Assembly (NCBI GenBank): GCA_949388605.1
Contig: CASKJV010000007.1
Span: 16,689 to 80,688, forward strand
Length of the DNA stretch: 64,000 bases
From: an uncultured Clostridia bacterium
GTDB taxonomy: Bacteria; Bacillota; Clostridia; TANB77; CAG-508
Reading direction: 5' to 3'
Positions 1 to 64,000 of the stretch are shown piece by piece. The notes under the pieces were generated by a model. That model was not told where the DNA came from, did not search any database, and worked only from the letters and a program-made list of their open reading frames with translations. How positions within the stretch are numbered: position 1 is the first letter of the stretch; the number at the start of each line of letters is the position of its first letter. The position numbers and the translations under genes are program-made.

Positions 1-9691: not shown

Positions 9692-10591
9692 ATGAAAAAA
9701 GCATGTACTTTAATTGCCACCATACCATCACTTAATAATATAGAAAAAGTAGAAAGAGTTTTTGCAAATACTAATATTTCTGAAGTACGATTTAATACTG
9801 GTGCACAAACACCATATTCAATTTCAGAAACACTCGATATTTTAAAAAAGCTATCTATAAAATATAAAAAAAAGCTTTGGATTGATTTAAAAGGACGGCA
9901 GTTAAGAGTTATTAAATGGGCTGATCCATTATTCTCTTGTATTGAATTAAATCACAACATACAACTTTTATATCCAGCACAAATTTACTTCAGAAATAGT
10001 GATAGAGTGAATATTACACATGTAAAAGACGGAAATAAAATTTTCGTAGATCCATTGCCCAAATATCCTTTAGGAGCAGGCCAATCTGTCAATATTATTG
10101 CTAAAGAAATCAAAATTGATGGATATTTAACAAAAACTGATAAACAGTATTTACTTGTATGTCGTAAAAAAAAGCTGAATAATATAATGGCATCTTTTGT
10201 AGAGAACTTTAACGATTTATCACAAATACTTCGTTTTTTACCAACTGCTAAAATAATATGTAAAGTTGAGTCTTCTAAAGGGTTAGAGTTTATTTCTCAA
10301 TACAACATATCTGGATTAATGGCTGCAAGAGATGATTTATTTATTCAAACTGGACAAAATTATAGCCTGTTAGATCACTTAAAATTCATTATTTCTCGGG
10401 ATCCAGAAGCCATTTGTGCTTCACGGATATTTTTATCATTGGAAAAAAAGGATACTGTTGATTTTGCAGATTTTGCAGATTTGGAACTGATGTACAATAT
10501 GGGTTATAGAAAATTTATGTTGTGTGACAATGTTTGCAATTACTGCTTTGAAAATGCTATATTGGCTTGGGAGAATTTCATCAATGGATAA
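9692..10591 (+). CDS. Pyruvate-kinase-like TIM-barrel protein (A plus B domains only, no C-terminal regulatory domain)
   Basis: VRFNTG (PK R..N), IDLKGRQLR (DTKGPEIR), CKVESSKG (KIEN), MAARDDLF (ARGDLG), ASRIFLSL (ATQMLESM), MLCDNV (MLSGET). Confidence 0.65.
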   Translation: MKKACTLIATIPSLNNIEKVERVFANTNISEVRFNTGAQTPYSISETLDILKKLSIKYKKKLWIDLKGRQLRVIKWADPLFSCIELNHNIQLLYPAQIYFRNSDRVNITHVKDGNKIFVDPLPKYPLGAGQSVNIIAKEIKIDGYLTKTDKQYLLVCRKKKLNNIMASFVENFNDLSQILRFLPTAKIICKVESSKGLEFISQYNISGLMAARDDLFIQTGQNYSLLDHLKFIISRDPEAICASRIFLSLEKKDTVDFADFADLELMYNMGYRKFMLCDNVCNYCFENAILAWENFING

Positions 10592-12047
10592 TTTTATTTT
10601 ATGTGGTATGCAATTTGGTGATGAAGGAAAAGGAACTTTTGTTGATTATTTAATATATAATCAAAATATTGATTGTATTGTGAAATATAATGGTGGTTCT
10701 CAGGCCTCTCATACAGTTATTACTCCATCTAGAATTGTTCACAAATTTAGTCAATTAGGCTCTGGAATGTTTTCAGAAAAATGCCATACTTACTTAACAG
10801 ATAATATGGTAATAAATATCGAAAACCTTTTAGTTGAACTTGATGTATTTTCAAGCAAAACTAAAATTCCAATTCCAGAACTTATAAATAGAATTCATAT
10901 ACATGAAAACTGTTTTATTGTAACTCCATATCACAAACTGATAAATAAACTTCGTGAGCTTTCTAAAGGTGATAATCGCCGTGGTACTGTAGGAACTGGA
11001 GTAAGTGAAGTTCAATATTTACTAAATGAACAAAAAAAGTTTCCATGTGAACAACCTTTAGGATTAATGATAAAAGATATTTATAATCATTATAACAATA
11101 ATTCTATTATAGAAAGATTACAAGCTCTTCAAGAATATGTACTTTCTTTTTATTTACAAAATCAGGAAATTATTTCTAAAAATATTCCTGATGAATTAAA
11201 AGAAAATTTATCTAAAGAGATTTCTTTTTTACTGCATCCAAAAGCGTTTTTTACTATTGCTTCACATTATATAACAGAGTTCAAATATGCACGAAAGGAG
11301 TTTAATTTACAAAAATGCCTATATAGCAACTATGATTCAGCTATACGCACTTATCATAATGCTATATACGAAGGATCTCAAGGTCTTCTTATTGATAATG
11401 TTTATGGAATAAAGCCTAATACAACATTTCTTGACACTACAAATAGCTTTGCTCTTAGCCTTTCTCATGCGAATGATGTTACGCATAAAATAGGAATTAC
11501 AAAAGCATTTATGTCTAGACATGGATTAGGTATCTTTCCTACTGAATCATCAACCGTAAGCAATCAGATTTCAGACGAAAATCAAAATTTTTCTTTTTGG
11601 AACGGAAAAATTCGTTTTGGATGGTTTGACAGTATATTAGTAAGATATGCTCAAAGCATTAATAAAGTAAATGAATTATATTTATCTGCACTTGATAAAT
11701 TGGATGATTTCGACACAATCAAAGTTTGTAATGAATACATCTATTCTGGCACTATTGATAGTGAATTTAAAAAAATATTTAGTTACTATCTATCAGAAAA
11801 TGGACAAGTAATTATTACAGATATAAAGGAAAATCATAAGGATTTAAATAAATATTTAAGTAATTGTATTCCAAAATACATTTGTGTAAATGGCTGGAAA
11901 TCAAATATTACCCAAATATCTAATAAATCTTATCTTCCAACTAAATGTTTAGAATATATTAAACTTTTAGAAAAGCTTGTATGTATTCCTATAACAATTG
12001 TATCTGTAGGTCCTACTAGAGAGAATAAAATTAAGTTAACAGTTTAA
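10584..12047 (+). CDS. Divergent adenylosuccinate synthetase (PurA/PurZ)-family ligase
   Basis: QFGDEGKGTFVD P-loop, NGGSQASHTV (catalytic His), GTVGTGVSE, YEGSQGLLID, GIFPTE, VSVGPTRE. The ATG at 10584 overlaps the upstream stop (ATGGATAA). Confidence 0.8.
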   Translation: MDNFILCGMQFGDEGKGTFVDYLIYNQNIDCIVKYNGGSQASHTVITPSRIVHKFSQLGSGMFSEKCHTYLTDNMVINIENLLVELDVFSSKTKIPIPELINRIHIHENCFIVTPYHKLINKLRELSKGDNRRGTVGTGVSEVQYLLNEQKKFPCEQPLGLMIKDIYNHYNNNSIIERLQALQEYVLSFYLQNQEIISKNIPDELKENLSKEISFLLHPKAFFTIASHYITEFKYARKEFNLQKCLYSNYDSAIRTYHNAIYEGSQGLLIDNVYGIKPNTTFLDTTNSFALSLSHANDVTHKIGITKAFMSRHGLGIFPTESSTVSNQISDENQNFSFWNGKIRFGWFDSILVRYAQSINKVNELYLSALDKLDDFDTIKVCNEYIYSGTIDSEFKKIFSYYLSENGQVIITDIKENHKDLNKYLSNCIPKYICVNGWKSNITQISNKSYLPTKCLEYIKLLEKLVCIPITIVSVGPTRENKIKLTV

Positions 12048-12071
12048 ATTGTTTCATCAAGGAGGTAAAAT

Positions 12072-12668
12072 ATGGATATTTACAGAGAAATTAGCAGATA
12101 TGTTCACTTTAACGGTACAGCAAACATCTTAATCTCAGGTACTACCTGCTCAGGAAAAACAACATTAGCTAATAGAGTTCGGGATTGCTTAGCTGATCAT
12201 ATTTCAGTAACAGTTGTTTCACAGGATGACTATTTCAGGAATCTTAGAGATATTCCTTATACATCTAACGGTCTTCTAATGGATTCACCCGAAGCATTTT
12301 GCCAAGAAGAATTTAAAGAAGATGTAAAAAAACTTCTTGCAAATTCAGTTGTAAAAATGCCAAACTATAACATTCCTACAAATACAAGAATCGATAAGAA
12401 AAAAGTTGTCCAAAAAAGTAAAGTAAATATTTTTGAAGGGTTACATGTAATTGATTTTTTATCTGGTTTTATGCCTGATTATATTTCCATATATCTTGAT
12501 ACAGATATGGAAACTTGCTTGAGCAGAAGAATTCAGAGAGACACATCGAATCTTCATGTTACAGAAGATGTAGTATATAAATATTGGAATAACTGTATAA
12601 AACCTGTATCTGAGAACTGCATTTTGCCACAAAAAGATTATGCAGATTATGTTCTGTGGAGGTGGTAA
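12072..12668 (+). CDS. Uridine kinase/phosphoribulokinase-family P-loop nucleoside kinase-like protein
   Basis: ISGTTCSGKTTLA Walker A, VVSQDDYF, DSPEAF, IFEGLH, YLDTDMETCLSRRIQRD; SD AAGGAGG. Confidence 0.7.
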   Translation: MDIYREISRYVHFNGTANILISGTTCSGKTTLANRVRDCLADHISVTVVSQDDYFRNLRDIPYTSNGLLMDSPEAFCQEEFKEDVKKLLANSVVKMPNYNIPTNTRIDKKKVVQKSKVNIFEGLHVIDFLSGFMPDYISIYLDTDMETCLSRRIQRDTSNLHVTEDVVYKYWNNCIKPVSENCILPQKDYADYVLWRW

Positions 12669-12674
12669 ATTTTT

Positions 12675-13718
12675 ATGGACATTAAAGTAGTTTATGAAAA
12701 ATTATTACAAGCCAAACGACCTATTGATTTTTTTGGTGAAGTTTCAAGTGATACAGATTTAAAAAGAATTTATCGAACATATGCAAAAAAAATTCATCCT
12801 GATACTGCACCACATAATGATAAATATATTGCAAGTCAAGCAATAATTCTCCTAAATGATTTATATAATTTAGGAGCCAAAGAACTTAAAGATGGCATTT
12901 ATTCTTTCATTGATCCTATTAAACTTTATAAACACATGTCACCCCTATTTGAAGTTAAAATAAAAGGTGAATTATATGAGTTTTATGAAAATGTTTTTGA
13001 AGGAGAAGTTGCAAATATTTTTAAAGGAATCTCAAATAACAATATTTTTTATTTGAAAGTTCCGATTGATTCTGATGATAATGAATTAATAGATACTGAA
13101 TATCGTGTTCTTTCAACTTATAGACATCAATCTATTCCTTATGTTGAGCAAAAAATCAAAATCAATGGTTCTAATTCTATTCTTATGAGAGAAGTACCAG
13201 GCATAACAATGCCTGAACTTCTTAAACAATATAAAAATAGGATTCCTGCTGAACATGTTATGTGGATGTTGGAAAGACTCTTAAGTGTAGTTGGATACAT
13301 GCATTCCAATTGTGTAGTACATGGAAACATTAAACCTGAAAATATTATCATTAATAAAGAGATTCATAATGTTTCTTTAATTGGATTTTCATTCTGTATC
13401 GAAAAGGCAAATACACCAGATGCACACTACAAAATTGTAAATGATTGTTATACAGCCCCAGAGGTGAATAAAGATTCCACAGTTTTACCCTCTTCAGATA
13501 TTTATTCAATCGGGAAAATTGCTATTGAACTTTTAGGAGGTAATATTTACAACAATGGTATGCCTGTATCTGTAGATGCTAAAGTTAGAGATTTTATCAG
13601 AAAAATGGTAACTACTGACCTATCTGTTAGACCAAATGATGCATGGAATCTTTGGAGTGAGCTCGTTGAGCTCAGAAATGAAGTTTTTGGGACTAAGAGA
13701 TTCAAAAAGTTAGATTAA
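12675..13718 (+). CDS. J-domain (HPD) fused to a Hanks-type protein kinase fold that lacks the catalytic aspartates (predicted pseudokinase)
   Basis: YRTYAKKIHPDTAP (HPD at 12795-12803). Kinase subdomains FEGEVANIFKG, FYLKV, HGNIKPEN (13320-13343), IGFSF in place of DFG, YTAPE, DIYSIG. Confidence 0.75.
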   Translation: MDIKVVYEKLLQAKRPIDFFGEVSSDTDLKRIYRTYAKKIHPDTAPHNDKYIASQAIILLNDLYNLGAKELKDGIYSFIDPIKLYKHMSPLFEVKIKGELYEFYENVFEGEVANIFKGISNNNIFYLKVPIDSDDNELIDTEYRVLSTYRHQSIPYVEQKIKINGSNSILMREVPGITMPELLKQYKNRIPAEHVMWMLERLLSVVGYMHSNCVVHGNIKPENIIINKEIHNVSLIGFSFCIEKANTPDAHYKIVNDCYTAPEVNKDSTVLPSSDIYSIGKIAIELLGGNIYNNGMPVSVDAKVRDFIRKMVTTDLSVRPNDAWNLWSELVELRNEVFGTKRFKKLD

Positions 13719-13731
13719 GGAGGAATATACC

Positions 13732-14694
13732 ATGGGTGGTTATAGTTATGACAGAGATGTTTATAGTTCCAGTTCCAGCTCCAGTTGGAGCAGTTCAAGT
13801 AATTTTGGAGCAAGTTCCTACTCAACCAGCAAACTTAGTAGTACAACTTTAGATTATAGTATGGAACCAAATGGGAAAATAATCAAAAGTACCACTAAGT
13901 CCCCTATTATTATTGTACTTGATGTGACAGGTTCTAACATTAATTTTGCTCGGGTAGTTTATGATAAATTACCTATGTTCTATGGACAAATAGAGCAAAA
14001 AGGTTATTTGAAAGATTTTGATATTGCTATTTGTGCAGTCGGTGATGCTTATACTGATAGTTACCCTTTACAAATTGGAAATTTTGCAAAAGGAATCGAA
14101 TTGGATTCCTGGCTGGAAAAGATCGTTCTTGAAGGAGGTGGCGGTGGACAAGGTAAAGAATCTTACGAACTTGCTGCTTACTATTTATTAAAAAATACAC
14201 AATTTGTCCCAGGTAGTGAACCTATTATTTTCTTTATTGGTGACGAAAATCCTTATCCAACTGTAAATACATCTCAGACAGAGAACTTCGGTATTGGCAG
14301 TTGTAAAGATGATATTGAACCATTTTCTTTACTTCGTAAGAAAGTAAATGATAATGTTTTTATGCTTTTAAATAAGTATTGTGGCCATAAATTTGAACCC
14401 GATATAACATCTTGTTGGACAAGCCTTTTAGCTCCTGAACATGTAATTAAAATACAGGAGGAAAAATCAATTGTTGATTTAATGCTTGGTATTATCTCAA
14501 TGATATCTTCGACAAGATCATTAGAAACATATCAAATTGATATGAAAAATAGAGGGCAAACTCAAAAACGTATTGAGAATGTTTCAGCTTCTTTACAAGG
14601 ATTATCCACGGCTTTAGTGCCTGTTAAAATTAGTGGAGATATTACCACTACAACAAGTAAGGCAAAAGCCTCTCAAAGAGGAAAAAGACTTTAA
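13732..14694 (+). CDS. von Willebrand factor A (TerY-like) domain protein with an N-terminal poly-Ser low-complexity region
   Basis: MIDAS-like LDVTGS, GGGGGQGKES, FFIGDENP; N-terminus YSSSSSSSWSSSSNFGASSYSTSKLSS; SD AAGGAGG. Confidence 0.7.
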   Translation: MGGYSYDRDVYSSSSSSSWSSSSNFGASSYSTSKLSSTTLDYSMEPNGKIIKSTTKSPIIIVLDVTGSNINFARVVYDKLPMFYGQIEQKGYLKDFDIAICAVGDAYTDSYPLQIGNFAKGIELDSWLEKIVLEGGGGGQGKESYELAAYYLLKNTQFVPGSEPIIFFIGDENPYPTVNTSQTENFGIGSCKDDIEPFSLLRKKVNDNVFMLLNKYCGHKFEPDITSCWTSLLAPEHVIKIQEEKSIVDLMLGIISMISSTRSLETYQIDMKNRGQTQKRIENVSASLQGLSTALVPVKISGDITTTTSKAKASQRGKRL

Positions 14695-14721
14695 GCAAAC
14701 TGTTTAAGTTTATAATTTATA

Positions 14722-14755
14722 AAGGACACGCTAAAATAGCGTGTCCTTGTATTTT
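14722..14755. terminator. Bidirectional intrinsic terminator between the operon and the tagO-like gene
   Basis: AAGGACACGCT-AAAAT-AGCGTGTCCTT, a perfect 11-bp stem followed by a T-rich tract. Confidence 0.8.
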
Positions 14756-14763
14756 ATTAAATT

Positions 14764-15888
14764 TTATTCTTCTATATTAGTATTATCAGCATTTTCTTCT
14801 TCATCAGAATTATCTACTAATAGTCGTTGTTTGAAAAATTCTTTATATCCCATAGCAATTATTATACAAATAATTATTGCAAATGATAATGCTTTCCAAA
14901 TTCCACTATCCATTAATATTATTGCGAACATTCCAAATATTGCTGTAATTCCATATAATATTAAAACTGCTTGTTTTTGAGAAAAACCTTTTTTTAATAA
15001 CTTATGATGTAAATGTCCAGCATCTGGTTGTATAATTGCTTTCAATGATTTACCATTAATAATTCTTCTCACAATAGAAGCTAATGTATCCAAAATTGGT
15101 AATGCTAGAACCATAAGTGGTGCAACAATTACTATTGCAGTATATGTTTTAGCTATACCTAAAATAGATATTATTGATAAACAATATCCCAAGAAATTTG
15201 AACCTGTATCACCTATAAAAGTTTTAGCAGGATTAAAATTATATGGTAAAAATCCACATAGTGCTCCTCCTAATGCAGTTATTAATACAATAGAAATTAT
15301 TGGCGAAGCATTTAATGAAAATATTATTAATAATGATAAGCAAGATATTATTGAAATACCTGTTGAAAGTCCATCTAAACCATCTATTAAATTCATTGCA
15401 TTAGTTATTCCTACAATCCATCCAATAGTAAGAATTATATAAAACCAGTTTCCAACACCTTCTAAATTTATTAATGGAATATCTAGATTTTCGATTTTTA
15501 TTCCAAATTTGATTACCACACAAGCTGATATTATTTGAGCTGCAAGCTTAATTACTGCTGGAACACCTTTTATATCATCAATAAAGCATACAATTCCAAT
15601 AATTAATGCTCCCAGTGTAAAACCAATTATTTTCATAAAATAATTATCTTGATATAAATCAATTTTATCTTCTATTGACATTACTATTAATAAATATATT
15701 ATAGATACAAAAAAACCTAAAATTACAGCAAGTCCACCAAGTCTTGGCATTGTAATTTTGTTAATACGTCTTGCATCTTGTGGTGTATCTACTGCACCTA
15801 CTTTTTTGGCTAATTTTATTGTATGTGGCGCTGCCATAAATGCTGTCATGAAAGCAATTGTAAAAGCTATAACTATATCTCCCCACAT
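14764..15888 (-). CDS. Undecaprenyl-phosphate N-acetylhexosamine-1-phosphate transferase (MraY/WecA/TagO family, GT4)
   Basis: MPRLGGLAVILGF, NAMNLIDGLDGL, multiple transmembrane helices, HLHHKL. Confidence 0.85.
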   Translation of the reverse strand: MWGDIVIAFTIAFMTAFMAAPHTIKLAKKVGAVDTPQDARRINKITMPRLGGLAVILGFFVSIIYLLIVMSIEDKIDLYQDNYFMKIIGFTLGALIIGIVCFIDDIKGVPAVIKLAAQIISACVVIKFGIKIENLDIPLINLEGVGNWFYIILTIGWIVGITNAMNLIDGLDGLSTGISIISCLSLLIIFSLNASPIISIVLITALGGALCGFLPYNFNPAKTFIGDTGSNFLGYCLSIISILGIAKTYTAIVIVAPLMVLALPILDTLASIVRRIINGKSLKAIIQPDAGHLHHKLLKKGFSQKQAVLILYGITAIFGMFAIILMDSGIWKALSFAIIICIIIAMGYKEFFKQRLLVDNSDEEENADNTNIEE

Positions 15889-15901
15889 GATAAAAACCTC
15901 T

Positions 15902-16348
15902 CTATTTCATTTCATTTTTTTCTATATTCTCTATCATTCGTATTCTATCTACATATCTACCAGTTTTAAATTCAGTTCCAATCCAAGCTCGTACACTAGC
16001 AATTGCATCTGATTTTGTTACATATTGTGCTGGTAAAACTAAAACATTTATATTATCATCAGCTTTTGAATCTCTAGATACATCTTCATTAATTCCAAGA
16101 GCTGCTCTAATTCCTTTAAATTTATTTGCAACAATTATCATTCCTGCTCCTGATTTGCAAATTAAAATTCCAGTATCACATTTTTTAGATTGAATTGCTT
16201 TTGCAACTTTTTCAGCATAAATAGGATAATCTGTTCTTTCTGTACTATTAGTTCCAAAATCTTCATATTCAATTCCAATTTCTTCAAAATACTTTTTTAT
16301 TTCTTCTTTTAACTCATAACCACCATGGTCACATCCTAAAGCTATCAT
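15902..16348 (-). CDS. rpiB: Ribose-5-phosphate isomerase B
   Basis: MIALGCDHGGYELKEEI...CKSGAGMIIVANK; start set at the ATG behind GGAGGAAATT. Confidence 0.9.
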   Translation of the reverse strand: MIALGCDHGGYELKEEIKKYFEEIGIEYEDFGTNSTERTDYPIYAEKVAKAIQSKKCDTGILICKSGAGMIIVANKFKGIRAALGINEDVSRDSKADDNINVLVLPAQYVTKSDAIASVRAWIGTEFKTGRYVDRIRMIENIEKNEMK

Positions 16349-16476
16349 AATTTCCTCCTTGGTATCTATTTTGCCACAATATATCATAGAATTATTAATA
16401 ATACAATAATATTATAAATTAGAAATGTGAATTTTTTGTGAAATAATTATGCAAACAATTTTTTTTAAGAAAACTA

Positions 16477-16505
16477 TTGATTTTTATAGTTATACATGTT
16501 AAAAT
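16477..16505 (+). promoter_or_regulatory. rpsT promoter candidate (TTGATT-17 nt-TGTTAAAAT)
   Basis: The sequence has the right spacing and an extended -10 element. Confidence 0.45.
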
Positions 16506-16552
16506 GGTTGAAGTAAAATTTACTTTAAGAACTAAGAGGAGGTGCAAAATAA

Positions 16553-16816
16553 ATGCCAAACATTAAATCAGCTATTAAAAAAGTTCGTGTAATCGAAACA
16601 AAAACAGAACAAAATAATATGGTAAAATCTGCTTATAAAACAGCTGTTAAAGCTTTTGAAGCTGCTGTAGCAGAAGGAGATAAATCAAAAGCAGAAAAAA
16701 CATTTACTGAAGCAGTAAAAAAAGTAGATCAAGCTTGCACAAAAGGTGTTTTAAAAGCTAATACAGCTTCTAGAAAAAAATCAGCTTTAGCAAAAAAATT
16801 AAATACATTAAAATAA
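16553..16816 (+). CDS. rpsT: 30S ribosomal protein S20
   Basis: MPNIKSAIKKVRV..., a basic 87-aa protein. Confidence 0.95.
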   Translation: MPNIKSAIKKVRVIETKTEQNNMVKSAYKTAVKAFEAAVAEGDKSKAEKTFTEAVKKVDQACTKGVLKANTASRKKSALAKKLNTLK

Positions 16817-16842
16817 TCGTATATACTACGATTATTTTTTTT
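16815..16842 (+). terminator. rpsT intrinsic terminator
   Basis: AATCGTA-TATAC-TACGATT followed by a T-run. Confidence 0.7.
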
Positions 16843-16873
16843 ATCAAAACCTATTTGTTTATCCTATACTATC

Positions 16874-16906
16874 TCTAACTTATTTCTAACTTATTTCTAA
16901 CTTATT
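16874..16906. repeat. Perfect 11-bp tandem repeat, 3 copies (TCTAACTTATT)
   Basis: Read directly from the sequence. Confidence 0.85.
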
Positions 16907-17002
16907 ACCAAAAATTTCATTTGTTTTCTCAAATTTAAGATGCTATTATTAATTTAGAATTATTTAGACGTATATGATTTTCATATACAAAAGGAGATTA
17001 CA

Positions 17003-17243
17003 TATGAAAAAACTTATTGAATCAATAAAAGATAAAAAAATAAAAAGATTAGTAAAAAGATTATTACTAATCTCTTCTATTATTGGATTTCTCGGAATAA
17101 TTGCAATATTAATATATTATAAATTTTTTATTTCTTTTAATATATTAATATTAGGAGTGTTTATAATCCAAGCTGGCATAGTATCTGCATTATTTTCTAT
17201 TATGTGTGGAGTTTTTTTTGACAATTATTTACAATACAATTAA
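17003..17243 (+). CDS. Small membrane protein, hypothetical
   Basis: SD AAAAGGAG 7 nt before the ATG; two hydrophobic helices. Confidence 0.45.
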
Positions 17244-17337
17244 TTTAGCATATATAGCTTAAATTTAAAACAATTTCCTGTAATAAAAAAACATATGCAA
17301 AATTGGACTAAGAGTTCCATAATAGTAAGTCAAAAGA

Positions 17338-17500
17338 AATTTTCTTTTTGCAATATTTCTTGAAAGGTTTCTATTATAGGAAGTTCAAACAATTTTCTTT
17401 TTGCAATATTTCTTGAAAGGTTTCTATTATAGGAAGTTCAAACAATTTTCTTTTTGCAATATTTCTTGAAAGGTTTCTATTATAGGAAGTTCATAGAACT
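17338..17500. repeat. 53-bp tandem repeat, 3 copies, ending in an imperfect palindrome; shares its hairpin core with the dispersed repeat family
   Basis: The unit AATTTTCTTTTTGCAATATTTCTTGAAAGGTTTCTATTATAGGAAGTTCAAAC starts at 17338, 17391 and 17444. Confidence 0.9.
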
Positions 17501-17518
17501 TTCCTATTATGGAACAAA

Positions 17519-17552
17519 ATAATGGTGCATATTTAGTATATATGCACCATTT
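17519..17552. terminator. Bidirectional terminator downstream of rbr
   Basis: GGTGCATAT...ATATGCACC stem with a flanking T-tract. Confidence 0.6.
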
Positions 17553-17563
17553 GTTTATTTATA

Positions 17564-18106
17564 TTAATAATTTTCTGCTTTTATTTCAAAAAACGCTTTT
17601 GGATGTTCACATACAGGGCATACTTCAGGAGCTTTTTGTCCTACACAAATATGTCCACAATTTCTACATTTCCAGATTCTATCTCCATCTTTACTAAATA
17701 CTAAATCACCTTCAACATTATCTAATAATTTTTTATATCTTTCTTCATGTTCTTTTTCAATTTTTCCAACAGCTTCAAATAAGTATGCAATTTTATCAAA
17801 GCCTTCTTCTTTAGCTTCTTTAGCCATTCTATCATACATATCTGTCCATTCGAAATTTTCTCCTTCAGCTGCTGCTTTTAAATTTTCTGTAGTTGTAGGG
17901 ATTTCTCCACCATTTAATAATTTAAACCACATTTTTGCATGTTCTTTTTCATTATCAGCTGTTTCTTGGAATATAGCTGCAATTTGTTCATATCCTTCTT
18001 TTTTAGCTTTGCTTGCAAAATAAGTATATTTATTTCTTGCTTGAGATTCTCCTGCAAAAGCTTCCATTAAATTTTTTTCTGTTTTTGTACCTTTTAATTC
18101 TGGCAT
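17564..18106 (-). CDS. rbr: Rubrerythrin
   Basis: [19 protein letters not shown] ferritin-like N-terminus and a C-terminal rubredoxin CRNCGH...CPVCEHP. Confidence 0.95.
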
Positions 18107-18118
18107 ATTTCTTTCCTC

Positions 18119-18505
18119 CTAATTATTTTTTCTACAGAAATCACATATTCCATCTAATGCAATTCCTTTATCAGAGATTTCTACTCCTGTTTGTTCAATA
18201 ACTATTTGCTTAATTTTTTCATATTCAAATTTATAATCAAAATCAAATACCTTACCACATTTAGTACATATAGCATGATTATGTGGTTTAGTAATATAGT
18301 CATACCTATCTGGACCAACTAACATAGAAATTTTATTTATTATATTGTTTTCTACTAACAATCCCAAATTTCGATATACTGTACTTCTACTAACAGCTGG
18401 ATCCTTAGCTTTAACAATCATATAAATTTCTTCTGCTGTTTTATGATCGCATGATTCTTTTACTACTTTAATTATTTCTTCTCTTTGTCTTGAATAATTC
18501 TTCAT
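18119..18505 (-). CDS. perR: Fur-family peroxide regulator (PerR-like)
   Basis: Winged-helix STVYRNL, HNHAICTKCGK...CDFC zinc site, and an operon with rbr; start at the ATG after GGGAGA. Confidence 0.8.
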   Translation of the reverse strand: MKNYSRQREEIIKVVKESCDHKTAEEIYMIVKAKDPAVSRSTVYRNLGLLVENNIINKISMLVGPDRYDYITKPHNHAICTKCGKVFDFDYKFEYEKIKQIVIEQTGVEISDKGIALDGICDFCRKNN

Positions 18506-18521
18506 AAAAATCTCCCGCAAA

Positions 18522-18538
18522 TTAGGATTAATTCCTAA
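18522..18538. promoter_or_regulatory. Fur/PerR-box-like 17-bp palindrome in the perR leader
   Basis: TTAGGATTAATTCCTAA, with 7 of 8 arm positions symmetric. Confidence 0.4.
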
Positions 18539-18757
18539 TTTTATATTAGTATTATATCACAAAATACTATTTTGGCAATAGATTATTTTATAAAATTTAT
18601 TTATTTTATAAAATAAGTGGATCATATTTAAGCTGTAAAAAGTTAAGCTTTAGCGCATTGTCCACATCTTTACCATGTATACCTTAATTCTTATAATATA
18701 AAATACGCAAAAACACAGCAATGTTACTTGCTGTGTTTTCGCTGATTGGATGCTTGA

Positions 18758-19108
18758 TTAAACCGCAACCGGCAGATCAATATACACCAACCATTTACGC
18801 TTCTTTCCGTTCGGAACAATCGTAAATATTGTCTCGTTTCGTATTGTCGGACCATTTGCCGCTTTAGCACGTTTGGCAGAATAAACATCTCCGTCTCTCC
18901 ATAAGCCCAGTTCCAAATCATACTTCCTGGCATCGTGCAGTACACCGCACAAAATGATGAGCTGCTGCTCAATCATATCTCTGTCGGCTTTTTCTATCTG
19001 CCGATCTTTCCGTACCTTCTTCATAACTTCAACAATGTCCGGAAAGTTTTTAGAAATTAAATCATCCATCTGATCCTGAGTTAAGTTGTTAAGAATATTC
19101 TTGTGCAT
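18758..19108 (-). CDS. Hypothetical protein, GC-rich orphan (paralog of 25309-25707)
   Basis: SD AGGAGG before the ATG at 19108. Shares MIEQQL and IR(N/D)ETIFTIV..G(K/R)K..W.V(Y/F)(I/V)DLP with the paralog. Has its own TTGAAG-17-TATAAT promoter and a terminator at about 18709-18745. Confidence 0.6.
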   Translation of the reverse strand: MHKNILNNLTQDQMDDLISKNFPDIVEVMKKVRKDRQIEKADRDMIEQQLIILCGVLHDARKYDLELGLWRDGDVYSAKRAKAANGPTIRNETIFTIVPNGKKRKWLVYIDLPVAV

Positions 19109-19235
19109 AAATGCTCCTCCTATTATTATGTTATTATTTGCATCGCCAATTGGCAATTTTCGAGACTTTAATATAGAACATCTCTACAAATATATTATAA
19201 CATATTTCAAAAAATACTTCAACCTACTAGTTTTA

Positions 19236-19910
19236 TTACATGGTTGGCAATACTGTTGTAGAACTTGCTCCTCTTCCAACTACTTGATTCATTAGAGAAT
19301 TCCATGTATTTCTTCCAATTATTCCATCTGCAGTAAGTCCATTTTTATTTTGGAAAGATATAACTGAACTATTACTTCTTACTCCAAATACACCATCTAA
19401 TCCACCTGTATCATATCCAAGTGTAGTAAGTGCATCTTGGGCTATACAAACATATACTCCTCTACTTCCTGTTCTTATTTGCGGATATCCAGATACAACT
19501 TGACGTTCATCAAAATGTACCCATCTAGGTGTTAAGTTTACTGGTTCGACATAATTCCATATGCCAGAATTAACTGCTAAATTTCTCATAGCATTTCTTC
19601 CCGTCGCATCTAAATTCTGCCCTACATCAAATGCTAAACCTGCATAATGTTGCGAAAGAACTCCATGCCCACCTTCCCAAGATCTTTTAAAAGCATACCC
19701 AACATAAATTGGCCTTCCATAAATATATCTAAAACTATTCCATGCTTCCATAGCTCTTCTATCAGTCCATAGAAGTCCAGAATTACTTGCTCCTCTAAAT
19801 TCACTAACTGTTAAAGTTCTATTTGAATTATATGGCATACTTTGTGATTCACCACGATAATATGTTTCCATACGATTTGTATTATTATTATATACTAGAA
19901 TTTTTGCCAT
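19236..19910 (-). CDS. Peptidase M15 (VanY/hedgehog-type zinc D-Ala-D-Ala carboxypeptidase fold) with a C-terminal PG_binding_1 domain
   Basis: SQHYAGLAFD...RWVHFD metal ligands; GLDGVFGVRS...GLTADGIIGRNTW peptidoglycan-binding repeat. Confidence 0.7.
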   Translation of the reverse strand: MAKILVYNNNTNRMETYYRGESQSMPYNSNRTLTVSEFRGASNSGLLWTDRRAMEAWNSFRYIYGRPIYVGYAFKRSWEGGHGVLSQHYAGLAFDVGQNLDATGRNAMRNLAVNSGIWNYVEPVNLTPRWVHFDERQVVSGYPQIRTGSRGVYVCIAQDALTTLGYDTGGLDGVFGVRSNSSVISFQNKNGLTADGIIGRNTWNSLMNQVVGRGASSTTVLPTM

Positions 19911-20090
19911 AAAAACACTCCTTTCTTGTACTACTTATATACTATGAAATAGAGTATTTTTTGTGAAATTCTCGTATATTGAATTAAGCTATCATTAGAA
20001 ACACTATAAAAGGCTTAAGAACACTTTCTTAAGCCTTTTTACATATATTCCAATAGTTTAATATTATTACGTTTTATTTAATCTTATAAT

Positions 20091-22265
20091 TTAATCCTCT
20101 TTTTCACTACTTATTACTATTTCTTCATGAGTTTCTTCTTTAGCATTTATTTTAACACTATCAATAATATTTATAAATTTAATTTCATCCCTTGAAATTT
20201 CACTTCCAAATTTATTGTAACTATTAGATAATGCGTCTAACTTTTCAAGTCGTTTAAATGTATTTTTTACATCTCCATTTACCATATTGTAAATCTTAAT
20301 AATGCCTTCATTATTAAATGTTTTTATACCATCTACTAATTCATTACTTCCCGTTGACAATTTATCTGTTCCTAATACTAAAGTATTTGTTCCATCTTTT
20401 AATGCATTTGAACCATCTGATAGTTTAGATACTCCATCATTTAATGTAACTATACCATTTGCCAAATCTCCAGCTCCTTTTGATATTGTAGTTGCTGCAT
20501 CTAATAATTGTCCATTGGCTGTTAATAATTTATTTGTTGAAGGTGCCAATTCTTCTAATCCATTTTTTACTTGAGAAGATCCATCATTTAATTGTTTTGT
20601 TCCTTTTTTTAATTGCATACTTCCGCCATATACTTTATCTGCACCTTTTACTAAATTATCTATTCCTGTTACCAAATTATTTGCTCCTGTAGTTAATCCA
20701 TCTGTTCCTGCTACTAATTCATCAGCACCTTTAATTAACTCATTTGTTCCATTTACTAATAATGTTGCTCCATTAGATAATTTTCCCATTCCACTTGAAA
20801 CTGTTCCTTCTAAATTATTTAGAGCATTTATAATTGGGCTTACATCTACTGAAGACCTTTCTGTATTACCTAAGTTTTCTTCTAAAATTTCTATATTGCT
20901 GTTATTAGTTTGTACTAATCCAATTAATGTATTTTTTAACTCTCCATCTTCCATTGTAGATATTTGTACTTCTAAAGCTGCATTAGTATTTTTTAAACTA
21001 TTTATAGTTGATTGATTATTTTGTAATGGTGAATTTACTGAACTACTATTTCCAATTGAATTTGTAAGTACTTTTATATTTCCTATGTCTTGACTTACTC
21101 CTGCTTGTAAATCATTTATTCCTTTTTCTAAATCATTAGCACCTTTTTGGCCATTTTCAAGTCCTGATTTAAGTTTTTTTGCTCCTGCAGATAAATTTGT
21201 TGTTCCTTGAGCAAGTTGTTCTGCTCCCATTTTTACACTATTTGCTCCATCACTTACATCTTTAGCTCCATTTGATAATGCTGTACTACCTTGATCTAAT
21301 TCTTGAATTCCACTATTCATAGTATCATACTTAGAATTTAATAACTTTATACCATTAGATACTTGATTCATAGCTGAATTAAACTCTTTTGATTTAGCTA
21401 CATATTGTGAAGTTCCATTTTTTAAAGTATTTGCACCATTATTTAATTCTGTACTTCCACTTTTTAAAGTGTTTATGCCGTTATTTAATTCATTTGTCCC
21501 ATTATTTAAACTATTCGCTCCATCACTTAAAGTAATTATTCCATCATTTAATTTAATAGCTCCTTCTTCAATTTGAAAACTTGCAGACTTTAAATCTTCT
21601 ACTTGATTATAAATTTCATCTAATTTATCTGAAATTTTATCAAAGCTACCTTCTTCTAATACTTTAGGTGTATAAAAACTCATAATATTTCCAATTTCAA
21701 AATTTGTACTTTCCATAGAAATTTCAATTTTACTTGGAATTTCTATATTTTCTTTCGAAATATTTAAACTTTCTTGCATTCCTGGAAGTGCAACACCTAT
21801 AACTATAGTTTTACTTCCATCATTAATTACTTTTCCATTAGAAATTTCAACATTTCTATTATTATCATTATTAATAATAGCACCTGCTACTACAAAAAAT
21901 GGTGTATATAAAGTTTCGTTATTCCCATTTATTATTACTTCATTTGCAGATTTATTCTCATATTCTAAAATAATTTTTACTTTTCCACTTTTACCTGCTA
22001 AACTCCCTGCTGAGATTTCTTCTCCATCCAACTCATATGTTACTTTACAATCAACAGGTAATTCTTTATTTTCTTCATTTTGAATAGTATCTGTTCCCTC
22101 TTCATTCTCTGTTATTTCACTAATTATTGTTTTATAAGCATTCCCTGAATTATCTAATTTGGAATAAACACTTTCTTCATTAGTAAAAGCAAAAATTGGC
22201 ATTGTATAAGTTAATAAAGAACATAACATTATACCTGAAACACATTTTTTTATAACTTTACTCAT
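20091..22265 (-). CDS. YhgE/Pip-domain protein (N-terminal anchor plus long NxLxxG-type repeat region)
   Basis: Reiterated LNNG.N.L..G..EL motifs, a signal/anchor sequence, and linkage to an MMPL gene. Confidence 0.7.
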   Translation of the reverse strand: MSKVIKKCVSGIMLCSLLTYTMPIFAFTNEESVYSKLDNSGNAYKTIISEITENEEGTDTIQNEENKELPVDCKVTYELDGEEISAGSLAGKSGKVKIILEYENKSANEVIINGNNETLYTPFFVVAGAIINNDNNRNVEISNGKVINDGSKTIVIGVALPGMQESLNISKENIEIPSKIEISMESTNFEIGNIMSFYTPKVLEEGSFDKISDKLDEIYNQVEDLKSASFQIEEGAIKLNDGIITLSDGANSLNNGTNELNNGINTLKSGSTELNNGANTLKNGTSQYVAKSKEFNSAMNQVSNGIKLLNSKYDTMNSGIQELDQGSTALSNGAKDVSDGANSVKMGAEQLAQGTTNLSAGAKKLKSGLENGQKGANDLEKGINDLQAGVSQDIGNIKVLTNSIGNSSSVNSPLQNNQSTINSLKNTNAALEVQISTMEDGELKNTLIGLVQTNNSNIEILEENLGNTERSSVDVSPIINALNNLEGTVSSGMGKLSNGATLLVNGTNELIKGADELVAGTDGLTTGANNLVTGIDNLVKGADKVYGGSMQLKKGTKQLNDGSSQVKNGLEELAPSTNKLLTANGQLLDAATTISKGAGDLANGIVTLNDGVSKLSDGSNALKDGTNTLVLGTDKLSTGSNELVDGIKTFNNEGIIKIYNMVNGDVKNTFKRLEKLDALSNSYNKFGSEISRDEIKFINIIDSVKINAKEETHEEIVISSEKED

Positions 22266-22342
22266 AATTTCCTCCTCTTTTTTGTTGTTTAAAACTTTAA
22301 TTTTTATCTATAACATCTAAAATTTTTTTAGAAAATTTATAA

Positions 22343-24421
22343 TTATTCTTTTATACTATTTATTTTTCTCATTCCAATAGTAGTTTTACAAATTAACTTA
22401 TCAAACAATAATAAAAATGCTGGTAATACTAAAACAACTACAACCATACTTATTATTGCTCCTCTAGACATTAACGTACATAATGACCCAATCATTTGTA
22501 TTTTTGAAACTGCTCCAACTCCAAAAGTTGCTCCAAAGAAACATAATCCACTAGTTGCAATAGATGATATTGATGTTTCCAAACTTAAATCTATTGCTTT
22601 AATTTTATTCATTCCTTCTTTTCTGTTAGATATATATTTTGTTGTTATTAGAATAGCATAATCTATTGTAGCTCCAAGTTGAATAGTTCCAATTACAATT
22701 GATGCTATAAATGGTATAACTGTACCATTGAAATATGGAATCCCCATATTTATAAATATTGCAAATTCAATTACACACATTAAAATAACTGGTAGTGAAA
22801 TTGATTTTAAAACAAAAATCATTATTATAAATATAACAAGTAATGAAACTGCATTAACACTAGTAAAATCATGATCACTTATTTCAACTAAGTCTTTCAT
22901 TAAAGGACCTTCTCCAGCAAGAATTGCATTCTCATCATATTCTTTTATAATACTATTTACTTTATCTACTTGTGAATTTAACTCATCAGTAGCCATTTCA
23001 TAATTTGAGTTTATAATAATTAATTGATATTTATCATTTTGCACTTTTTCTAGTATATCACTTGGTATCATCTCTTTTGGTATTCCTAAATCTGTGATTT
23101 TAGATAATCCTAAAGTCCATTCTATTCCATCTAATTCTTCAATTCTATCTAACATTTCATTAACATCTTTATCTGGGACATTTTTATCTAATAATAATAT
23201 TTCTGTTGATACCATATTAAATTTTTCTTTTAATTCTTCATTTGCTGTTCTACTCTCAAGTGTTTCTGGCAAACTTTTATCTAAATTATAATAAGACTCT
23301 GTACGACAATATCCATAATATGCTATTGGCAATATTATAATAAAAGCTAAAATTGTAAGTTTGTAATGTTTTATTGAAAAATTTTTAATTCTTGAAAATT
23401 TAGGCATAATCTCTTTATGTTTTGTTTTTTCAATTAGTGAATTACATTCTAATATCATTGTTGGAAGAATAGTTATTACACAAATTACTCCAAAGAAAAC
23501 ACCTTTTGCCATAACTATTCCTATATCTTTTCCTAGTGTAAGATTCATACTACATAATGCTAAAAATCCAGCTATTGTAGTAAGCGAGCTTCCAACAACA
23601 GAAACTAAAGTTTTAGAAATTGCTTCTGTCATTGCTTCTTCTATATTGCTAGTTTTCTTTTTTTCCTGCATATAGCTATGATATAAGAAAATTGCAAAAT
23701 CCATTGTTACTCCCAGTTGTAAAACTGCACTTATTGCTTTTGTTATATATGAAATTTCTCCTAAAAATATATTTGTTCCCATATTATACAAAATAGCAAT
23801 TCCTATATTAATTAGTAATAAAAACGGTGCTACATAAGAATCTAATGCTATTTGTAATACGATTAAACATAATACCACTGCTATAATAATATATATAATA
23901 ATTTCTGAATTAGCTAAATTTTTAGTATCTAGAACTATTGAAGACATTCCTCCAATTTTGCATCTTGCATCTGTTATTTCTCTTAAATGTTCTATTGTTT
24001 CAAGTGTTACATCATCTGAAATTCCTTCTTTAAAAGTTGCAAGCATTATTGTTGAACCATCTTTGTAAAATTTATCTTGAATTTCATCTGGTAACATTTC
24101 AATTGGTATGCTATCTCCCACAACATCTGCTGTACTCATTACCATTGCAACATTATCTATTTTATTTATTTCTTTTTCTAATTTTAAAATTTCTTTTGTA
24201 GACATATTATCTAAAATAATAGTTGAAAACGCTCCCATATTAAATTCGTCTGATAATATATTTTCACCTTGAATAGTTTCTATATTTTCTGGTAAATATA
24301 CTAAAATATCATAATTTATTCTTGTAGCGTTCATTCCAATAAATGATGGAATAAGTAATATTAAAGATAATATTAGAATAATTTTTCTGTATTTACATAT
24401 AAATTTTCCAAATTTATTCAT
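22343..24421 (-). CDS. MMPL/RND-superfamily membrane transporter
   Basis: Two 6-TM blocks around soluble loops; start at the ATG after AAGGAGG (MNKFGKF...). Confidence 0.8.
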   Translation of the reverse strand: MNKFGKFICKYRKIILILSLILLIPSFIGMNATRINYDILVYLPENIETIQGENILSDEFNMGAFSTIILDNMSTKEILKLEKEINKIDNVAMVMSTADVVGDSIPIEMLPDEIQDKFYKDGSTIMLATFKEGISDDVTLETIEHLREITDARCKIGGMSSIVLDTKNLANSEIIIYIIIAVVLCLIVLQIALDSYVAPFLLLINIGIAILYNMGTNIFLGEISYITKAISAVLQLGVTMDFAIFLYHSYMQEKKKTSNIEEAMTEAISKTLVSVVGSSLTTIAGFLALCSMNLTLGKDIGIVMAKGVFFGVICVITILPTMILECNSLIEKTKHKEIMPKFSRIKNFSIKHYKLTILAFIIILPIAYYGYCRTESYYNLDKSLPETLESRTANEELKEKFNMVSTEILLLDKNVPDKDVNEMLDRIEELDGIEWTLGLSKITDLGIPKEMIPSDILEKVQNDKYQLIIINSNYEMATDELNSQVDKVNSIIKEYDENAILAGEGPLMKDLVEISDHDFTSVNAVSLLVIFIIMIFVLKSISLPVILMCVIEFAIFINMGIPYFNGTVIPFIASIVIGTIQLGATIDYAILITTKYISNRKEGMNKIKAIDLSLETSISSIATSGLCFFGATFGVGAVSKIQMIGSLCTLMSRGAIISMVVVVLVLPAFLLLFDKLICKTTIGMRKINSIKE

Positions 24422-24443
24422 TTGAAACCTCCTTGCATATTTA

Positions 24444-24523
24444 TGACCATTGGTCACTTTATTATTATAGTACGATACTGACCAACAGTCAATAGTTTTT
24501 AAAAAAATATTGACTACCAGTCA
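24444..24523. promoter_or_regulatory. Three TetR-type operator palindromes in the divergent MMPL/tetR control region
   Basis: TGACCATTGGTCA (24444-24456), TGACCAACAGTCA (24479-24491), TGACTACCAGTCA (24511-24523). Confidence 0.6.
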
Positions 24524-24665
24524 TCTTTATGTAATAATTGTTTTATACTATGAATTTAAAGTCAAAAAAGTCACTTTTTAAATTATAAAACATTTCAAAT
24601 AAATTTAAGTGGCTAATCTTTGTTCTAACCTTTATATGAAATAAATATTTAAGGAGATTTAAATT

Positions 24666-25271
24666 GTGAGAAAAAAAAATGATAAATTAAATGAAGAAAA
24701 TAAAGAAACACGATTATTAAATACAGCATTTAAATTATTTACTGAAAAAGGAATTAAAGATACTTCTATCCAAGAAATAGTTGATAATGCTGATGTTGGT
24801 AAAGGAACTTTTTATTTATATTTCAAAGATAAATATGAAATAAGAGATGTTTTAATTGCTAAAAAATCTCACAAACTATTCAATGATGCTCTATCAGCTT
24901 TAAGGGAAGACAATATTTCTGCTTTATCAGAACAAGTAATTTTTATAGTTAATTATGTTATTGATGAATTAAAAAATAATCAATTACTATTAAAATTTAT
25001 ATCAAAAAATCTTTCTTGGGGAATTTATAATAAAACAGTAAATAAAATATATGAAAATTCTGAAAATGAAGAAAATGGAATTTACCAATTGTTTTTAAAA
25101 GGAATTGAAGAAAATAATATAAAATTAAAAAATCCTGATGTTACTCTATTTATGATTATAGAACTTGTAAGTTCAACATGCTTCAATTCTATATTATATA
25201 ATGAACCTCTTCCAATTGATGAATATAAACCTTATTTATTTGAAATTATAGAAAAATTAATTAATAGTTAA
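24666..25271 (+). CDS. TetR/AcrR-family transcriptional regulator (GTG start)
   Basis: LLNTAFKLFTEKGIKDTSIQEIVDNADVGKGTFYLYFKDK helix-turn-helix region. Confidence 0.9.
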   Translation: MRKKNDKLNEENKETRLLNTAFKLFTEKGIKDTSIQEIVDNADVGKGTFYLYFKDKYEIRDVLIAKKSHKLFNDALSALREDNISALSEQVIFIVNYVIDELKNNQLLLKFISKNLSWGIYNKTVNKIYENSENEENGIYQLFLKGIEENNIKLKNPDVTLFMIIELVSSTCFNSILYNEPLPIDEYKPYLFEIIEKLINS

Positions 25272-25272
25272 A

Positions 25273-25306
25273 AAACGGGCGTAGCATTTGCTACGCTCCG
25301 TTTTTG
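25273..25306. terminator. Bidirectional GC-rich terminator
   Basis: ACGGGCGTAGCA-TT-TGCTACGCTCCGT with flanking A/T runs. Confidence 0.75.
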
Positions 25307-25308
25307 TC

Positions 25309-25707
25309 TTATTCAGTTACCAGCTTAGCATCCGGCAAATCAATGTCAATTGGCAAATCGACAAATACTGTCCAGTTCTTCTTCCGTCCACCCGCAACAA
25401 TAGTGAAAATGGTTTCATCACGTATAGTTCTTTGTTCATGAAATACCTGTTCACGCTCAGAAGATAAAGGATTCCCTCCACGCCAGCGATTCAGAACAAG
25501 TGTATAGGAACTCGACTCATTGAGAGTACCTGCCATACTAAGAAGCTGCTGCTCAATCATTTTCTTATCCAACTGATCGATTTCATGTGATTCTTTTACC
25601 TGATCAATCATTGCTTTGATCTGTGGATGATTTGTACTAAGAGTTTTTAATGTGCCATACAAATCTACATGTTTCCGTTTATCTGGTCTACATGTTATTA
25701 TTGTCAT
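25309..25707 (-). CDS. Hypothetical protein, GC-rich orphan (paralog of 18758-19108)
   Basis: SD AGGAGG before the ATG at 25707; consensus TTGACT-17-TATAAT promoter at about 25781-25810 (minus strand). Confidence 0.6.
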   Translation of the reverse strand: MTIITCRPDKRKHVDLYGTLKTLSTNHPQIKAMIDQVKESHEIDQLDKKMIEQQLLSMAGTLNESSSYTLVLNRWRGGNPLSSEREQVFHEQRTIRDETIFTIVAGGRKKNWTVFVDLPIDIDLPDAKLVTE

Positions 25708-25867
25708 AAAGTTTACCTCCTGATATTGTGACATCGTTTACAGTTTCAAATAAATCTTTTATCATGGATTATTCCAATATCGCTATTATATCATGCTTTA
25801 CATAATAAGTCAAATGAAATAATAATTTCCAAAATCCACAGATTATTCATAATCTGTGGATTTTTCT

Positions 25868-27307
25868 CTATTTATTTAATTCTTCTAAAAACATTTTATT
25901 AAGCATTTGTGGATTTCCTTTTCCCCTTGTTTCTTTCATTGCTTGACCTACTAAGAAACCTAATGCTCTATCTTTTCCTGCTTTATAATCTGCTATTGAT
26001 TGAGGATTATTTTCTAATACTTTCATTACAACTTTTTTAATTGCACCTTCATCTGAAATTTGTACCCAACCTTTTTCTTCAATTATTTTACTTGGCATTT
26101 TTACTTCTTTAAATAATTCTTCTAATACTTTTTTTGCTATTGCAGAACTAATTGTTCCTTTATCTATTAAAGTTACAAGTTCTCCTAGTTCATCTCCTCC
26201 AAATTTTAAATCTTCTGGTTCTTCTTCTCTTTCATTTAAGATTCTTACAACATCTGACATAATCAAATTTCCAACTGTTTTTGGATTATTACAAACTTTT
26301 ATTGCATCTTCAAAAAGATTAGAATAATATTTTGATGATGTTACGAAATTAGCAGCTTTTTCTGTTAATTCATATTTTTCAATATATCTTTTTCTTCTAC
26401 TTTCTGGTAGTTCTGGTAATTCTCTTCTAATATTTTCAATATATTCATCTGATAGTTTAATAGAAACCAAATCTGGTTCTGGAAAATACCTGTAGTCTTG
26501 AGCATCTGCTTTATCTCTCATTGGAAATGTTCTTCCAGATACATCATCCCATCTTAATGTTTCTTGTGTAATTGTATTTCCAGCTTCAATTTCTTCTATT
26601 TGTCTTCCTGCTTCATATTCAATAGCCCTTACTATACTTCTAAAAGAGTTCATGTTTTTCATTTCTGTTCTAGTACCAAATTTCTCACTACCTTTTTTTC
26701 TAACAGATACATTAACATCTGCTCTTAAAGACCCTTCTTGCATTTTGCAGTCTGAAACTTCTATATATTCAAAAATTGATTTTAATTTTCTCATATAGGC
26801 TTCTACTTCCTTACTACTCCTCATATCTGGTCTAGATACAACTTCTATTAATGGAACTCCTGCTCTGTTTAAATCTACAAAACTTCCTCTTCCATATTCA
26901 TCATGATTTAATTTTCCAGCATCTTCTTCTATATGAATTCTTTCAATTCTAATTTGCTTTTCTCCATCTTCTGTTTCGATATTTACATATCCATCATAAC
27001 ATAGAGGTTTATCAAATTGAGAAATTTGATATGCTTTTGGTAAATCTGGATAGAAATAATTTTTTCTATCATTTTTACTATTTCTCTCTATACTACAATT
27101 TGTAGCTAGTCCTGCTTTAACTGCATATTCAACAACTTTTTCATTTAATACTGGTAATGTACCTGGCATTGCCATACAAATTGGACAACAATGTGTATTT
27201 GGTTCTCCACCAAATTCTGTTGAACATGAACAGAATATTTTTGTTTTAGTAGAAAGTTCACAATGAACTTCTAATCCTATTACTATTTCATAATCTTCTC
27301 TTGACAT
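25868..27307 (-). CDS. gatB: Asp/Glu-tRNA(Asn/Gln) amidotransferase subunit B
   Basis: YEIVIGLEVHCELSTKTKIFC...HIEEDAGK. Confidence 0.95.
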   Translation of the reverse strand: MSREDYEIVIGLEVHCELSTKTKIFCSCSTEFGGEPNTHCCPICMAMPGTLPVLNEKVVEYAVKAGLATNCSIERNSKNDRKNYFYPDLPKAYQISQFDKPLCYDGYVNIETEDGEKQIRIERIHIEEDAGKLNHDEYGRGSFVDLNRAGVPLIEVVSRPDMRSSKEVEAYMRKLKSIFEYIEVSDCKMQEGSLRADVNVSVRKKGSEKFGTRTEMKNMNSFRSIVRAIEYEAGRQIEEIEAGNTITQETLRWDDVSGRTFPMRDKADAQDYRYFPEPDLVSIKLSDEYIENIRRELPELPESRRKRYIEKYELTEKAANFVTSSKYYSNLFEDAIKVCNNPKTVGNLIMSDVVRILNEREEEPEDLKFGGDELGELVTLIDKGTISSAIAKKVLEELFKEVKMPSKIIEEKGWVQISDEGAIKKVVMKVLENNPQSIADYKAGKDRALGFLVGQAMKETRGKGNPQMLNKMFLEELNK

Positions 27308-28782
27308 TATTTAATACCTCCTTTAAAGCTTGGTTTATTTTCTCTAAAGTTTGTATTTTGTTCATAAGTATATGCTGCTCTAAAAATTGTTTCTTCATTA
27401 AAAGGTTTTGCAATTAATTGGAATCCAATTGGCATTCCTTGACTATCTAATGAACATGGAATACTCATCCCTGGTAATCCTCCAATATTTACTGGAACAG
27501 TATAGATATCAGCTAAATACATTTCTAATGGATTATTTGATTTTTCTCCAATTTTAAATGCTGTTGTTGGTGATGTTGGTGTTAATAGTAAATCATATTT
27601 TCCAAATAATTCATCATATGCAGATCTAATAGCTGTTCTAACCTTTTGTGCTTTTTTATAATAAGCATCATAGTATCCAGATGAAAGAACATAAGTACCT
27701 AAAATAATTCTTCTTTTTACTTCAGAACCAAATCCTTCACTTCTTGAATTTTTATAAATGTCTTTCAAATTTTCAAATTTTTCTGTTCTATATCCATATC
27801 TTATTCCATCAAATCTACCTAAGTTTGAACTAGCTTCAGCGCAAGCAATTATATAATAAACTGCTGTTGCATATTTTCCAATATCTAATGAACAGTCTTC
27901 AATAATTGCTCCCATTTCTTCATATTTTTTAGCTACATCTAAAATAGCTTGTTTTACTTCATTATTAATACCTTCTCCAAGATATTCTTTTGGAAAACCA
28001 ATTTTCATTCCTTTAACATCATTTACTAAAGATTTTGTATAATCTTTTTTCTCTATATCCATTGAGGTTGAATCCTTTTCATCATGACCAGCAATTAGAT
28101 TTAAAAGCATAGCAGAATCTGTAACATCTTTTGTTATAGGTCCAATTTGATCAAGTGATGACGCAAATGCAACTAAACCAAATCTAGATACTAGTCCATA
28201 AGTAGGTTTTAATCCTACAACACCACAAAGTGAAGCTGGCTGACGAATACTTCCACCTGTATCACTTCCTAATGTCCAAGGAGCAATTTCAGCTGCTACT
28301 GCTGCTGCACTACCTCCAGAAGAACCTCCTGGTACTCTATCTAAATCCCATGGATTATGTGTTTTAAAAAATGCAGAGTATTCTGTTGAACCACCCATTG
28401 CAAATTCATCCATATTTAATTTTCCAAGATATACTAGATCTTGTTCATTTAATTTTTCTATAACTGTTGCATTATATGGCGCAATAAAATTTTCTAAAAT
28501 TTTTGAAGCACATGTTGTTTTTGCTCCTGTTATACACATATTATCTTTTATTCCTATTGGAATACCTGCAAATTTCGAAACTGCCTTTCCTGCTTTTCTA
28601 TCTTCATCAACCTTTTTGGCTTTTGCAATTGCCTCTTCTTCTAAAGTAGAAATATACGCTTTTACTTTAGGGTCTATCTCTTTTATTCTATCAAAGTAAC
28701 TTTTTGTTATTTCTTCAGATGTTACTTCACCTTTTTCAAGCTTTTCTATAAGTTCATGTACTGTATATTCGTAAAGCTCCAT
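27307..28782 (-). CDS. gatA: Asp/Glu-tRNA(Asn/Gln) amidotransferase subunit A
   Basis: Amidase signature [13 protein letters not shown]...[12 protein letters not shown]. Confidence 0.95.
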
Positions 28783-28911
28783 TAAAATTCCTCCTATTCG
28801 TCGTACATAAATGTACTCCTCATTTGCAATTCTCCAAACTATGCCAACGGGAAGGACAATTATATGTACTTTTTTTATATCCTATATATATTTTTTTCAG
28901 AATTGATAAAA

Positions 28912-29199
28912 TTAATTTATAACTTTTGGTATTCTAAACATACCTTCATCTTGACTTGGAGCATTTGAAAGTAAAAGCTCTCTATTTTCAAAATTTTTAA
29001 CTTCGTCCTTTCTTAAAACATTGCATTTCTCATTTGCAACAACTGTTTCATTCATTCCTTCTGTATTAACATTATTAATTATATTTGCAAATTCTAGAAT
29101 TTCTTGCATATCGCCAGTATATTTTTCAATCTCTTCATCTGACAAATTTAAAGATGCAAGTTTTGCAATATGAATTATTTCTTCTTTACTAATTGCCAT
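28912..29199 (-). CDS. gatC: Asp/Glu-tRNA(Asn/Gln) amidotransferase subunit C
   Basis: MAISKEEIIHIAKLASLNLSDEE; start behind GGGAGAG. Confidence 0.85.
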   Translation of the reverse strand: MAISKEEIIHIAKLASLNLSDEEIEKYTGDMQEILEFANIINNVNTEGMNETVVANEKCNVLRKDEVKNFENRELLLSNAPSQDEGMFRIPKVIN

Positions 29200-29302
29200 A
29201 ACATTCTCTCCCTTCACATAATGTATTATTATATAATGAATTTTATAAAAACACAAGAAAATTGCCACAAAAAAATCGCCATATTGGCGATTTCTTTATA
29301 TT

Positions 29303-29977
29303 TTAATAAATTCCAATTCTTCCTAAAATTATTAATACAAATGCTGATAATAATTTTATAATTGCATACTTTTTAATAAAATTCTTATTTTCTTTTTCTC
29401 CAAATAAATCTTTCATACCAAAATATGTAAGAACTAATGATATTGCACTAAACATTGTAGATATTGGACTAGATATAATTGTAATACCACTTATTAAAGA
29501 TTCAATAACATCAATAATTTCGATAATAATTACAGGAACTGCTGATATTGTTAGAGTTGAAATAATTGTTATTAAAGATTTTTTATTATTTTTATTCATT
29601 ATTAGAATTATAATTGCTGGTACTAGAATATATAGTATTGGACTTAATATGTAAGAGATAAAATCCATTATATTATTTCCTATACTTGAATATTTTCCAT
29701 ATTTGATTAAACTTATAACACCTATAATTACTGATGCCAAAATCCAAACTATCATTAAAATTATTACTTTAGAAAAAACATTTTCTTCGTTTTCTGCAAT
29801 TCTTCTAACTGACTCAAATGGATTTGAAAGTATTTCTTTTAAAAAACTTTTAGTTTCTTTTGCATCTTTTTTCAAGTTAACATTTTTTATTGAATCTTTA
29901 ACTTGATTTACAGTTTCTTTTGTTTCATTTTTTAGTTGTTCTGTATCAACTGAAAATTTCTCCTGATTTTCTGACAT
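29303..29977 (-). CDS. Membrane protein, hypothetical (possibly Yip1-like)
   Basis: Charged N-terminus followed by about 5 transmembrane helices. Confidence 0.5.
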   Translation of the reverse strand: MSENQEKFSVDTEQLKNETKETVNQVKDSIKNVNLKKDAKETKSFLKEILSNPFESVRRIAENEENVFSKVIILMIVWILASVIIGVISLIKYGKYSSIGNNIMDFISYILSPILYILVPAIIILIMNKNNKKSLITIISTLTISAVPVIIIEIIDVIESLISGITIISSPISTMFSAISLVLTYFGMKDLFGEKENKNFIKKYAIIKLLSAFVLIILGRIGIY

Positions 29978-30056
29978 AATAAACCTCCTAAAAACTTAAT
30001 TAATATTAAAGTTCTTATTTATATAATATAATATTAATGTTTTTTATGTGAATATT

Positions 30057-30371
30057 TTAGTATATATCATCTCTGGTAAGTTGTTTTCCATAACAATCTA
30101 TAAATTGTCCAAAAGTAATAACTATAAAATCATTTGCTACAAATGCTAACATTGTTATTAAACACATTAATCCTATTGGAACGTTTACAGCCAATAATAA
30201 AAGTGAAACAATTGTACCATACATCATCAAAAATCCAGAACCTAATTTTCCAGCATATAAACGATGTACTCCAAAAAAACCTAAAAACCAGCATAACATC
30301 ATTGCTGTAAGTCTATTTTTACTACTTGTTTCTCTAACATCTTCTAATCTTTTCTTATTTTTTTTCTCCAT
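30057..30371 (-). CDS. TM2 domain-containing protein
   Basis: MMLCWFLGFFGVHRLYAGKLGSGFLMM. Confidence 0.75.
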   Translation of the reverse strand: MEKKNKKRLEDVRETSSKNRLTAMMLCWFLGFFGVHRLYAGKLGSGFLMMYGTIVSLLLLAVNVPIGLMCLITMLAFVANDFIVITFGQFIDCYGKQLTRDDIY

Positions 30372-30623
30372 TTGTAACTCCTTATTTTATTTATTGATAT
30401 TTTCTAAAATATAATATTTTAAATTTATTAAATAATTAATATAATAAATCCATTTTACTATTTTATTTTTATATTAAATATATCTATTTGTCAATTAATG
30501 TTATAAAAATGATAAAAAGAAGTTATGTTTATGTTACAGTTCACAACTTAAATATTGATATAAAAAATTTAACAATGATTCCTATTGTGTGAAAAAAGGG
30601 ACTTTTTACAGTCCCTTTTATAT

Positions 30624-33233
30624 TTATAATATTTCATTTCCATAATAGCTATCAATTAGTATTTGTTTAATTTCTGATACTAATGGTACTCTAGGATTTA
30701 CACCTGTACATTGATCTGAAAAAGCTTTATCAGCTAATTCATCAATTTTAGCTAAGAATTCTTGTTCATTAATTCCACAATCTCTAAGTGATCTTTCTTC
30801 ACCTAATTTTTGATTTAATTCAAGAACTGCTTTAACTAATGAGTTTACTCCTTCTTCTGTAGTTGATGCAGGCAATCCTAATCTTTTTGATAAATTAGCA
30901 TATCTTTCATCAGCAACGAAATGCTCATATTTAGGCCAAGATACCATTTTTGTTGGTGCACTTGCATTATATTTTATTACATAAGGTAATATTATGCTAT
31001 TAGCTTTACCATGAGGAATATGGAATTCTCCTCCTAATTTATGTGCTATAGAATGATTTACACCTAAGAAAGCATTTGTAAATGCCATACCTGCAATAGT
31101 ACTTGCATTATGCATTTTTTCTCTTGCTACTCTATCTGTGCCATCTTCATAAGCTCTTGGTAAATATTCAAAAACTAATTCTATTGCTTTTTCTGCTAAG
31201 CCATCTGTATAATCAGATGCCATAACAGAAACATACGCTTCTATAGCATGTGTTAAAACATCCATACCTGTATCTGCAGTTAATTTTTTTGGTAATGTCA
31301 TAACCAAATCTGGATCAATAATTGCAACATCTGGTGTTAATTCATAATCAGCTAGCGGATATTTCATATTTTTTTCTTTATCTGATATAACTGCAAATGA
31401 TGTTACTTCTGAGCCTGTTCCTGATGTAGTTGGTATAGCAACCATTTTACATTTTGTTCCAAGTTTAGGGAATTTATAAGTTCTTTTTCTTATATCCATG
31501 AATTTTAGTTTTAATCCTTCTACATCTGCATCTGGATATTCATAAAATAGCCACATTCCTTTTGCAGCATCCATTGCACTACCACCACCAAGAGCAATAA
31601 TAACATCTGGTTTGAAATTTTCCATTGCAGCAACACCTTTTTTTATTGTTGTAAAAGATGGATCTGATTCAACTTCTGAAAATATTTCAGCATGAACATA
31701 TGATTCTCTTTTTCTTAAATGATATAGTATTCTATCAACATATCCAAATTGAACCATTGAAGGATCTGTTACTATAAAAGCTCTTGTTATATCAGGCATT
31801 TTTTCTAAATATCCTATAGAACCAGCCTCAAAAAATATTTTTTCTGGAACTTTAAACCATTGCATATTAACCCTCCTTTTTGCAACTCTTTTTGCATTTA
31901 TCAAATTAACTGAAGATACATTTGAAGTTGTTGAATTTCCTCCAAAAGTACCACAACCTAAAGTTAATGATGGGATATTTGTATTATAAATATCACCAAT
32001 AGCACCATGAGTTGATGGAGAATTTACAATAATTCTTCCTGTTTTTACTGTATTTGCAAATTTATTTATTGAATCTCTATCTTCTGAATGAATAACAGCT
32101 GAATGCCCCATTCCACCAAATCTTATTAATCTGTCTGCAAGTTCTATTCCTTCATCAGCTGATTTTACTGTATAATAAGCTAAAACTGGACTTAACTTTT
32201 CTTCTGAAAATGGATGGTCAAATCCAACACCATTTTCTCTTACTATTAAAACTTTTGTATTTTCTGGCACTTCAAATCCAGCCCATTGAGCAATAATTTT
32301 AGGACTTTGTCCAGCTATTGCACCATTTAATTTATTTGAATTATTTGAATCAAACATTGTAGCTTGTAGTTTTGCCTTTTCTTCATCATTTACAAAATAG
32401 CAGTTAAGTTTTCTCATTTCTTCTTCAAAGTTTCCTGCAATTTCTTCATCTACAATAACTGCTTGTTCTGAAGCACAAATCATACCATTGTCAAAAGATT
32501 TTGACATAATTAAGTCTGTAACAGCCCTTTTCAACTTTGCTGATTTATTTATATAACAAGGTACATTACCAGGCCCAACTCCTAGTGCTGGTTTCCCACT
32601 AGAATATGCTGCTTTAACCATTCCTGATCCACCAGTTGCTAATATTAAATCTACACCTGGGTGATTCATTAATAAACTTGTAGCCAAAACTGATGGCTTG
32701 TCTATCCATAATATACAATCTTCTGGAGCTCCTTCTGAAACAGCTGCCTTTCTAACTACTTCTGCAGCTTCTCTACTACAATTTTGAGCAGATGGATGAA
32801 AACCAAATATTATAACATTTCTTGTTTTTGCTGATATCATGGACTTAAACATAACAGTTGATGTTGGATTTGTAACAGGAGTAACCCCTGCAATAACTCC
32901 AATTGGTTCTGCAATCAATTGATATCCTTCTTCTGAATTTTCATCAATAACTCCAACTGTCTTATCTTTTTTAATATTATGATAAACATATTCTGTAGCA
33001 AACATATTTTTAGTTATTTTGTCTTCATATATTCCTCTTCCTGTTTCTTCAATAGCCAATTTTGCAAGTCTCATATGATTATCAAGTCCAGCCATAGACA
33101 TTTTCTTTACAATTCTATCAACTTGTTCTTGATCTAATTTTTTGTATTCCTCTGAAGCAACTCTTGCTCTTTCAACTAAAGAATTTACCATTTGCTCAAC
33201 TTCTTGTCTTTCCTCTTCAGTCATTTCTGCCAT
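30624..33233 (-). CDS. adhE: Bifunctional acetaldehyde-CoA/alcohol dehydrogenase
   Basis: 869 aa: an aldehyde dehydrogenase N-terminal half plus an iron-type alcohol dehydrogenase C-terminal half ([18 protein letters not shown]). Confidence 0.95.
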
Positions 33234-33399
33234 AACATACCCTCCTTTAAATTTTACTATATTTTTATTTTATAAAAATTTATATTTCAATTTTTAAAAT
33301 TACTCTAAATAAGTATATATATAATTTAAATCAAATTCAAGATATTTATACCAAAAGATTTTCCTTTTATCTGACAAAATATTACAATTCACCTTCTAG

Positions 33400-33703
33400 A
33401 ACAAAAGTGGACGATATATAATTTTACAGAATAATAATCTGCTGAATTGTCCACGTATTTGTTCGAAGCGCCAATTTTGTACAACAAAATTGTGTGCAAA
33501 AATTGCGAAGCTTTTATTTTGTAGGAAGTGCAGAGCGCTTTCCTACTAAATAACAAAAGTGGACGATATATAATTTTACAGAATAATAACCTGCTGAATT
33601 GTCCACGTATTTGTTCGAAGCGCCAATTTTGTACAACAAAATTGTGTGCAAAAATTGCGAAGCTTTTATTTTGTAGGAAGTGCAGAGCGCTTTCCTCTAA
33701 ATA
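33400..33703 (+). repeat. Two tandem 152-bp units of a structured intergenic repeat family
   Basis: Units start with AACAAAAGTGGACG at 33400 and 33552. Each unit contains three hairpins. Confidence 0.9.
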
Positions 33704-33756
33704 AAAAACAGATTTATATAATAAAATTACTTTTATTATATAAATCTGCTTAAAAA

Positions 33757-35499
33757 TTATCTTCCATCTGCTTCTTCAATTTTTGCTTTAATGTCTTTTA
33801 ATTCACTATTCAATTTTGTACTCTTCGTATTTAATATTGATTCTTTATCCCTTGATAAACTTTTTCTCTTAAATATTTCTTTGCATTTTTTTATTTCAGA
33901 ACTGTCAACTCCATCTAAATATAGTTTTTCTTCAATACCAACAATTCCACAATATTCAATTGGGGAAAGATCTAAAGTTCTTTCTGGATATTCATCTAAT
34001 GTATAAATTCTATTATCTCTTCCTTTAATAAAAATAGGTTCATTTTTATTATATTTTTTTATTTTGCAATTCCATTTTTCTAATTTATCTATAGTTGATT
34101 TTGAAATACCTGTTTTTATTCCACCCAAATTAGAATTTCCATTTTCTAATAATTCTAAAAATTCTTCTAATTCTTCTTGAGAGTCAAATGATACATTCAT
34201 TATAGCATTTTGATCTGTTGCATCTCCAATATATTTTTTATAACTTTCTTTATCTTTTACAAATTGTTTTACTCTTAAGTAAAACTTTTTATCTTCTTCA
34301 TCTTCAAATTCTTCTTCTATGTCGATTTCTCTTCCGTTTTCATCAATTTTTGGAGTTATATCAGGAAATAGTCGTTCTTGAACAATACTAACTAAACAAT
34401 CAAGATTTGGTAAACACTCTGTTGCCAACCTTTTCAAATGTTCATTGCTAGTATTATCTATAATATGAAAAAGAGAATTATAAAATCTTATATCATTCCA
34501 CTCTAAAAATTCTTCTACTATACTTTCTATATTATTTTCTGAGATATAATTTAAAAATACTTTTAAATCACTATTAGTATCATCTTTTGCCAAAATTGTT
34601 TTACATGCTTCCTCTAAAAATATATCTCTTGGTCTATTCATTCTTGCTACATAAATATTTTCATAGTTTTCTGTTCTAGTTTGCAATATTTGCTCTATTG
34701 CTGGTTCTACTTCATAACTAAAAACAGGAACTTCTATATCTTTTCCATCATATTGAATTGTATAAATTTCGCATCCATTAGTTACTTTATCTAATAATTC
34801 AGGCATTGATTTTCTATTTATTTTACCAGAATAGAATCCATTTTCAACACCTAAATATAAAGAATCTCTTACTAAAAAGTCTGCTCTATCAAAATCTATA
34901 TTTCCTTCTTTTAAAGTATGTAAGCCATAATTTGCTTGTTTTACAATATCTAAAGCCTCCAATAACTTGGGATTAATATTATTAAATGCCTGAACAACTT
35001 CTTCATTCTCATGCAAAATTATGTTTCCTAAAACTTCATGTGCTCCTTTATGTTCTCCAATTAATCCTTCTAATGCATGTGAGCAAAAATTATGTCCTAT
35101 ATCATGAGATGCCATATCCATCATATTAGCTAAAACTTCTAGTTTTGAAGCTTTAGTAGAATTTCGTTCTCTCCATTCTGGCTTTTTATATTGTAGCATA
35201 TAAAAGTCTAACATCTTTTGATATGCACCTTTACAATGGTGTAATCTTGTATGAGATGCATTTGGATTATACAAGAAAATATTAACTAATTGTCCAATTT
35301 TTCCTAGCCTCTTCATTGCTTTAGTTTCAAAAAAATTCTTAATTTCTGGTGTATAATATACATATGGTTCTTTATAATCTAAAATTTTACTAATATCTAT
35401 TTCTTTTTCTAATTTGATATTTTCTTTATCTAATAGCCAAGAAAAAAATTCGTTATATTCATTTTTTTTAAATTGAATTACTTTTTCTTTATTATTCAT
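33757..35499 (-). CDS. HD-domain phosphohydrolase, SAMHD1/dGTPase-like (putative dNTP triphosphohydrolase) with a long C-terminal extension
   Basis: HTRLHHCKGAY, MASHDIGHNFCSH, DFDRADFLVRDSLYLGV. Confidence 0.65.
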   Translation of the reverse strand: MNNKEKVIQFKKNEYNEFFSWLLDKENIKLEKEIDISKILDYKEPYVYYTPEIKNFFETKAMKRLGKIGQLVNIFLYNPNASHTRLHHCKGAYQKMLDFYMLQYKKPEWRERNSTKASKLEVLANMMDMASHDIGHNFCSHALEGLIGEHKGAHEVLGNIILHENEEVVQAFNNINPKLLEALDIVKQANYGLHTLKEGNIDFDRADFLVRDSLYLGVENGFYSGKINRKSMPELLDKVTNGCEIYTIQYDGKDIEVPVFSYEVEPAIEQILQTRTENYENIYVARMNRPRDIFLEEACKTILAKDDTNSDLKVFLNYISENNIESIVEEFLEWNDIRFYNSLFHIIDNTSNEHLKRLATECLPNLDCLVSIVQERLFPDITPKIDENGREIDIEEEFEDEEDKKFYLRVKQFVKDKESYKKYIGDATDQNAIMNVSFDSQEELEEFLELLENGNSNLGGIKTGISKSTIDKLEKWNCKIKKYNKNEPIFIKGRDNRIYTLDEYPERTLDLSPIEYCGIVGIEEKLYLDGVDSSEIKKCKEIFKRKSLSRDKESILNTKSTKLNSELKDIKAKIEEADGR

Positions 35500-35551
35500 T
35501 TATTTCTCCTAATATAATTATATATATTTTTTGTATACAATTTTTCCTGTA

Positions 35552-35596
35552 GGGTTTCTATAATAGGAATTGCAAAGCAATTTCATATTATAAAAC
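35552..35596. repeat. Hairpin-core copy of the repeat family in the leader of the HD gene
   Basis: GGGTTTCTATAATAGGAATTGCAAAGCAATTTCATATTATAAAAC, preceded by TTTTTCCTGTAGGG. Confidence 0.7.
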
Positions 35597-35715
35597 TAAA
35601 AATCACTTTTACAATACTAAAACCTTAAATAAATTTTAGTATCTCTTAGATATTATAGCATAATTCATATAATATTGCAAAATCTTTCGAATCTATATTA
35701 AACATATAACTAAAG

Positions 35716-36024
35716 AACAAAAGTGGACGATATGATAATTACAAAATACCAAAATTTACTAAATCGTCCACGTATTTGTTCGAAGTGCCGATTTTGTTCT
35801 ACAAAATCGTGTGCAAAAATTGGCGAAGCTGTTATTTAGTAGGAAAGTGCAGAGCACTTTCCTACTAAATAACAAAAGTGGACGATATGATAATTACAAA
35901 ATACCAAAATTTACTAAATCGTCCACGTATTTGTTCGAAGTGCCGATTTTGTTTTACAAAATCGTGTGCAAAAATTGACAAAACTGTTATTTAGTAGGAG
36001 TGCAAAGCACATTCTACTAAATAA
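35716..36024 (+). repeat. Two tandem 155-bp units of the same repeat family
   Basis: Units start at 35716 and 35871, in the same orientation as 33400-33703. Confidence 0.9.
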
Positions 36025-36086
36025 AAAAATGAAAGTAAACTATTTTAAAGTTCACTTTCATTTTATATTTGATACTAGTTTAATTA

Positions 36087-37145
36087 TTAATATAAATAAT
36101 TTTGTGGATTTACTGGACTACCATTAATTCTAATTTCTAAATGTAAATGTGGTCCAGTTGAGTTTCCTGTTGATCCTACAGCAGCTATTGTAGAACCTGC
36201 GTCAACAGATTGACCTACTGACACATATAAAGCACTACAATGTGCATAATAAGATTGAACTCCATTTCCATGATCAATAATAACTAAATTACCATATGAT
36301 CCTTTATATGCTGAATATATTACTGTTCCAGCAGATATTGGTCTAATTCCTGTACCTGCAGATGCTGATATATCAAGTCCAGTATGAATTGTTGACCTTG
36401 AAGCACTTCTAGAACCAAATCTAGATGAAATTGAACCATTTACAGGTATTGATAATTGCATACCATTTAAATTCCCCGAAGGAGCTGATGTAGCTGTTGT
36501 TGCATAACTTCTAGTTCTTGAAGAACTATATGCTCTCTTGGCAGCTTCTTTTGCTGCTCTCTCTTCTTCTGCCTTTTTTGTTTCATATTCAGTAACTTTT
36601 GCTACTTTTAATTCATTTAATGCAGTTGTTGCAGTTTCTTTTGAGTATGCATTAGTCTCAGTTGTATATATTTCAACTATTCCTAATTTTAAATCAATTT
36701 CTGTGTTTAAATCTGCTTTTATTTCATTTATTATACTATCAGCCTCTTCTTGAGTACTAACAACAGCTTTTTGTTCTCCATCAGATGTAACTGCATATGC
36801 TCTGTAAGTTGTTGTTGTCATATTTTGTACTGCTAGCATAACATTCTTTTCTTCTGTTTCTTTTTCCCTATTTATAAGTTTAAATTCATACTCTGGCAAT
36901 TCACTTATTTCTCTAAATGCTATATTTCCAGTAGTATCATTTATATATTTTTCTATTTTAGCTTCTATTAAATTTCTATTTTCTATAAATCCAATTGTAT
37001 CTCCTGCCAATGTGACTTTATAAGCAGGTTTATATTTTACACATGCTATAGTTAATACTAAAGCTGAACCAATTGCGATTATTTTTAGGGTTTTGATAGA
37101 TTCTTTCGTATAATATTTAACCCAATTTTTTAAAATAAAATTCAC
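36087..37145 (-). CDS. M23/LytM-family metallopeptidase with an N-terminal anchor
   Basis: HTGLDISA...GNLVIIDHGNGVQSYYAH...GSTGNSTGPHLHLEI. Confidence 0.9.
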   Translation of the reverse strand: MNFILKNWVKYYTKESIKTLKIIAIGSALVLTIACVKYKPAYKVTLAGDTIGFIENRNLIEAKIEKYINDTTGNIAFREISELPEYEFKLINREKETEEKNVMLAVQNMTTTTYRAYAVTSDGEQKAVVSTQEEADSIINEIKADLNTEIDLKLGIVEIYTTETNAYSKETATTALNELKVAKVTEYETKKAEEERAAKEAAKRAYSSSRTRSYATTATSAPSGNLNGMQLSIPVNGSISSRFGSRSASRSTIHTGLDISASAGTGIRPISAGTVIYSAYKGSYGNLVIIDHGNGVQSYYAHCSALYVSVGQSVDAGSTIAAVGSTGNSTGPHLHLEIRINGSPVNPQNYLY

Positions 37146-37616
37146 TCTCCTTTATGCTTTTTTAAAATTCGTCACTAAGCAATATTTTATCATAAATCAA
37201 TCCCTGTTTCAAGGAAAACTTTTTGGAATAAAACAATTTTATCTACCTTTAAATAAGATTTTCTTTTTTATGTTAGCACAATTTTATTGTTTACTTTCAA
37301 AATCTCTTTTTTACTCTTATTTACTCCTTTTTTCTAACATGTTGATTATATCATTTTTTCTTGTAAGTGGTTTTTATGAACACATATTTAATTAGTTTTT
37401 TACTTTTTCTGAGTACATTATCCCAAAAATTTTATTAATAACGAATTTTCTAATAACAAATTAAACTATTTTTTATTAGGTATACTAATATAATATGAAT
37501 TATATTAGCATATTATTAATATATCCATTTTTTCATTATTTTATCAAAAAATACAAATTTCAACATTAGCTATATTACTCACTTACCACAGCAAAAAGAG
37601 CATAAACATAAGTTAA

Positions 37617-37655
37617 AAGAACCAATCTTGTTAAACTAACACGATTGGTTCTTAA
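37617..37655 (-). terminator. smc terminator
   Basis: AAGAACCAATC...GATTGGTTCTT 11-bp stem; T-rich on the minus strand. Confidence 0.6.
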
Positions 37656-37669
37656 AATCATTATAAAGT

Positions 37670-40600
37670 TTATTTTAATTTCATTGATAACAATTTACTT
37701 ATTCCTTTTTCTTCCATTGTAATTCCATAAACTGTATCTGCTGCCTCCATTGTACCTTTTCTATGTGTTATAACTAAAAATTGTGATGCCTTAGAAAATT
37801 TCCTTAAATATTCTGCAAATCTATATACATTAACATCATCTAAAGCTGCTTCAATTTCATCTAAAACACAGAATGGAGCTGGATTTATTTTTAAAATAGC
37901 AAATAATAATGCAATAGCTGTAAATGCTCTTTCTCCTCCAGATAGCAACATCATATTCTGTAATTTTTTTCCAGGTGGTTGAACTGTTATATCAATTCCA
38001 CATTCTAAAATATTATCTGTATCTGTAAGAATTAATTCAGCTTTTCCTCCACCAAATAATTCTTTAAATACATCACTAAAGTTTTTATTTATTATTTTAA
38101 ATTGCTCTGCAAATTGAACTTTCATAGTTTCTGTCATTTCAGATATAACTTTTTTTAGTTTATTACTTGAAGCTTCTAAATCAAGTCTCTGTTCACACAT
38201 AAAATCATATCTTTCTTTTGTTTCTTTATATTCATTTATTGAATCAACATTTATACTTCCTAAATCTCTAATTTCACTTCTAATACTATTAACTTGTTTT
38301 TGAACTGCTGTAGGATTTTCTACTTTATTAGTTTCACCTACTGTATTTGGTGTTAATTCATATTCTTCCCACATTTTATCAATAACTTGATTTAGTTCAA
38401 GTTCAATTTTTGATTTCTTTAAATCTAATTTTGATATATGATTCTTAATATCTTCTAATTTAGTATTTTGTTCTTCAATATTCTTTTCTATATCATTTAA
38501 TTTTTCAGATTTCGAAATTCTCTCTTGTTTTAATTTTTCAACTTTATCTGTACTACCTAAGATTTCTTGTTCTAAATCAGTTATTTTTACTTTCAATTCT
38601 TCAATTTTGTTTTCTATATCTATATTATCTGCTAATATCTGTTCTCTTAAATTTTTCTTATTACTTATACTTGTATTGTTATTTTCAATGTCTAAATTTA
38701 TTCTATCCATCATCTCATTGATTGATATTTCACTTTCATCAAAAGATGATACAGAAATTTTTAAATTTGTAATATCAAAATTTAAATCATCAATATATTT
38801 TTGATTATCTTTATTTAAATTTATAAATTCATCAATTATTTCATTTAATTTACTATTTTGTTCTTCTATTTCTATAATGTTCTTATCTAATTCATCTTGT
38901 TTATTTAAGTTCTCTTCTTTTTCTTGTTTAACATTTTCTAAATCTTCTCTTGCTTTAGCAAGTTTTGCTTCTAACTTTATAATTTCTAAATCTATAGTAT
39001 CTATTTTTTGTTTTTTGGTAGCATAAACAATTTCTAATTCTTGATAGTCTTTTTGAGTTTGTTCAAATTTTTCTAAAATTTCTGATATACTATCTTCATA
39101 TTGTTCTTTTTCGTTTTGGACTTTACTAATTTTATTTTTTATTTCAACAAGTTCTTTCTTAAGTTCTTTAATTTCTTTTCCTCTTCCTAAAATACTAACT
39201 GTTTTACTTGCTACTGAACCACCACTTATTGCACCTGAAGGATTTATTACATCACCTTTTAATGTTACAATTTTGAATTTATAAGAATTCTGCTTTGCAA
39301 GTTTTACAGCATTATCAATATCGTCTACAATTACAGTTCTACCTAATAAGTTTAAAATTATTCCTTCATATTTTTTATCTGCTTTAACTAGGTCTGAAGC
39401 AATTCCTATTACACCATTTATTCCTTTAGTATTTACATTATTTATTTTTTGTCCTTTAACAGAACTTATTGGTAAAAATGATGCTCTTCCGAATTTTATT
39501 ATCTCTTAAATAATTTACTAATTTCTTAGCTTCTTCTTCTGAATTTGTAACTATATTTTGAATAGCTCCTCCTAAAGTCATTTCAATTGCAGTCTCATAT
39601 TGTTTATCAACAGAAATAAGATTTGCTAAAACACCATGTACTCCGTTAGATAAATTACTATTTTTTTCAACAGCTTCCATTAAGTGTTTTACACTTTTTA
39701 TATATCCTTCTTTTTCTTTTTCTGTTTCTACTAAAAATTTATATCTAGATTCTTTAATTCTATATTCTGATTGATATGCATTTATTTTTGTTTCATAATC
39801 TCTTAATTTTTCTGAGCTCTGATTTTTTTCGCTTTTCATATTTTCTAATAATTTTGAAAATTCGTTTCTCTTTTTTTCTACTTCATAAAAGTTTTTATCT
39901 AATTCTTCTTTGCTAGTTCTAGATGCATCAAGTTCGGATATATTTTCTTGTATTTCACTTTTTAATAGATTTTCTCTTTTATTTAGATTATCAAAATTAG
40001 CTTTTTCTGTATTTATATTTGAGATTATTTGATATTTATTATCAGTATTTTCTTGTACAATCTTCTTTTTTTCTTCGATTTCTAGTTCTTTATTAGATAG
40101 AGTTTCAGAATATTTTGCTAATTCTTCTTCTTTTTCTTTTAGTTCTGTTTCAAATTTTTCTTTATTATTGAAAAGATTATCTCTTTTTTGTATCTTTTGA
40201 TTTTTTTCCTCTTCTAGTTCTTTATTACGATTTTCTAAATCTTCAATTTCACCAGCATATCTTTCATAATTTTCCTTATTATTAGAAATCTTTTCACTAA
40301 AAATTGCAATTTCACTATTATATTGCTCTTTACGTCTGTTTCCTTCAAAACCTAAATTTTGAGTTTTTTCTATTTCTTCAATTAATGATTCAACCAAAGT
40401 TCTCAAATTTTCTTTTTCAAGTTGAATAGCATTTAAATCTTCTTCCTCTTTAACTTTTTGTGTTTCAAAAATATCAATATTTTCAAGAATTTCTTGTGTC
40501 TGTTTTTTATAATTTTCTATATTATACAAAAACAATCCTACTTCTATTGTTTTCAAGTTTTCTCTTAAATCTAAAAACTTCTTGGCCTTTTCTGACTGGA

Positions 40601-41219
40601 TTTTTAAAGGTCCTATATTGTTTTCAATTTCTGAAATAATATCATTTATTCTTAATAAATTAAGTTTTACTTGTTCTAATTTTCTTTCAGACTCAACTTT
40701 TCTAGTTCTATATTTTACTATTCCAGCAGCTTCTTCAAATATACGTCTTCTATCTTCAGATTTATTACTTAGTATTTCATCAATCTTTCCTTGTCCAATT
40801 ATAGAATAACCATCTTTTCCTATACCAGTATCCATAAATAGTTCTAAAACATCTTTCAATCTACAAGGAGTTTTATTAATAAAGTATCCGCTTTCTCCAC
40901 TTCTATAGATTCTTCTTGTAACTATTACTTCATTATATTCAATAGGTAATTTTGAATCAGAATTATCTATTACAATAGATGCTTCTGCATATCCTAAAGA
41001 TTTTCTATTCTGAGTTCCAGCAAAAATTATATCTTCAGATTTTGCACCTCTTAAAGATTTCATACTTTGCTCTCCTAGTACCCATCTAATACAATCTGAT
41101 ATATTACTTTTTCCTGATCCATTTGGTCCAATTACTGTTGTAATTCCTGGCATAAATTCTAAAACTGTTTTATCAGCAAAAGATTTAAAGCCATGCATTT
41201 CTAGTCTTTTTAAAAACAT
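37670..41219 (-). pseudogene. smc: Chromosome segregation protein SMC. Continuous except for one extra C, which splits it into a 587-aa ORF and a long start-less ORF.
   Basis: Walker A GPNGSGKSN; C-terminal LSGGERAFTAIALLFA...VLDEIEAALD. Manual translation shows ...LRDNKI, an extra C, then GRASFLPISSVKGQ... running without stops to 37670. Confidence 0.9.
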
Positions 41220-41485
41220 ATTTTATTTCCTCTTTTACAAAAAATCATTTATATAATATTATACATTCACATTTTTTTCAAGCACTTTTTAGTATTAGTA
41301 TATACTATAATTGCTAATAATAAATTTCTGTTTTATTATTACTATTTATAAATTGTAACAATAATTATAAATTACTTGACCAAAAAAATATTAAGATATA
41401 AAATAAATTAGTATATAATACTTTATAATATATTTAAAAATTTAAACTAAAATATTTTTTCAAAAATAATAAATAAGGAGTTTTA

Positions 41486-42427
41486 ATGAAAGAACAATTT
41501 GATTTTTATAATAGTACTTCTCTAAAATCTTATAACTTAGACGAAACTATACGTTATCAATTAAAAATGTTGGATGGATTAGATAACATTACTCGAAAAC
41601 ATTCTGATAATGTTGCTAATATTTCATGTAGACTGTGCGAAATACTTCGTTTATCAGAAGGATTTACTATCTATACAACAACCTGTGCATATCTTCACGA
41701 TATTGGTAAAATTTTCATTCCACCTTCAGTACTTCAGAAACCTTCAAAATTGACTGATGAAGAATATGAAATAATGAAAACACATACTACTATTGGATAT
41801 GAAATTTGTATGAAAGATTTAAAATTACGACCATATGCCGCAGGTGCTTTATATCATCATGAAGCATTAGATGGAACTGGTTATCCTAATGGAATATTAG
41901 GAAATAAAATACCATACGAAGCTCAAATTATAAGAGTTGCTGATGAATTTGAAGCCATTACTGCCAAACGTCAATATAAAACTCACATTGGTATTATTGA
42001 TGCTCTAAATATATTAATTGACCATGCTCATCCTACTAATCCAAAATCTATATCAGATACTGCTAGAATATTTAAAACTGGTGGAGTTGGAAAAATAGAT
42101 AAAAAAATTCTAAAAGCATTATTTAAAGTAGTAATTTATGATACTGAATATGAAATATATGCTAGAGAAGACTATGTAAAATTCTTAAAGAAAGAAATTT
42201 CAAGACTTAGTGGTACAAAAAAATATTATGATAGAATGATGGCTGCTAGTACCCCTGAGAAAAAACAATATTATATAGAAGAAGCCAAATATTATTTAAA
42301 ACCACAAGAACAACTTGATAAAGTTCCTCAAATGATTCAAGAATTAGAAACAGCATACACAGAAAGGAAAAAACATATTCAAAAATTACATGATGAAATT
42401 CGTCAAATAAAAAAATTAACTGTATAA
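41486..42427 (+). CDS. HD-GYP domain protein (putative cyclic-di-nucleotide phosphodiesterase)
   Basis: YLHDIGKIFIP, HTTIGYEI, HHEALDGTGYPNG. Confidence 0.8.
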   Translation: MKEQFDFYNSTSLKSYNLDETIRYQLKMLDGLDNITRKHSDNVANISCRLCEILRLSEGFTIYTTTCAYLHDIGKIFIPPSVLQKPSKLTDEEYEIMKTHTTIGYEICMKDLKLRPYAAGALYHHEALDGTGYPNGILGNKIPYEAQIIRVADEFEAITAKRQYKTHIGIIDALNILIDHAHPTNPKSISDTARIFKTGGVGKIDKKILKALFKVVIYDTEYEIYAREDYVKFLKKEISRLSGTKKYYDRMMAASTPEKKQYYIEEAKYYLKPQEQLDKVPQMIQELETAYTERKKHIQKLHDEIRQIKKLTV

Positions 42428-42621
42428 TATTATTTAAAAACTTTATATTGTGTAACAGCTAAATTATTTACTATAGAACAAACAATAATTTACTTTTCTG
42501 TTAACACAAAAAAACGTGTAACTTTTAGTTACACGTTTTTATATTATATAAAGTCTTTGGCAGATTTAATCACAGTTTTAATATCAAAATCATATTATGA
42601 AAATCTCTTTGTTGTAAAATT

Positions 42622-44058
42622 TTAATATTGTCTTCCCCATATAACCATTTTTGTAGCTTTCTTTCCACAAACTGGGCATATATCTGCTAATTGTTCTTGC
42701 TCAAATGGCATACATCTTGAGTGAGCTCCTGTAACTTCTTTTACTTTATCTTCACAAGCTACATCACCACACCACATTGTTTTTATGAATCCTTGATTTT
42801 TTTCTAAACTTTCTAACATTTCATCTAAAGTATATGCAATTGTTGTTTTTTCTTCCATTCTTTTTAAACATTCATTAAACATGCTATTTTGAATTTCTTC
42901 TAATAGAGTACCTAATCTTTCATTTAAATTTGAAAGTTCTACAATCTCTTTTTCTCCATTATCACGTCTTACTAAAACTGCTTGATTATTTTCTAAATCT
43001 CTTGGACCAATTTCAATTCTAACTGGTACTCCTCTCATTTCCCAGTCATTATATTTAAATCCTGTAGAATAATTATCTCTATCATCTAATTTCATTCTAT
43101 AGTTTTTATTTAAATTATTATAAATACTTGTTACTTTTTCTAAAACACCTTCTTTATGTTGTGCAATTGGAACTATAACTGCTTGAATTGGAGCTACTTT
43201 TGGTGGTAATTTTAATCCTCTGTTATCTCCATGTGCCATAATTAATGCTCCAATTAATCTTGTACTAATTCCCCAAGAAGTTTGATAAGCATATTCTTCT
43301 TTTCCTTCTCTATTTTGAAATTTTATTTCAAAAGGTTTGGTAAAGTTTTGACCAAAATAATGAGAAGTTCCAGCTTGTAATGCTCTTCCATCATAAGTCA
43401 TTGTTTCTACTGTATATGTACTATCTGCTCCTGCAAATTGTTCTTTTGGAGTTTTTCTTCCCTTTAATACTGGAATTGCTAATAATTTTTCTATAACATC
43501 TGAATATATATTAAGCATCATTTTTGTTCTTTCTTCTGCCTCTTTAGCAGTTTCATGAACAGTATGGCCTTCTTGCCATAAAAACTCTCTTGAACGTAAA
43601 AATGGTCTTGTTTCTTTTTCCCATCTTAATACATTACACCATTGATTTCCTAATATTGGTAAATCTCTCCAAGATTTTACCCATTTTGAATACATTGTTG
43701 ATATTATAGTTTCTGAAGTTGGTCTTATACAAAGGCGTTCTTGAAGTTTATCTTCTCCTCCCATAGTAACCCAAGCTACTTCTGGTGCAAAACCCTCAAC
43801 ATGATCCTTTTCTTTTTGCAACATGCTTTCAGGTATAAGAATTGGCATATAAAAATTAGTTACACCTACTTCTTTGAATTTTTGATCTGTATATTTTTGT
43901 ATATTTTCCCAAATTGCATAACCATAAGGTCTTATAGCTATACACCCTTTTGTATCTGTATAATCTGCAAGTTCAGCTTTTCTTACAACATCTGTATACC
44001 ATTGTACACAATCATCATCTATATTTGTTATTTCTTTTACAAATTCTTCTTTTCCCAT
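42622..44058 (-). CDS. proS: Proline--tRNA ligase (archaeal/eukaryote-like type)
   Basis: [14 protein letters not shown]..., 478 aa, with a C-terminal zinc-binding CPVCGK. Confidence 0.9.
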
Positions 44059-44115
44059 AATTTAACCTCCAATTTATATATAATATTTTTGTATTATATA
44101 TATGATATTTTATTC

Positions 44116-44724
44116 TTAATTATTTTCCTTATTTTCAATATCTTCGTCTTCCCTTTCGGGCATTGGAGCCTCCATTACTTCATCTATAACAATTTGTTCA
44201 TTTTCATCTAATTTATATCTAGGTAATTCTGGTAATTCTTCTAAACTAGATATTCCAAACATTTTCATAAAATTATTTGTAACTTTATATATATTTGGCC
44301 TACCTGGAGCATCAAGTTTTCCAGCTTCTTCTATTAAGTCATACTCTAGTAATTTATATACTGTACCATCAGAATTAACACCACGAATTGCTTCTATTTC
44401 TGCTCTGGTAATATTAGGATTATATGCAATAATAGCTAAAGTTTCTAAAGCAGCATTAGAAATATTAGGTTTTGATCTATTATCAAATAATGGATAAATA
44501 TATTCATAATATTCTTTTCGTGTACACAATTGATATGAATCGTTTACTTTAATAATCTCAATACCACTATTTCTAGAATCATATTCAGATTTAAGATTTA
44601 GAATTATTCTATCTATATCATCTGCACCTAGTTCTAAAACATTCATAAGTTCTTTTATATTTACTTCTCTTCCAGCTGCAAAAAGCATAGATTCAATTAT
44701 TGCTTGTTCTTTGCTAAGTTTCAT
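44116..44724 (-). CDS. scpB: Segregation and condensation protein B
   Basis: IIESMLFAAGREVNIKEL...ALETLAIIAYNPNITRAEIEAIRGVNSDG. Confidence 0.9.
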   Translation of the reverse strand: MKLSKEQAIIESMLFAAGREVNIKELMNVLELGADDIDRIILNLKSEYDSRNSGIEIIKVNDSYQLCTRKEYYEYIYPLFDNRSKPNISNAALETLAIIAYNPNITRAEIEAIRGVNSDGTVYKLLEYDLIEEAGKLDAPGRPNIYKVTNNFMKMFGISSLEELPELPRYKLDENEQIVIDEVMEAPMPEREDEDIENKENN

Positions 44725-45005
44725 ATTTTACTCCTATAAATTTAATTGCATATAAAGTTTTGTACAATTTCTTTAAAACACTATTTTTATATTCTTATAT
44801 TATTACATGAAATTACATTATTGTCAACAACAAATTCCTTGTAAACGCTGATATTTCATATATTTAAGGCTACTCTTTAAAGCTTAAATATTAACATCCA
44901 ACATTTTATAATCATTGTGAATTATTATTTAATTTGTTATTTTCATTTTTTAAATAATATGATATAAATTTATAGAACAATTATCTTAATTTTAGGAGTA
45001 AAAAA

Positions 45006-45929
45006 ATGGACAAACCAAAAAACTTTTTTAAAGACCACTGTTTTGCACTTATATATATGTTAATTATTATCTCGTTCACAATTTTTGTAATTCTTGATGC
45101 ATTAGTTCTGGAAAAAAATATTATTGAAGTTAATGGAAATATATTTAATCAAGAAGAATATGATAATACTGAAAAAATAATTCAAGATAATAAATATGAA
45201 GACAAAAATATATCTATTAATATAAAACATGATAGAAAGTACGATTCAGAATTATATGTAGTAGATATTAAATTGAGTAATATAAAATATTTAAAATCAG
45301 CTTTTGCTTCAAATAAATTTGGTAGAAATGTAGAAGAACCTACATCTCAAATAGCAAAAAATTCTAATGCCATTTTTGCTGTAAATGGTGACTTTTATGG
45401 ATTTAGAGACTATGGTTTTGTTTTAAGAAATAGCATTACATATAGAAATACAGCAAGACCTACTGGTAGAGATGATGGATTAATAATATATGATGATGGT
45501 AGTTTCAAAATGATCGAAGAAAGAAAAACCACTTTGGAACAAGAAATCATTGAAGCACAAAAAGAAAATAAAAATATTTATCAAGTATATACATTTGGTC
45601 CAAAACTAATTGAAAATAGTAAAATAACTAAAAATGAAGATGATCAAAATGAAGATGGAACAAAAGATGAAACAAGAAATCCTAGAACAGCAATTGGATT
45701 AATAGAACCATTACATTATATTATTCTTTGTGCAGATGGAAGAAGTGATGAAAGTGCAGGTATAACAATGTCTGAGCTAGCAGAGTATATGTTAAGCTTA
45801 GGTTGTAAAAATGCCTATAATCTAGATGGTGGAAGTTCTTCAACTATGTACTTTAATGGACAAGTAATAAATAAACCATCACCTGGATATGAGAGAGGAG
45901 TGAGTGATATTGTCTACATCGGATATTAA
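45006..45929 (+). CDS. Phosphodiester glycosidase (NAGPA/DUF2233) family protein, membrane anchored
   Basis: AVNGDFYGFR, PRTAIGL, NLDGGSSSTM. Confidence 0.7.
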   Translation: MDKPKNFFKDHCFALIYMLIIISFTIFVILDALVLEKNIIEVNGNIFNQEEYDNTEKIIQDNKYEDKNISINIKHDRKYDSELYVVDIKLSNIKYLKSAFASNKFGRNVEEPTSQIAKNSNAIFAVNGDFYGFRDYGFVLRNSITYRNTARPTGRDDGLIIYDDGSFKMIEERKTTLEQEIIEAQKENKNIYQVYTFGPKLIENSKITKNEDDQNEDGTKDETRNPRTAIGLIEPLHYIILCADGRSDESAGITMSELAEYMLSLGCKNAYNLDGGSSSTMYFNGQVINKPSPGYERGVSDIVYIGY

Positions 45930-46299
45930 AGAGAAATCAATAAAAAAAACAATATTAATATATATATTAATATCAATTATATGCTTCATATTTAGTTTTA
46001 TCTATTTAAAATTAAGTTTTGGAGTAAATTCTAATTACATGAAATACTTAGCTTTTATTCCTCTTATTTTAGGAACAATTCCTTATTTTATTATAAGTAA
46101 ATTACATTTAAATTATAATAAAGTATTCTATAATTTATACAATGCTGGAGTCTGTACTTTTACTATCGGAAGTGCAGTTCAAGGAATATTGGAAATTTGT
46201 GGTGCTCATTCTTTTTATACAAAATTATATTTAATTGCAGGAATATTATTAATTATTATATCAATTTTTAGTTTAGTTATAAAAAGTAATAGGAAATAA
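45904..46299 (+). CDS. Hypothetical membrane protein (start uncertain)
   Basis: Four hydrophobic helices; overlaps the upstream gene by 26 nt. Confidence 0.4.
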   Translation: MILSTSDIKEKSIKKTILIYILISIICFIFSFIYLKLSFGVNSNYMKYLAFIPLILGTIPYFIISKLHLNYNKVFYNLYNAGVCTFTIGSAVQGILEICGAHSFYTKLYLIAGILLIIISIFSLVIKSNRK

Positions 46300-46351
46300 T
46301 AAAATAGCCATTATTTCGGCTCCACTTATTATAAACTATGCATAATTTATC

Positions 46352-46432
46352 TGTACAAAGTAAAATTGTCTGCAAAAGCTGGCGTAAGCCTTTATTTAGT
46401 AGGAAAGTCCAGATGAATTTCTACTAAATAAA
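46352..46432 (+). repeat. Partial (3' half) copy of the repeat family
   Basis: GTACAAAGTAAAATTGTCTGCAAAAGCTGGCGTAAGCCTTTATTTAGTAGGAAAGTCCAGATGAATTTCTACTAAAT. Confidence 0.8.
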
Positions 46433-46476
46433 ACCAACCCCAAAATGCTAATCTACTAACATTTTGGGGCATTCTT

Positions 46477-47556
46477 TTATATATGTTTTCTATTTTTAAA
46501 TATAAATAATTTTTGTATTATATAATTATTTATAAAAATAATTAACTCAACTAATAATTTTGAAAGTTTTAAATTAAAAGAAAATTTTACTGCTAATATA
46601 TCTAGTAATATATAATTTACAATTAATACAAATATTACTAACAAATAATATTTTATAAACGAAATAAGAATATTAGATTTATCTCTAAATACTATGTTTC
46701 TATTGAATAAAAAATTAAATAAGGAACTTACAGTTCTTGCAAATACTACACTTATTAGCAATGATATATCTTCGCTAAATGAGCTTTTAACACATTTATA
46801 TATTGTAATTAATAACAAAAAATCTATAAAAAAAGATATTATAGCAGAAAGTGTATACAATATACCTGTAAAACAATTTGAATTTTTCAATATACATTTA
46901 TATATTTTAAAAGAATCTTTTATAACATTAAAACTTGATGATTTATTATTATTTAAATATATTGTTTCAATTGGTATTTCTTTAATTTTAAAACTATTTT
47001 GAGTACAATATAGTAACATATTTATTTCATATTCATATCTCTGCCCTTCAATAGTTAATAAATCTTTTAAATATTTAAATGGAATCCCTCTTAATCCTGT
47101 TTGTGTATCAAATACATCTGTTTTCGTAGCAAATTTAAATACAATTCTTGTTAAACAATTCCCTAATTTACTTCTAAATAGCATTTTATCTGTATCTAAT
47201 CTACTTCCCAATATAATAGAATTTTCATTACCGCTTAAATTTTCAACAACTTTTATTATATCTTTTAAAATATGTTGACCATCCGCATCTACTGTAATAA
47301 CTCCAATGCAAGATATATTATTTATAATATATTCAAAACCAGTTTTTAATGCTTGCCCTTTTCCCATATTTTGTTCATGTTTCAAAAGAATAATATTTTT
47401 ATTAAGTTTATTAAATATATCTATGCTTTCATTATTGCTTCCATCATTTACAACTATAACTTTAAAATCCCTTTTTACAAGATTATCTACAATTTCAATC
47501 AAGTCTATTGTAGGATTATATGCAGGAATTAAAATAGCAATATCATTATTATTCAT
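46477..47556 (-). CDS. Glycosyltransferase family 2 fused to a GtrA-like membrane domain
   Basis: IAILIPAYNPT...VVNDGS...TVDADGQH; C-terminal RTVSSLFNFLFNRNIVF. Confidence 0.85.
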   Translation of the reverse strand: MNNNDIAILIPAYNPTIDLIEIVDNLVKRDFKVIVVNDGSNNESIDIFNKLNKNIILLKHEQNMGKGQALKTGFEYIINNISCIGVITVDADGQHILKDIIKVVENLSGNENSIILGSRLDTDKMLFRSKLGNCLTRIVFKFATKTDVFDTQTGLRGIPFKYLKDLLTIEGQRYEYEINMLLYCTQNSFKIKEIPIETIYLNNNKSSSFNVIKDSFKIYKCILKNSNCFTGILYTLSAIISFFIDFLLLITIYKCVKSSFSEDISLLISVVFARTVSSLFNFLFNRNIVFRDKSNILISFIKYYLLVIFVLIVNYILLDILAVKFSFNLKLSKLLVELIIFINNYIIQKLFIFKNRKHI

Positions 47557-47586
47557 AAAACGTTCTCCTTATACATTTTTTCCGCA

Positions 47587-47631
47587 GGGGTTCTATTATA
47601 AGAATTGTAGGTCAACTTCCTATAATAGAAC
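47587..47631. repeat. Hairpin-core copy of the repeat family in the leader of the GT2/GtrA gene
   Basis: GGGGTTCTATTATAAGAATTGTAGGTCAACTTCCTATAATAGAAC, preceded by TTTTTCCGCAGGGG. Confidence 0.75.
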
Positions 47632-47774
47632 AAAAGAGCTATTTTTAGCATTCTCAAGCACTTTAATATTTTTAAGTGACTTGTATTTGTTCTCTGGGCT
47701 GGTTTTTTTATAAAAAATCAACTCTACTCATTAATATATTTTCATAGTGTGATATAAATAATGTTTCACTTTCA

Positions 47775-48434
47775 TTATTTAATTTCATTTGTTTGTTTTT
47801 TATTATCTATTACAACTTTTTTTATTGTATTTGTATATATAATCAAATATGATATTGCTACAAGAAATCCAGCAATAACGTCACTCGTATAATGAACGCC
47901 TAAATAAATTCTACTAATTCCTATACTTACTATCAGTATACTCAAAAAAACAATTAAACTTATTTTTATATATTTATTTTTAATCTTTTTATAAATTAAA
48001 TATATTAAATATCCATAAAAAGCCATACTTACCATTGAATGTCCTGATGGCAAACTATAGCCACTTTCATCTATAATTCTAAATTCTGTTGGTCTTGGTC
48101 TGTGCAATATTTGTTTTAAAGTATAATTTGTAAATGTTGATATACTTAAATTTAATAAAATACTTATTCCTATTTTTCTATTTCTAATTATAAATAATAA
48201 AAATATAGTAAATCCTACAAACCAATATGGTCCTCCAAAATTCGTAATAAATTTCGCAATAGGTGTCATAACATCTGATATTAGATGTAGTGAAATAAAT
48301 TTATAGCATTTAGTATCAAAGATCATAATATCTGAATCCATAACATCTTCTACTAGAAATATAAAACTAATTACACAAATAAATAAAATTATCCATTTCC
48401 AATTTTCTAATAAAAATTTTTTTAATCTTTCCAT
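47775..48434 (-). CDS. PAP2-family phosphatase (undecaprenyl-diphosphatase-like)
   Basis: KQILHRPRP, PSGHSM, SRIYLGVHYTSDV. Confidence 0.85.
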   Translation of the reverse strand: MERLKKFLLENWKWIILFICVISFIFLVEDVMDSDIMIFDTKCYKFISLHLISDVMTPIAKFITNFGGPYWFVGFTIFLLFIIRNRKIGISILLNLSISTFTNYTLKQILHRPRPTEFRIIDESGYSLPSGHSMVSMAFYGYLIYLIYKKIKNKYIKISLIVFLSILIVSIGISRIYLGVHYTSDVIAGFLVAISYLIIYTNTIKKVVIDNKKQTNEIK

Positions 48435-49035
48435 ATATTATTTCCTTTTAATTATCTTTATTTTTCATTTTTTCTATTTTTGATTTGTTTGAAATTTATA
48501 TATTTTTTGAATAATATATACCAATATTTTGAACAATTAATAAGTTATCGCTAAAATTATAACATTATTTCTACAAAAAGTATATTAAAATAATTATATA
48601 AAAATTCATAAATATAGCTTAAGCGTTTTATCATTAATACTATTAAATCAATAATTTTAAAACATATTATTAATTTTTAACACAAAATATAATTCACTAT
48701 TAATATAATTTAAATTTTGTAGTCTCCTTATTAAGTGAATATAAATACTTTATTAAGAAGAAAAATTAAGAATGAAAATGGAGACAATTAATTGTTTACT
48801 AAGTGCATTTGTCATATCAATATTATTTATAATGTTAAGTCTAAATACACTTTAATAGATGTTCTTAAAGCAAACCTCACAAAGTTTGCAAAGACTAGTA
48901 ATACCTAACCTTTTACTATATAATCTAGGAGAAAGTTTAGAAAGAATTATAACTATAAATAATTATATATAATTTGTTATAATTATTTATAGTTATATAA
49001 TTTATTATTTTATAAAGATAAAATGTAATTAGTAT

Positions 49036-49803
49036 CTATCTAATTACATCTTTTAAAACCTTATTAAATTGTTCTGGTGTGTCCATATTAACTATATGTC
49101 CTGCCCCAGAAAATTCTATATATTTACTATCTGGCTCTGATTCATGCCAAATAGCGGATGCTTTTTTTGCCATATCATTATCATATTTGCCAACTCCAAT
49201 TAAAAGTGGATAATCCCTTTTTGGTGTTTTATATTTATTAACTAATTTATAAAGTGTTGCAAAATATCTAAATGAACTCTTTTTAAATTTCAAATTCATC
49301 TGGAAAAACTTCTCTTGTGCTTCATTTGTATATGCTGATATTTTTTTATTATCTTCAGCAAATGCCCTTATAGAAAACATTGCCTTTAACATCATTTTCA
49401 TTTGTTGTTTTGTATTACCTTTTTGTAAAGCTTTATCGAAATTATTATTATCATATCCACCTATACAAGTTAGAGAAGATACTTTGCTTGGATATTTATT
49501 TGCAAAATCTTGAACCAATACTGCTCCAATAGATACTCCTACTAAATTGATTTTATCAATTTTTTCTATTTCCATAATTTGATTTATATATAAAGCAGTA
49601 TCTTCGATTGTTCCTTTTCCTATTGACTTACCATGTCCTATTAAATCTATTGTGATAATTCTATAATTTCTAAAGTAATCTAATTGAGAATCAAAACAAG
49701 TATGATTTCCAAAAGCAGGGTGAATAAATATTATTGCACTTCCAGCTTTGGTATCATTAATCCAATAGTGAATTGAAGTATTTTTTAGTTTCTTTTCAGT
49801 CAT
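49036..49803 (-). CDS. Alpha/beta hydrolase
   Basis: IFIHPAFGNH, nucleophile elbow GVSIGA, C-terminal GAGHIVN. Confidence 0.8.
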   Translation of the reverse strand: MTEKKLKNTSIHYWINDTKAGSAIIFIHPAFGNHTCFDSQLDYFRNYRIITIDLIGHGKSIGKGTIEDTALYINQIMEIEKIDKINLVGVSIGAVLVQDFANKYPSKVSSLTCIGGYDNNNFDKALQKGNTKQQMKMMLKAMFSIRAFAEDNKKISAYTNEAQEKFFQMNLKFKKSSFRYFATLYKLVNKYKTPKRDYPLLIGVGKYDNDMAKKASAIWHESEPDSKYIEFSGAGHIVNMDTPEQFNKVLKDVIR

Positions 49804-49905
49804 AACAATTAACTCCTTTTTATTAATTTCATTATATTGTTTATATAAAAAACTCAGCTAATAGTTAGTTTTGTTTTAGCTTCTTTAATAAATTGTAATT
49901 TATTA

Positions 49906-50034
49906 TTATCCTAACCAACCATTATAAAATGCTATAACTCCTAAAATTACTCCTATAACCATTGCTACTAATGTTGTAACTATTCGTATTGGATTCTCCT
50001 TAAATAATTTCACTAATTCTTTTAAATCTTTCAT
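49906..50034 (-). CDS. 42-aa single-pass membrane peptide (not in the ORF track)
   Basis: SD AGGAGA 8 nt before the ATG; MKDLKELVKLFKENPIRIVTTLVAMVIGVILGVIAFYNGWLG. Confidence 0.4.
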   Translation of the reverse strand: MKDLKELVKLFKENPIRIVTTLVAMVIGVILGVIAFYNGWLG

Positions 50035-50313
50035 TTCTATTTTCTCCTATTCAATAAATTTTCTATTTTCTTTAAATCCATAATATATTATCTCACTTTC
50101 AAATTAACATTTGACCAATAATATTATATCATAAACTTCCATTGAAAAATATGATTTTGAATAAAAGTATATATCGCACAGCTTAGCTATAGGTATGCCT
50201 AAACGTTTTTTTACAACTCATATCTCAATGTATATGATAATCTATAAACAGATTTGAAAATAAAACTTTATATTTTCATTGACTTAAAATATAATTACAC
50301 ATATAATACTACA

Positions 50314-50383
50314 GCGGAAAATTTCTAAATATTTTTCGGTTATTGATGTAGGTTGAAGTAATTATAATTACTTCAATTTTTTT
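50314..50383 (+). ncRNA. Candidate small RNA of about 70 nt (orphan promoter plus terminator)
   Basis: TTGACT (50279-50284)-17 nt-TATAAT (50302-50307). Terminator TTGAAGTAATT-ATA-AATTACTTCAA plus T6 at 50353-50383. No ORF. Confidence 0.4.
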
Positions 50384-50436
50384 GTGCTATTATGAATATC
50401 TATATAATTATAATAAACTAAGTTGGGAAATAAAAA

Positions 50437-50472
50437 ATACTGTAGAATTTCATTTTCTGAAATTCTACAGTA
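50437..50472 (-). terminator. tRNA-Met terminator
   Basis: ACTGTAGAATTTC...GAAATTCTACAGT stem, with a T-run on the minus strand. Confidence 0.7.
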
Positions 50473-50482
50473 TAAATGCTTT

Positions 50483-50559
50483 TGGTAGCGACGGTGGGAC
50501 TTGAACCTACGACCTGCCGGGTATGAACCGGATGCTCTAGCCAACTGAGCTACGTCGCC
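50483..50559 (-). tRNA. tRNA with a CAT anticodon (Met, or Ile2 if lysidinylated), CCA encoded
   Basis: 77-nt cloverleaf GGCGACGTAGCTCAGTTGGCTAGAGC...TTCATAC...GGTTCAAGTCC...CGTCGCTACCA. Confidence 0.85.
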
Positions 50560-50714
50560 ATAACTAAAGCAAGTACTATTATAATAGTATTATTACAATT
50601 TGTCAAGAATTATATTACAAAAAATCAATTTTTTAAAAATTTATATTTAGTTATAAAAAGAATAATATTTAAAAACAATAATAATATTTTTGTTTTTATT
50701 ATTGTTATTTATGT

Positions 50715-51293
50715 TTAAGAAAGTTCCTTAATTTTTCTATAAATATCATACCAACTAAATACTCTAACCATATTTTTAACATTTAAATCTCTATTATATC
50801 TATTATCAAAACAAAATGCTGTTGCAAATTTGGCAATTTCAGAAATCACACCTGGAGCATCATCAATCATTATATCTATATTATTTTCAATCACTTCTTT
50901 ATTTTTTGGAAAATGAGCATAACATATTTTATCATAAATAATATTATTACTATTTAACCAATTAACAGTATCTTGTCTCATTTGATTACCCAATTCTGAA
51001 TCTTCTTGTGTTTTATATCTCCCTGTTATAATAATTATTTTATGTCCTTCATCATGTAATTTTTTTATTATTTCTGATGCATACGCTCTTACAGGTGCTG
51101 TTTTTATATAATAAAAAAAATATTTTTTTCTGTAATCTTCGTATATATCTGAAGTCCAATTACATTTTTTTTCATAACTATATGGGTTATCTATATTAGG
51201 CAATTCATTTTCATAACAATATTTTGCCATATTATCTAATCTATAAGTATCATCATCTATTAGTACACCATCTATATCTATTCCAATTATCAT
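50715..51293 (-). CDS. HAD-superfamily hydrolase, 5'(3')-deoxyribonucleotidase-like
   Basis: HAD motif I IGIDIDGVL; ITGR; IMIDD. Confidence 0.5.
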   Translation of the reverse strand: MIIGIDIDGVLIDDDTYRLDNMAKYCYENELPNIDNPYSYEKKCNWTSDIYEDYRKKYFFYYIKTAPVRAYASEIIKKLHDEGHKIIIITGRYKTQEDSELGNQMRQDTVNWLNSNNIIYDKICYAHFPKNKEVIENNIDIMIDDAPGVISEIAKFATAFCFDNRYNRDLNVKNMVRVFSWYDIYRKIKELS

Positions 51294-51550
51294 ATTTTTT
51301 CTCCTAATTGTATTTTTTATTAATATAATGTATTAAAATTTGCAGTTAAAATATATCATATAAACATATACTAGTAAATCATTTTTGGTAAAATTTAAAT
51401 AAATAATATTAGTAGTTTGAAACAGTATATTTACGATATAAAATATTTTTTGTATATAGAATTTTTTCTCAGTTTCTATTATAAAAACAAAAATAGAGCT
51501 AATAAAATTTTTTATTTTATAGCTCTATTAATAATTTTTTATTTCCATTA

Positions 51551-52942
51551 TTAAAATTCACAATTTTTTGGTGTTCTAGGGAATGGTATTACATCACGAA
51601 TGTTTTGCATACCAGTAATATACATTATTAATCTTTCAAATCCAAGCCCAAATCCGCTATGAGGAACACTTCCATATTTTCTTAAATCTAAATACCACCA
51701 ATAATCTTTTTCATCCATATTTAAATCTTTTATTTTACTTTGCAGAATTTCTAAACTATCTTCTCTTTGGCTTCCACCAATTATTTCTCCAATTCCAGGA
51801 GCTAAAAGATCTGTTGCTGCAACAGTTTTTCCATCTGGATTTAATTTCATATAAAATGCTTTTATTTCTGCTGGATAATCAGTTACAAATACAGGTTTTT
51901 TGAAAATTTGTTCACTTAAGTATCTTTCATGTTCAGTTTGTAAATCTGTTCCCCAAGATACTTTATATTCAAATTTATCGTTATGTTTTTCTAGTTCTTT
52001 AATTGCATCAGTATAAGTAATTCTTCCAAATTCAGAGTTTACTAAATTATGAAGTCTTTCAAGTAATGTTTTATCAATAAAATTATTAAAAAATTCCATT
52101 TCTTCTGGGCAGTTTTCTAAAACATAATTAATTACATACTTAAGCATGTTTTCTGCTAAATCCATGTCATCTTTTAAGTCTGCAAAACAAATTTCAGGTT
52201 CAATCATCCAAAATTCTGCTGCATGTTTTACAGTATTTGAGTTTTCGGCTCTAAAAGTAGGTCCAAAAGTGTATACATTTCTAAAAGCAAAAGCATATGT
52301 TTCAACATTAAGCTGTCCACTAACAGTTAAATGTGCTGGTTTTCCAAAAAAATCTTTTGAAAAATCAACTTCTCCATCTTCAGTCTTATCTACATTTTGT
52401 AAATCAAATGTATTTAAGTTAAACATTTCTCCTGCACCTTCAGCATCACTTCCTGTAATAATTGGTGTATGAACATATACAAAATTGTTTTCTTGAAAAA
52501 ATTTGTGTATTGCATATGATGCTGCTGAACGAACTCTAAATACAGCATTAAATGTGTTAGTTCTAGGTCTTAAATGTGCAATAGTTCTTAAATATTCCAT
52601 TGAATGTCTCTTTTTCTGTAAAGGATATTCTGGATCAGAAAGTGCCATGATTTTAACACTTTTAGCTTTTAATTCAAATGGTTGCTTTGCATTTTCTGTT
52701 TTTACTAAATCTCCAGTAACTGTAATTGATGAACTTAATGTTAATTTGCAAATTTCATCAAAATTATTTAATGTATTATCAAAAACAATTTGTAAATTTT
52801 TAAAGAAAGATCCATCATTAATTTCAATAAATCCAAATGTTTTAGAATCTCTAACTGTTCTAACCCAACCAGAAACTTGTATTTCTTTTGAATAATAATT
52901 TTCTGATTTTCTATATAAATCTTTTATTATAACATTATCCAT
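51551..52942 (-). CDS. asnS: Asparagine--tRNA ligase
   Basis: OB-fold N-terminus and class II motifs FRAENSNT...GFGLGFERL. Confidence 0.95.
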
Positions 52943-53118
52943 AAGTATTCCTCCATTATTAATTCTTGAAACATTATATAAGAATATTATTTTTTTTTCA
53001 ATATATATTTGTTAAATACAATATTTAGTAAATATATAATTTGTTTATTTACTTTATAATTATAATTTCTAACTTAGTATAATTTATACGAATTTAGAAT
53101 ATTTTTTATTAAAAAGTA

Positions 53119-53147
53119 TTGACATTTCATAGTTGCGGAGTTATAAT
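53119..53147 (+). promoter_or_regulatory. Consensus sigma-A promoter of tRNA-Pro (TTGACA-17 nt-TATAAT)
   Basis: Read directly: -35 at 53119-53124 and -10 at 53142-53147. Confidence 0.75.
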
Positions 53148-53169
53148 AATCAATGTCTGTAAAAGATAT

Positions 53170-53245
53170 CGAGGTGTAGCGCAGTTGGTAGCGCGCGTGG
53201 TTTGGGACCATGAGGTCGCAGGTTCGATCCCTGTCACCTCGACCA
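53170..53245 (+). tRNA. tRNA-Pro (TGG), CCA encoded
   Basis: CGAGGTG acceptor stem, anticodon loop TTTGGGA, GGTTCGATCCC T-arm. Confidence 0.9.
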
Positions 53246-53246
53246 T

Positions 53247-53282
53247 AAAAATACTGAAAACAGCGGTTTTCAGTATTTTTTG
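53247..53282 (+). terminator. tRNA-Pro terminator
   Basis: ATACTGAAAAC-AGC-GGTTTTCAGTAT plus a T-run. Confidence 0.8.
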
Positions 53283-53385
53283 TTTTTATTCAAAATTATT
53301 CAGTAGTATCTCAAAATGCCTAAAAAGAGGCATTTTATCATTTGAGATTATTTTAAATTATTTAGACTAATACAGCGTTACAGAG

Positions 53386-53500
53386 TTTTTGTTAGATTTA
53401 TTGTTAGACTTGTCAAAAAAACTGTCTAACAATAACTAAATCTATGTAATCACTGAGTATAAAGGAATACATGGATTTTTATTAGAATTATTGTTAGACA
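53386..53500. promoter_or_regulatory. Cluster of TTGTTAGAC boxes, including a perfect 12-bp inverted repeat
   Basis: TTATTGTTAGAC-N14-GTCTAACAATAA at about 53396-53433; further boxes at about 53386 and 53488. Confidence 0.5.
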
Positions 53501-53826
53501 ATAGTATTTAAAATTATATGTAATTATTTAAGAATATAAAAAGAGAAGTATTTATTATTTCCCTTTTATGTTAAATTTATTCTCTCATAGATTCAATTAT
53601 CAAGTTGTTTGACAGATTATAACCATAAACAAAAGCCTTTTTCTTTCTAAATTGATTAGTTTTGCCTCTTTAGATGAGTAATCATCAAATATCTTGTACT
53701 ATTTTATTTTGCATATTATCATATAAATTTTTTTTTACTTTTATTTCAAATCCTTCATAATATTGTAAAAGTTTAAAAAATATGTTAATATTTTACAATA
53801 AAATATAGACAAGAGGTAATCAAAAA

Positions 53827-54831
53827 ATGTTTTTAAAACTTCCAGAAGAATACAATGGAACAGAAAAGGAATATAAAGCGAAATTAAGTATAGATACACC
53901 TTCATATTGGAAAGATATAGAAAAGGAAAAAACATATACAGATAATATGTTTCAGCAAATGCTAGAAGAATTAAATGATATGGAAACTGAAATGTTAATT
54001 AATAACAAGGAAACGAAAGTTAAACTAAAAATAGAAAAAAAGGCAGAGTTTAATATTTTTCTATTTATTAGGATGAATATTAACAGGATAGAATATAAAT
54101 ATGAAGTTGAAAAAGAATTTGAAGAAGAAGATAAAGATATTATTGAACTTATTCATATAGAAAAAATAATGGACGATTTTTATCAACAAATACAGAATTT
54201 TAAAATAGCAGTTAATATTAGTTATCCAGGATTATTAGAAATAAGAGAAACAGAAACTTATATAAATAATAAACATTACAAATATTCTAACAAACCATTA
54301 AGTTCTTTACTAATTTCTGTTACCGAAGCCAATAGAGATGAATGGCCTAAAATAAATATTATTAATATAAGTAAAAGTTGGAATTGGTTAAAACATAGAA
54401 AAGGTTTTATAAAAGGTATGGCTACTAACTCTATTGAAAGAGCATTAAGTGCACTAACTTATATATATGATTGCTATTCTTATGAGGACTTATTTTACTC
54501 TATAATAGTAATTGAAGCTATATATGTTAGAAGTAAGCAAGGAATATTAGAACAAATCAAAGAAAAAAGTAAGGCTATATTTGGAGAACCAAAAGATTAT
54601 ATGAAAAGATTAAAATATATGTACAATGTAAGGTCACGTTTTATGCATGGCGAACTAAATTTTCCACCACGATATTGTCCATATAATGATACTCAAGAAT
54701 TTATTCAATTTGAGGATAAAGAATATCTTAATGCATTAAATATGGCACAAGCTTTATTAATTGCAAGCATTCAACAATTTGTTTTAATAAACACAGAGGA
54801 AATAGAATTTGAACTTAAAGTAAAAAAGTAA
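53827..54831 (+). CDS. Hypothetical protein with a C-terminal HEPN-like (Apea/RiboL-PSP-type RSxxxHG) domain
   Basis: ...IIVIEAIY...LKYMYNVRSRFMHGELNF... (Rx4H); N-terminal 200 aa unassigned. Confidence 0.45.
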   Translation: MFLKLPEEYNGTEKEYKAKLSIDTPSYWKDIEKEKTYTDNMFQQMLEELNDMETEMLINNKETKVKLKIEKKAEFNIFLFIRMNINRIEYKYEVEKEFEEEDKDIIELIHIEKIMDDFYQQIQNFKIAVNISYPGLLEIRETETYINNKHYKYSNKPLSSLLISVTEANRDEWPKINIINISKSWNWLKHRKGFIKGMATNSIERALSALTYIYDCYSYEDLFYSIIVIEAIYVRSKQGILEQIKEKSKAIFGEPKDYMKRLKYMYNVRSRFMHGELNFPPRYCPYNDTQEFIQFEDKEYLNALNMAQALLIASIQQFVLINTEEIEFELKVKK

Positions 54832-55095
54832 TATAATGAAATCATATAAAAGTAAAATGTATATTAAAAGAGTACTTATATAACTCGTAACAAATTTTAT
54901 AACAAAAACAGTACTTTTGTTTATATTCATTAGTAAAATCGACATAAATATTTATACATAATTAACTAGCCGTTCAATTTATGTAATACCTCCTTTCTGT
55001 AAGATTTCCTTACCCACACTTTGTTTTTATAAAAAAAGCGAGATTTACTCGCTTCATTCTTTTATACTTTTATAATAAAGTTATGTAATTGGATT

Positions 55096-55311
55096 TTATT
55101 TCTCAACTAATAGATATGAACCATTTTCTTGTATTTCAAGTTTATATCCTGCACTTTCAACAGCTGAATTTATCTTAAAGATTTCTTCATTCTTACTTAA
55201 TGTGTTGTTAAGACTATCTTTAGAAGCCTTTACCATATTCATATACATTCCTATTATTATAATAATTAAAATTATTATAACTACTAAAAAAATTTTACTT
55301 AATCTATTCAT
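55096..55311 (-). CDS. Small membrane-anchored hypothetical protein
   Basis: SD GGAGGAG before the ATG; one transmembrane helix. Confidence 0.45.
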   Translation of the reverse strand: MNRLSKIFLVVIIILIIIIIGMYMNMVKASKDSLNNTLSKNEEIFKINSAVESAGYKLEIQENGSYLLVEK

Positions 55312-55697
55312 AATATACTCCTCCATTTCTTTTATACAACCTATTTATCATAAATATTATTTATCTTTAGATTTATAGTTTTGCATTATAAACTTTCATT
55401 TACTTTTTTATATATTTATATTATACCATAATATATCTATTATCTCAAAGTTTTTTATAGAACATATCTTACAAATCTTACTTTATAAAATTAAAATATT
55501 TCATCTTGATAAATTATTTTTCAGTAATCTTGATAATTTTTCTACATCTGCTACATATTGTATTATCGCTAATTATTCTTTAGTAAGTCACTTACTTATA
55601 TTTACATTTTTTATAAGAAAATAAAAATTAAAACTATTGAAATAAAAATTTAATATTGATACAATTAATATTATTAATTATATACTGGAGGAAAAGT

Positions 55698-56618
55698 ATG
55701 AAAGACAATAATAAACATTTGCTTAACGAAATTGACGAATTAGACGATAATGAAGAGCCTTTTAAGGTAAAAAATGAAAAAATTAGTTCTCATGAGAAAA
55801 TTTTCACAATAATAATTATATTAATTATTATTATTGCACTAATTGTCCTTTACTTATTTTATAAAGGAACTTATATAGTTTCTAATAAAACAAATACGCA
55901 AGACGATTTTTCATCAATTTTAGATAATCTTTATAATGACTCTATTGATGAATATGACGATGAATTTTATGATGACCATAATAATGAAGAATATTTTGAT
56001 CATTATAAAGAAGCAACTGAAAAATTCGAAACACAAAAAAACAATTTGACTATTACTTCCCAAACTCTAGATATAGATGGAAAATTAATTATTACACTTC
56101 ATAATGGAAATCAAGAAATTATTTATGATTTTTTAGTTGAAGTAATTTTTTATGATGGAGACAATAAACCTATAAAAATAGACGGAATACCTATAAATGC
56201 AATTGAGGCAAATTCAGATTATTATATACTTTTTGAGAATACACCAAAAGAATATACAAGATGTGATTTTCTAATTACAAAAGATTATTATAATAATATA
56301 TATATTTCACACAAAAATGATATTACATTTTCAGTCCAAGAAAATGTAAATTCTAAATATGGAAAAAATGTAATTGAAATTACTGGTAAAAATAATTCTG
56401 ACGATACAATTGAAGAAATTAATTTTGCTATATTATTTTATGATGAAAATAATAAAATTATTGCACTAAAAAATATATACGAATCTGAAATAAAAAAACA
56501 AAAAAACTTTAAAATTGATACTGAAAATGCATTCTATAGTTCTGAAACCTATGAAAATATTCCCTATAATAGATATGAAGTAATATTATTAGATGCAATT
56601 TCATATAACGAAAATTAA
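55698..56618 (+). CDS. Hypothetical membrane-anchored protein
   Basis: SD GGAGGAAAAGT before the ATG; one transmembrane helix followed by a beta-rich ectodomain. No family recognised. Confidence 0.5.
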   Translation: MKDNNKHLLNEIDELDDNEEPFKVKNEKISSHEKIFTIIIILIIIIALIVLYLFYKGTYIVSNKTNTQDDFSSILDNLYNDSIDEYDDEFYDDHNNEEYFDHYKEATEKFETQKNNLTITSQTLDIDGKLIITLHNGNQEIIYDFLVEVIFYDGDNKPIKIDGIPINAIEANSDYYILFENTPKEYTRCDFLITKDYYNNIYISHKNDITFSVQENVNSKYGKNVIEITGKNNSDDTIEEINFAILFYDENNKIIALKNIYESEIKKQKNFKIDTENAFYSSETYENIPYNRYEVILLDAISYNEN

Positions 56619-56667
56619 TAAAAAAATAAAGCTCTATACAGAGCTTTATTTTTTTATTACATATTTT

Positions 56668-56916
56668 TTATTCTTCGTTTTCATTTTCTTCTTTATTGTC
56701 TTTGTCTTTTTCTTCATCATTAGTATTTGAAACTTTTTTCTTTTTAACAGTAGGTATAATGACTTTTTTTCTATTATTTACAGAATCTTTTGGTCTTAAT
56801 GGATTCATACAATCATTAACTTCTGATATATTTAAAACAGATTCATCACCTATTATTACTTCGATTTCATCTTCGTTGTCTTCTTCTTTATTATGTTTAT
56901 TTGATTTTTTTAACAT
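56668..56916 (-). CDS. Hypothetical small charged protein
   Basis: SD GAGGTGA; K/E/D/N-rich, 82 aa. Confidence 0.35.
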   Translation of the reverse strand: MLKKSNKHNKEEDNEDEIEVIIGDESVLNISEVNDCMNPLRPKDSVNNRKKVIIPTVKKKKVSNTNDEEKDKDNKEENENEE

Positions 56917-57082
56917 CTTATCACCTCAAAATAAAACTAGAATTATATTATTTACAAAATCATTATAACATAGTCAATATATTGCGTCAATTACGATTTT
57001 TATTCGCTATTTCTATCCTATTTTAATCATAATACATTTGAACTCTATATATAATAATTACTTTATTCAGTTTTAATTTATC

Positions 57083-58702
57083 TTAACACTTTATTTCGTT
57101 TTTAATATTTGTTGATTCTGAATATTCTTTAAGTATAACTCTTTGATACTTATGATATACTAAATTAATAAATTCCTCTGGTCTTCCCCATAAAATTTTA
57201 TGATCCTTTTCTATTGGTTCTGTAACTTTTTTGTCAAACTTCGCAGTATATATAGTTGCAACAATTTTTAAATTACCTCTGGCCTCACTATATTCGTAAG
57301 ATATTATATTGTCAAGTAATTTAATATCTTTTAACTCATACCCTGTCTCTTCTATTAACTCTCTTTTTAGTGTTTCCAATGAAGTTTCATTATCTTCTGT
57401 TCCTCCACCAAAAAAGAAATATTTATCATCATATGCAATTGCTATATTTCTGTCATCATCATAAATAATTGCATATGCACATTTTCTTTCTGTATATTTT
57501 ATTTTAGAATCTTTTTTGCATATTATTCTAATATTATGTTTTCTCATATAAATTAATATATATGCCAATGTAATTTGGATAGTTAAAAGAATAGCAGATA
57601 AGCCTAACATATATTTAATCCCAATTTCAAACATTATTCCACATAAAAAGATACCAATAGCTTCACCAAAGTATCTCACTATATATCTAAAATTAGTATA
57701 TACAAATTGATACTCATTGCTAACTGCATTTATATAATATCCATCGCAAATATTTTCATATGCTGTTGAAATTAATAAAGACCATGTTATAGCTATTAAA
57801 TATACAACTATGTTATTTGCAAAAAACGCTATAGTATATGAAATAAGTCTTATTCCAAATTTTATAGTTATTGTTATGTAATCATTCTTTGGAGTAAAAT
57901 ATTTTAACGCAAGTATTCCTATTAAATCTGCTATTAATCCAACTATTAAAAAATAATTTGTTGCGGAACTATCCGTAAAGTTTAAGTAATTAGTAAATGT
58001 TAACATTTTTAATCCTAAAGCAGTTGAATATGCTATTGCTCCAATAAAAGTATATATTATATATGTAGATTGTAATTTACTTTTAGATATATATTTTAAT
58101 ACTGATATCTTCTGTTCTTTACATGCTTCAATATTCTGTGTACCAGATATTGTAAGTATTAATATTTCGGAAATTCCTAAAAACACCATAGAAATAAGTA
58201 AGCAAAAATTATAATTTACTAAAATTCCCAAAATACTTTTTCCTATTATTAAACCACCAATAAAAATTCCTAAATCTCTAAAAAGATATTCAGTTAATTT
58301 CCTTTTACTATAAATAGTATTATTCTTTACACTTACTGTTATTAAAGGATATATGCTAGTTGTAACTAAATAGCTAGTTACAACATCTATTATTATTGAA
58401 ATGCTGATTAAAATACTATTACCTGTACTATTTAAGTTTAATAAAACAAATATGTTTAATAACTTTAGAATTAGAATAACAGTTACAAATATTTTCAGTT
58501 TTTTTAATGATATATATTTTCCTGCTAAAAGTATTCCAATTACACTTATTAATGTTCCAATACTAATTATATTTCCAATATCTACTGTACAAAAACCATT
58601 ATCTTGCAACCATAATTCTCTGAAATTTTCCCATAGTCCAATAGAAATACTAAAAAAGGCTAACATCATTAGTATTTGATTTTCTGTTTTTAATTTCTTC
58701 AT
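57083..58702 (-). CDS. MFS-like 12-TM transporter fused to a C-terminal NUDIX hydrolase domain
   Basis: About 390 aa of transmembrane helices, then the Nudix box GGGTEDNETSLETLKRELIEETGYE. Confidence 0.65.
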   Translation of the reverse strand: MKKLKTENQILMMLAFFSISIGLWENFRELWLQDNGFCTVDIGNIISIGTLISVIGILLAGKYISLKKLKIFVTVILILKLLNIFVLLNLNSTGNSILISISIIIDVVTSYLVTTSIYPLITVSVKNNTIYSKRKLTEYLFRDLGIFIGGLIIGKSILGILVNYNFCLLISMVFLGISEILILTISGTQNIEACKEQKISVLKYISKSKLQSTYIIYTFIGAIAYSTALGLKMLTFTNYLNFTDSSATNYFLIVGLIADLIGILALKYFTPKNDYITITIKFGIRLISYTIAFFANNIVVYLIAITWSLLISTAYENICDGYYINAVSNEYQFVYTNFRYIVRYFGEAIGIFLCGIMFEIGIKYMLGLSAILLTIQITLAYILIYMRKHNIRIICKKDSKIKYTERKCAYAIIYDDDRNIAIAYDDKYFFFGGGTEDNETSLETLKRELIEETGYELKDIKLLDNIISYEYSEARGNLKIVATIYTAKFDKKVTEPIEKDHKILWGRPEEFINLVYHKYQRVILKEYSESTNIKNEIKC

Positions 58703-58734
58703 TTATTACCTCAAATTTATTATGTACTTATTAC

Positions 58735-58893
58735 TTATTTTTCTATATAAAAATTTACTTCTCTGCAATGTTCTTCTTCAAGTTCAAGACATGCTTCTCC
58801 ATTTATAAGATCCTTCTTTAAAGCAAATCTTAAGCATGTGTCCTTTCTAGAGCATTTTGAATTAGAACAACGACAATATATTTCTTCTCTCAT
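58735..58893 (-). CDS. 52-aa Cys-rich small protein (not in the ORF track)
   Basis: SD AAGGTGGA before the ATG; MREEIYCRCSNSKCSRKDTCLRF...CLELEEEHC. Confidence 0.35.
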   Translation of the reverse strand: MREEIYCRCSNSKCSRKDTCLRFALKKDLINGEACLELEEEHCREVNFYIEK

Positions 58894-59118
58894 TTTAAAT
58901 TCCACCTTTCTTTTGTTCTACTATTTAGTAGTAAATTTGATTTTAATATTATATCATAATGCAATAAATTTCGACAACATTTAATATATAAAATATTTCT
59001 CTAAATAATATGTAAAATAATTTAATTAAAAAAGTGAATGTAAAAAATGCGTGAATTGTTCACGCATTTTTATATGGAACTTTTTACAGTTCCTTTTTTA
59101 CTTTTATAAAATTTCATT

Positions 59119-61002
59119 TTACATTGATAATTCAATTTCTTTAAATAACTTATCAATTTCGTTATTTGATAACATTCCTTTTTCAATAAGAGCTTTAGCC
59201 AATCCATTTAAATATTGGCTCTTTTCCATAAGTAATTCTTCTGCATACTTCTGGCCTTCATCCAAAATAGCTTTTATACGCTCATTAATATCAGTAATCA
59301 TTTGTTCATTGTACATATGATTTGTGTCATCACTCAAAACAACAAAATTTTGAGAAAATCCCTCATCCAAACCATATCTGGTTACTACATCTCTTGCTAT
59401 TTTTGTTGCTCTTTCCAAATCTGAAGAAGCTCCTGCAGTAAGTGTTTTTGAATACATTTTTTCTGCAATCCTTCCAGCCAACAAAGTTCCAATATACTGA
59501 ATGTAATAATTTTTGTTATTGGATGGTGTAATATCAGAATCAATATCATATACATTTACACCTAAATACTTTTCAGCTGGTATAATCGATACAGCAAGCA
59601 TTGACATCTCTGTGAGTTCATCCGTGAATCTGTAAAGTATATAATGTCCAGCCTCATGATAAGCAGTTGCTGTTTTTATATCTCCCCTCATATTGTCAAA
59701 TTTCTTTTGATTGACATTAAAGTTATCAAGAATGTCGGCTTCAGTTACAGCGCTTCTTCCTTCCAGTTCTGCACATACCATGGTTTTATCCAGTAAATCC
59801 AAAGTTCTATCTGGATTCTTAGTTTGGAAATTAAAACAAGCAGCTTTAAGGATAACTGCATCAACTAGTTCTCTTGAAATAGTTGTATTATGCGCTTTCT
59901 CCAAAAGTTTAATCTGATTTTTTATCATATCATAAACTTCATACGATTTGGGCTCTCTTACTTCAATTCTTTCAAATCTACGCCTTAATGCAGAATCTTT
60001 AGAAAAGTATTTCTCATATTCATCGGCTGTAGTTGCTCCTATTACTCTGGTCTCTCCACGTGCTAACATTGGTTTTAGTGCATTTGCCAAGTCCAAATCT
60101 CCATCTCTACATGCTCCTGCGCCAAGTAAAAGATGAATTTCATCAACAAATAAAATACATTTGGGATTTTCTTCCAGAAACTGTATTAATTTCTTAAACC
60201 GATCTTCAGCACTCCCCCTATACTGGGTTCCTGCAACAATAGCATTAACGTCAAGACTCAACACAATGCTATCTTTAAGCTGTTGTGGGCAATTACCAGT
60301 AACAATCATCCATGTAAACATCTCTACTAAAGCTGTTTTCCCTACTCCCGCATCTCCTACTAATACAGCATTTCTTTTTTTTGTTTTCATTAATATTTTG
60401 ATAAGACTTTTGGTTTCTTTGTCTCTACCACATATATGGCATTCCTTACTGTCTTTATCATAATCTGTATTAAGCACTTTTAAAAAGCTACTCAGGCTTC
60501 TTGGTAATTCGAAATCTAACATTTGCATTCCTCCCATGTTGCTACCAGAATTTCTACTTTCTATTGTAGGAATAAAGGTCCTCATAATTAAAGAAAACTC
60601 TTCTGGATACAATTTGGAAAATGCAGCTGTTAAGTGAGATACTCCTATTAGTTCTGTACCATACTCTTTAACTGCAATTTTTCCAGCTTCTTCTATGATA
60701 TCTACTATTTCCTTATCCATAAAAAAAGTAACTTCCTCCATTGAAAATGGCACTATATCAAATTCTTCTTGACCTATTAGCAATTCGTTTAATAATTCCA
60801 ATTGTTTTTCTTTCATGTCTTCTTCTTTTATTCCTTTTGAAATAAAATAACTATACATTGGAGTATTTGGCATAGCATAAAGTACTAAAAAAAGAATTTG
60901 TTTTGGTATAAATTTAGTACCAAAATTCATTGATACTAGCCGTGCTGAACCAATTACATATTGAGCTGTCTCATCAATCTTATACACGTAACTTCCTCCC
61001 AT
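59119..61002 (-). CDS. Soluble chimeric AAA+ protease: Clp_N-like repeats, a ClpA/B D1-type AAA+ module and an FtsH-type M41 zinc peptidase
   Basis: GRDKETKSLIKIL...LVGDAGVGKTALVE, ILFVDEIH, ALRRRF; then AYHEAGHYIL, AGRIAE, GASSDLERAT. No transmembrane helices. A GTG at 60987 behind GGAGGA may be the true start. Confidence 0.7.
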   Translation of the reverse strand: MGGSYVYKIDETAQYVIGSARLVSMNFGTKFIPKQILFLVLYAMPNTPMYSYFISKGIKEEDMKEKQLELLNELLIGQEEFDIVPFSMEEVTFFMDKEIVDIIEEAGKIAVKEYGTELIGVSHLTAAFSKLYPEEFSLIMRTFIPTIESRNSGSNMGGMQMLDFELPRSLSSFLKVLNTDYDKDSKECHICGRDKETKSLIKILMKTKKRNAVLVGDAGVGKTALVEMFTWMIVTGNCPQQLKDSIVLSLDVNAIVAGTQYRGSAEDRFKKLIQFLEENPKCILFVDEIHLLLGAGACRDGDLDLANALKPMLARGETRVIGATTADEYEKYFSKDSALRRRFERIEVREPKSYEVYDMIKNQIKLLEKAHNTTISRELVDAVILKAACFNFQTKNPDRTLDLLDKTMVCAELEGRSAVTEADILDNFNVNQKKFDNMRGDIKTATAYHEAGHYILYRFTDELTEMSMLAVSIIPAEKYLGVNVYDIDSDITPSNNKNYYIQYIGTLLAGRIAEKMYSKTLTAGASSDLERATKIARDVVTRYGLDEGFSQNFVVLSDDTNHMYNEQMITDINERIKAILDEGQKYAEELLMEKSQYLNGLAKALIEKGMLSNNEIDKLFKEIELSM

Positions 61003-61214
61003 CTTAAATGCTTTGTTATTAAGTTAATTTGGTTATTAAAAAAGTAAATGTCACCTCCATTTTTAAAAGTATACATAAAAAGTTGATGTAACTATTTTAT
61101 AAAGATTTTTAACTTTTGTCAATACATATAGCTTTTATTTTAATACTTTTTTACAATTTTATAAATTCCTATTTTGATTTGCATTTTTTTACAACAAATA
61201 CTTTATATTATGTA

Positions 61215-61670
61215 TTAACTTTTATAATATTTTTCTATCCTTTTCCAATAATTTCTCATAAAATCTGGCATATTTGTTGGTTCATTATCTAGTGAGAACC
61301 ATTTAAAATCTAAAGATTCATCATCATTTATTTTTAAATTTCCATGATATGCAGTAATTTCATATATTGCTGTTATGTCATACAATTTATCTCCATTTGG
61401 ATATTCTCGATATGTTTCCTCTCCTGAAACTAAATCAATTAATTTAAGTGAATCTAAAATTAAGCCTGTTTCTTCTTCCAGTTCTCTTTTAGCAGTATTT
61501 TCTAAAGTTTCCCCTAATTCTAATCCACCACCTGGAAATCCCCACTGTTTATAATCAGATCTGAGTTGCATTAAAATTTCATTTTTTTCATTAAAAACAA
61601 CTAAAATAGTACCAGCTGTTAATATCGGATTGTGTCCTACATATTTTCTTAAATTTTCACAATAATTCAT
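61215..61670 (-). CDS. NUDIX hydrolase
   Basis: GFPGGGLELGETLENTAKRELEEETG. Confidence 0.9.
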   Translation of the reverse strand: MNYCENLRKYVGHNPILTAGTILVVFNEKNEILMQLRSDYKQWGFPGGGLELGETLENTAKRELEEETGLILDSLKLIDLVSGEETYREYPNGDKLYDITAIYEITAYHGNLKINDDESLDFKWFSLDNEPTNMPDFMRNYWKRIEKYYKS

Positions 61671-61706
61671 ATAGATTACTCTCCTTTCATTTATATTAAT
61701 ATTTAA

Positions 61707-64000: not shown

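Follow-up and report, generated by a model that had tools for sequence, protein, structure and literature searches.

Does a gene that would be named for adenylosuccinate synthetase (AdSS, or PurA) encode that enzyme? The question is raised by an open reading frame in a 64,000-nucleotide stretch of DNA from an uncultured Clostridia bacterium (the window). Every source that has a name for proteins of this kind calls them adenylosuccinate synthetase, with a PurZ-type label in phages. A first-pass annotation, made from the letters of the sequence, read the gene as a PurA-family member with a rewritten aspartate-binding loop, in which phosphoryl-transfer chemistry is retained and the acceptor or amine donor is changed, as in PurZ.

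An AdSS-like gene in a five-gene operon

The gene, the only AdSS homologue in the 64-kb window, is the second of a tightly packed operon of five genes, which encode a PK-barrel-like protein, the AdSS-like protein, a Udk-like protein, a J-domain kinase-like protein and a vWA protein. The elements of the operon are as follows:

9478..9506, + strand: candidate sigma-70-type promoter, TTGAAT-17-TAGAAT with TG (consensus scan; weak evidence)
9680..9686: ribosome binding site AAGGAGG, upstream of the PK-barrel-like gene
9692..10591, + strand: PK-barrel-like phosphotransferase, 299 aa (PF00224, 42.5 bits)
10584..12047, + strand: AdSS-like gene, non-canonical adenylosuccinate-synthetase family, 487 aa (PF00709, 251.8 bits)
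12072..12668, + strand: Udk-like P-loop nucleoside kinase, 198 aa (PF00485, 70 bits)
12675..13718, + strand: J-domain and protein-kinase-fold protein, 347 aa (Pkinase PF00069, 77.7 bits; DnaJ, 21.4 bits)
13732..14694, + strand: vWA/MIDAS protein, 320 aa (AF2 model, pLDDT 83.4; Foldseek)
14722..14748, + strand: terminator-like hairpin, 12-bp stem with 6 GC pairs, then a T-rich tail

The assignment of the second gene to the AdSS family is far beyond chance, since the match to PF00709 spans residues 6-482 with E = 1.4e-74 (251.8 bits; gathering threshold 27), 680 homologues are found at E ≤ 1e-10, and the AlphaFold (AF2) model has a pLDDT of 95.3. The start codon is correctly placed at the ATG at 10584, because homologues share an N-terminus beginning MDxY(I/V)LCGMQFGDEGKG and because the gene overlaps the stop of the upstream gene by 8 nt. 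The candidate promoter lies within a 320-bp operon leader, and promoter-like sites are not enriched over shuffles. No Rfam match is present in the leader (9300-9760), even at E ≤ 1, so there is no purine riboswitch link; in the whole window, the Rfam matches are tRNAs only. The hairpin closes the operon ahead of a convergent gene.

Three of the partners resemble known enzymes. The PK-barrel-like protein consists of the pyruvate kinase TIM-barrel domain only, without the full multi-domain architecture; it scores 49 bits against the pyruvate kinase equivalog TIGR01064 (cut-off 306), and its motifs VRFNTG (9785-9802), IDLKGRQLR (9881-9907), CKVESSKG (10259-10282) and AARDDL (10322-10339) align with human PKLR. 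The Udk-like protein belongs to the PRK family PF00485, carries a Walker A motif GTTCSGKTT (12138-12164) and the motif SQDDYF (12219-12236), and falls below the uridine kinase equivalog NF004018 (110.6 versus 180). The kinase-like protein contains the motifs HPD (12792-12803), HGNIKPEN (13320-13343) and IGFS (13380-13391). At the HRD aspartate it has Asn, each of the 13 homologues having Asn, Ala or Arg there, and its DFG aspartate is replaced by Gly; as judged from an alignment of PknB and 12 homologues, in which the PknB reference sequence may be inexact, it is probably a pseudokinase. Its DnaJ match is weak (21.4 bits; cut-off 27.8), the HPD tripeptide occurs both in this protein and in 10 of 13 homologues, and weak or faint DnaJ matches occur in loci L021, L022 and L027.

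Catalytic residues are kept and the aspartate loop is replaced

The motifs of the AdSS-like protein, with residue numbers of E. coli PurA to the left of each replacement, are as follows:

10617..10634, + strand: P-loop GDEGKG, kept; residues 12-17 (Gly12-Gly17), with catalytic Asp13 and Lys16
10689..10718, + strand: NGGSQASHTV; catalytic His43 (E. coli His41) kept, Asn38 to Gln40, Gly40 to Ser42
10977..11009, + strand: remodelled IMP 5′-phosphate loop RRGTVGTGVSE; Thr129 to Val136, Arg131 to Thr138
10983..11009, + strand: GTVGTGVSE, within RRGTVGTGVSE
11367..11396, + strand: conserved motif YEGSQGLLID
11514..11531, + strand: SRHGLG, with His313 in place of E. coli Val273
11529..11546, + strand: conserved motif GIFPTE
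11589..11630, + strand: rewritten aspartate loop FSFWNGKIRFGWFD; Thr300 to Trp339, Thr301 to Asn340, Arg303 deleted
11682..11705, + strand: LSALDKLD; guanine-specificity Asp371 (E. coli Asp333) kept, Lys331 to Ala369
12000..12020, + strand: VSVGPTR; guanine-binding Ser474-x-Gly476-Pro477 kept

The motifs named in the first-pass annotation map exactly upon translation of 10584-12047, and the canonical aspartate loop that it gave agrees with the loops of E. coli PurA (GATTGRRRRTGWLD) and of Staphylococcus and Enterococcus PurA (GTTTGRPRRVGWFD). Its estimate of about 60 additional residues likewise holds: the protein has 487 aa versus 432 aa in E. coli PurA, a difference of 55. The extra residues are located after the IMP loop, in a helical subdomain at approximately 173-250, and at approximately 386-425.

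A residue table comprising 56 aligned members of both subclades, compared with the E. coli contact residues, shows which parts of the active site are retained. In particular, Asp13, Lys16 and His41 (His43 here) are invariant (56/56); the P-loop, Gln224 (Gln266), Asp333 (Asp371) and Ser414 (Ser474) are invariant or nearly so, Asp371 and Ser474 being strictly invariant; and Gly476 and Pro477 are mostly kept. Lys331 is not kept, being Ala, Ser or Asn. The conservation of the GTP and phosphoryl-transfer residues across these diverse members bears out the earlier proposal that phosphoryl-transfer chemistry is retained, insofar as residue identity can indicate it.

The contacts to aspartate, in contrast to the GTP determinants, are replaced in all 56 members: Thr300 and Thr301 by Trp and Asn/Gln, Arg303 by deletion, and Arg305 by Ile or Phe. 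In the FSFWNGKIRFGWFD loop, specifically, Arg305 becomes Ile343, and Arg306 is kept as Arg344. Arg303 of AdSS contacts both aspartate and the 2′-OH (PMC8342488), and in H. pylori AdSS a sulfate is bound by Arg294 and Arg296, the equivalents of Arg303 and Arg305 (PMC11571797). No equivalent of Arg303 or Arg305 is found elsewhere in register in any aligned member. On the evidence of these alignments, the L-aspartate pocket is gone in the AdSS-like clade. The earlier claim of a changed acceptor or amine donor thus stands as far as the loss of the aspartate residues in every member is concerned; a changed substrate is what that loss would suggest. Arg344, together with a new Arg132-Arg133 pair directly ahead of the IMP loop, could in principle rebuild a carboxylate site.

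The nucleotide site is also remodelled. The phosphate of IMP in H. pylori AdSS is held by Asn37, Thr121, Thr230 and Arg135* (PMC11571797). In the window enzyme, three of the four 5′-phosphate contacts are altered (Asn38 to Gln40, Thr129 to Val136, and Arg143, which has no equivalent downstream of the IMP loop), and Thr239 is kept as Thr281. Clade-wide, Asn38 becomes Gln, Thr129 becomes Val or Cys, and Arg131 becomes Thr (Met, Lys or Leu in the W-Q-G subclade). Val273 is replaced by His (His313) in both subclades (56/56), and of the 78 metagenome loci with an ORF that spans the segment, 77 have the corresponding RHG. The new invariant His313 is placed beside the ribose/nucleophile site.

The protein belongs to a very large sister clade of AdSS

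Where canonical PurA has TTGRxRR, the rewritten loop reads W-[N/Q]-G-x-[I/F]-R-x-G-W in all 150 best representatives from a phmmer search of a 1.84-billion-protein (1.84e9) set, and in all 80 metagenome loci, which were scanned with patterns derived from the AdSS-like clade itself; the loop therefore marks a huge clade and not a local oddity. A neighbour-joining tree places the AdSS-like members together as a monophyletic group apart from canonical PurA. The protein scores well below the NCBIfam purA equivalogs (NF002223, 218.9 versus 402 bits; TIGR00184, 208.3 versus 395.55), and the best Foldseek match of its AF2 model is canonical AdSS (E ~1e-32, TM 0.80-0.87). The gene thus falls in a sister clade of adenylosuccinate synthetase, and a very large one.

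A profile of the W-Q-G subclade matches 5,322 proteins at E ≤ 1e-20, possibly including some canonical PurAs, and its named matches comprise Clostridia, Patescibacteria, Planctomycetota, Chloroflexota and Acidobacteriota. A member is present on a 9.5-Mb contig of Ca. Uabimicrobium amorphum, and a GTDB genome scan with a single AdSS-like protein as query returned 11 close relatives. Full-text literature searches turned up no account of this clade or of a module combining vWA, kinase and AdSS proteins, and the papers of the Aravind group that were consulted make no mention of adenylosuccinate. The database label "PurA" is probably wrong for this clade. Metabolic reconstructions that count such genes as purA would wrongly credit IMP-to-AMP conversion, because the proteins lack the aspartate site.

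The vWA gene is the most constant neighbour

The identity of the vWA protein came only from its predicted structure, since the sequence gave no Pfam match at E ≤ 5 and no PDB phmmer match at E ≤ 10. The model matches vWF A and integrin I domains with a Foldseek probability of 1.0 (E ~3e-6). The protein contains a MIDAS motif LDVTGSN (13918-13938), of which DxTGS is intact and conserved in homologues, a disordered Ser-rich N-terminal tail, and a basic C-terminus QRGKRL (14674-14691). Its N-terminus is MGGYSYDRDVY (13732-13764), in which Met1-Gly2 is invariant in the family; all 40 aligned homologues, drawn from different phyla and from phages, have Gly as their second residue.

In the 23 metagenome loci flanked on each side by 3 kb or more, the AdSS-like gene is adjacent to a vWA gene in 22, is accompanied by a kinase-like gene in 17, by a PK-like gene in 10 and by a Udk-like gene in 3. 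The second most constant partner is therefore the J-domain kinase-fold protein without a catalytic Asp. PK-like and Udk-like genes are also found in gut Clostridia cassettes and in one Parcubacteria locus. In 12 related Clostridia loci whose flanks are complete, and in L021/L022, the cassette retains its gene order between flanks that differ. Two stand-alone members, L015 and L033, have no vWA or kinase gene nearby, which suggests that the enzyme may have autonomous activity. A possible NAD link was considered, since some neighbours are NrtR-like or NUDIX genes, the Parcubacteria cassette includes a NadD-like gene, and SIR2 lies nearby.

The AdSS-like and vWA pair is present in approximately 217 phage records (201 from Mycobacterium, 10 from Rhizobium and 6 from Vibrio), with identical counts in the AdSS-like and vWA searches (201/10/6). 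The pair or triad is represented by QBert gp253-255 and by Vibrio phage phiTY18.

Proposed function and alternatives

Neofunctionalization at the amine site is the best reading, because the aspartate residues are lost, the clade is separate and the operon is conserved and its own. We lean, by a modest degree, toward a GTP-dependent purine-nucleotide ligase that would use an amine other than aspartate and work with the vWA module. The enzyme would use GTP to make a 6-phosphoryl-purine-nucleotide intermediate, which would be resolved with an amine that is no dicarboxylic amino acid, potentially a small neutral amine such as ammonia (yielding AMP-type products) or a peptide amino group. It would serve as the catalytic arm of a vWA/pseudokinase module, not in housekeeping purine synthesis, and the PK-like and Udk-like proteins are positioned to potentially feed it (GDP + PEP to GTP; nucleoside to NMP). 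If so, the clade represents an amine-site re-specification of AdSS with a new invariant Trp and His. To our knowledge, it would join PurZ as a further case in which the AdSS scaffold has been re-specified. The possible new nucleotide chemistry comprises an N6-substituted adenylate, direct amination, or a protein-nucleotide conjugate, and the coupling to a vWA protein (with Gly2) and a J-domain pseudokinase defines a conserved module common to bacteria and phages.

In a protein-directed form of this ligase, which we regard as improbable, the attacking amine would come from the vWA partner, whose N-terminal glycine would offer its free alpha-amino group. Removal of the initiator Met is expected with Gly at position 2, exposing the glycine. 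IMP or a related nucleotide would be phosphorylated at position 6 with GTP and then attacked by the glycine, so that the vWA N-terminus would bear a covalent N6-(peptidyl)-adenylate. Because a peptide amine lacks both the alpha- and the beta-carboxylate in free form, such a substrate would account for the loss of both carboxylate-binding arginines (to Trp, Asn/Gln and His). The vWA adjacency (22/23) and the Gly2 (40/40) at the tip of a disordered tail are consistent with this form, and the stand-alone enzymes L015 and L033 argue against it. If true, this way of modifying a protein N-terminus with a nucleotide would be new.

The kept and the lost residues bear on two other readings. A genuine, lineage-specific PurA, with an aspartate site built from other residues and a role in AMP synthesis or salvage, would agree with the names given by every source, with the retained catalytic and GTP residues, with the potential of Arg344 and the Arg132-Arg133 pair to bind carboxylates, and with the two members that stand alone. 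Members are present in Patescibacteria, whose small genomes are expected to depend on nucleotide salvage, so that a plain salvage role is conceivable. We nonetheless consider a genuine PurA unlikely: the protein reaches about half of the purA equivalog cut-off, Thr300, Thr301, Arg303 and Arg305 are replaced in 56/56 members, the pocket having gained a bulky Trp that is invariant, the gene nearly always adjoins a vWA gene and not purine genes, and neither purB nor a purine riboswitch is nearby. A member also occurs in Ca. Uabimicrobium amorphum (9.5-Mb contig), which presumably has a normal purA. At the other extreme, a catalytically silent, GTP-binding regulatory subunit of a vWA/kinase-like complex would fit the loss of substrate-contact residues, the absence of Arg143, the residue by which one subunit of the PurA dimer completes the active site of the other, and a partner kinase that already looks catalytically dead. 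Such a pseudo-enzyme is very unlikely, as Asp13 (base), His43 (acid), Lys16, Gln266 and the P-loop are invariant or nearly so in a very deep clade; these residues, together with the new invariant active-site residues His313 and Trp339, have the signature of what would be a working, re-specified active site.

The genomic setting bears on a third reading, a TerY-P-type conflict system, acting against phages or, in phages, in counter-defence or takeover, in which the AdSS-like protein would be the effector, governed by a vWA sensor and a kinase-like adaptor, and would either deplete IMP or GTP or produce a nucleotide that is toxic or acts as a signal. This reading, which is compatible with the proposed chemistry, is possible but doubtful. 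The combination of a vWA and a kinase-fold protein resembles, by analogy, the TerY-P triad; the cassette occupies different chromosomal places in related genomes; its neighbours include defence-type genes (AbiEii/AbiEi, an SLFN/AlbA_2 ATPase, a cyclase with an Apyc1-like MBL, and a ResIII helicase); and the module occurs in three unrelated phage groups. However, PADLOC gives no match for the AdSS-like, PK-like or vWA proteins and only generic matches for the kinase, so the operon is not filed under any known defence system. The operon has no PP2C phosphatase gene, the kinase lacks the catalytic Asp, many neighbourhoods consist of housekeeping genes, and conservation is strong, the vWA proteins being 57-77% identical where the AdSS-like proteins are 43-68% identical.

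Comparison with known systems

Canonical PurA (EC 6.3.4.4; structures from E. coli, B. anthracis and H. pylori) has the same fold and belongs to the same Pfam family, and shares with the AdSS-like enzyme GDEGKG, Asp13, His41, Gln224, Thr239, Asp333, Ser414, Gly416 and Pro417. The identity is only 24-28%. The GxTTGRxRR aspartate loop becomes [ST][FY]W[NQ]Gx[IF]R, an invariant His takes the place of Val273, Lys331 becomes Ser or Asn, approximately 55 residues are added, and the operon contains vWA and kinase-like genes and not purine genes.

PurZ/PurZ0 (succino-2-amino-deoxyadenylate synthase) is likewise a neofunctionalized AdSS homologue, found in phages, with the phosphoryl-transfer core kept. 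PurZ retains the aspartate-contacting loop, uses aspartate with a changed nucleotide (dGMP), and takes ATP or dATP, not GTP, as energy donor (PMC8342488). By alignment, the PurZ sequence has no equivalent of Asp333, whereas in the window enzyme the GTP determinants are retained and it is the aspartate site that has changed. The PurZ-type analogy of the first-pass annotation therefore fails, the window enzyme doing the opposite. Membership of the PurZ family is ruled out by model score (NF038379, 35.1 bits versus a cut-off of 300, over the N-terminal 120 residues only), by structure ranking (Foldseek E ~1e-13 to PurZ versus ~1e-32 to canonical AdSS) and by which site is altered. Neither datZ nor mazZ neighbours the AdSS-like gene.

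The TerY-P triad, reportedly a vWA protein (TerY), a Ser/Thr kinase and a PP2C phosphatase, is said to have been put forward as a candidate defence system by Gao et al. in 2020. TerY-P likewise couples a vWA/MIDAS protein genetically to a protein-kinase-fold protein. The window operon differs in having no PP2C, in a kinase partner that lacks the catalytic Asp and has a J domain, and in an AdSS-family enzyme as the constant third (or only) partner.

The C1 mycobacteriophages contain the same module. RefSeq and PHROGs label the C1 phage homologue "2-aminooxy adenylosuccinate synthetase", a PurZ-type name that its sequence does not support. The QBert protein, a "PurA-like adenylosuccinate synthetase", belongs to the same clade as the window protein, with the loop HNHEGMWQGKFRQGHLD and RHG, although the two are only ~23% identical. 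Its neighbours, which in C1 phages are annotated as a hypothetical protein and a "serine/threonine kinase", are gp254, a vWA homologue (E = 6.9e-49) that begins (GTG)M-G-S-G, and gp253, a J-like kinase-fold protein with the HPD present and the HRD Asp absent; unlike the window operon, the phage module lacks both the PK-like and the Udk-like gene. Conservation of the kinase pham and of the PurA-like pham extends to every C1 phage (PMC9476963). Because these tractable phages carry it, the module is directly testable in Bxz1-type cluster C1 mycobacteriophages of M. smegmatis.

Sequence and family placement of the AdSS-like protein

The AdSS-like gene of the window (10584-12047, + strand) encodes a protein of 487 aa, and translation of this ORF recovers all the motifs that the first-pass annotation had named, each in its place:

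Motifs of the AdSS-like ORF
10617-10634, + strand: GDEGKG
10689-10718, + strand: NGGSQASHTV
10983-11009, + strand: GTVGTGVSE
11367-11396, + strand: YEGSQGLLID
11529-11546, + strand: GIFPTE
11589-11630, + strand: FSFWNGKIRFGWFD, the rewritten aspartate loop
12000-12020, + strand: VSVGPTR

The canonical PurA loop as given in the first-pass annotation is also correct: it reads GATTGRRRRTGWLD in E. coli and GTTTGRPRRVGWFD in Staphylococcus and Enterococcus. The protein matches PF00709 over its full length (251.8 bits), scores about half the curated value against the NCBIfam purA equivalogs (218.9 versus a cut-off of 402, and 208.3 versus 395.55), and shares 24.6% identity with E. coli PurA. No second AdSS homologue was found within the window.

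Computed with an alignment of 56 sequences, the AlphaFold model has very high confidence (pLDDT 95.3, pTM 0.92). Among PDB entries it matches canonical AdSS structures best (E ~1e-32, TM 0.80-0.87 on target), and its ~55 additional residues form ordered helices (residues ~173-234) and an insertion (residues ~386-425). The comparison with PurZ drawn in the first-pass annotation fails in detail: the protein scores 35 bits with the PurZ model, versus a cut-off of 300, and PurZ/DgsS entries match the structure far less well (E ~1e-13).

Rewritten loops define a clade

Relatives of the AdSS-like protein number 680 in the protein database at E <= 1e-10, the best 120 of which are ~486 aa long and 45-68% identical to it. 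An exhaustive phmmer search over 1.84 billion cluster representatives gave 1,383 matches at E <= 1e-30, and each of the best 150 has a non-canonical loop. The loop takes two forms: [ST][FY]WNGxIRFGWFD in the window's own subclade, and NxxNxWQGxFRxGW[FL]D, accompanied by GGPQAAH, in a more distant W-Q-G subclade (30-37% identity). At E <= 1e-20, a profile of the W-Q-G subclade matched 5,322 proteins. Those with a named source are from Parcubacteria and other Patescibacteria, Acidobacteria, Ktedonobacterales, and the planctomycete Ca. Uabimicrobium amorphum, and all are labelled adenylosuccinate synthetase. In a neighbour-joining tree both subclades group together, separate from canonical PurA. 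By these sequence comparisons, the rewritten loops define a clade, the members of which are probably mis-annotated on a large scale. Full-text searching of the literature, plus comparative-genomics papers, returned no description of the clade or of its module.

Residues of the active site

We mapped the ligand-contact residues of E. coli PurA onto 56 diverse clade members, taking the functional roles of the positions from PMC8342488 and PMC11571797.

E. coli PurA contact residues in 56 clade members (numbering of the AdSS-like protein in brackets)
Kept in all or nearly all: Gly12, Asp13, Lys16, Gly17 (numbering unchanged); His41 (His43); Gln224 (Gln266); Thr239 (Thr281); Asp333 (Asp371); Ser414 and Gly416 (Ser474 and Gly476)
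Changed in all 56: Asn38 to Gln; Thr129 to Val or Cys; Arg131 to Thr (Met, Lys, or Leu in the W-Q-G subclade); Val273 to His; Thr300 to Trp; Thr301 to Asn or Gln; Arg305 to Ile or Phe; Lys331 to Ser or Asn
Lost in all 56: Arg143 (equivalent absent); Arg303 (deleted)

Arg303 makes contact with the substrate aspartate and, through the 2'-OH, with IMP (PMC8342488). In H. pylori AdSS, Asn37, Thr121, Thr230, and, from the neighbouring subunit, Arg135 grip the IMP phosphate, and a sulfate lies on Arg294 and Arg296, which correspond to Arg303 and Arg305 (PMC11571797). With the first set of residues kept in all or nearly all of the 56 members, the GTP site and the phosphoryl-transfer machinery are strongly constrained; the pocket for aspartate and the greater part of that for the 5'-phosphate have been rebuilt and then frozen anew. 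The GTP-dependent phosphoryl-transfer site is intact, whereas the aspartate site is destroyed and has a new invariant Trp and His, and the 5'-phosphate site is altered, its trans-subunit arginine being absent. The altered amine donor proposed in the first-pass annotation finds support at the levels of sequence, family, and context, and remains a prediction.

The five-gene operon and its products

The AdSS-like gene takes second place in a tight row of five genes, flanked by glycosyltransferase and housekeeping genes in a low-GC (~25%) uncultured Clostridia MAG:

Features of the operon
9692-10591, + strand: PK-barrel-like gene, its stop overlapping the AdSS-like start by 8 nt
10584-12047, + strand: AdSS-like gene
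12072-12668, + strand: uridine-kinase-like (Udk-like) gene
12675-13718, + strand: gene for a DnaJ-like N-terminus and a protein-kinase fold
13732-14694, + strand: vWA gene, no Pfam match
14722-14748: strong terminator-like hairpin, 3' of the vWA gene

The product of the fifth gene is a vWA/MIDAS protein: vWF A and integrin I domains match its AF2 model (pLDDT 83.4) with probability 1.0, and DxTGS is invariant in the alignments. Its N-terminal tail is disordered and rich in Ser, and its C-terminus is usually basic (...R[LI]). Gly2 is present in 40/40 homologues with an alignable N-terminus, phage copies included (25 MGG, 8 MGS, few others). Beyond the Met-Gly start (window 13732-13764; homologous loci L020-L034, including phage QBert, L035-L114, and L115, Vibrio phage phiTY18), which forms the tip of the disordered tail, lie an aromatic and an acidic residue.

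The beta3 Lys and alphaC Glu of a kinase are both present in the kinase-like protein, which has Asn at the position of the HRD catalytic Asp (HGNIKPEN, 13320-13343, + strand) and Gly at that of the DFG Asp (IGFS, 13380-13391, + strand). In 13 homologues, aligned with a PknB reference sequence, the HRD position is Asn, Ala, or Arg, and never Asp; we regard the protein as a probable pseudokinase or atypical enzyme. The J-domain tripeptide HPD is present at the N-terminus in the window and in most homologues. The DFG Asp is also missing across the window's clade, and Pfam, PADLOC, and phage annotations apply a Ser/Thr kinase label despite the missing HRD Asp.

The PK-like protein comprises the barrel domain only; its motifs R-x-N, D-x-K-G-x-x-x-R, K-x-E, and A-R-x-D align with human PKLR, and we take them to surround the catalytic sites of PK. 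The Udk-like protein keeps Walker A and SQD[DS][FY] motifs. Elsewhere in the window, a 416-aa ORF between Pth and Sua5 (3459-4709, - strand) has no convincing Pfam family, and neither does a 724-aa ORF (20091-22265, - strand), whose matches to Pfam families of coiled-coil type all stay below threshold.

Conservation of the neighbourhood

The identical five-gene order recurs, with differing flanks, in 12 related Clostridia loci with complete flanks, and is shared by loci L021 and L022. In the W-Q-G subclade, the AdSS-like gene lies beside vWA and kinase-like homologues at seven loci (L020, L023, L024, L025, L026, L027, and L034), and a PK-like or Udk-like gene accompanies them at only some of these loci. 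Of the 80 loci in a metagenome sample, 23 are flanked by 3 kb or more on each side; among these, a vWA neighbour is present at 22/23, a kinase-like neighbour at 17/23, a PK-like neighbour at 10/23, and a Udk-like neighbour at 3/23. The scan patterns were built from the AdSS-like clade, so that the sample gauges neighbourhoods and not the ratio of canonical to non-canonical genes. Linkage of the AdSS-like gene to a vWA gene with a conserved N-terminal glycine is near-obligate, and linkage to the gene for the J-like, probable pseudokinase is frequent. Two members with rewritten loops are stand-alone genes that lack both vWA and kinase-like neighbours (L015, 6986-8608; L033, 6001-7368); the former, like the window's cassette, is close to Pth and RNase G.

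The vWA partners of the W-Q-G subclade are ~490 aa long (L024 1091-2566, L020 6445-7887, L026 5357-6865, L027 5519-6997), and their vWA domain is split by a beta-rich insert of ~170 aa (LIWN..DLDLHV...VENIRW...Y.V.VQNY). NAD/ADP-ribose-related neighbours recur at these and related loci: a NadD-like nucleotidyltransferase within the Parcubacteria cassette, followed by NrtR-like, NadB, NadA, and NadE genes (L026 1706-15039); NrtR-like and PRPP synthetase genes (L020 1054-3730); a NUDIX gene as the cassette's first gene (L023 148-630); and a SIR2 gene close by (L027 986-1798). A tie of the module to NAD-type nucleotides is possible.

Phage copies

A tblastn search of 50,697 phage records located the AdSS-like gene in phages of Mycobacterium (201 records), Rhizobium (10), and Vibrio (6), and also picked up bacterial contaminants and true PurA genes; the QBert vWA query returned the same three groups with the same counts (201, 10, and 6). 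In the cluster C1 mycobacteriophage QBert (MK359345), genes 253-255 form a triad: gene 253 bears the annotation 'serine/threonine kinase'; gene 254, labelled 'hypothetical protein', encodes a vWA homologue (E = 6.9e-49); and gene 255, named 'PurA-like adenylosuccinate synthetase', has the loop MWQGKFRQGHLD. Every C1 phage retains the kinase and PurA-like gene families (PMC9476963), the only published statement on them that our literature search returned. In phiTY18, a vWA gene whose product starts MGGATW precedes the AdSS-like gene. This 191-kb vibriophage has the pair without a kinase-like gene (L115 5863-8147), and its AdSS-like protein is shorter (386 aa), with a variant loop, NEFQGTMKFGKLD, and a GGANAGHT motif closer to the canonical one.

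RefSeq and PHROGs name the C1 gene '2-aminooxy adenylosuccinate synthetase' (NC_054720.1; phrog_1211), a PurZ-type label. The gene has the W-Q-G loop and vWA and kinase-like neighbours, and its sequence does not support this label, which looks like an annotation error spread to ~200 genomes. Bxz1-type mycobacteriophages offer a tractable model for the module.

Proposed function and alternatives

The reading we favour, by a modest degree, is that the enzyme would use GTP to form a 6-phosphoryl purine nucleotide, from which a carboxylate-free amine would displace the phosphate. The simplest candidate amine would be ammonia or a small neutral amine; the boldest candidate, of low probability, would be the N-terminal amino group of the vWA partner. 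In the window's operon, the Udk-like kinase and the PK-like enzyme would supply NMP and regenerate GTP.

A genuine PurA with a divergent aspartate site would fit the existing annotation, Arg344, a new Arg132-Arg133 pair, the stand-alone copies, and the occurrence in Patescibacteria, but the gene context, the equivalog scores, and the fact that four contact residues are lost without exception make it improbable. Still less credible is a catalytically silent subunit, which the invariant catalytic residues contradict. A conflict or defence module of the TerY-P kind, or a phage counter-defence module, would be compatible with the proposed chemistry and has perhaps one chance in a few: a vWA protein is paired with a kinase fold, the chromosomal location varies, some neighbours are of defence type, and phages carry the genes. 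However, PADLOC matches none of its systems to the module, a phosphatase is absent, conservation is high, and many neighbourhoods are of housekeeping type.

What the first reader, a model, noticed from the sequence alone, without database searches (positions are those of the whole stretch)
33400..36024. HD (dNTPase-like) gene bracketed by directly oriented tandem pairs of a 152/155-bp repeat
Seen in sequence: two tandem units lie at 33400-33703 and two at 35716-36024, all in the same orientation. They enclose only the 580-aa HD gene and its leader hairpin (35552-35596). Within a pair the units differ at only a few positions; between pairs they have diverged, notably in the first hairpin loop.

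Inference: the direct repeats could mediate excision or duplication of the HD gene as a cassette, or mark the insertion scars of a mobile module. Alternatively they are transcribed regulatory RNAs flanking it.
Basis: partly seen in the sequence, partly recalled or inferred. Interest (0 to 1): 0.65.

Follow-up and report, generated by a model that had tools for sequence, protein, structure and literature searches.

The report
Terminator-hugging repeats flank an accessory gene
The four repeat units around the HD gene are real, but they belong to a family of about 50 small hairpin-rich elements that sit directly behind transcription terminators all over this mouse-gut Clostridia genome, so they bracket the gene because it lies between two terminators, not because they form a gene cassette.

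Summary
Observation confirmed: 2 x 152 bp (33400-33703) and 2 x 155 bp (35716-36024), all in one orientation, enclose only the 580-aa SAMHD1-like HD gene, its promoter, a leader hairpin and its terminator.

Interpretation mostly not supported. The units are copies of a dispersed non-coding element with three covarying hairpins. It is in no Rfam family.
- The genome holds 50 hits at 46 loci, and many species of the genus carry it.
- Its working strand is the gene strand (window minus).
- The upstream gene is co-oriented at 41 of 44 loci.
- The element starts at the end of that gene's terminator T-tract. A stable hairpin precedes 84% of copies, against 18% of control TTTTTTA sites.
- It ends in its own hairpin plus TTTTGTT, which looks like a new target. 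This plausibly explains the tandem arrays and the stacking of unlike copies.
- Its neighbours are mostly housekeeping genes.

The HD gene is accessory. In four relatives M23 and adhE are adjacent and repeat-free, and four other relatives carry different cargo in that gap. No excised or relocated form was found.

Most likely this is a terminator-targeting non-autonomous mobile repeat whose enzyme is unknown. One thing stays unexplained: two of the genome's three tandem arrays flank this one gene.

The parts
36025..36064 (-). Intrinsic terminator of the M23 peptidase gene (T1). Its T-tract runs straight into unit u4.
   Evidence: Terminator scan: 16-pair stem at 36064-36026 followed by TTTATTTAGT; sequence read.
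35871..36024 (-). Unit u4, the first unit after T1 when read on the gene strand. Its 5' hairpin is partly decayed.
   Evidence: TRF; nhmmer score 148; 91.7% identical to u3, with shared derived variants.
35716..35870 (-). Unit u3, a typical family member. It is up to 94.8% identical to copies on other contigs.
35652..35680 (-). The HD gene's own promoter (TTGCAA, 17 nt, TG-extended TATAAT).
   Evidence: Promoter scan, 10 of 12 matches with TG. Consensus match only; not tested.
35552..35596 (-). Solo hairpin in the HD leader. It resembles the 5' hairpin module (TATAATAGGAA...TTCCTATTATA) of the element subfamilies found in other genomes.
   Evidence: Repeat family D5; comparison with per-genome consensus sequences.
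33757..35499 (-). 580-aa SAMHD1/EF1143-like HD phosphohydrolase gene. It is accessory in this genus.
   Evidence: PDB 2q14, E = 3e-10; found in G000 plus 3 of 60 other genus genomes.
33703..33750 (-). Intrinsic terminator of the HD gene (T2). Its T-tract runs straight into unit u2.
   Evidence: Sequence on the gene strand: AGCAGATTTATATAATAAAAG-TAA-TTTTATTATATAAATCTG-TTTTTT, then ATTTAGAGG. The scan tool did not list it because it has too few G-C pairs.
33552..33702 (-). Unit u2, first after T2. Together with u1 it forms a divergent subfamily with no other member in this genome.
   Evidence: 96.7% identical to u1 and at most 83.0% to any other copy.
33400..33551 (-). Unit u1. Its end (…CCACTTTTGTT) abuts CTAGAAGG. 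In G071 the homologous TAGAAGG follows the M23 terminator directly.
33261..33340 (-). Candidate adhE promoters and leader, conserved with relatives. This is the ancestral part of the intergenic region.
   Evidence: Promoter scan; alignment by eye with the G066, G071 and G024 intergenic regions.
63745..63927 (-). Another copy behind a tRNA gene and its terminator. It has the 5' and central modules of this element and the 3' module of a longer sister family.
46340..46433 (-). A copy of the longer sister family, directly behind a G+C-rich terminator.
   Evidence: module comparison.

Best explanation
The four units are copies of a roughly 152-nt, non-coding, modular, hairpin-rich repeat. It has spread through this genome and, as separate lineages, through related species.

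Anatomy, read on the gene strand:
- It begins (A)TTTAGTAGGAAAG... immediately after the T-tract of the upstream gene's intrinsic terminator.
- It carries three covarying hairpins, a GCTTCGC mini-hairpin, and conserved single-stranded blocks (TTGCACAC, GAACAAAnACG).
- It ends with the hairpin GTGGACGAT...ATCGTCCAC followed by TTTTGTT.

Inferred mechanism: a trans-acting, still unidentified activity places the element at 'hairpin plus T-run' sites in the sense orientation. Because the element's own 3' end imitates such a site, further copies land behind existing ones. Existing units also duplicate locally. Both processes give tandem arrays.

The HD gene is a separately acquired accessory gene with its own promoter and terminator. 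It was inserted into the variable M23-adhE intergenic gap. The M23 terminator and the HD terminator each became a target, and that produced the bracket. The flanking direct repeats are a by-product, not the vehicle of the gene.

Shown: the family census, orientation, terminator abutment, structural covariation, lineage-specific amplification, and synteny. Inferred: active targeted insertion, self-targeting, and the order of events at this locus.
For: - **Census.** nhmmer finds 72 matches at E below 0.01. Fifty score 40 bits or more, at 46 loci in the 2.1-Mb genome. Eighteen of 61 genus genomes carry the element.
- **Orientation.** The upstream gene is co-oriented at 41 of 44 loci in this genome (p = 1.6e-9) and in 40 of 43 scorable cases in relatives. 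The median distance from stop codon to element is 55 nt. Downstream genes are 28 co-oriented and 21 convergent.
- **Terminator abutment.** Flanks read variable hairpin, then TTTTTTA, then the element. A hairpin of -6 kcal/mol or stronger precedes 84% of 77 copies, against 18% of 1461 intergenic TTTTTTA control sites (Mann-Whitney p = 1e-26).
- **No replication-strand bias.** 34 of 38 loci are co-oriented with replication, against a gene baseline of 88.9%.
- **Structure.** 93.8% of cells are paired. 19 of 33 pairs show compensatory changes. 0 of 500 shuffles reach the observed score, and slid controls give 36-50% pairing.
- **Lineage-specific amplification.** Within-genome identity is 83-93% in G000, G064, G071 and G024, where between-genome identity is mostly 70-77%. 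No G064 site could be matched to a G000 copy: only two of the eight G064 sites mapped on both flanks, and only one gives a usable orthologous region, which carries no copy but is too diverged to align.
- **Self-targeting.**
  - In G071, copies lie directly behind the 3' hairpin of a different subfamily.
  - About 9 of 27 G000 copies are followed at once by another 5'-hairpin module.
- **Local duplication.** Units within an array are each other's closest relatives in two of the three arrays (96.7% and 98.7-100%). In the third, u3 is closer to copies on other contigs (94.8%) than to u4 (91.7%), although the two share derived variants.
- **The locus.**
  - M23 and adhE are adjacent with a repeat-free gap of 150-250 nt in G066, G071, G068 and G001.
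  - G024, G053, G063 and G057 hold other cargo in that gap.
  - None of 12 relatives carries the repeat there.
- **The HD gene.** It has its own promoter.
Against: - No mobilising enzyme was found.
  - There is no TnpB.
  - The only two reverse transcriptases look, by size and neighbouring gene, like a DGR type and an Abi-like type, not group II (my reading, no family search run).
  - The single Y1 (RAYT-like) transposase is flanked by a different palindrome family. It is absent from the element-rich genomes G024, G053 and G066.
- No base-precise pair of empty and filled sites was obtained, so the exact ends and any target duplication are undefined.
- Two insertion sites were occupied in all four strains examined, so no recent movement was seen.
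- Selection against insertions elsewhere could contribute to the terminator association.
- Two of the genome's three tandem arrays flank HD. My rough estimate of this by chance is about 0.01, and the model does not predict it.
Confidence: 0.7

Rival explanations
1. The units are functional RNA modules, not selfish DNA. They would be transcribed by read-through of the upstream terminator and serve as a second 'fail-safe' terminator or insulator, a 3'-end stabiliser, or a source of 3'-derived small RNAs. Their spread would then be secondary.
For: - Strict sense orientation relative to the upstream gene.
- Strong compensatory covariation in three hairpins.
- Conserved single-stranded blocks across species.
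- A 3' hairpin followed by a U-run.
- A slight excess of G-U over A-C on the gene strand, 74 against 52.
- Fragments of the unit occur in contigs of runs labelled RNA.
Against: - No promoter lies inside the unit.
- No Rfam family matches.
- Copies sit at different loci in different species and form lineage-specific subfamilies. That is not what a conserved RNA gene does.
- The 3' hairpin has a loop or imperfect stem too long for the terminator scan to accept.
- The 5' hairpin apex occurs in both orientations in at least 6 copies. A DNA-level palindrome event explains this more easily than a sequence-specific RNA does.
- The RNA data are unstranded contigs at low depth and settle nothing.
Confidence: 0.15
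2. The directly oriented repeats bound a mobile or excisable HD module. It would move by homologous recombination between the pairs, or by machinery that starts at one element copy and stops at the next, as rolling-circle elements do when they capture genes.
For: - The HD gene is accessory and sits exactly between element arrays.
- The whole block u4...u1 occupies what is a single point in relatives: the M23 terminator T-tract followed by TAGAAGG in G071.
- Two of the three arrays in the genome flank it.
- One public assembly has a single hybrid u2/u1 unit, which shows or mimics recombination between units.
Against: - HD homologues in G061, G001 and G057 lie at other loci without any repeat.
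- Every contig long enough to show neighbours, among the 23 that carry the exact protein, shows the same M23-HD-adhE context.
- No credible HD-deletion joint appears, and HD is at the depth of its flanks in four metagenomes.
- The two pairs are only about 84% identical. u3 is closer to copies on other contigs (94.8%) than to u1 or u2.
- The element brackets housekeeping genes elsewhere, for example a 353-aa oxidoreductase-like gene on contig C5.
Confidence: 0.07
3. The element needs no dedicated enzyme and spreads by replication template switching. A nascent strand pauses after copying a terminator hairpin and its T-run. It re-anneals at the T-run in front of an existing copy, copies that element to its own hairpin plus T-run, and returns.
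For: - No transposase partner was found.
- Both junctions are hairpin plus T-run.
- Tandem arrays, truncated copies and module swaps between subfamilies are common.
- The hairpin apex flips, as expected of template switching inside quasi-palindromes.
Against: - The 3' end TTTTGTT, with its fixed G, is conserved in all copies and species, so it is not host T-tract sequence.
- The conserved single-stranded blocks suggest sequence-specific recognition by a protein.
- Copies in one genome are about equally diverged from one another, and subfamilies are specific to each lineage. This fits bursts from a few source copies.
- No direct evidence supports this model.
Confidence: 0.08

Closest known systems
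Pneumococcal small interspersed repeats BOX, RUP and SPRITE (Croucher et al. 2011, PMC3049150)
   Same: - Under 200 bp, non-coding and AT-rich, with tens to about 100 copies.
- Predicted stem-loops.
- Enriched downstream of genes and between convergent genes.
- Slow turnover, and no clear partner enzyme for SPRITE.
- BOX is modular (A-Bn-C). This superfamily likewise swaps 5', internal and 3' modules.
- SPRITE, like the 3' end here, looks like a terminator.
   Different: - SPRITE is itself one 18-bp duplex plus a U-tract that may act as the terminator. Here the element sits behind a host terminator, starts at the end of that T-tract, and carries three hairpins.
- Orientation here follows the upstream gene in about 93% of cases, against 61-63% leading-strand bias for the pneumococcal families.
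- No sequence relationship was tested or is expected.
Group IIC (class C) bacterial group II introns (Robart, Seo & Zimmerly 2007; reviewed in PMC4424553)
   Same: The only well-described mobile elements that insert after intrinsic terminator motifs, recognising a DNA stem-loop plus a short flank. That they do so in the sense orientation is from my own knowledge; the passage read does not state it.
   Different: - This element is 152 nt with no ribozyme domains and no Rfam hit.
- The genome's only two reverse transcriptases do not look like group II types, judged by size and gene neighbourhood only.
- It works like IIC in target choice but is not a member.
IS200/IS605-derived palindrome-associated elements and REP/RAYT systems (from my own knowledge of Ton-Hoang et al. 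and Messing et al.; not read here)
   Same: - Hairpins at both ends, with no terminal inverted repeats and no visible target duplication.
- Oriented insertion next to a short motif.
- A GTAG/ATAG tetranucleotide at the foot of the 5' hairpin, and CT after the 3' end in about 85% of copies.
- One RAYT-like Y1 gene is present in this genome.
   Different: - The Y1 gene is flanked by a different palindrome, GGGGACGTTAGTTTTTGGAC, at about 18 sites.
- It is missing from the element-rich genomes G024, G053 and G066.
- There is no excess lagging-template bias.
- The target is a structure (terminator), not just a 4-5-nt word.
bcr1 repeat of the Bacillus cereus group (from memory; not checked here)
   Same: A chromosomal repeat of about 155 bp in a low-GC Firmicute. 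It has conserved secondary structure, tens of copies and MITE-like behaviour.
   Different: bcr1 is reported to duplicate a TTTAT target and is not tied to terminators. No homology was tested.

Membership tests
MITE (miniature inverted-repeat transposable element) | Terminal inverted repeats | tested here: not met
   The 5' end TTTAGTAGGAAAGTGC and the 3' end ...ATCGTCCACTTTTGTT share only an internal AAAGTG when one is reverse-complemented (by eye).
MITE (miniature inverted-repeat transposable element) | Target-site duplication | tested here: inconclusive
   Left flank ...TTTTTTA, right flank usually CT(A/T). Orthologous empty sites are too diverged for a base-precise comparison. No polymorphic site was seen in four strains.
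MITE (miniature inverted-repeat transposable element) | A related autonomous IS with the same ends in the genome | tested here: not met
   By inspecting the nhmmer table I saw no 5' module and 3' module separated by an ORF. ORFs lying between neighbouring copies, including partial ones, are housekeeping genes.
REP/RAYT (REPIN) system | The repeats flank and co-occur with a single-copy RAYT (Y1) gene | tested here: not met
   The RAYT-like gene at C5:36766-37530 is flanked by a different palindrome. Y1 genes are absent from G024 (23 copies), G053 (14) and G066 (12).
IS200/IS605-type ssDNA element (PATE) | Subterminal hairpins, no TIR, oriented insertion 3' of a short target | tested here: inconclusive
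   The hairpins and orientation fit. However, the target is hairpin plus T-tract and not a fixed word, and there is no strand bias beyond gene orientation.
IS200/IS605-type ssDNA element (PATE) | TnpA and/or TnpB encoded somewhere in the genome | tested here: inconclusive
   One Y1_Tnp hit and no TnpB zinc-ribbon hit. The MAG is 97% complete with 56 contigs.
Group IIC intron | Insertion just after intrinsic terminators, sense orientation | tested here: met
Group IIC intron | Six-domain ribozyme and, usually, an intron-encoded reverse transcriptase | tested here: not met
   The unit is 152 nt. No Rfam group II hit appears even at E up to 10. By size and neighbouring gene, neither of the genome's two RTs (442 aa alone; 374 aa beside a 169-aa ORF that I read as Avd-like) looks like a group II type; no family search was run on them.
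Any curated RNA family (Rfam 15) | Covariance-model match at or near the gathering score | tested here: not met
   The window gives only tRNAs at gathering threshold. At E up to 10 there are only chance miRNA-like hits on the hairpins.
Gene cassette or composite mobile unit bounded by the repeats | The same repeat-gene-repeat block found in different contexts, or excised and empty forms | tested here: not met
   Contig data cannot exclude rare forms.
SAMHD1/EF1143-type HD dNTP triphosphohydrolase (the enclosed gene) | HD-domain metal-binding motifs H..HD..D and similarity to solved dNTPases | tested here: met
   RLHHCKG, SHDIGH and DFDRADFLVRDS motifs. PDB 2q14 E = 3e-10, 2o6i 1.7e-8, SAMHD1 about 2e-4. 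Activity was not tested, and the C-terminal 350 aa are unassigned.

The most novel reading that the evidence does not exclude
The family is a new kind of terminator-targeting mobile DNA. It would be a 150-nt non-coding element with no inverted ends, no target duplication and no enzyme of its own.

It would be placed base-precisely at the end of an intrinsic terminator's T-tract, in the terminator's orientation, by an unknown host or trans-acting activity that reads a DNA or RNA hairpin plus T-run. It regenerates that target at its own 3' end, so it stacks into arrays.

In rare cases two copies could carry the DNA between them, such as the HD gene, to a new terminator. On the opposite strand the conserved GCTTCGC reads GCGAAGC, which I recall (unchecked) as a known, unusually stable DNA mini-hairpin. 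This would point to a single-stranded DNA intermediate.
Probability: 0.15. Interest if true: 0.8.

Novelty: new variant of a known kind. Interest (0 to 1): 0.42.

Why it matters
For this finding, the result is a correction. The bracket of direct repeats is not evidence that the HD (possible dNTP-depleting defence) gene is a mobile cassette. Annotators should not read such brackets as cassette boundaries in these genomes.

For the family, the interest lies in target choice. Precise, sense-oriented placement at intrinsic terminators is otherwise known only for group IIC introns, which use a ribozyme and a reverse transcriptase. Here a 150-nt element does the same with no recognisable enzyme, in a large genus of uncultured low-GC gut Clostridia.

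If the targeting is active, it points to an undescribed way of recognising terminator structures. It would also supply a natural 'safe harbour' insertion rule.

The elements break short-read assemblies, since contigs end at every copy. They also create copy-number ambiguity in MAGs.

Tried and rejected
- **Known RNA families.** Rfam at gathering threshold and at E up to 10 gave nothing but tRNAs and chance miRNA-like hits.
- **Riboswitch or leader of adhE or HD.** Rejected: the units abut the upstream terminator, not the downstream start, and they occur in convergent gaps.
- **Promoter inside the unit.** No match on the gene strand.
- **Group II intron remnant.** No ribozyme hit, and neither reverse transcriptase in the genome looks like a group II type by size and neighbourhood.
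- **TnpB or omega-RNA relation.** No TnpB in the genome.
- **RAYT as mobiliser.** It is flanked by another palindrome family. Co-occurrence is imperfect: 7 of 11 element-rich genomes have some Y1 gene, against 12 of 50 others, and this is confounded by phylogeny.
- **Replication-strand bias.** None beyond gene orientation.
- **Phage vector.** One hit in 2.9 million viral contigs, and it is a chance match inside a coding region.
- **Base-precise empty sites.**
  - Orthologous intergenic regions in other species are too diverged.
  - Two sites were occupied in four strains.
- **Excision of HD.** Only short, low-confidence joints were seen, with 20-22-nt sides attributable to other copies.
- **Transcription.** The RNA-labelled runs are unstranded contigs at low depth.
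- **RNA strand from wobble pairs.** 74 G-U against 52 A-C, not decisive.
- **HD arriving into a pre-existing four-unit array.** Rejected: u3 is closer to copies elsewhere than to u1 or u2.
Full report
**1. The observation**

Tandem Repeats Finder reports two arrays: 33400-33708 (period 152, 2.0 copies, 98% matches) and 35709-36029 (period 155, 2.1 copies, 93% matches). The sequence shows all four units in one orientation.

Between the arrays lie:
- one ORF of 580 aa on the minus strand, 33757-35499;
- its terminator;
- a leader hairpin at 35552-35596;
- a promoter-like site, TTGCAA-17-TGnTATAAT, at 35680-35652.

The protein carries the H..HD..D motifs. Over residues 62-224 it matches solved HD phosphohydrolases of the SAMHD1/EF1143 class: 2q14 at E = 3e-10, 2o6i at 1.7e-8, and SAMHD1 at about 2e-4. 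Pfam, NCBIfam and PADLOC give no hit.

The flanking genes, also on the minus strand, are an M23 peptidase (36087-37145) upstream and adhE (30624-33233) downstream.

**2. The units are not special to this locus**

Rfam has no family for them. The window lies in a 2.1-Mb, 25.8% G+C MAG with 56 contigs. Many mouse-gut metagenomes hold near-identical sequence.

A profile of the four units finds 72 matches in the genome. Fifty of these score 40 bits or more, and they lie at 46 loci. There are only three tandem arrays: the two here and a triple on contig C41.

The element also occurs in 18 of 61 sampled genomes of the genus, with up to 23 listed copies per genome.

**3. Orientation and position**

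- In this genome the upstream gene is co-oriented at 41 of 44 loci (p = 1.6e-9).
- In 57 copies fetched from 14 other genomes it is co-oriented in 40 of 43 scorable cases. The median distance from stop codon to element is 55 nt.
- The downstream gene is co-oriented 28 times and convergent 21 times.

The upstream gene therefore sets the orientation.

Read on the gene strand, the flanks show a locus-specific hairpin, then TTTTTTA, then the element starting TTTAGTAGG (or TTTTATAGG or TATAATAGG in other species). A hairpin of -6 kcal/mol or stronger lies just before the T-tract in 84% of 77 copies. The figure is 18% for 1461 intergenic TTTTTTA control sites (p = 1e-26).

Both arrays here obey the rule. 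u4 follows the M23 terminator and u2 follows the HD terminator. Copies also follow tRNA genes, as at window 63745-63927.

There is no replication-strand bias beyond that of genes: 34 of 38 loci, against a baseline of 88.9%.

The neighbours are ordinary genes, including ftsK, lon-like, nrdD, IMP dehydrogenase, spo0A, rsmD and divIVA-like genes. I named these by eye from the translations.

**4. Anatomy**

On the gene strand the parts run as follows:
- 5' hairpin (TTTAGTAGGAAAGTGC-TCT-GCACTTCCTACTAAA);
- a GCTTCGC mini-hairpin;
- the conserved block TTGCACAC;
- a second hairpin (ACGATTTTGT-ACA-ACAAAATCGG);
- the conserved block GAACAAAnAC;
- a third, long hairpin (GTGGACGAT...ATCGTCCAC);
- TTTTGTT, followed by CT in about 85% of copies.

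On an alignment of 61 copies from 15 genomes, 93.8% of cells are paired and 19 of 33 pairs show compensatory double changes. None of 500 shuffles reaches the observed covariation. Slid controls give 36-50% pairing.

Wobble counts do not identify an RNA strand: 74 G-U against 52 A-C.

The apex of the 5' hairpin occurs in both orientations. The loop is TCT or AGA, and the bulged A moves to the other arm. This is seen in at least six copies from three genomes. I read this as a sign of DNA-level palindrome events.

The reverse complement of GCTTCGC is GCGAAGC. I recall this as an unusually stable DNA mini-hairpin, but I did not check the literature here.

**5. Evidence for spread**

Copies within a genome are more alike than copies between genomes. 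Median identity is 89% in G000, 93% in G064, 86% in G024 and 83% in G071, against mostly 70-77% between genomes.

No G064 copy could be tied to a G000 copy. Only two of the eight G064 sites mapped to G000 on both flanks. For one of them the orthologous G000 region is short and carries no copy, but it is too diverged to align base by base. One site is shared between G006 and G000.

Units within an array are each other's closest relatives in two of the three arrays, 96.7% and 98.7-100%. These arrays grew by local duplication. The u3/u4 array is the exception. u3 is closer to a copy on contig C5 (94.8%) than to u4 (91.7%), although the two share derived variants.

Unlike copies also stack. In G071 a full copy lies directly behind the 3' hairpin of a different subfamily. 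About 9 of 27 G000 copies are followed at once by another 5'-hairpin module. This fits the idea that the element's own hairpin plus TTTTGTT end acts as a target.

The family is modular. A longer sister family shares the 5' and central modules but has another 3' module containing GATAAGTTATACAGAGGAA, found at 20 sites. Hybrids between the two exist.

**6. Search for a partner enzyme**

- The genome has one Y1 transposase gene of RAYT type. It is flanked by a different palindrome that is itself dispersed at about 18 sites.
- Y1 genes are absent from G024, G053 and G066, which hold 12-23 copies of the element.
- There is no TnpB.
- Two reverse transcriptases were found. One is a 374-aa protein beside a 169-aa ORF that I read as Avd-like, which suggests a DGR. 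The other is a 442-aa protein that I read as Abi-like. No family search was run on either, but neither looks like a group II type.
- One scan of the viral contig collection, with a 20-nt motif from the conserved block before the 3' hairpin, gave a single chance match inside a coding region.

The enzyme, if there is one, is unknown.

**7. The locus**

- In G066, G071, G068 and G001, M23 and adhE are adjacent, with a repeat-free gap of 150-250 nt.
- In G024, G053, G063 and G057 the same gap holds other genes.
- In the four relatives whose M23 is closest to this one, both adhE and HD are absent from the locus.
- No relative has the repeat at this locus.

HD homologues of 38-51% identity occur in 3 of 60 other genomes, at other loci and without repeats. 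The HD gene is therefore an accessory insertion into a variable gap.

In G071 the M23 terminator T-tract is followed directly by TAGAAGG. In this genome the same motif follows u1. The whole block u4...u1 thus occupies one ancestral point. This is compatible with stepwise events, and less simply with a composite insertion.

**8. Tests of the cassette idea**

- Twenty-three public contigs were read that carry the exact protein. Every contig long enough to show neighbours has the M23-HD-adhE context.
- Four metagenomes show HD at the depth of its flanks. Only short, unconvincing joints were seen.
- One assembly has a single hybrid u2/u1 unit. Another has at least three units upstream of HD. These may be real copy-number variants or short-read collapse.
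- Two other insertion sites were occupied in all four strains examined.
- RNA-labelled runs were uninformative.

**9. Verdict**

The bracket arises because two terminators, each a preferred site of a genome-wide terminator-associated repeat, lie on either side of an accessory gene.

What remains unexplained is why two of the three arrays in the genome are these two. My rough estimate of that by chance is about 0.01.

The closest known comparisons are:
- the pneumococcal BOX, RUP and SPRITE repeats, for general nature and modularity;
- group IIC introns, for target choice.

The element is a member of neither. I re-derived it independently here.

Noticed in passing
G000 contig C5:36766-37530 (outside the window); related palindrome near window 1067: A single-copy RAYT-like Y1 transposase gene (254 aa). 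It is flanked in inverted orientation by the 16-bp-stem palindrome GGGGACGTTAGTTTTTGGAC-ATTTTT-GTCCAAAAACTAACGT. That palindrome is dispersed at about 18 sites in the genome. This looks like a separate REP/RAYT system.
   Followed up: partly
window 46340-46433 and 63745-63927; 20 sites genome-wide (for example G000 C4:54615, C14:5464): A longer sister repeat family. It shares the 5' hairpin and central modules of the 152-nt element. It differs by internal modules (…TTTCTTAGCTGTAGAATTT…GATAAGTTATACAGAGGAA…), sometimes repeated, and by another 3' hairpin that also ends TTTTGTTC. The architecture is BOX-like (A-Bn-C), and hybrids occur.
   Followed up: partly
window 17338-17493: A perfect 53-bp x 2.9 tandem array of a TATTATAGGAAGTTC-type hairpin motif. 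In G066 the orthologous intergenic region holds a full element copy (L058).
   Followed up: partly
window 35552-35596 and 47577-47631: Solo hairpins of the TATAATAGGAA...TTCCTATTATA type lie in 5' leaders. They resemble the 5' hairpin module of the element subfamilies of other species. The 10-mers ATAATAGGAA and ATTATAGGAA occur 89 and 76 times in the genome, about three times my rough expectation.
   Followed up: partly
5' hairpin of the element, for example G000 C5:103071, C27:6307, C39:388; L073, L074, L039: The hairpin apex occurs in two mirror forms: GGAAAGTGC-TCT-GCACTTCC and GGAAGTGC-AGA-GCACTTTCC. This is an inversion of the palindrome tip, and it recurs in three genomes.
   Followed up: partly
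window 33507-33513 and 33659-33665 (GCGAAGC on the plus strand; GGCGAAGC at 35822-35829 in u3): The conserved, covarying mini-hairpin GCTTCGC (GCCTTCGGC in other species) reads GCGAAGC on the opposite strand. From memory this is a known, unusually stable DNA mini-hairpin. I did not check it in the literature.
   Followed up: no
M23 - adhE - TM2 locus, window 30057-37145; L011-L022: The gap downstream of the M23 peptidase gene is a hot spot for gene-content change in the genus. Cargo genes in the gap:
- G024: a 187-aa gene.
- G053: a 366-aa gene.
- G063: 677-aa and 484-aa genes.
- G057: 476-aa and 509-aa genes.

G059, G006, G062 and G017 have a 285-304-aa gene and no adhE of this type at the locus. 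Their adhE paralogue is only about 50% identical and lies elsewhere.
   Followed up: partly
L083 (ERR675622 assembly) and L085 (GCA_948951255.1): Public assemblies of the same species differ in unit number. One has a single hybrid u2/u1 unit between HD and adhE. Another has at least three units upstream of HD. This is either real copy-number variation or collapse by short-read assemblers.
   Followed up: partly
G000 C2:9724-10332 and C12:24100-24744: Two reverse transcriptase genes. One is a 374-aa RT beside a 169-aa ORF that I read as Avd-like, which suggests a diversity-generating retroelement. The other is a 442-aa stand-alone RT that I read as Abi or defence type. Both readings are by eye; no family search was run.
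   Followed up: no
window 37670-41219: smc is split into two ORFs (587 aa and 347 aa). Earlier notes of this scan attribute the split to the CGG +1 frameshift phenomenon of this lineage. I did not examine it here.
   Followed up: no
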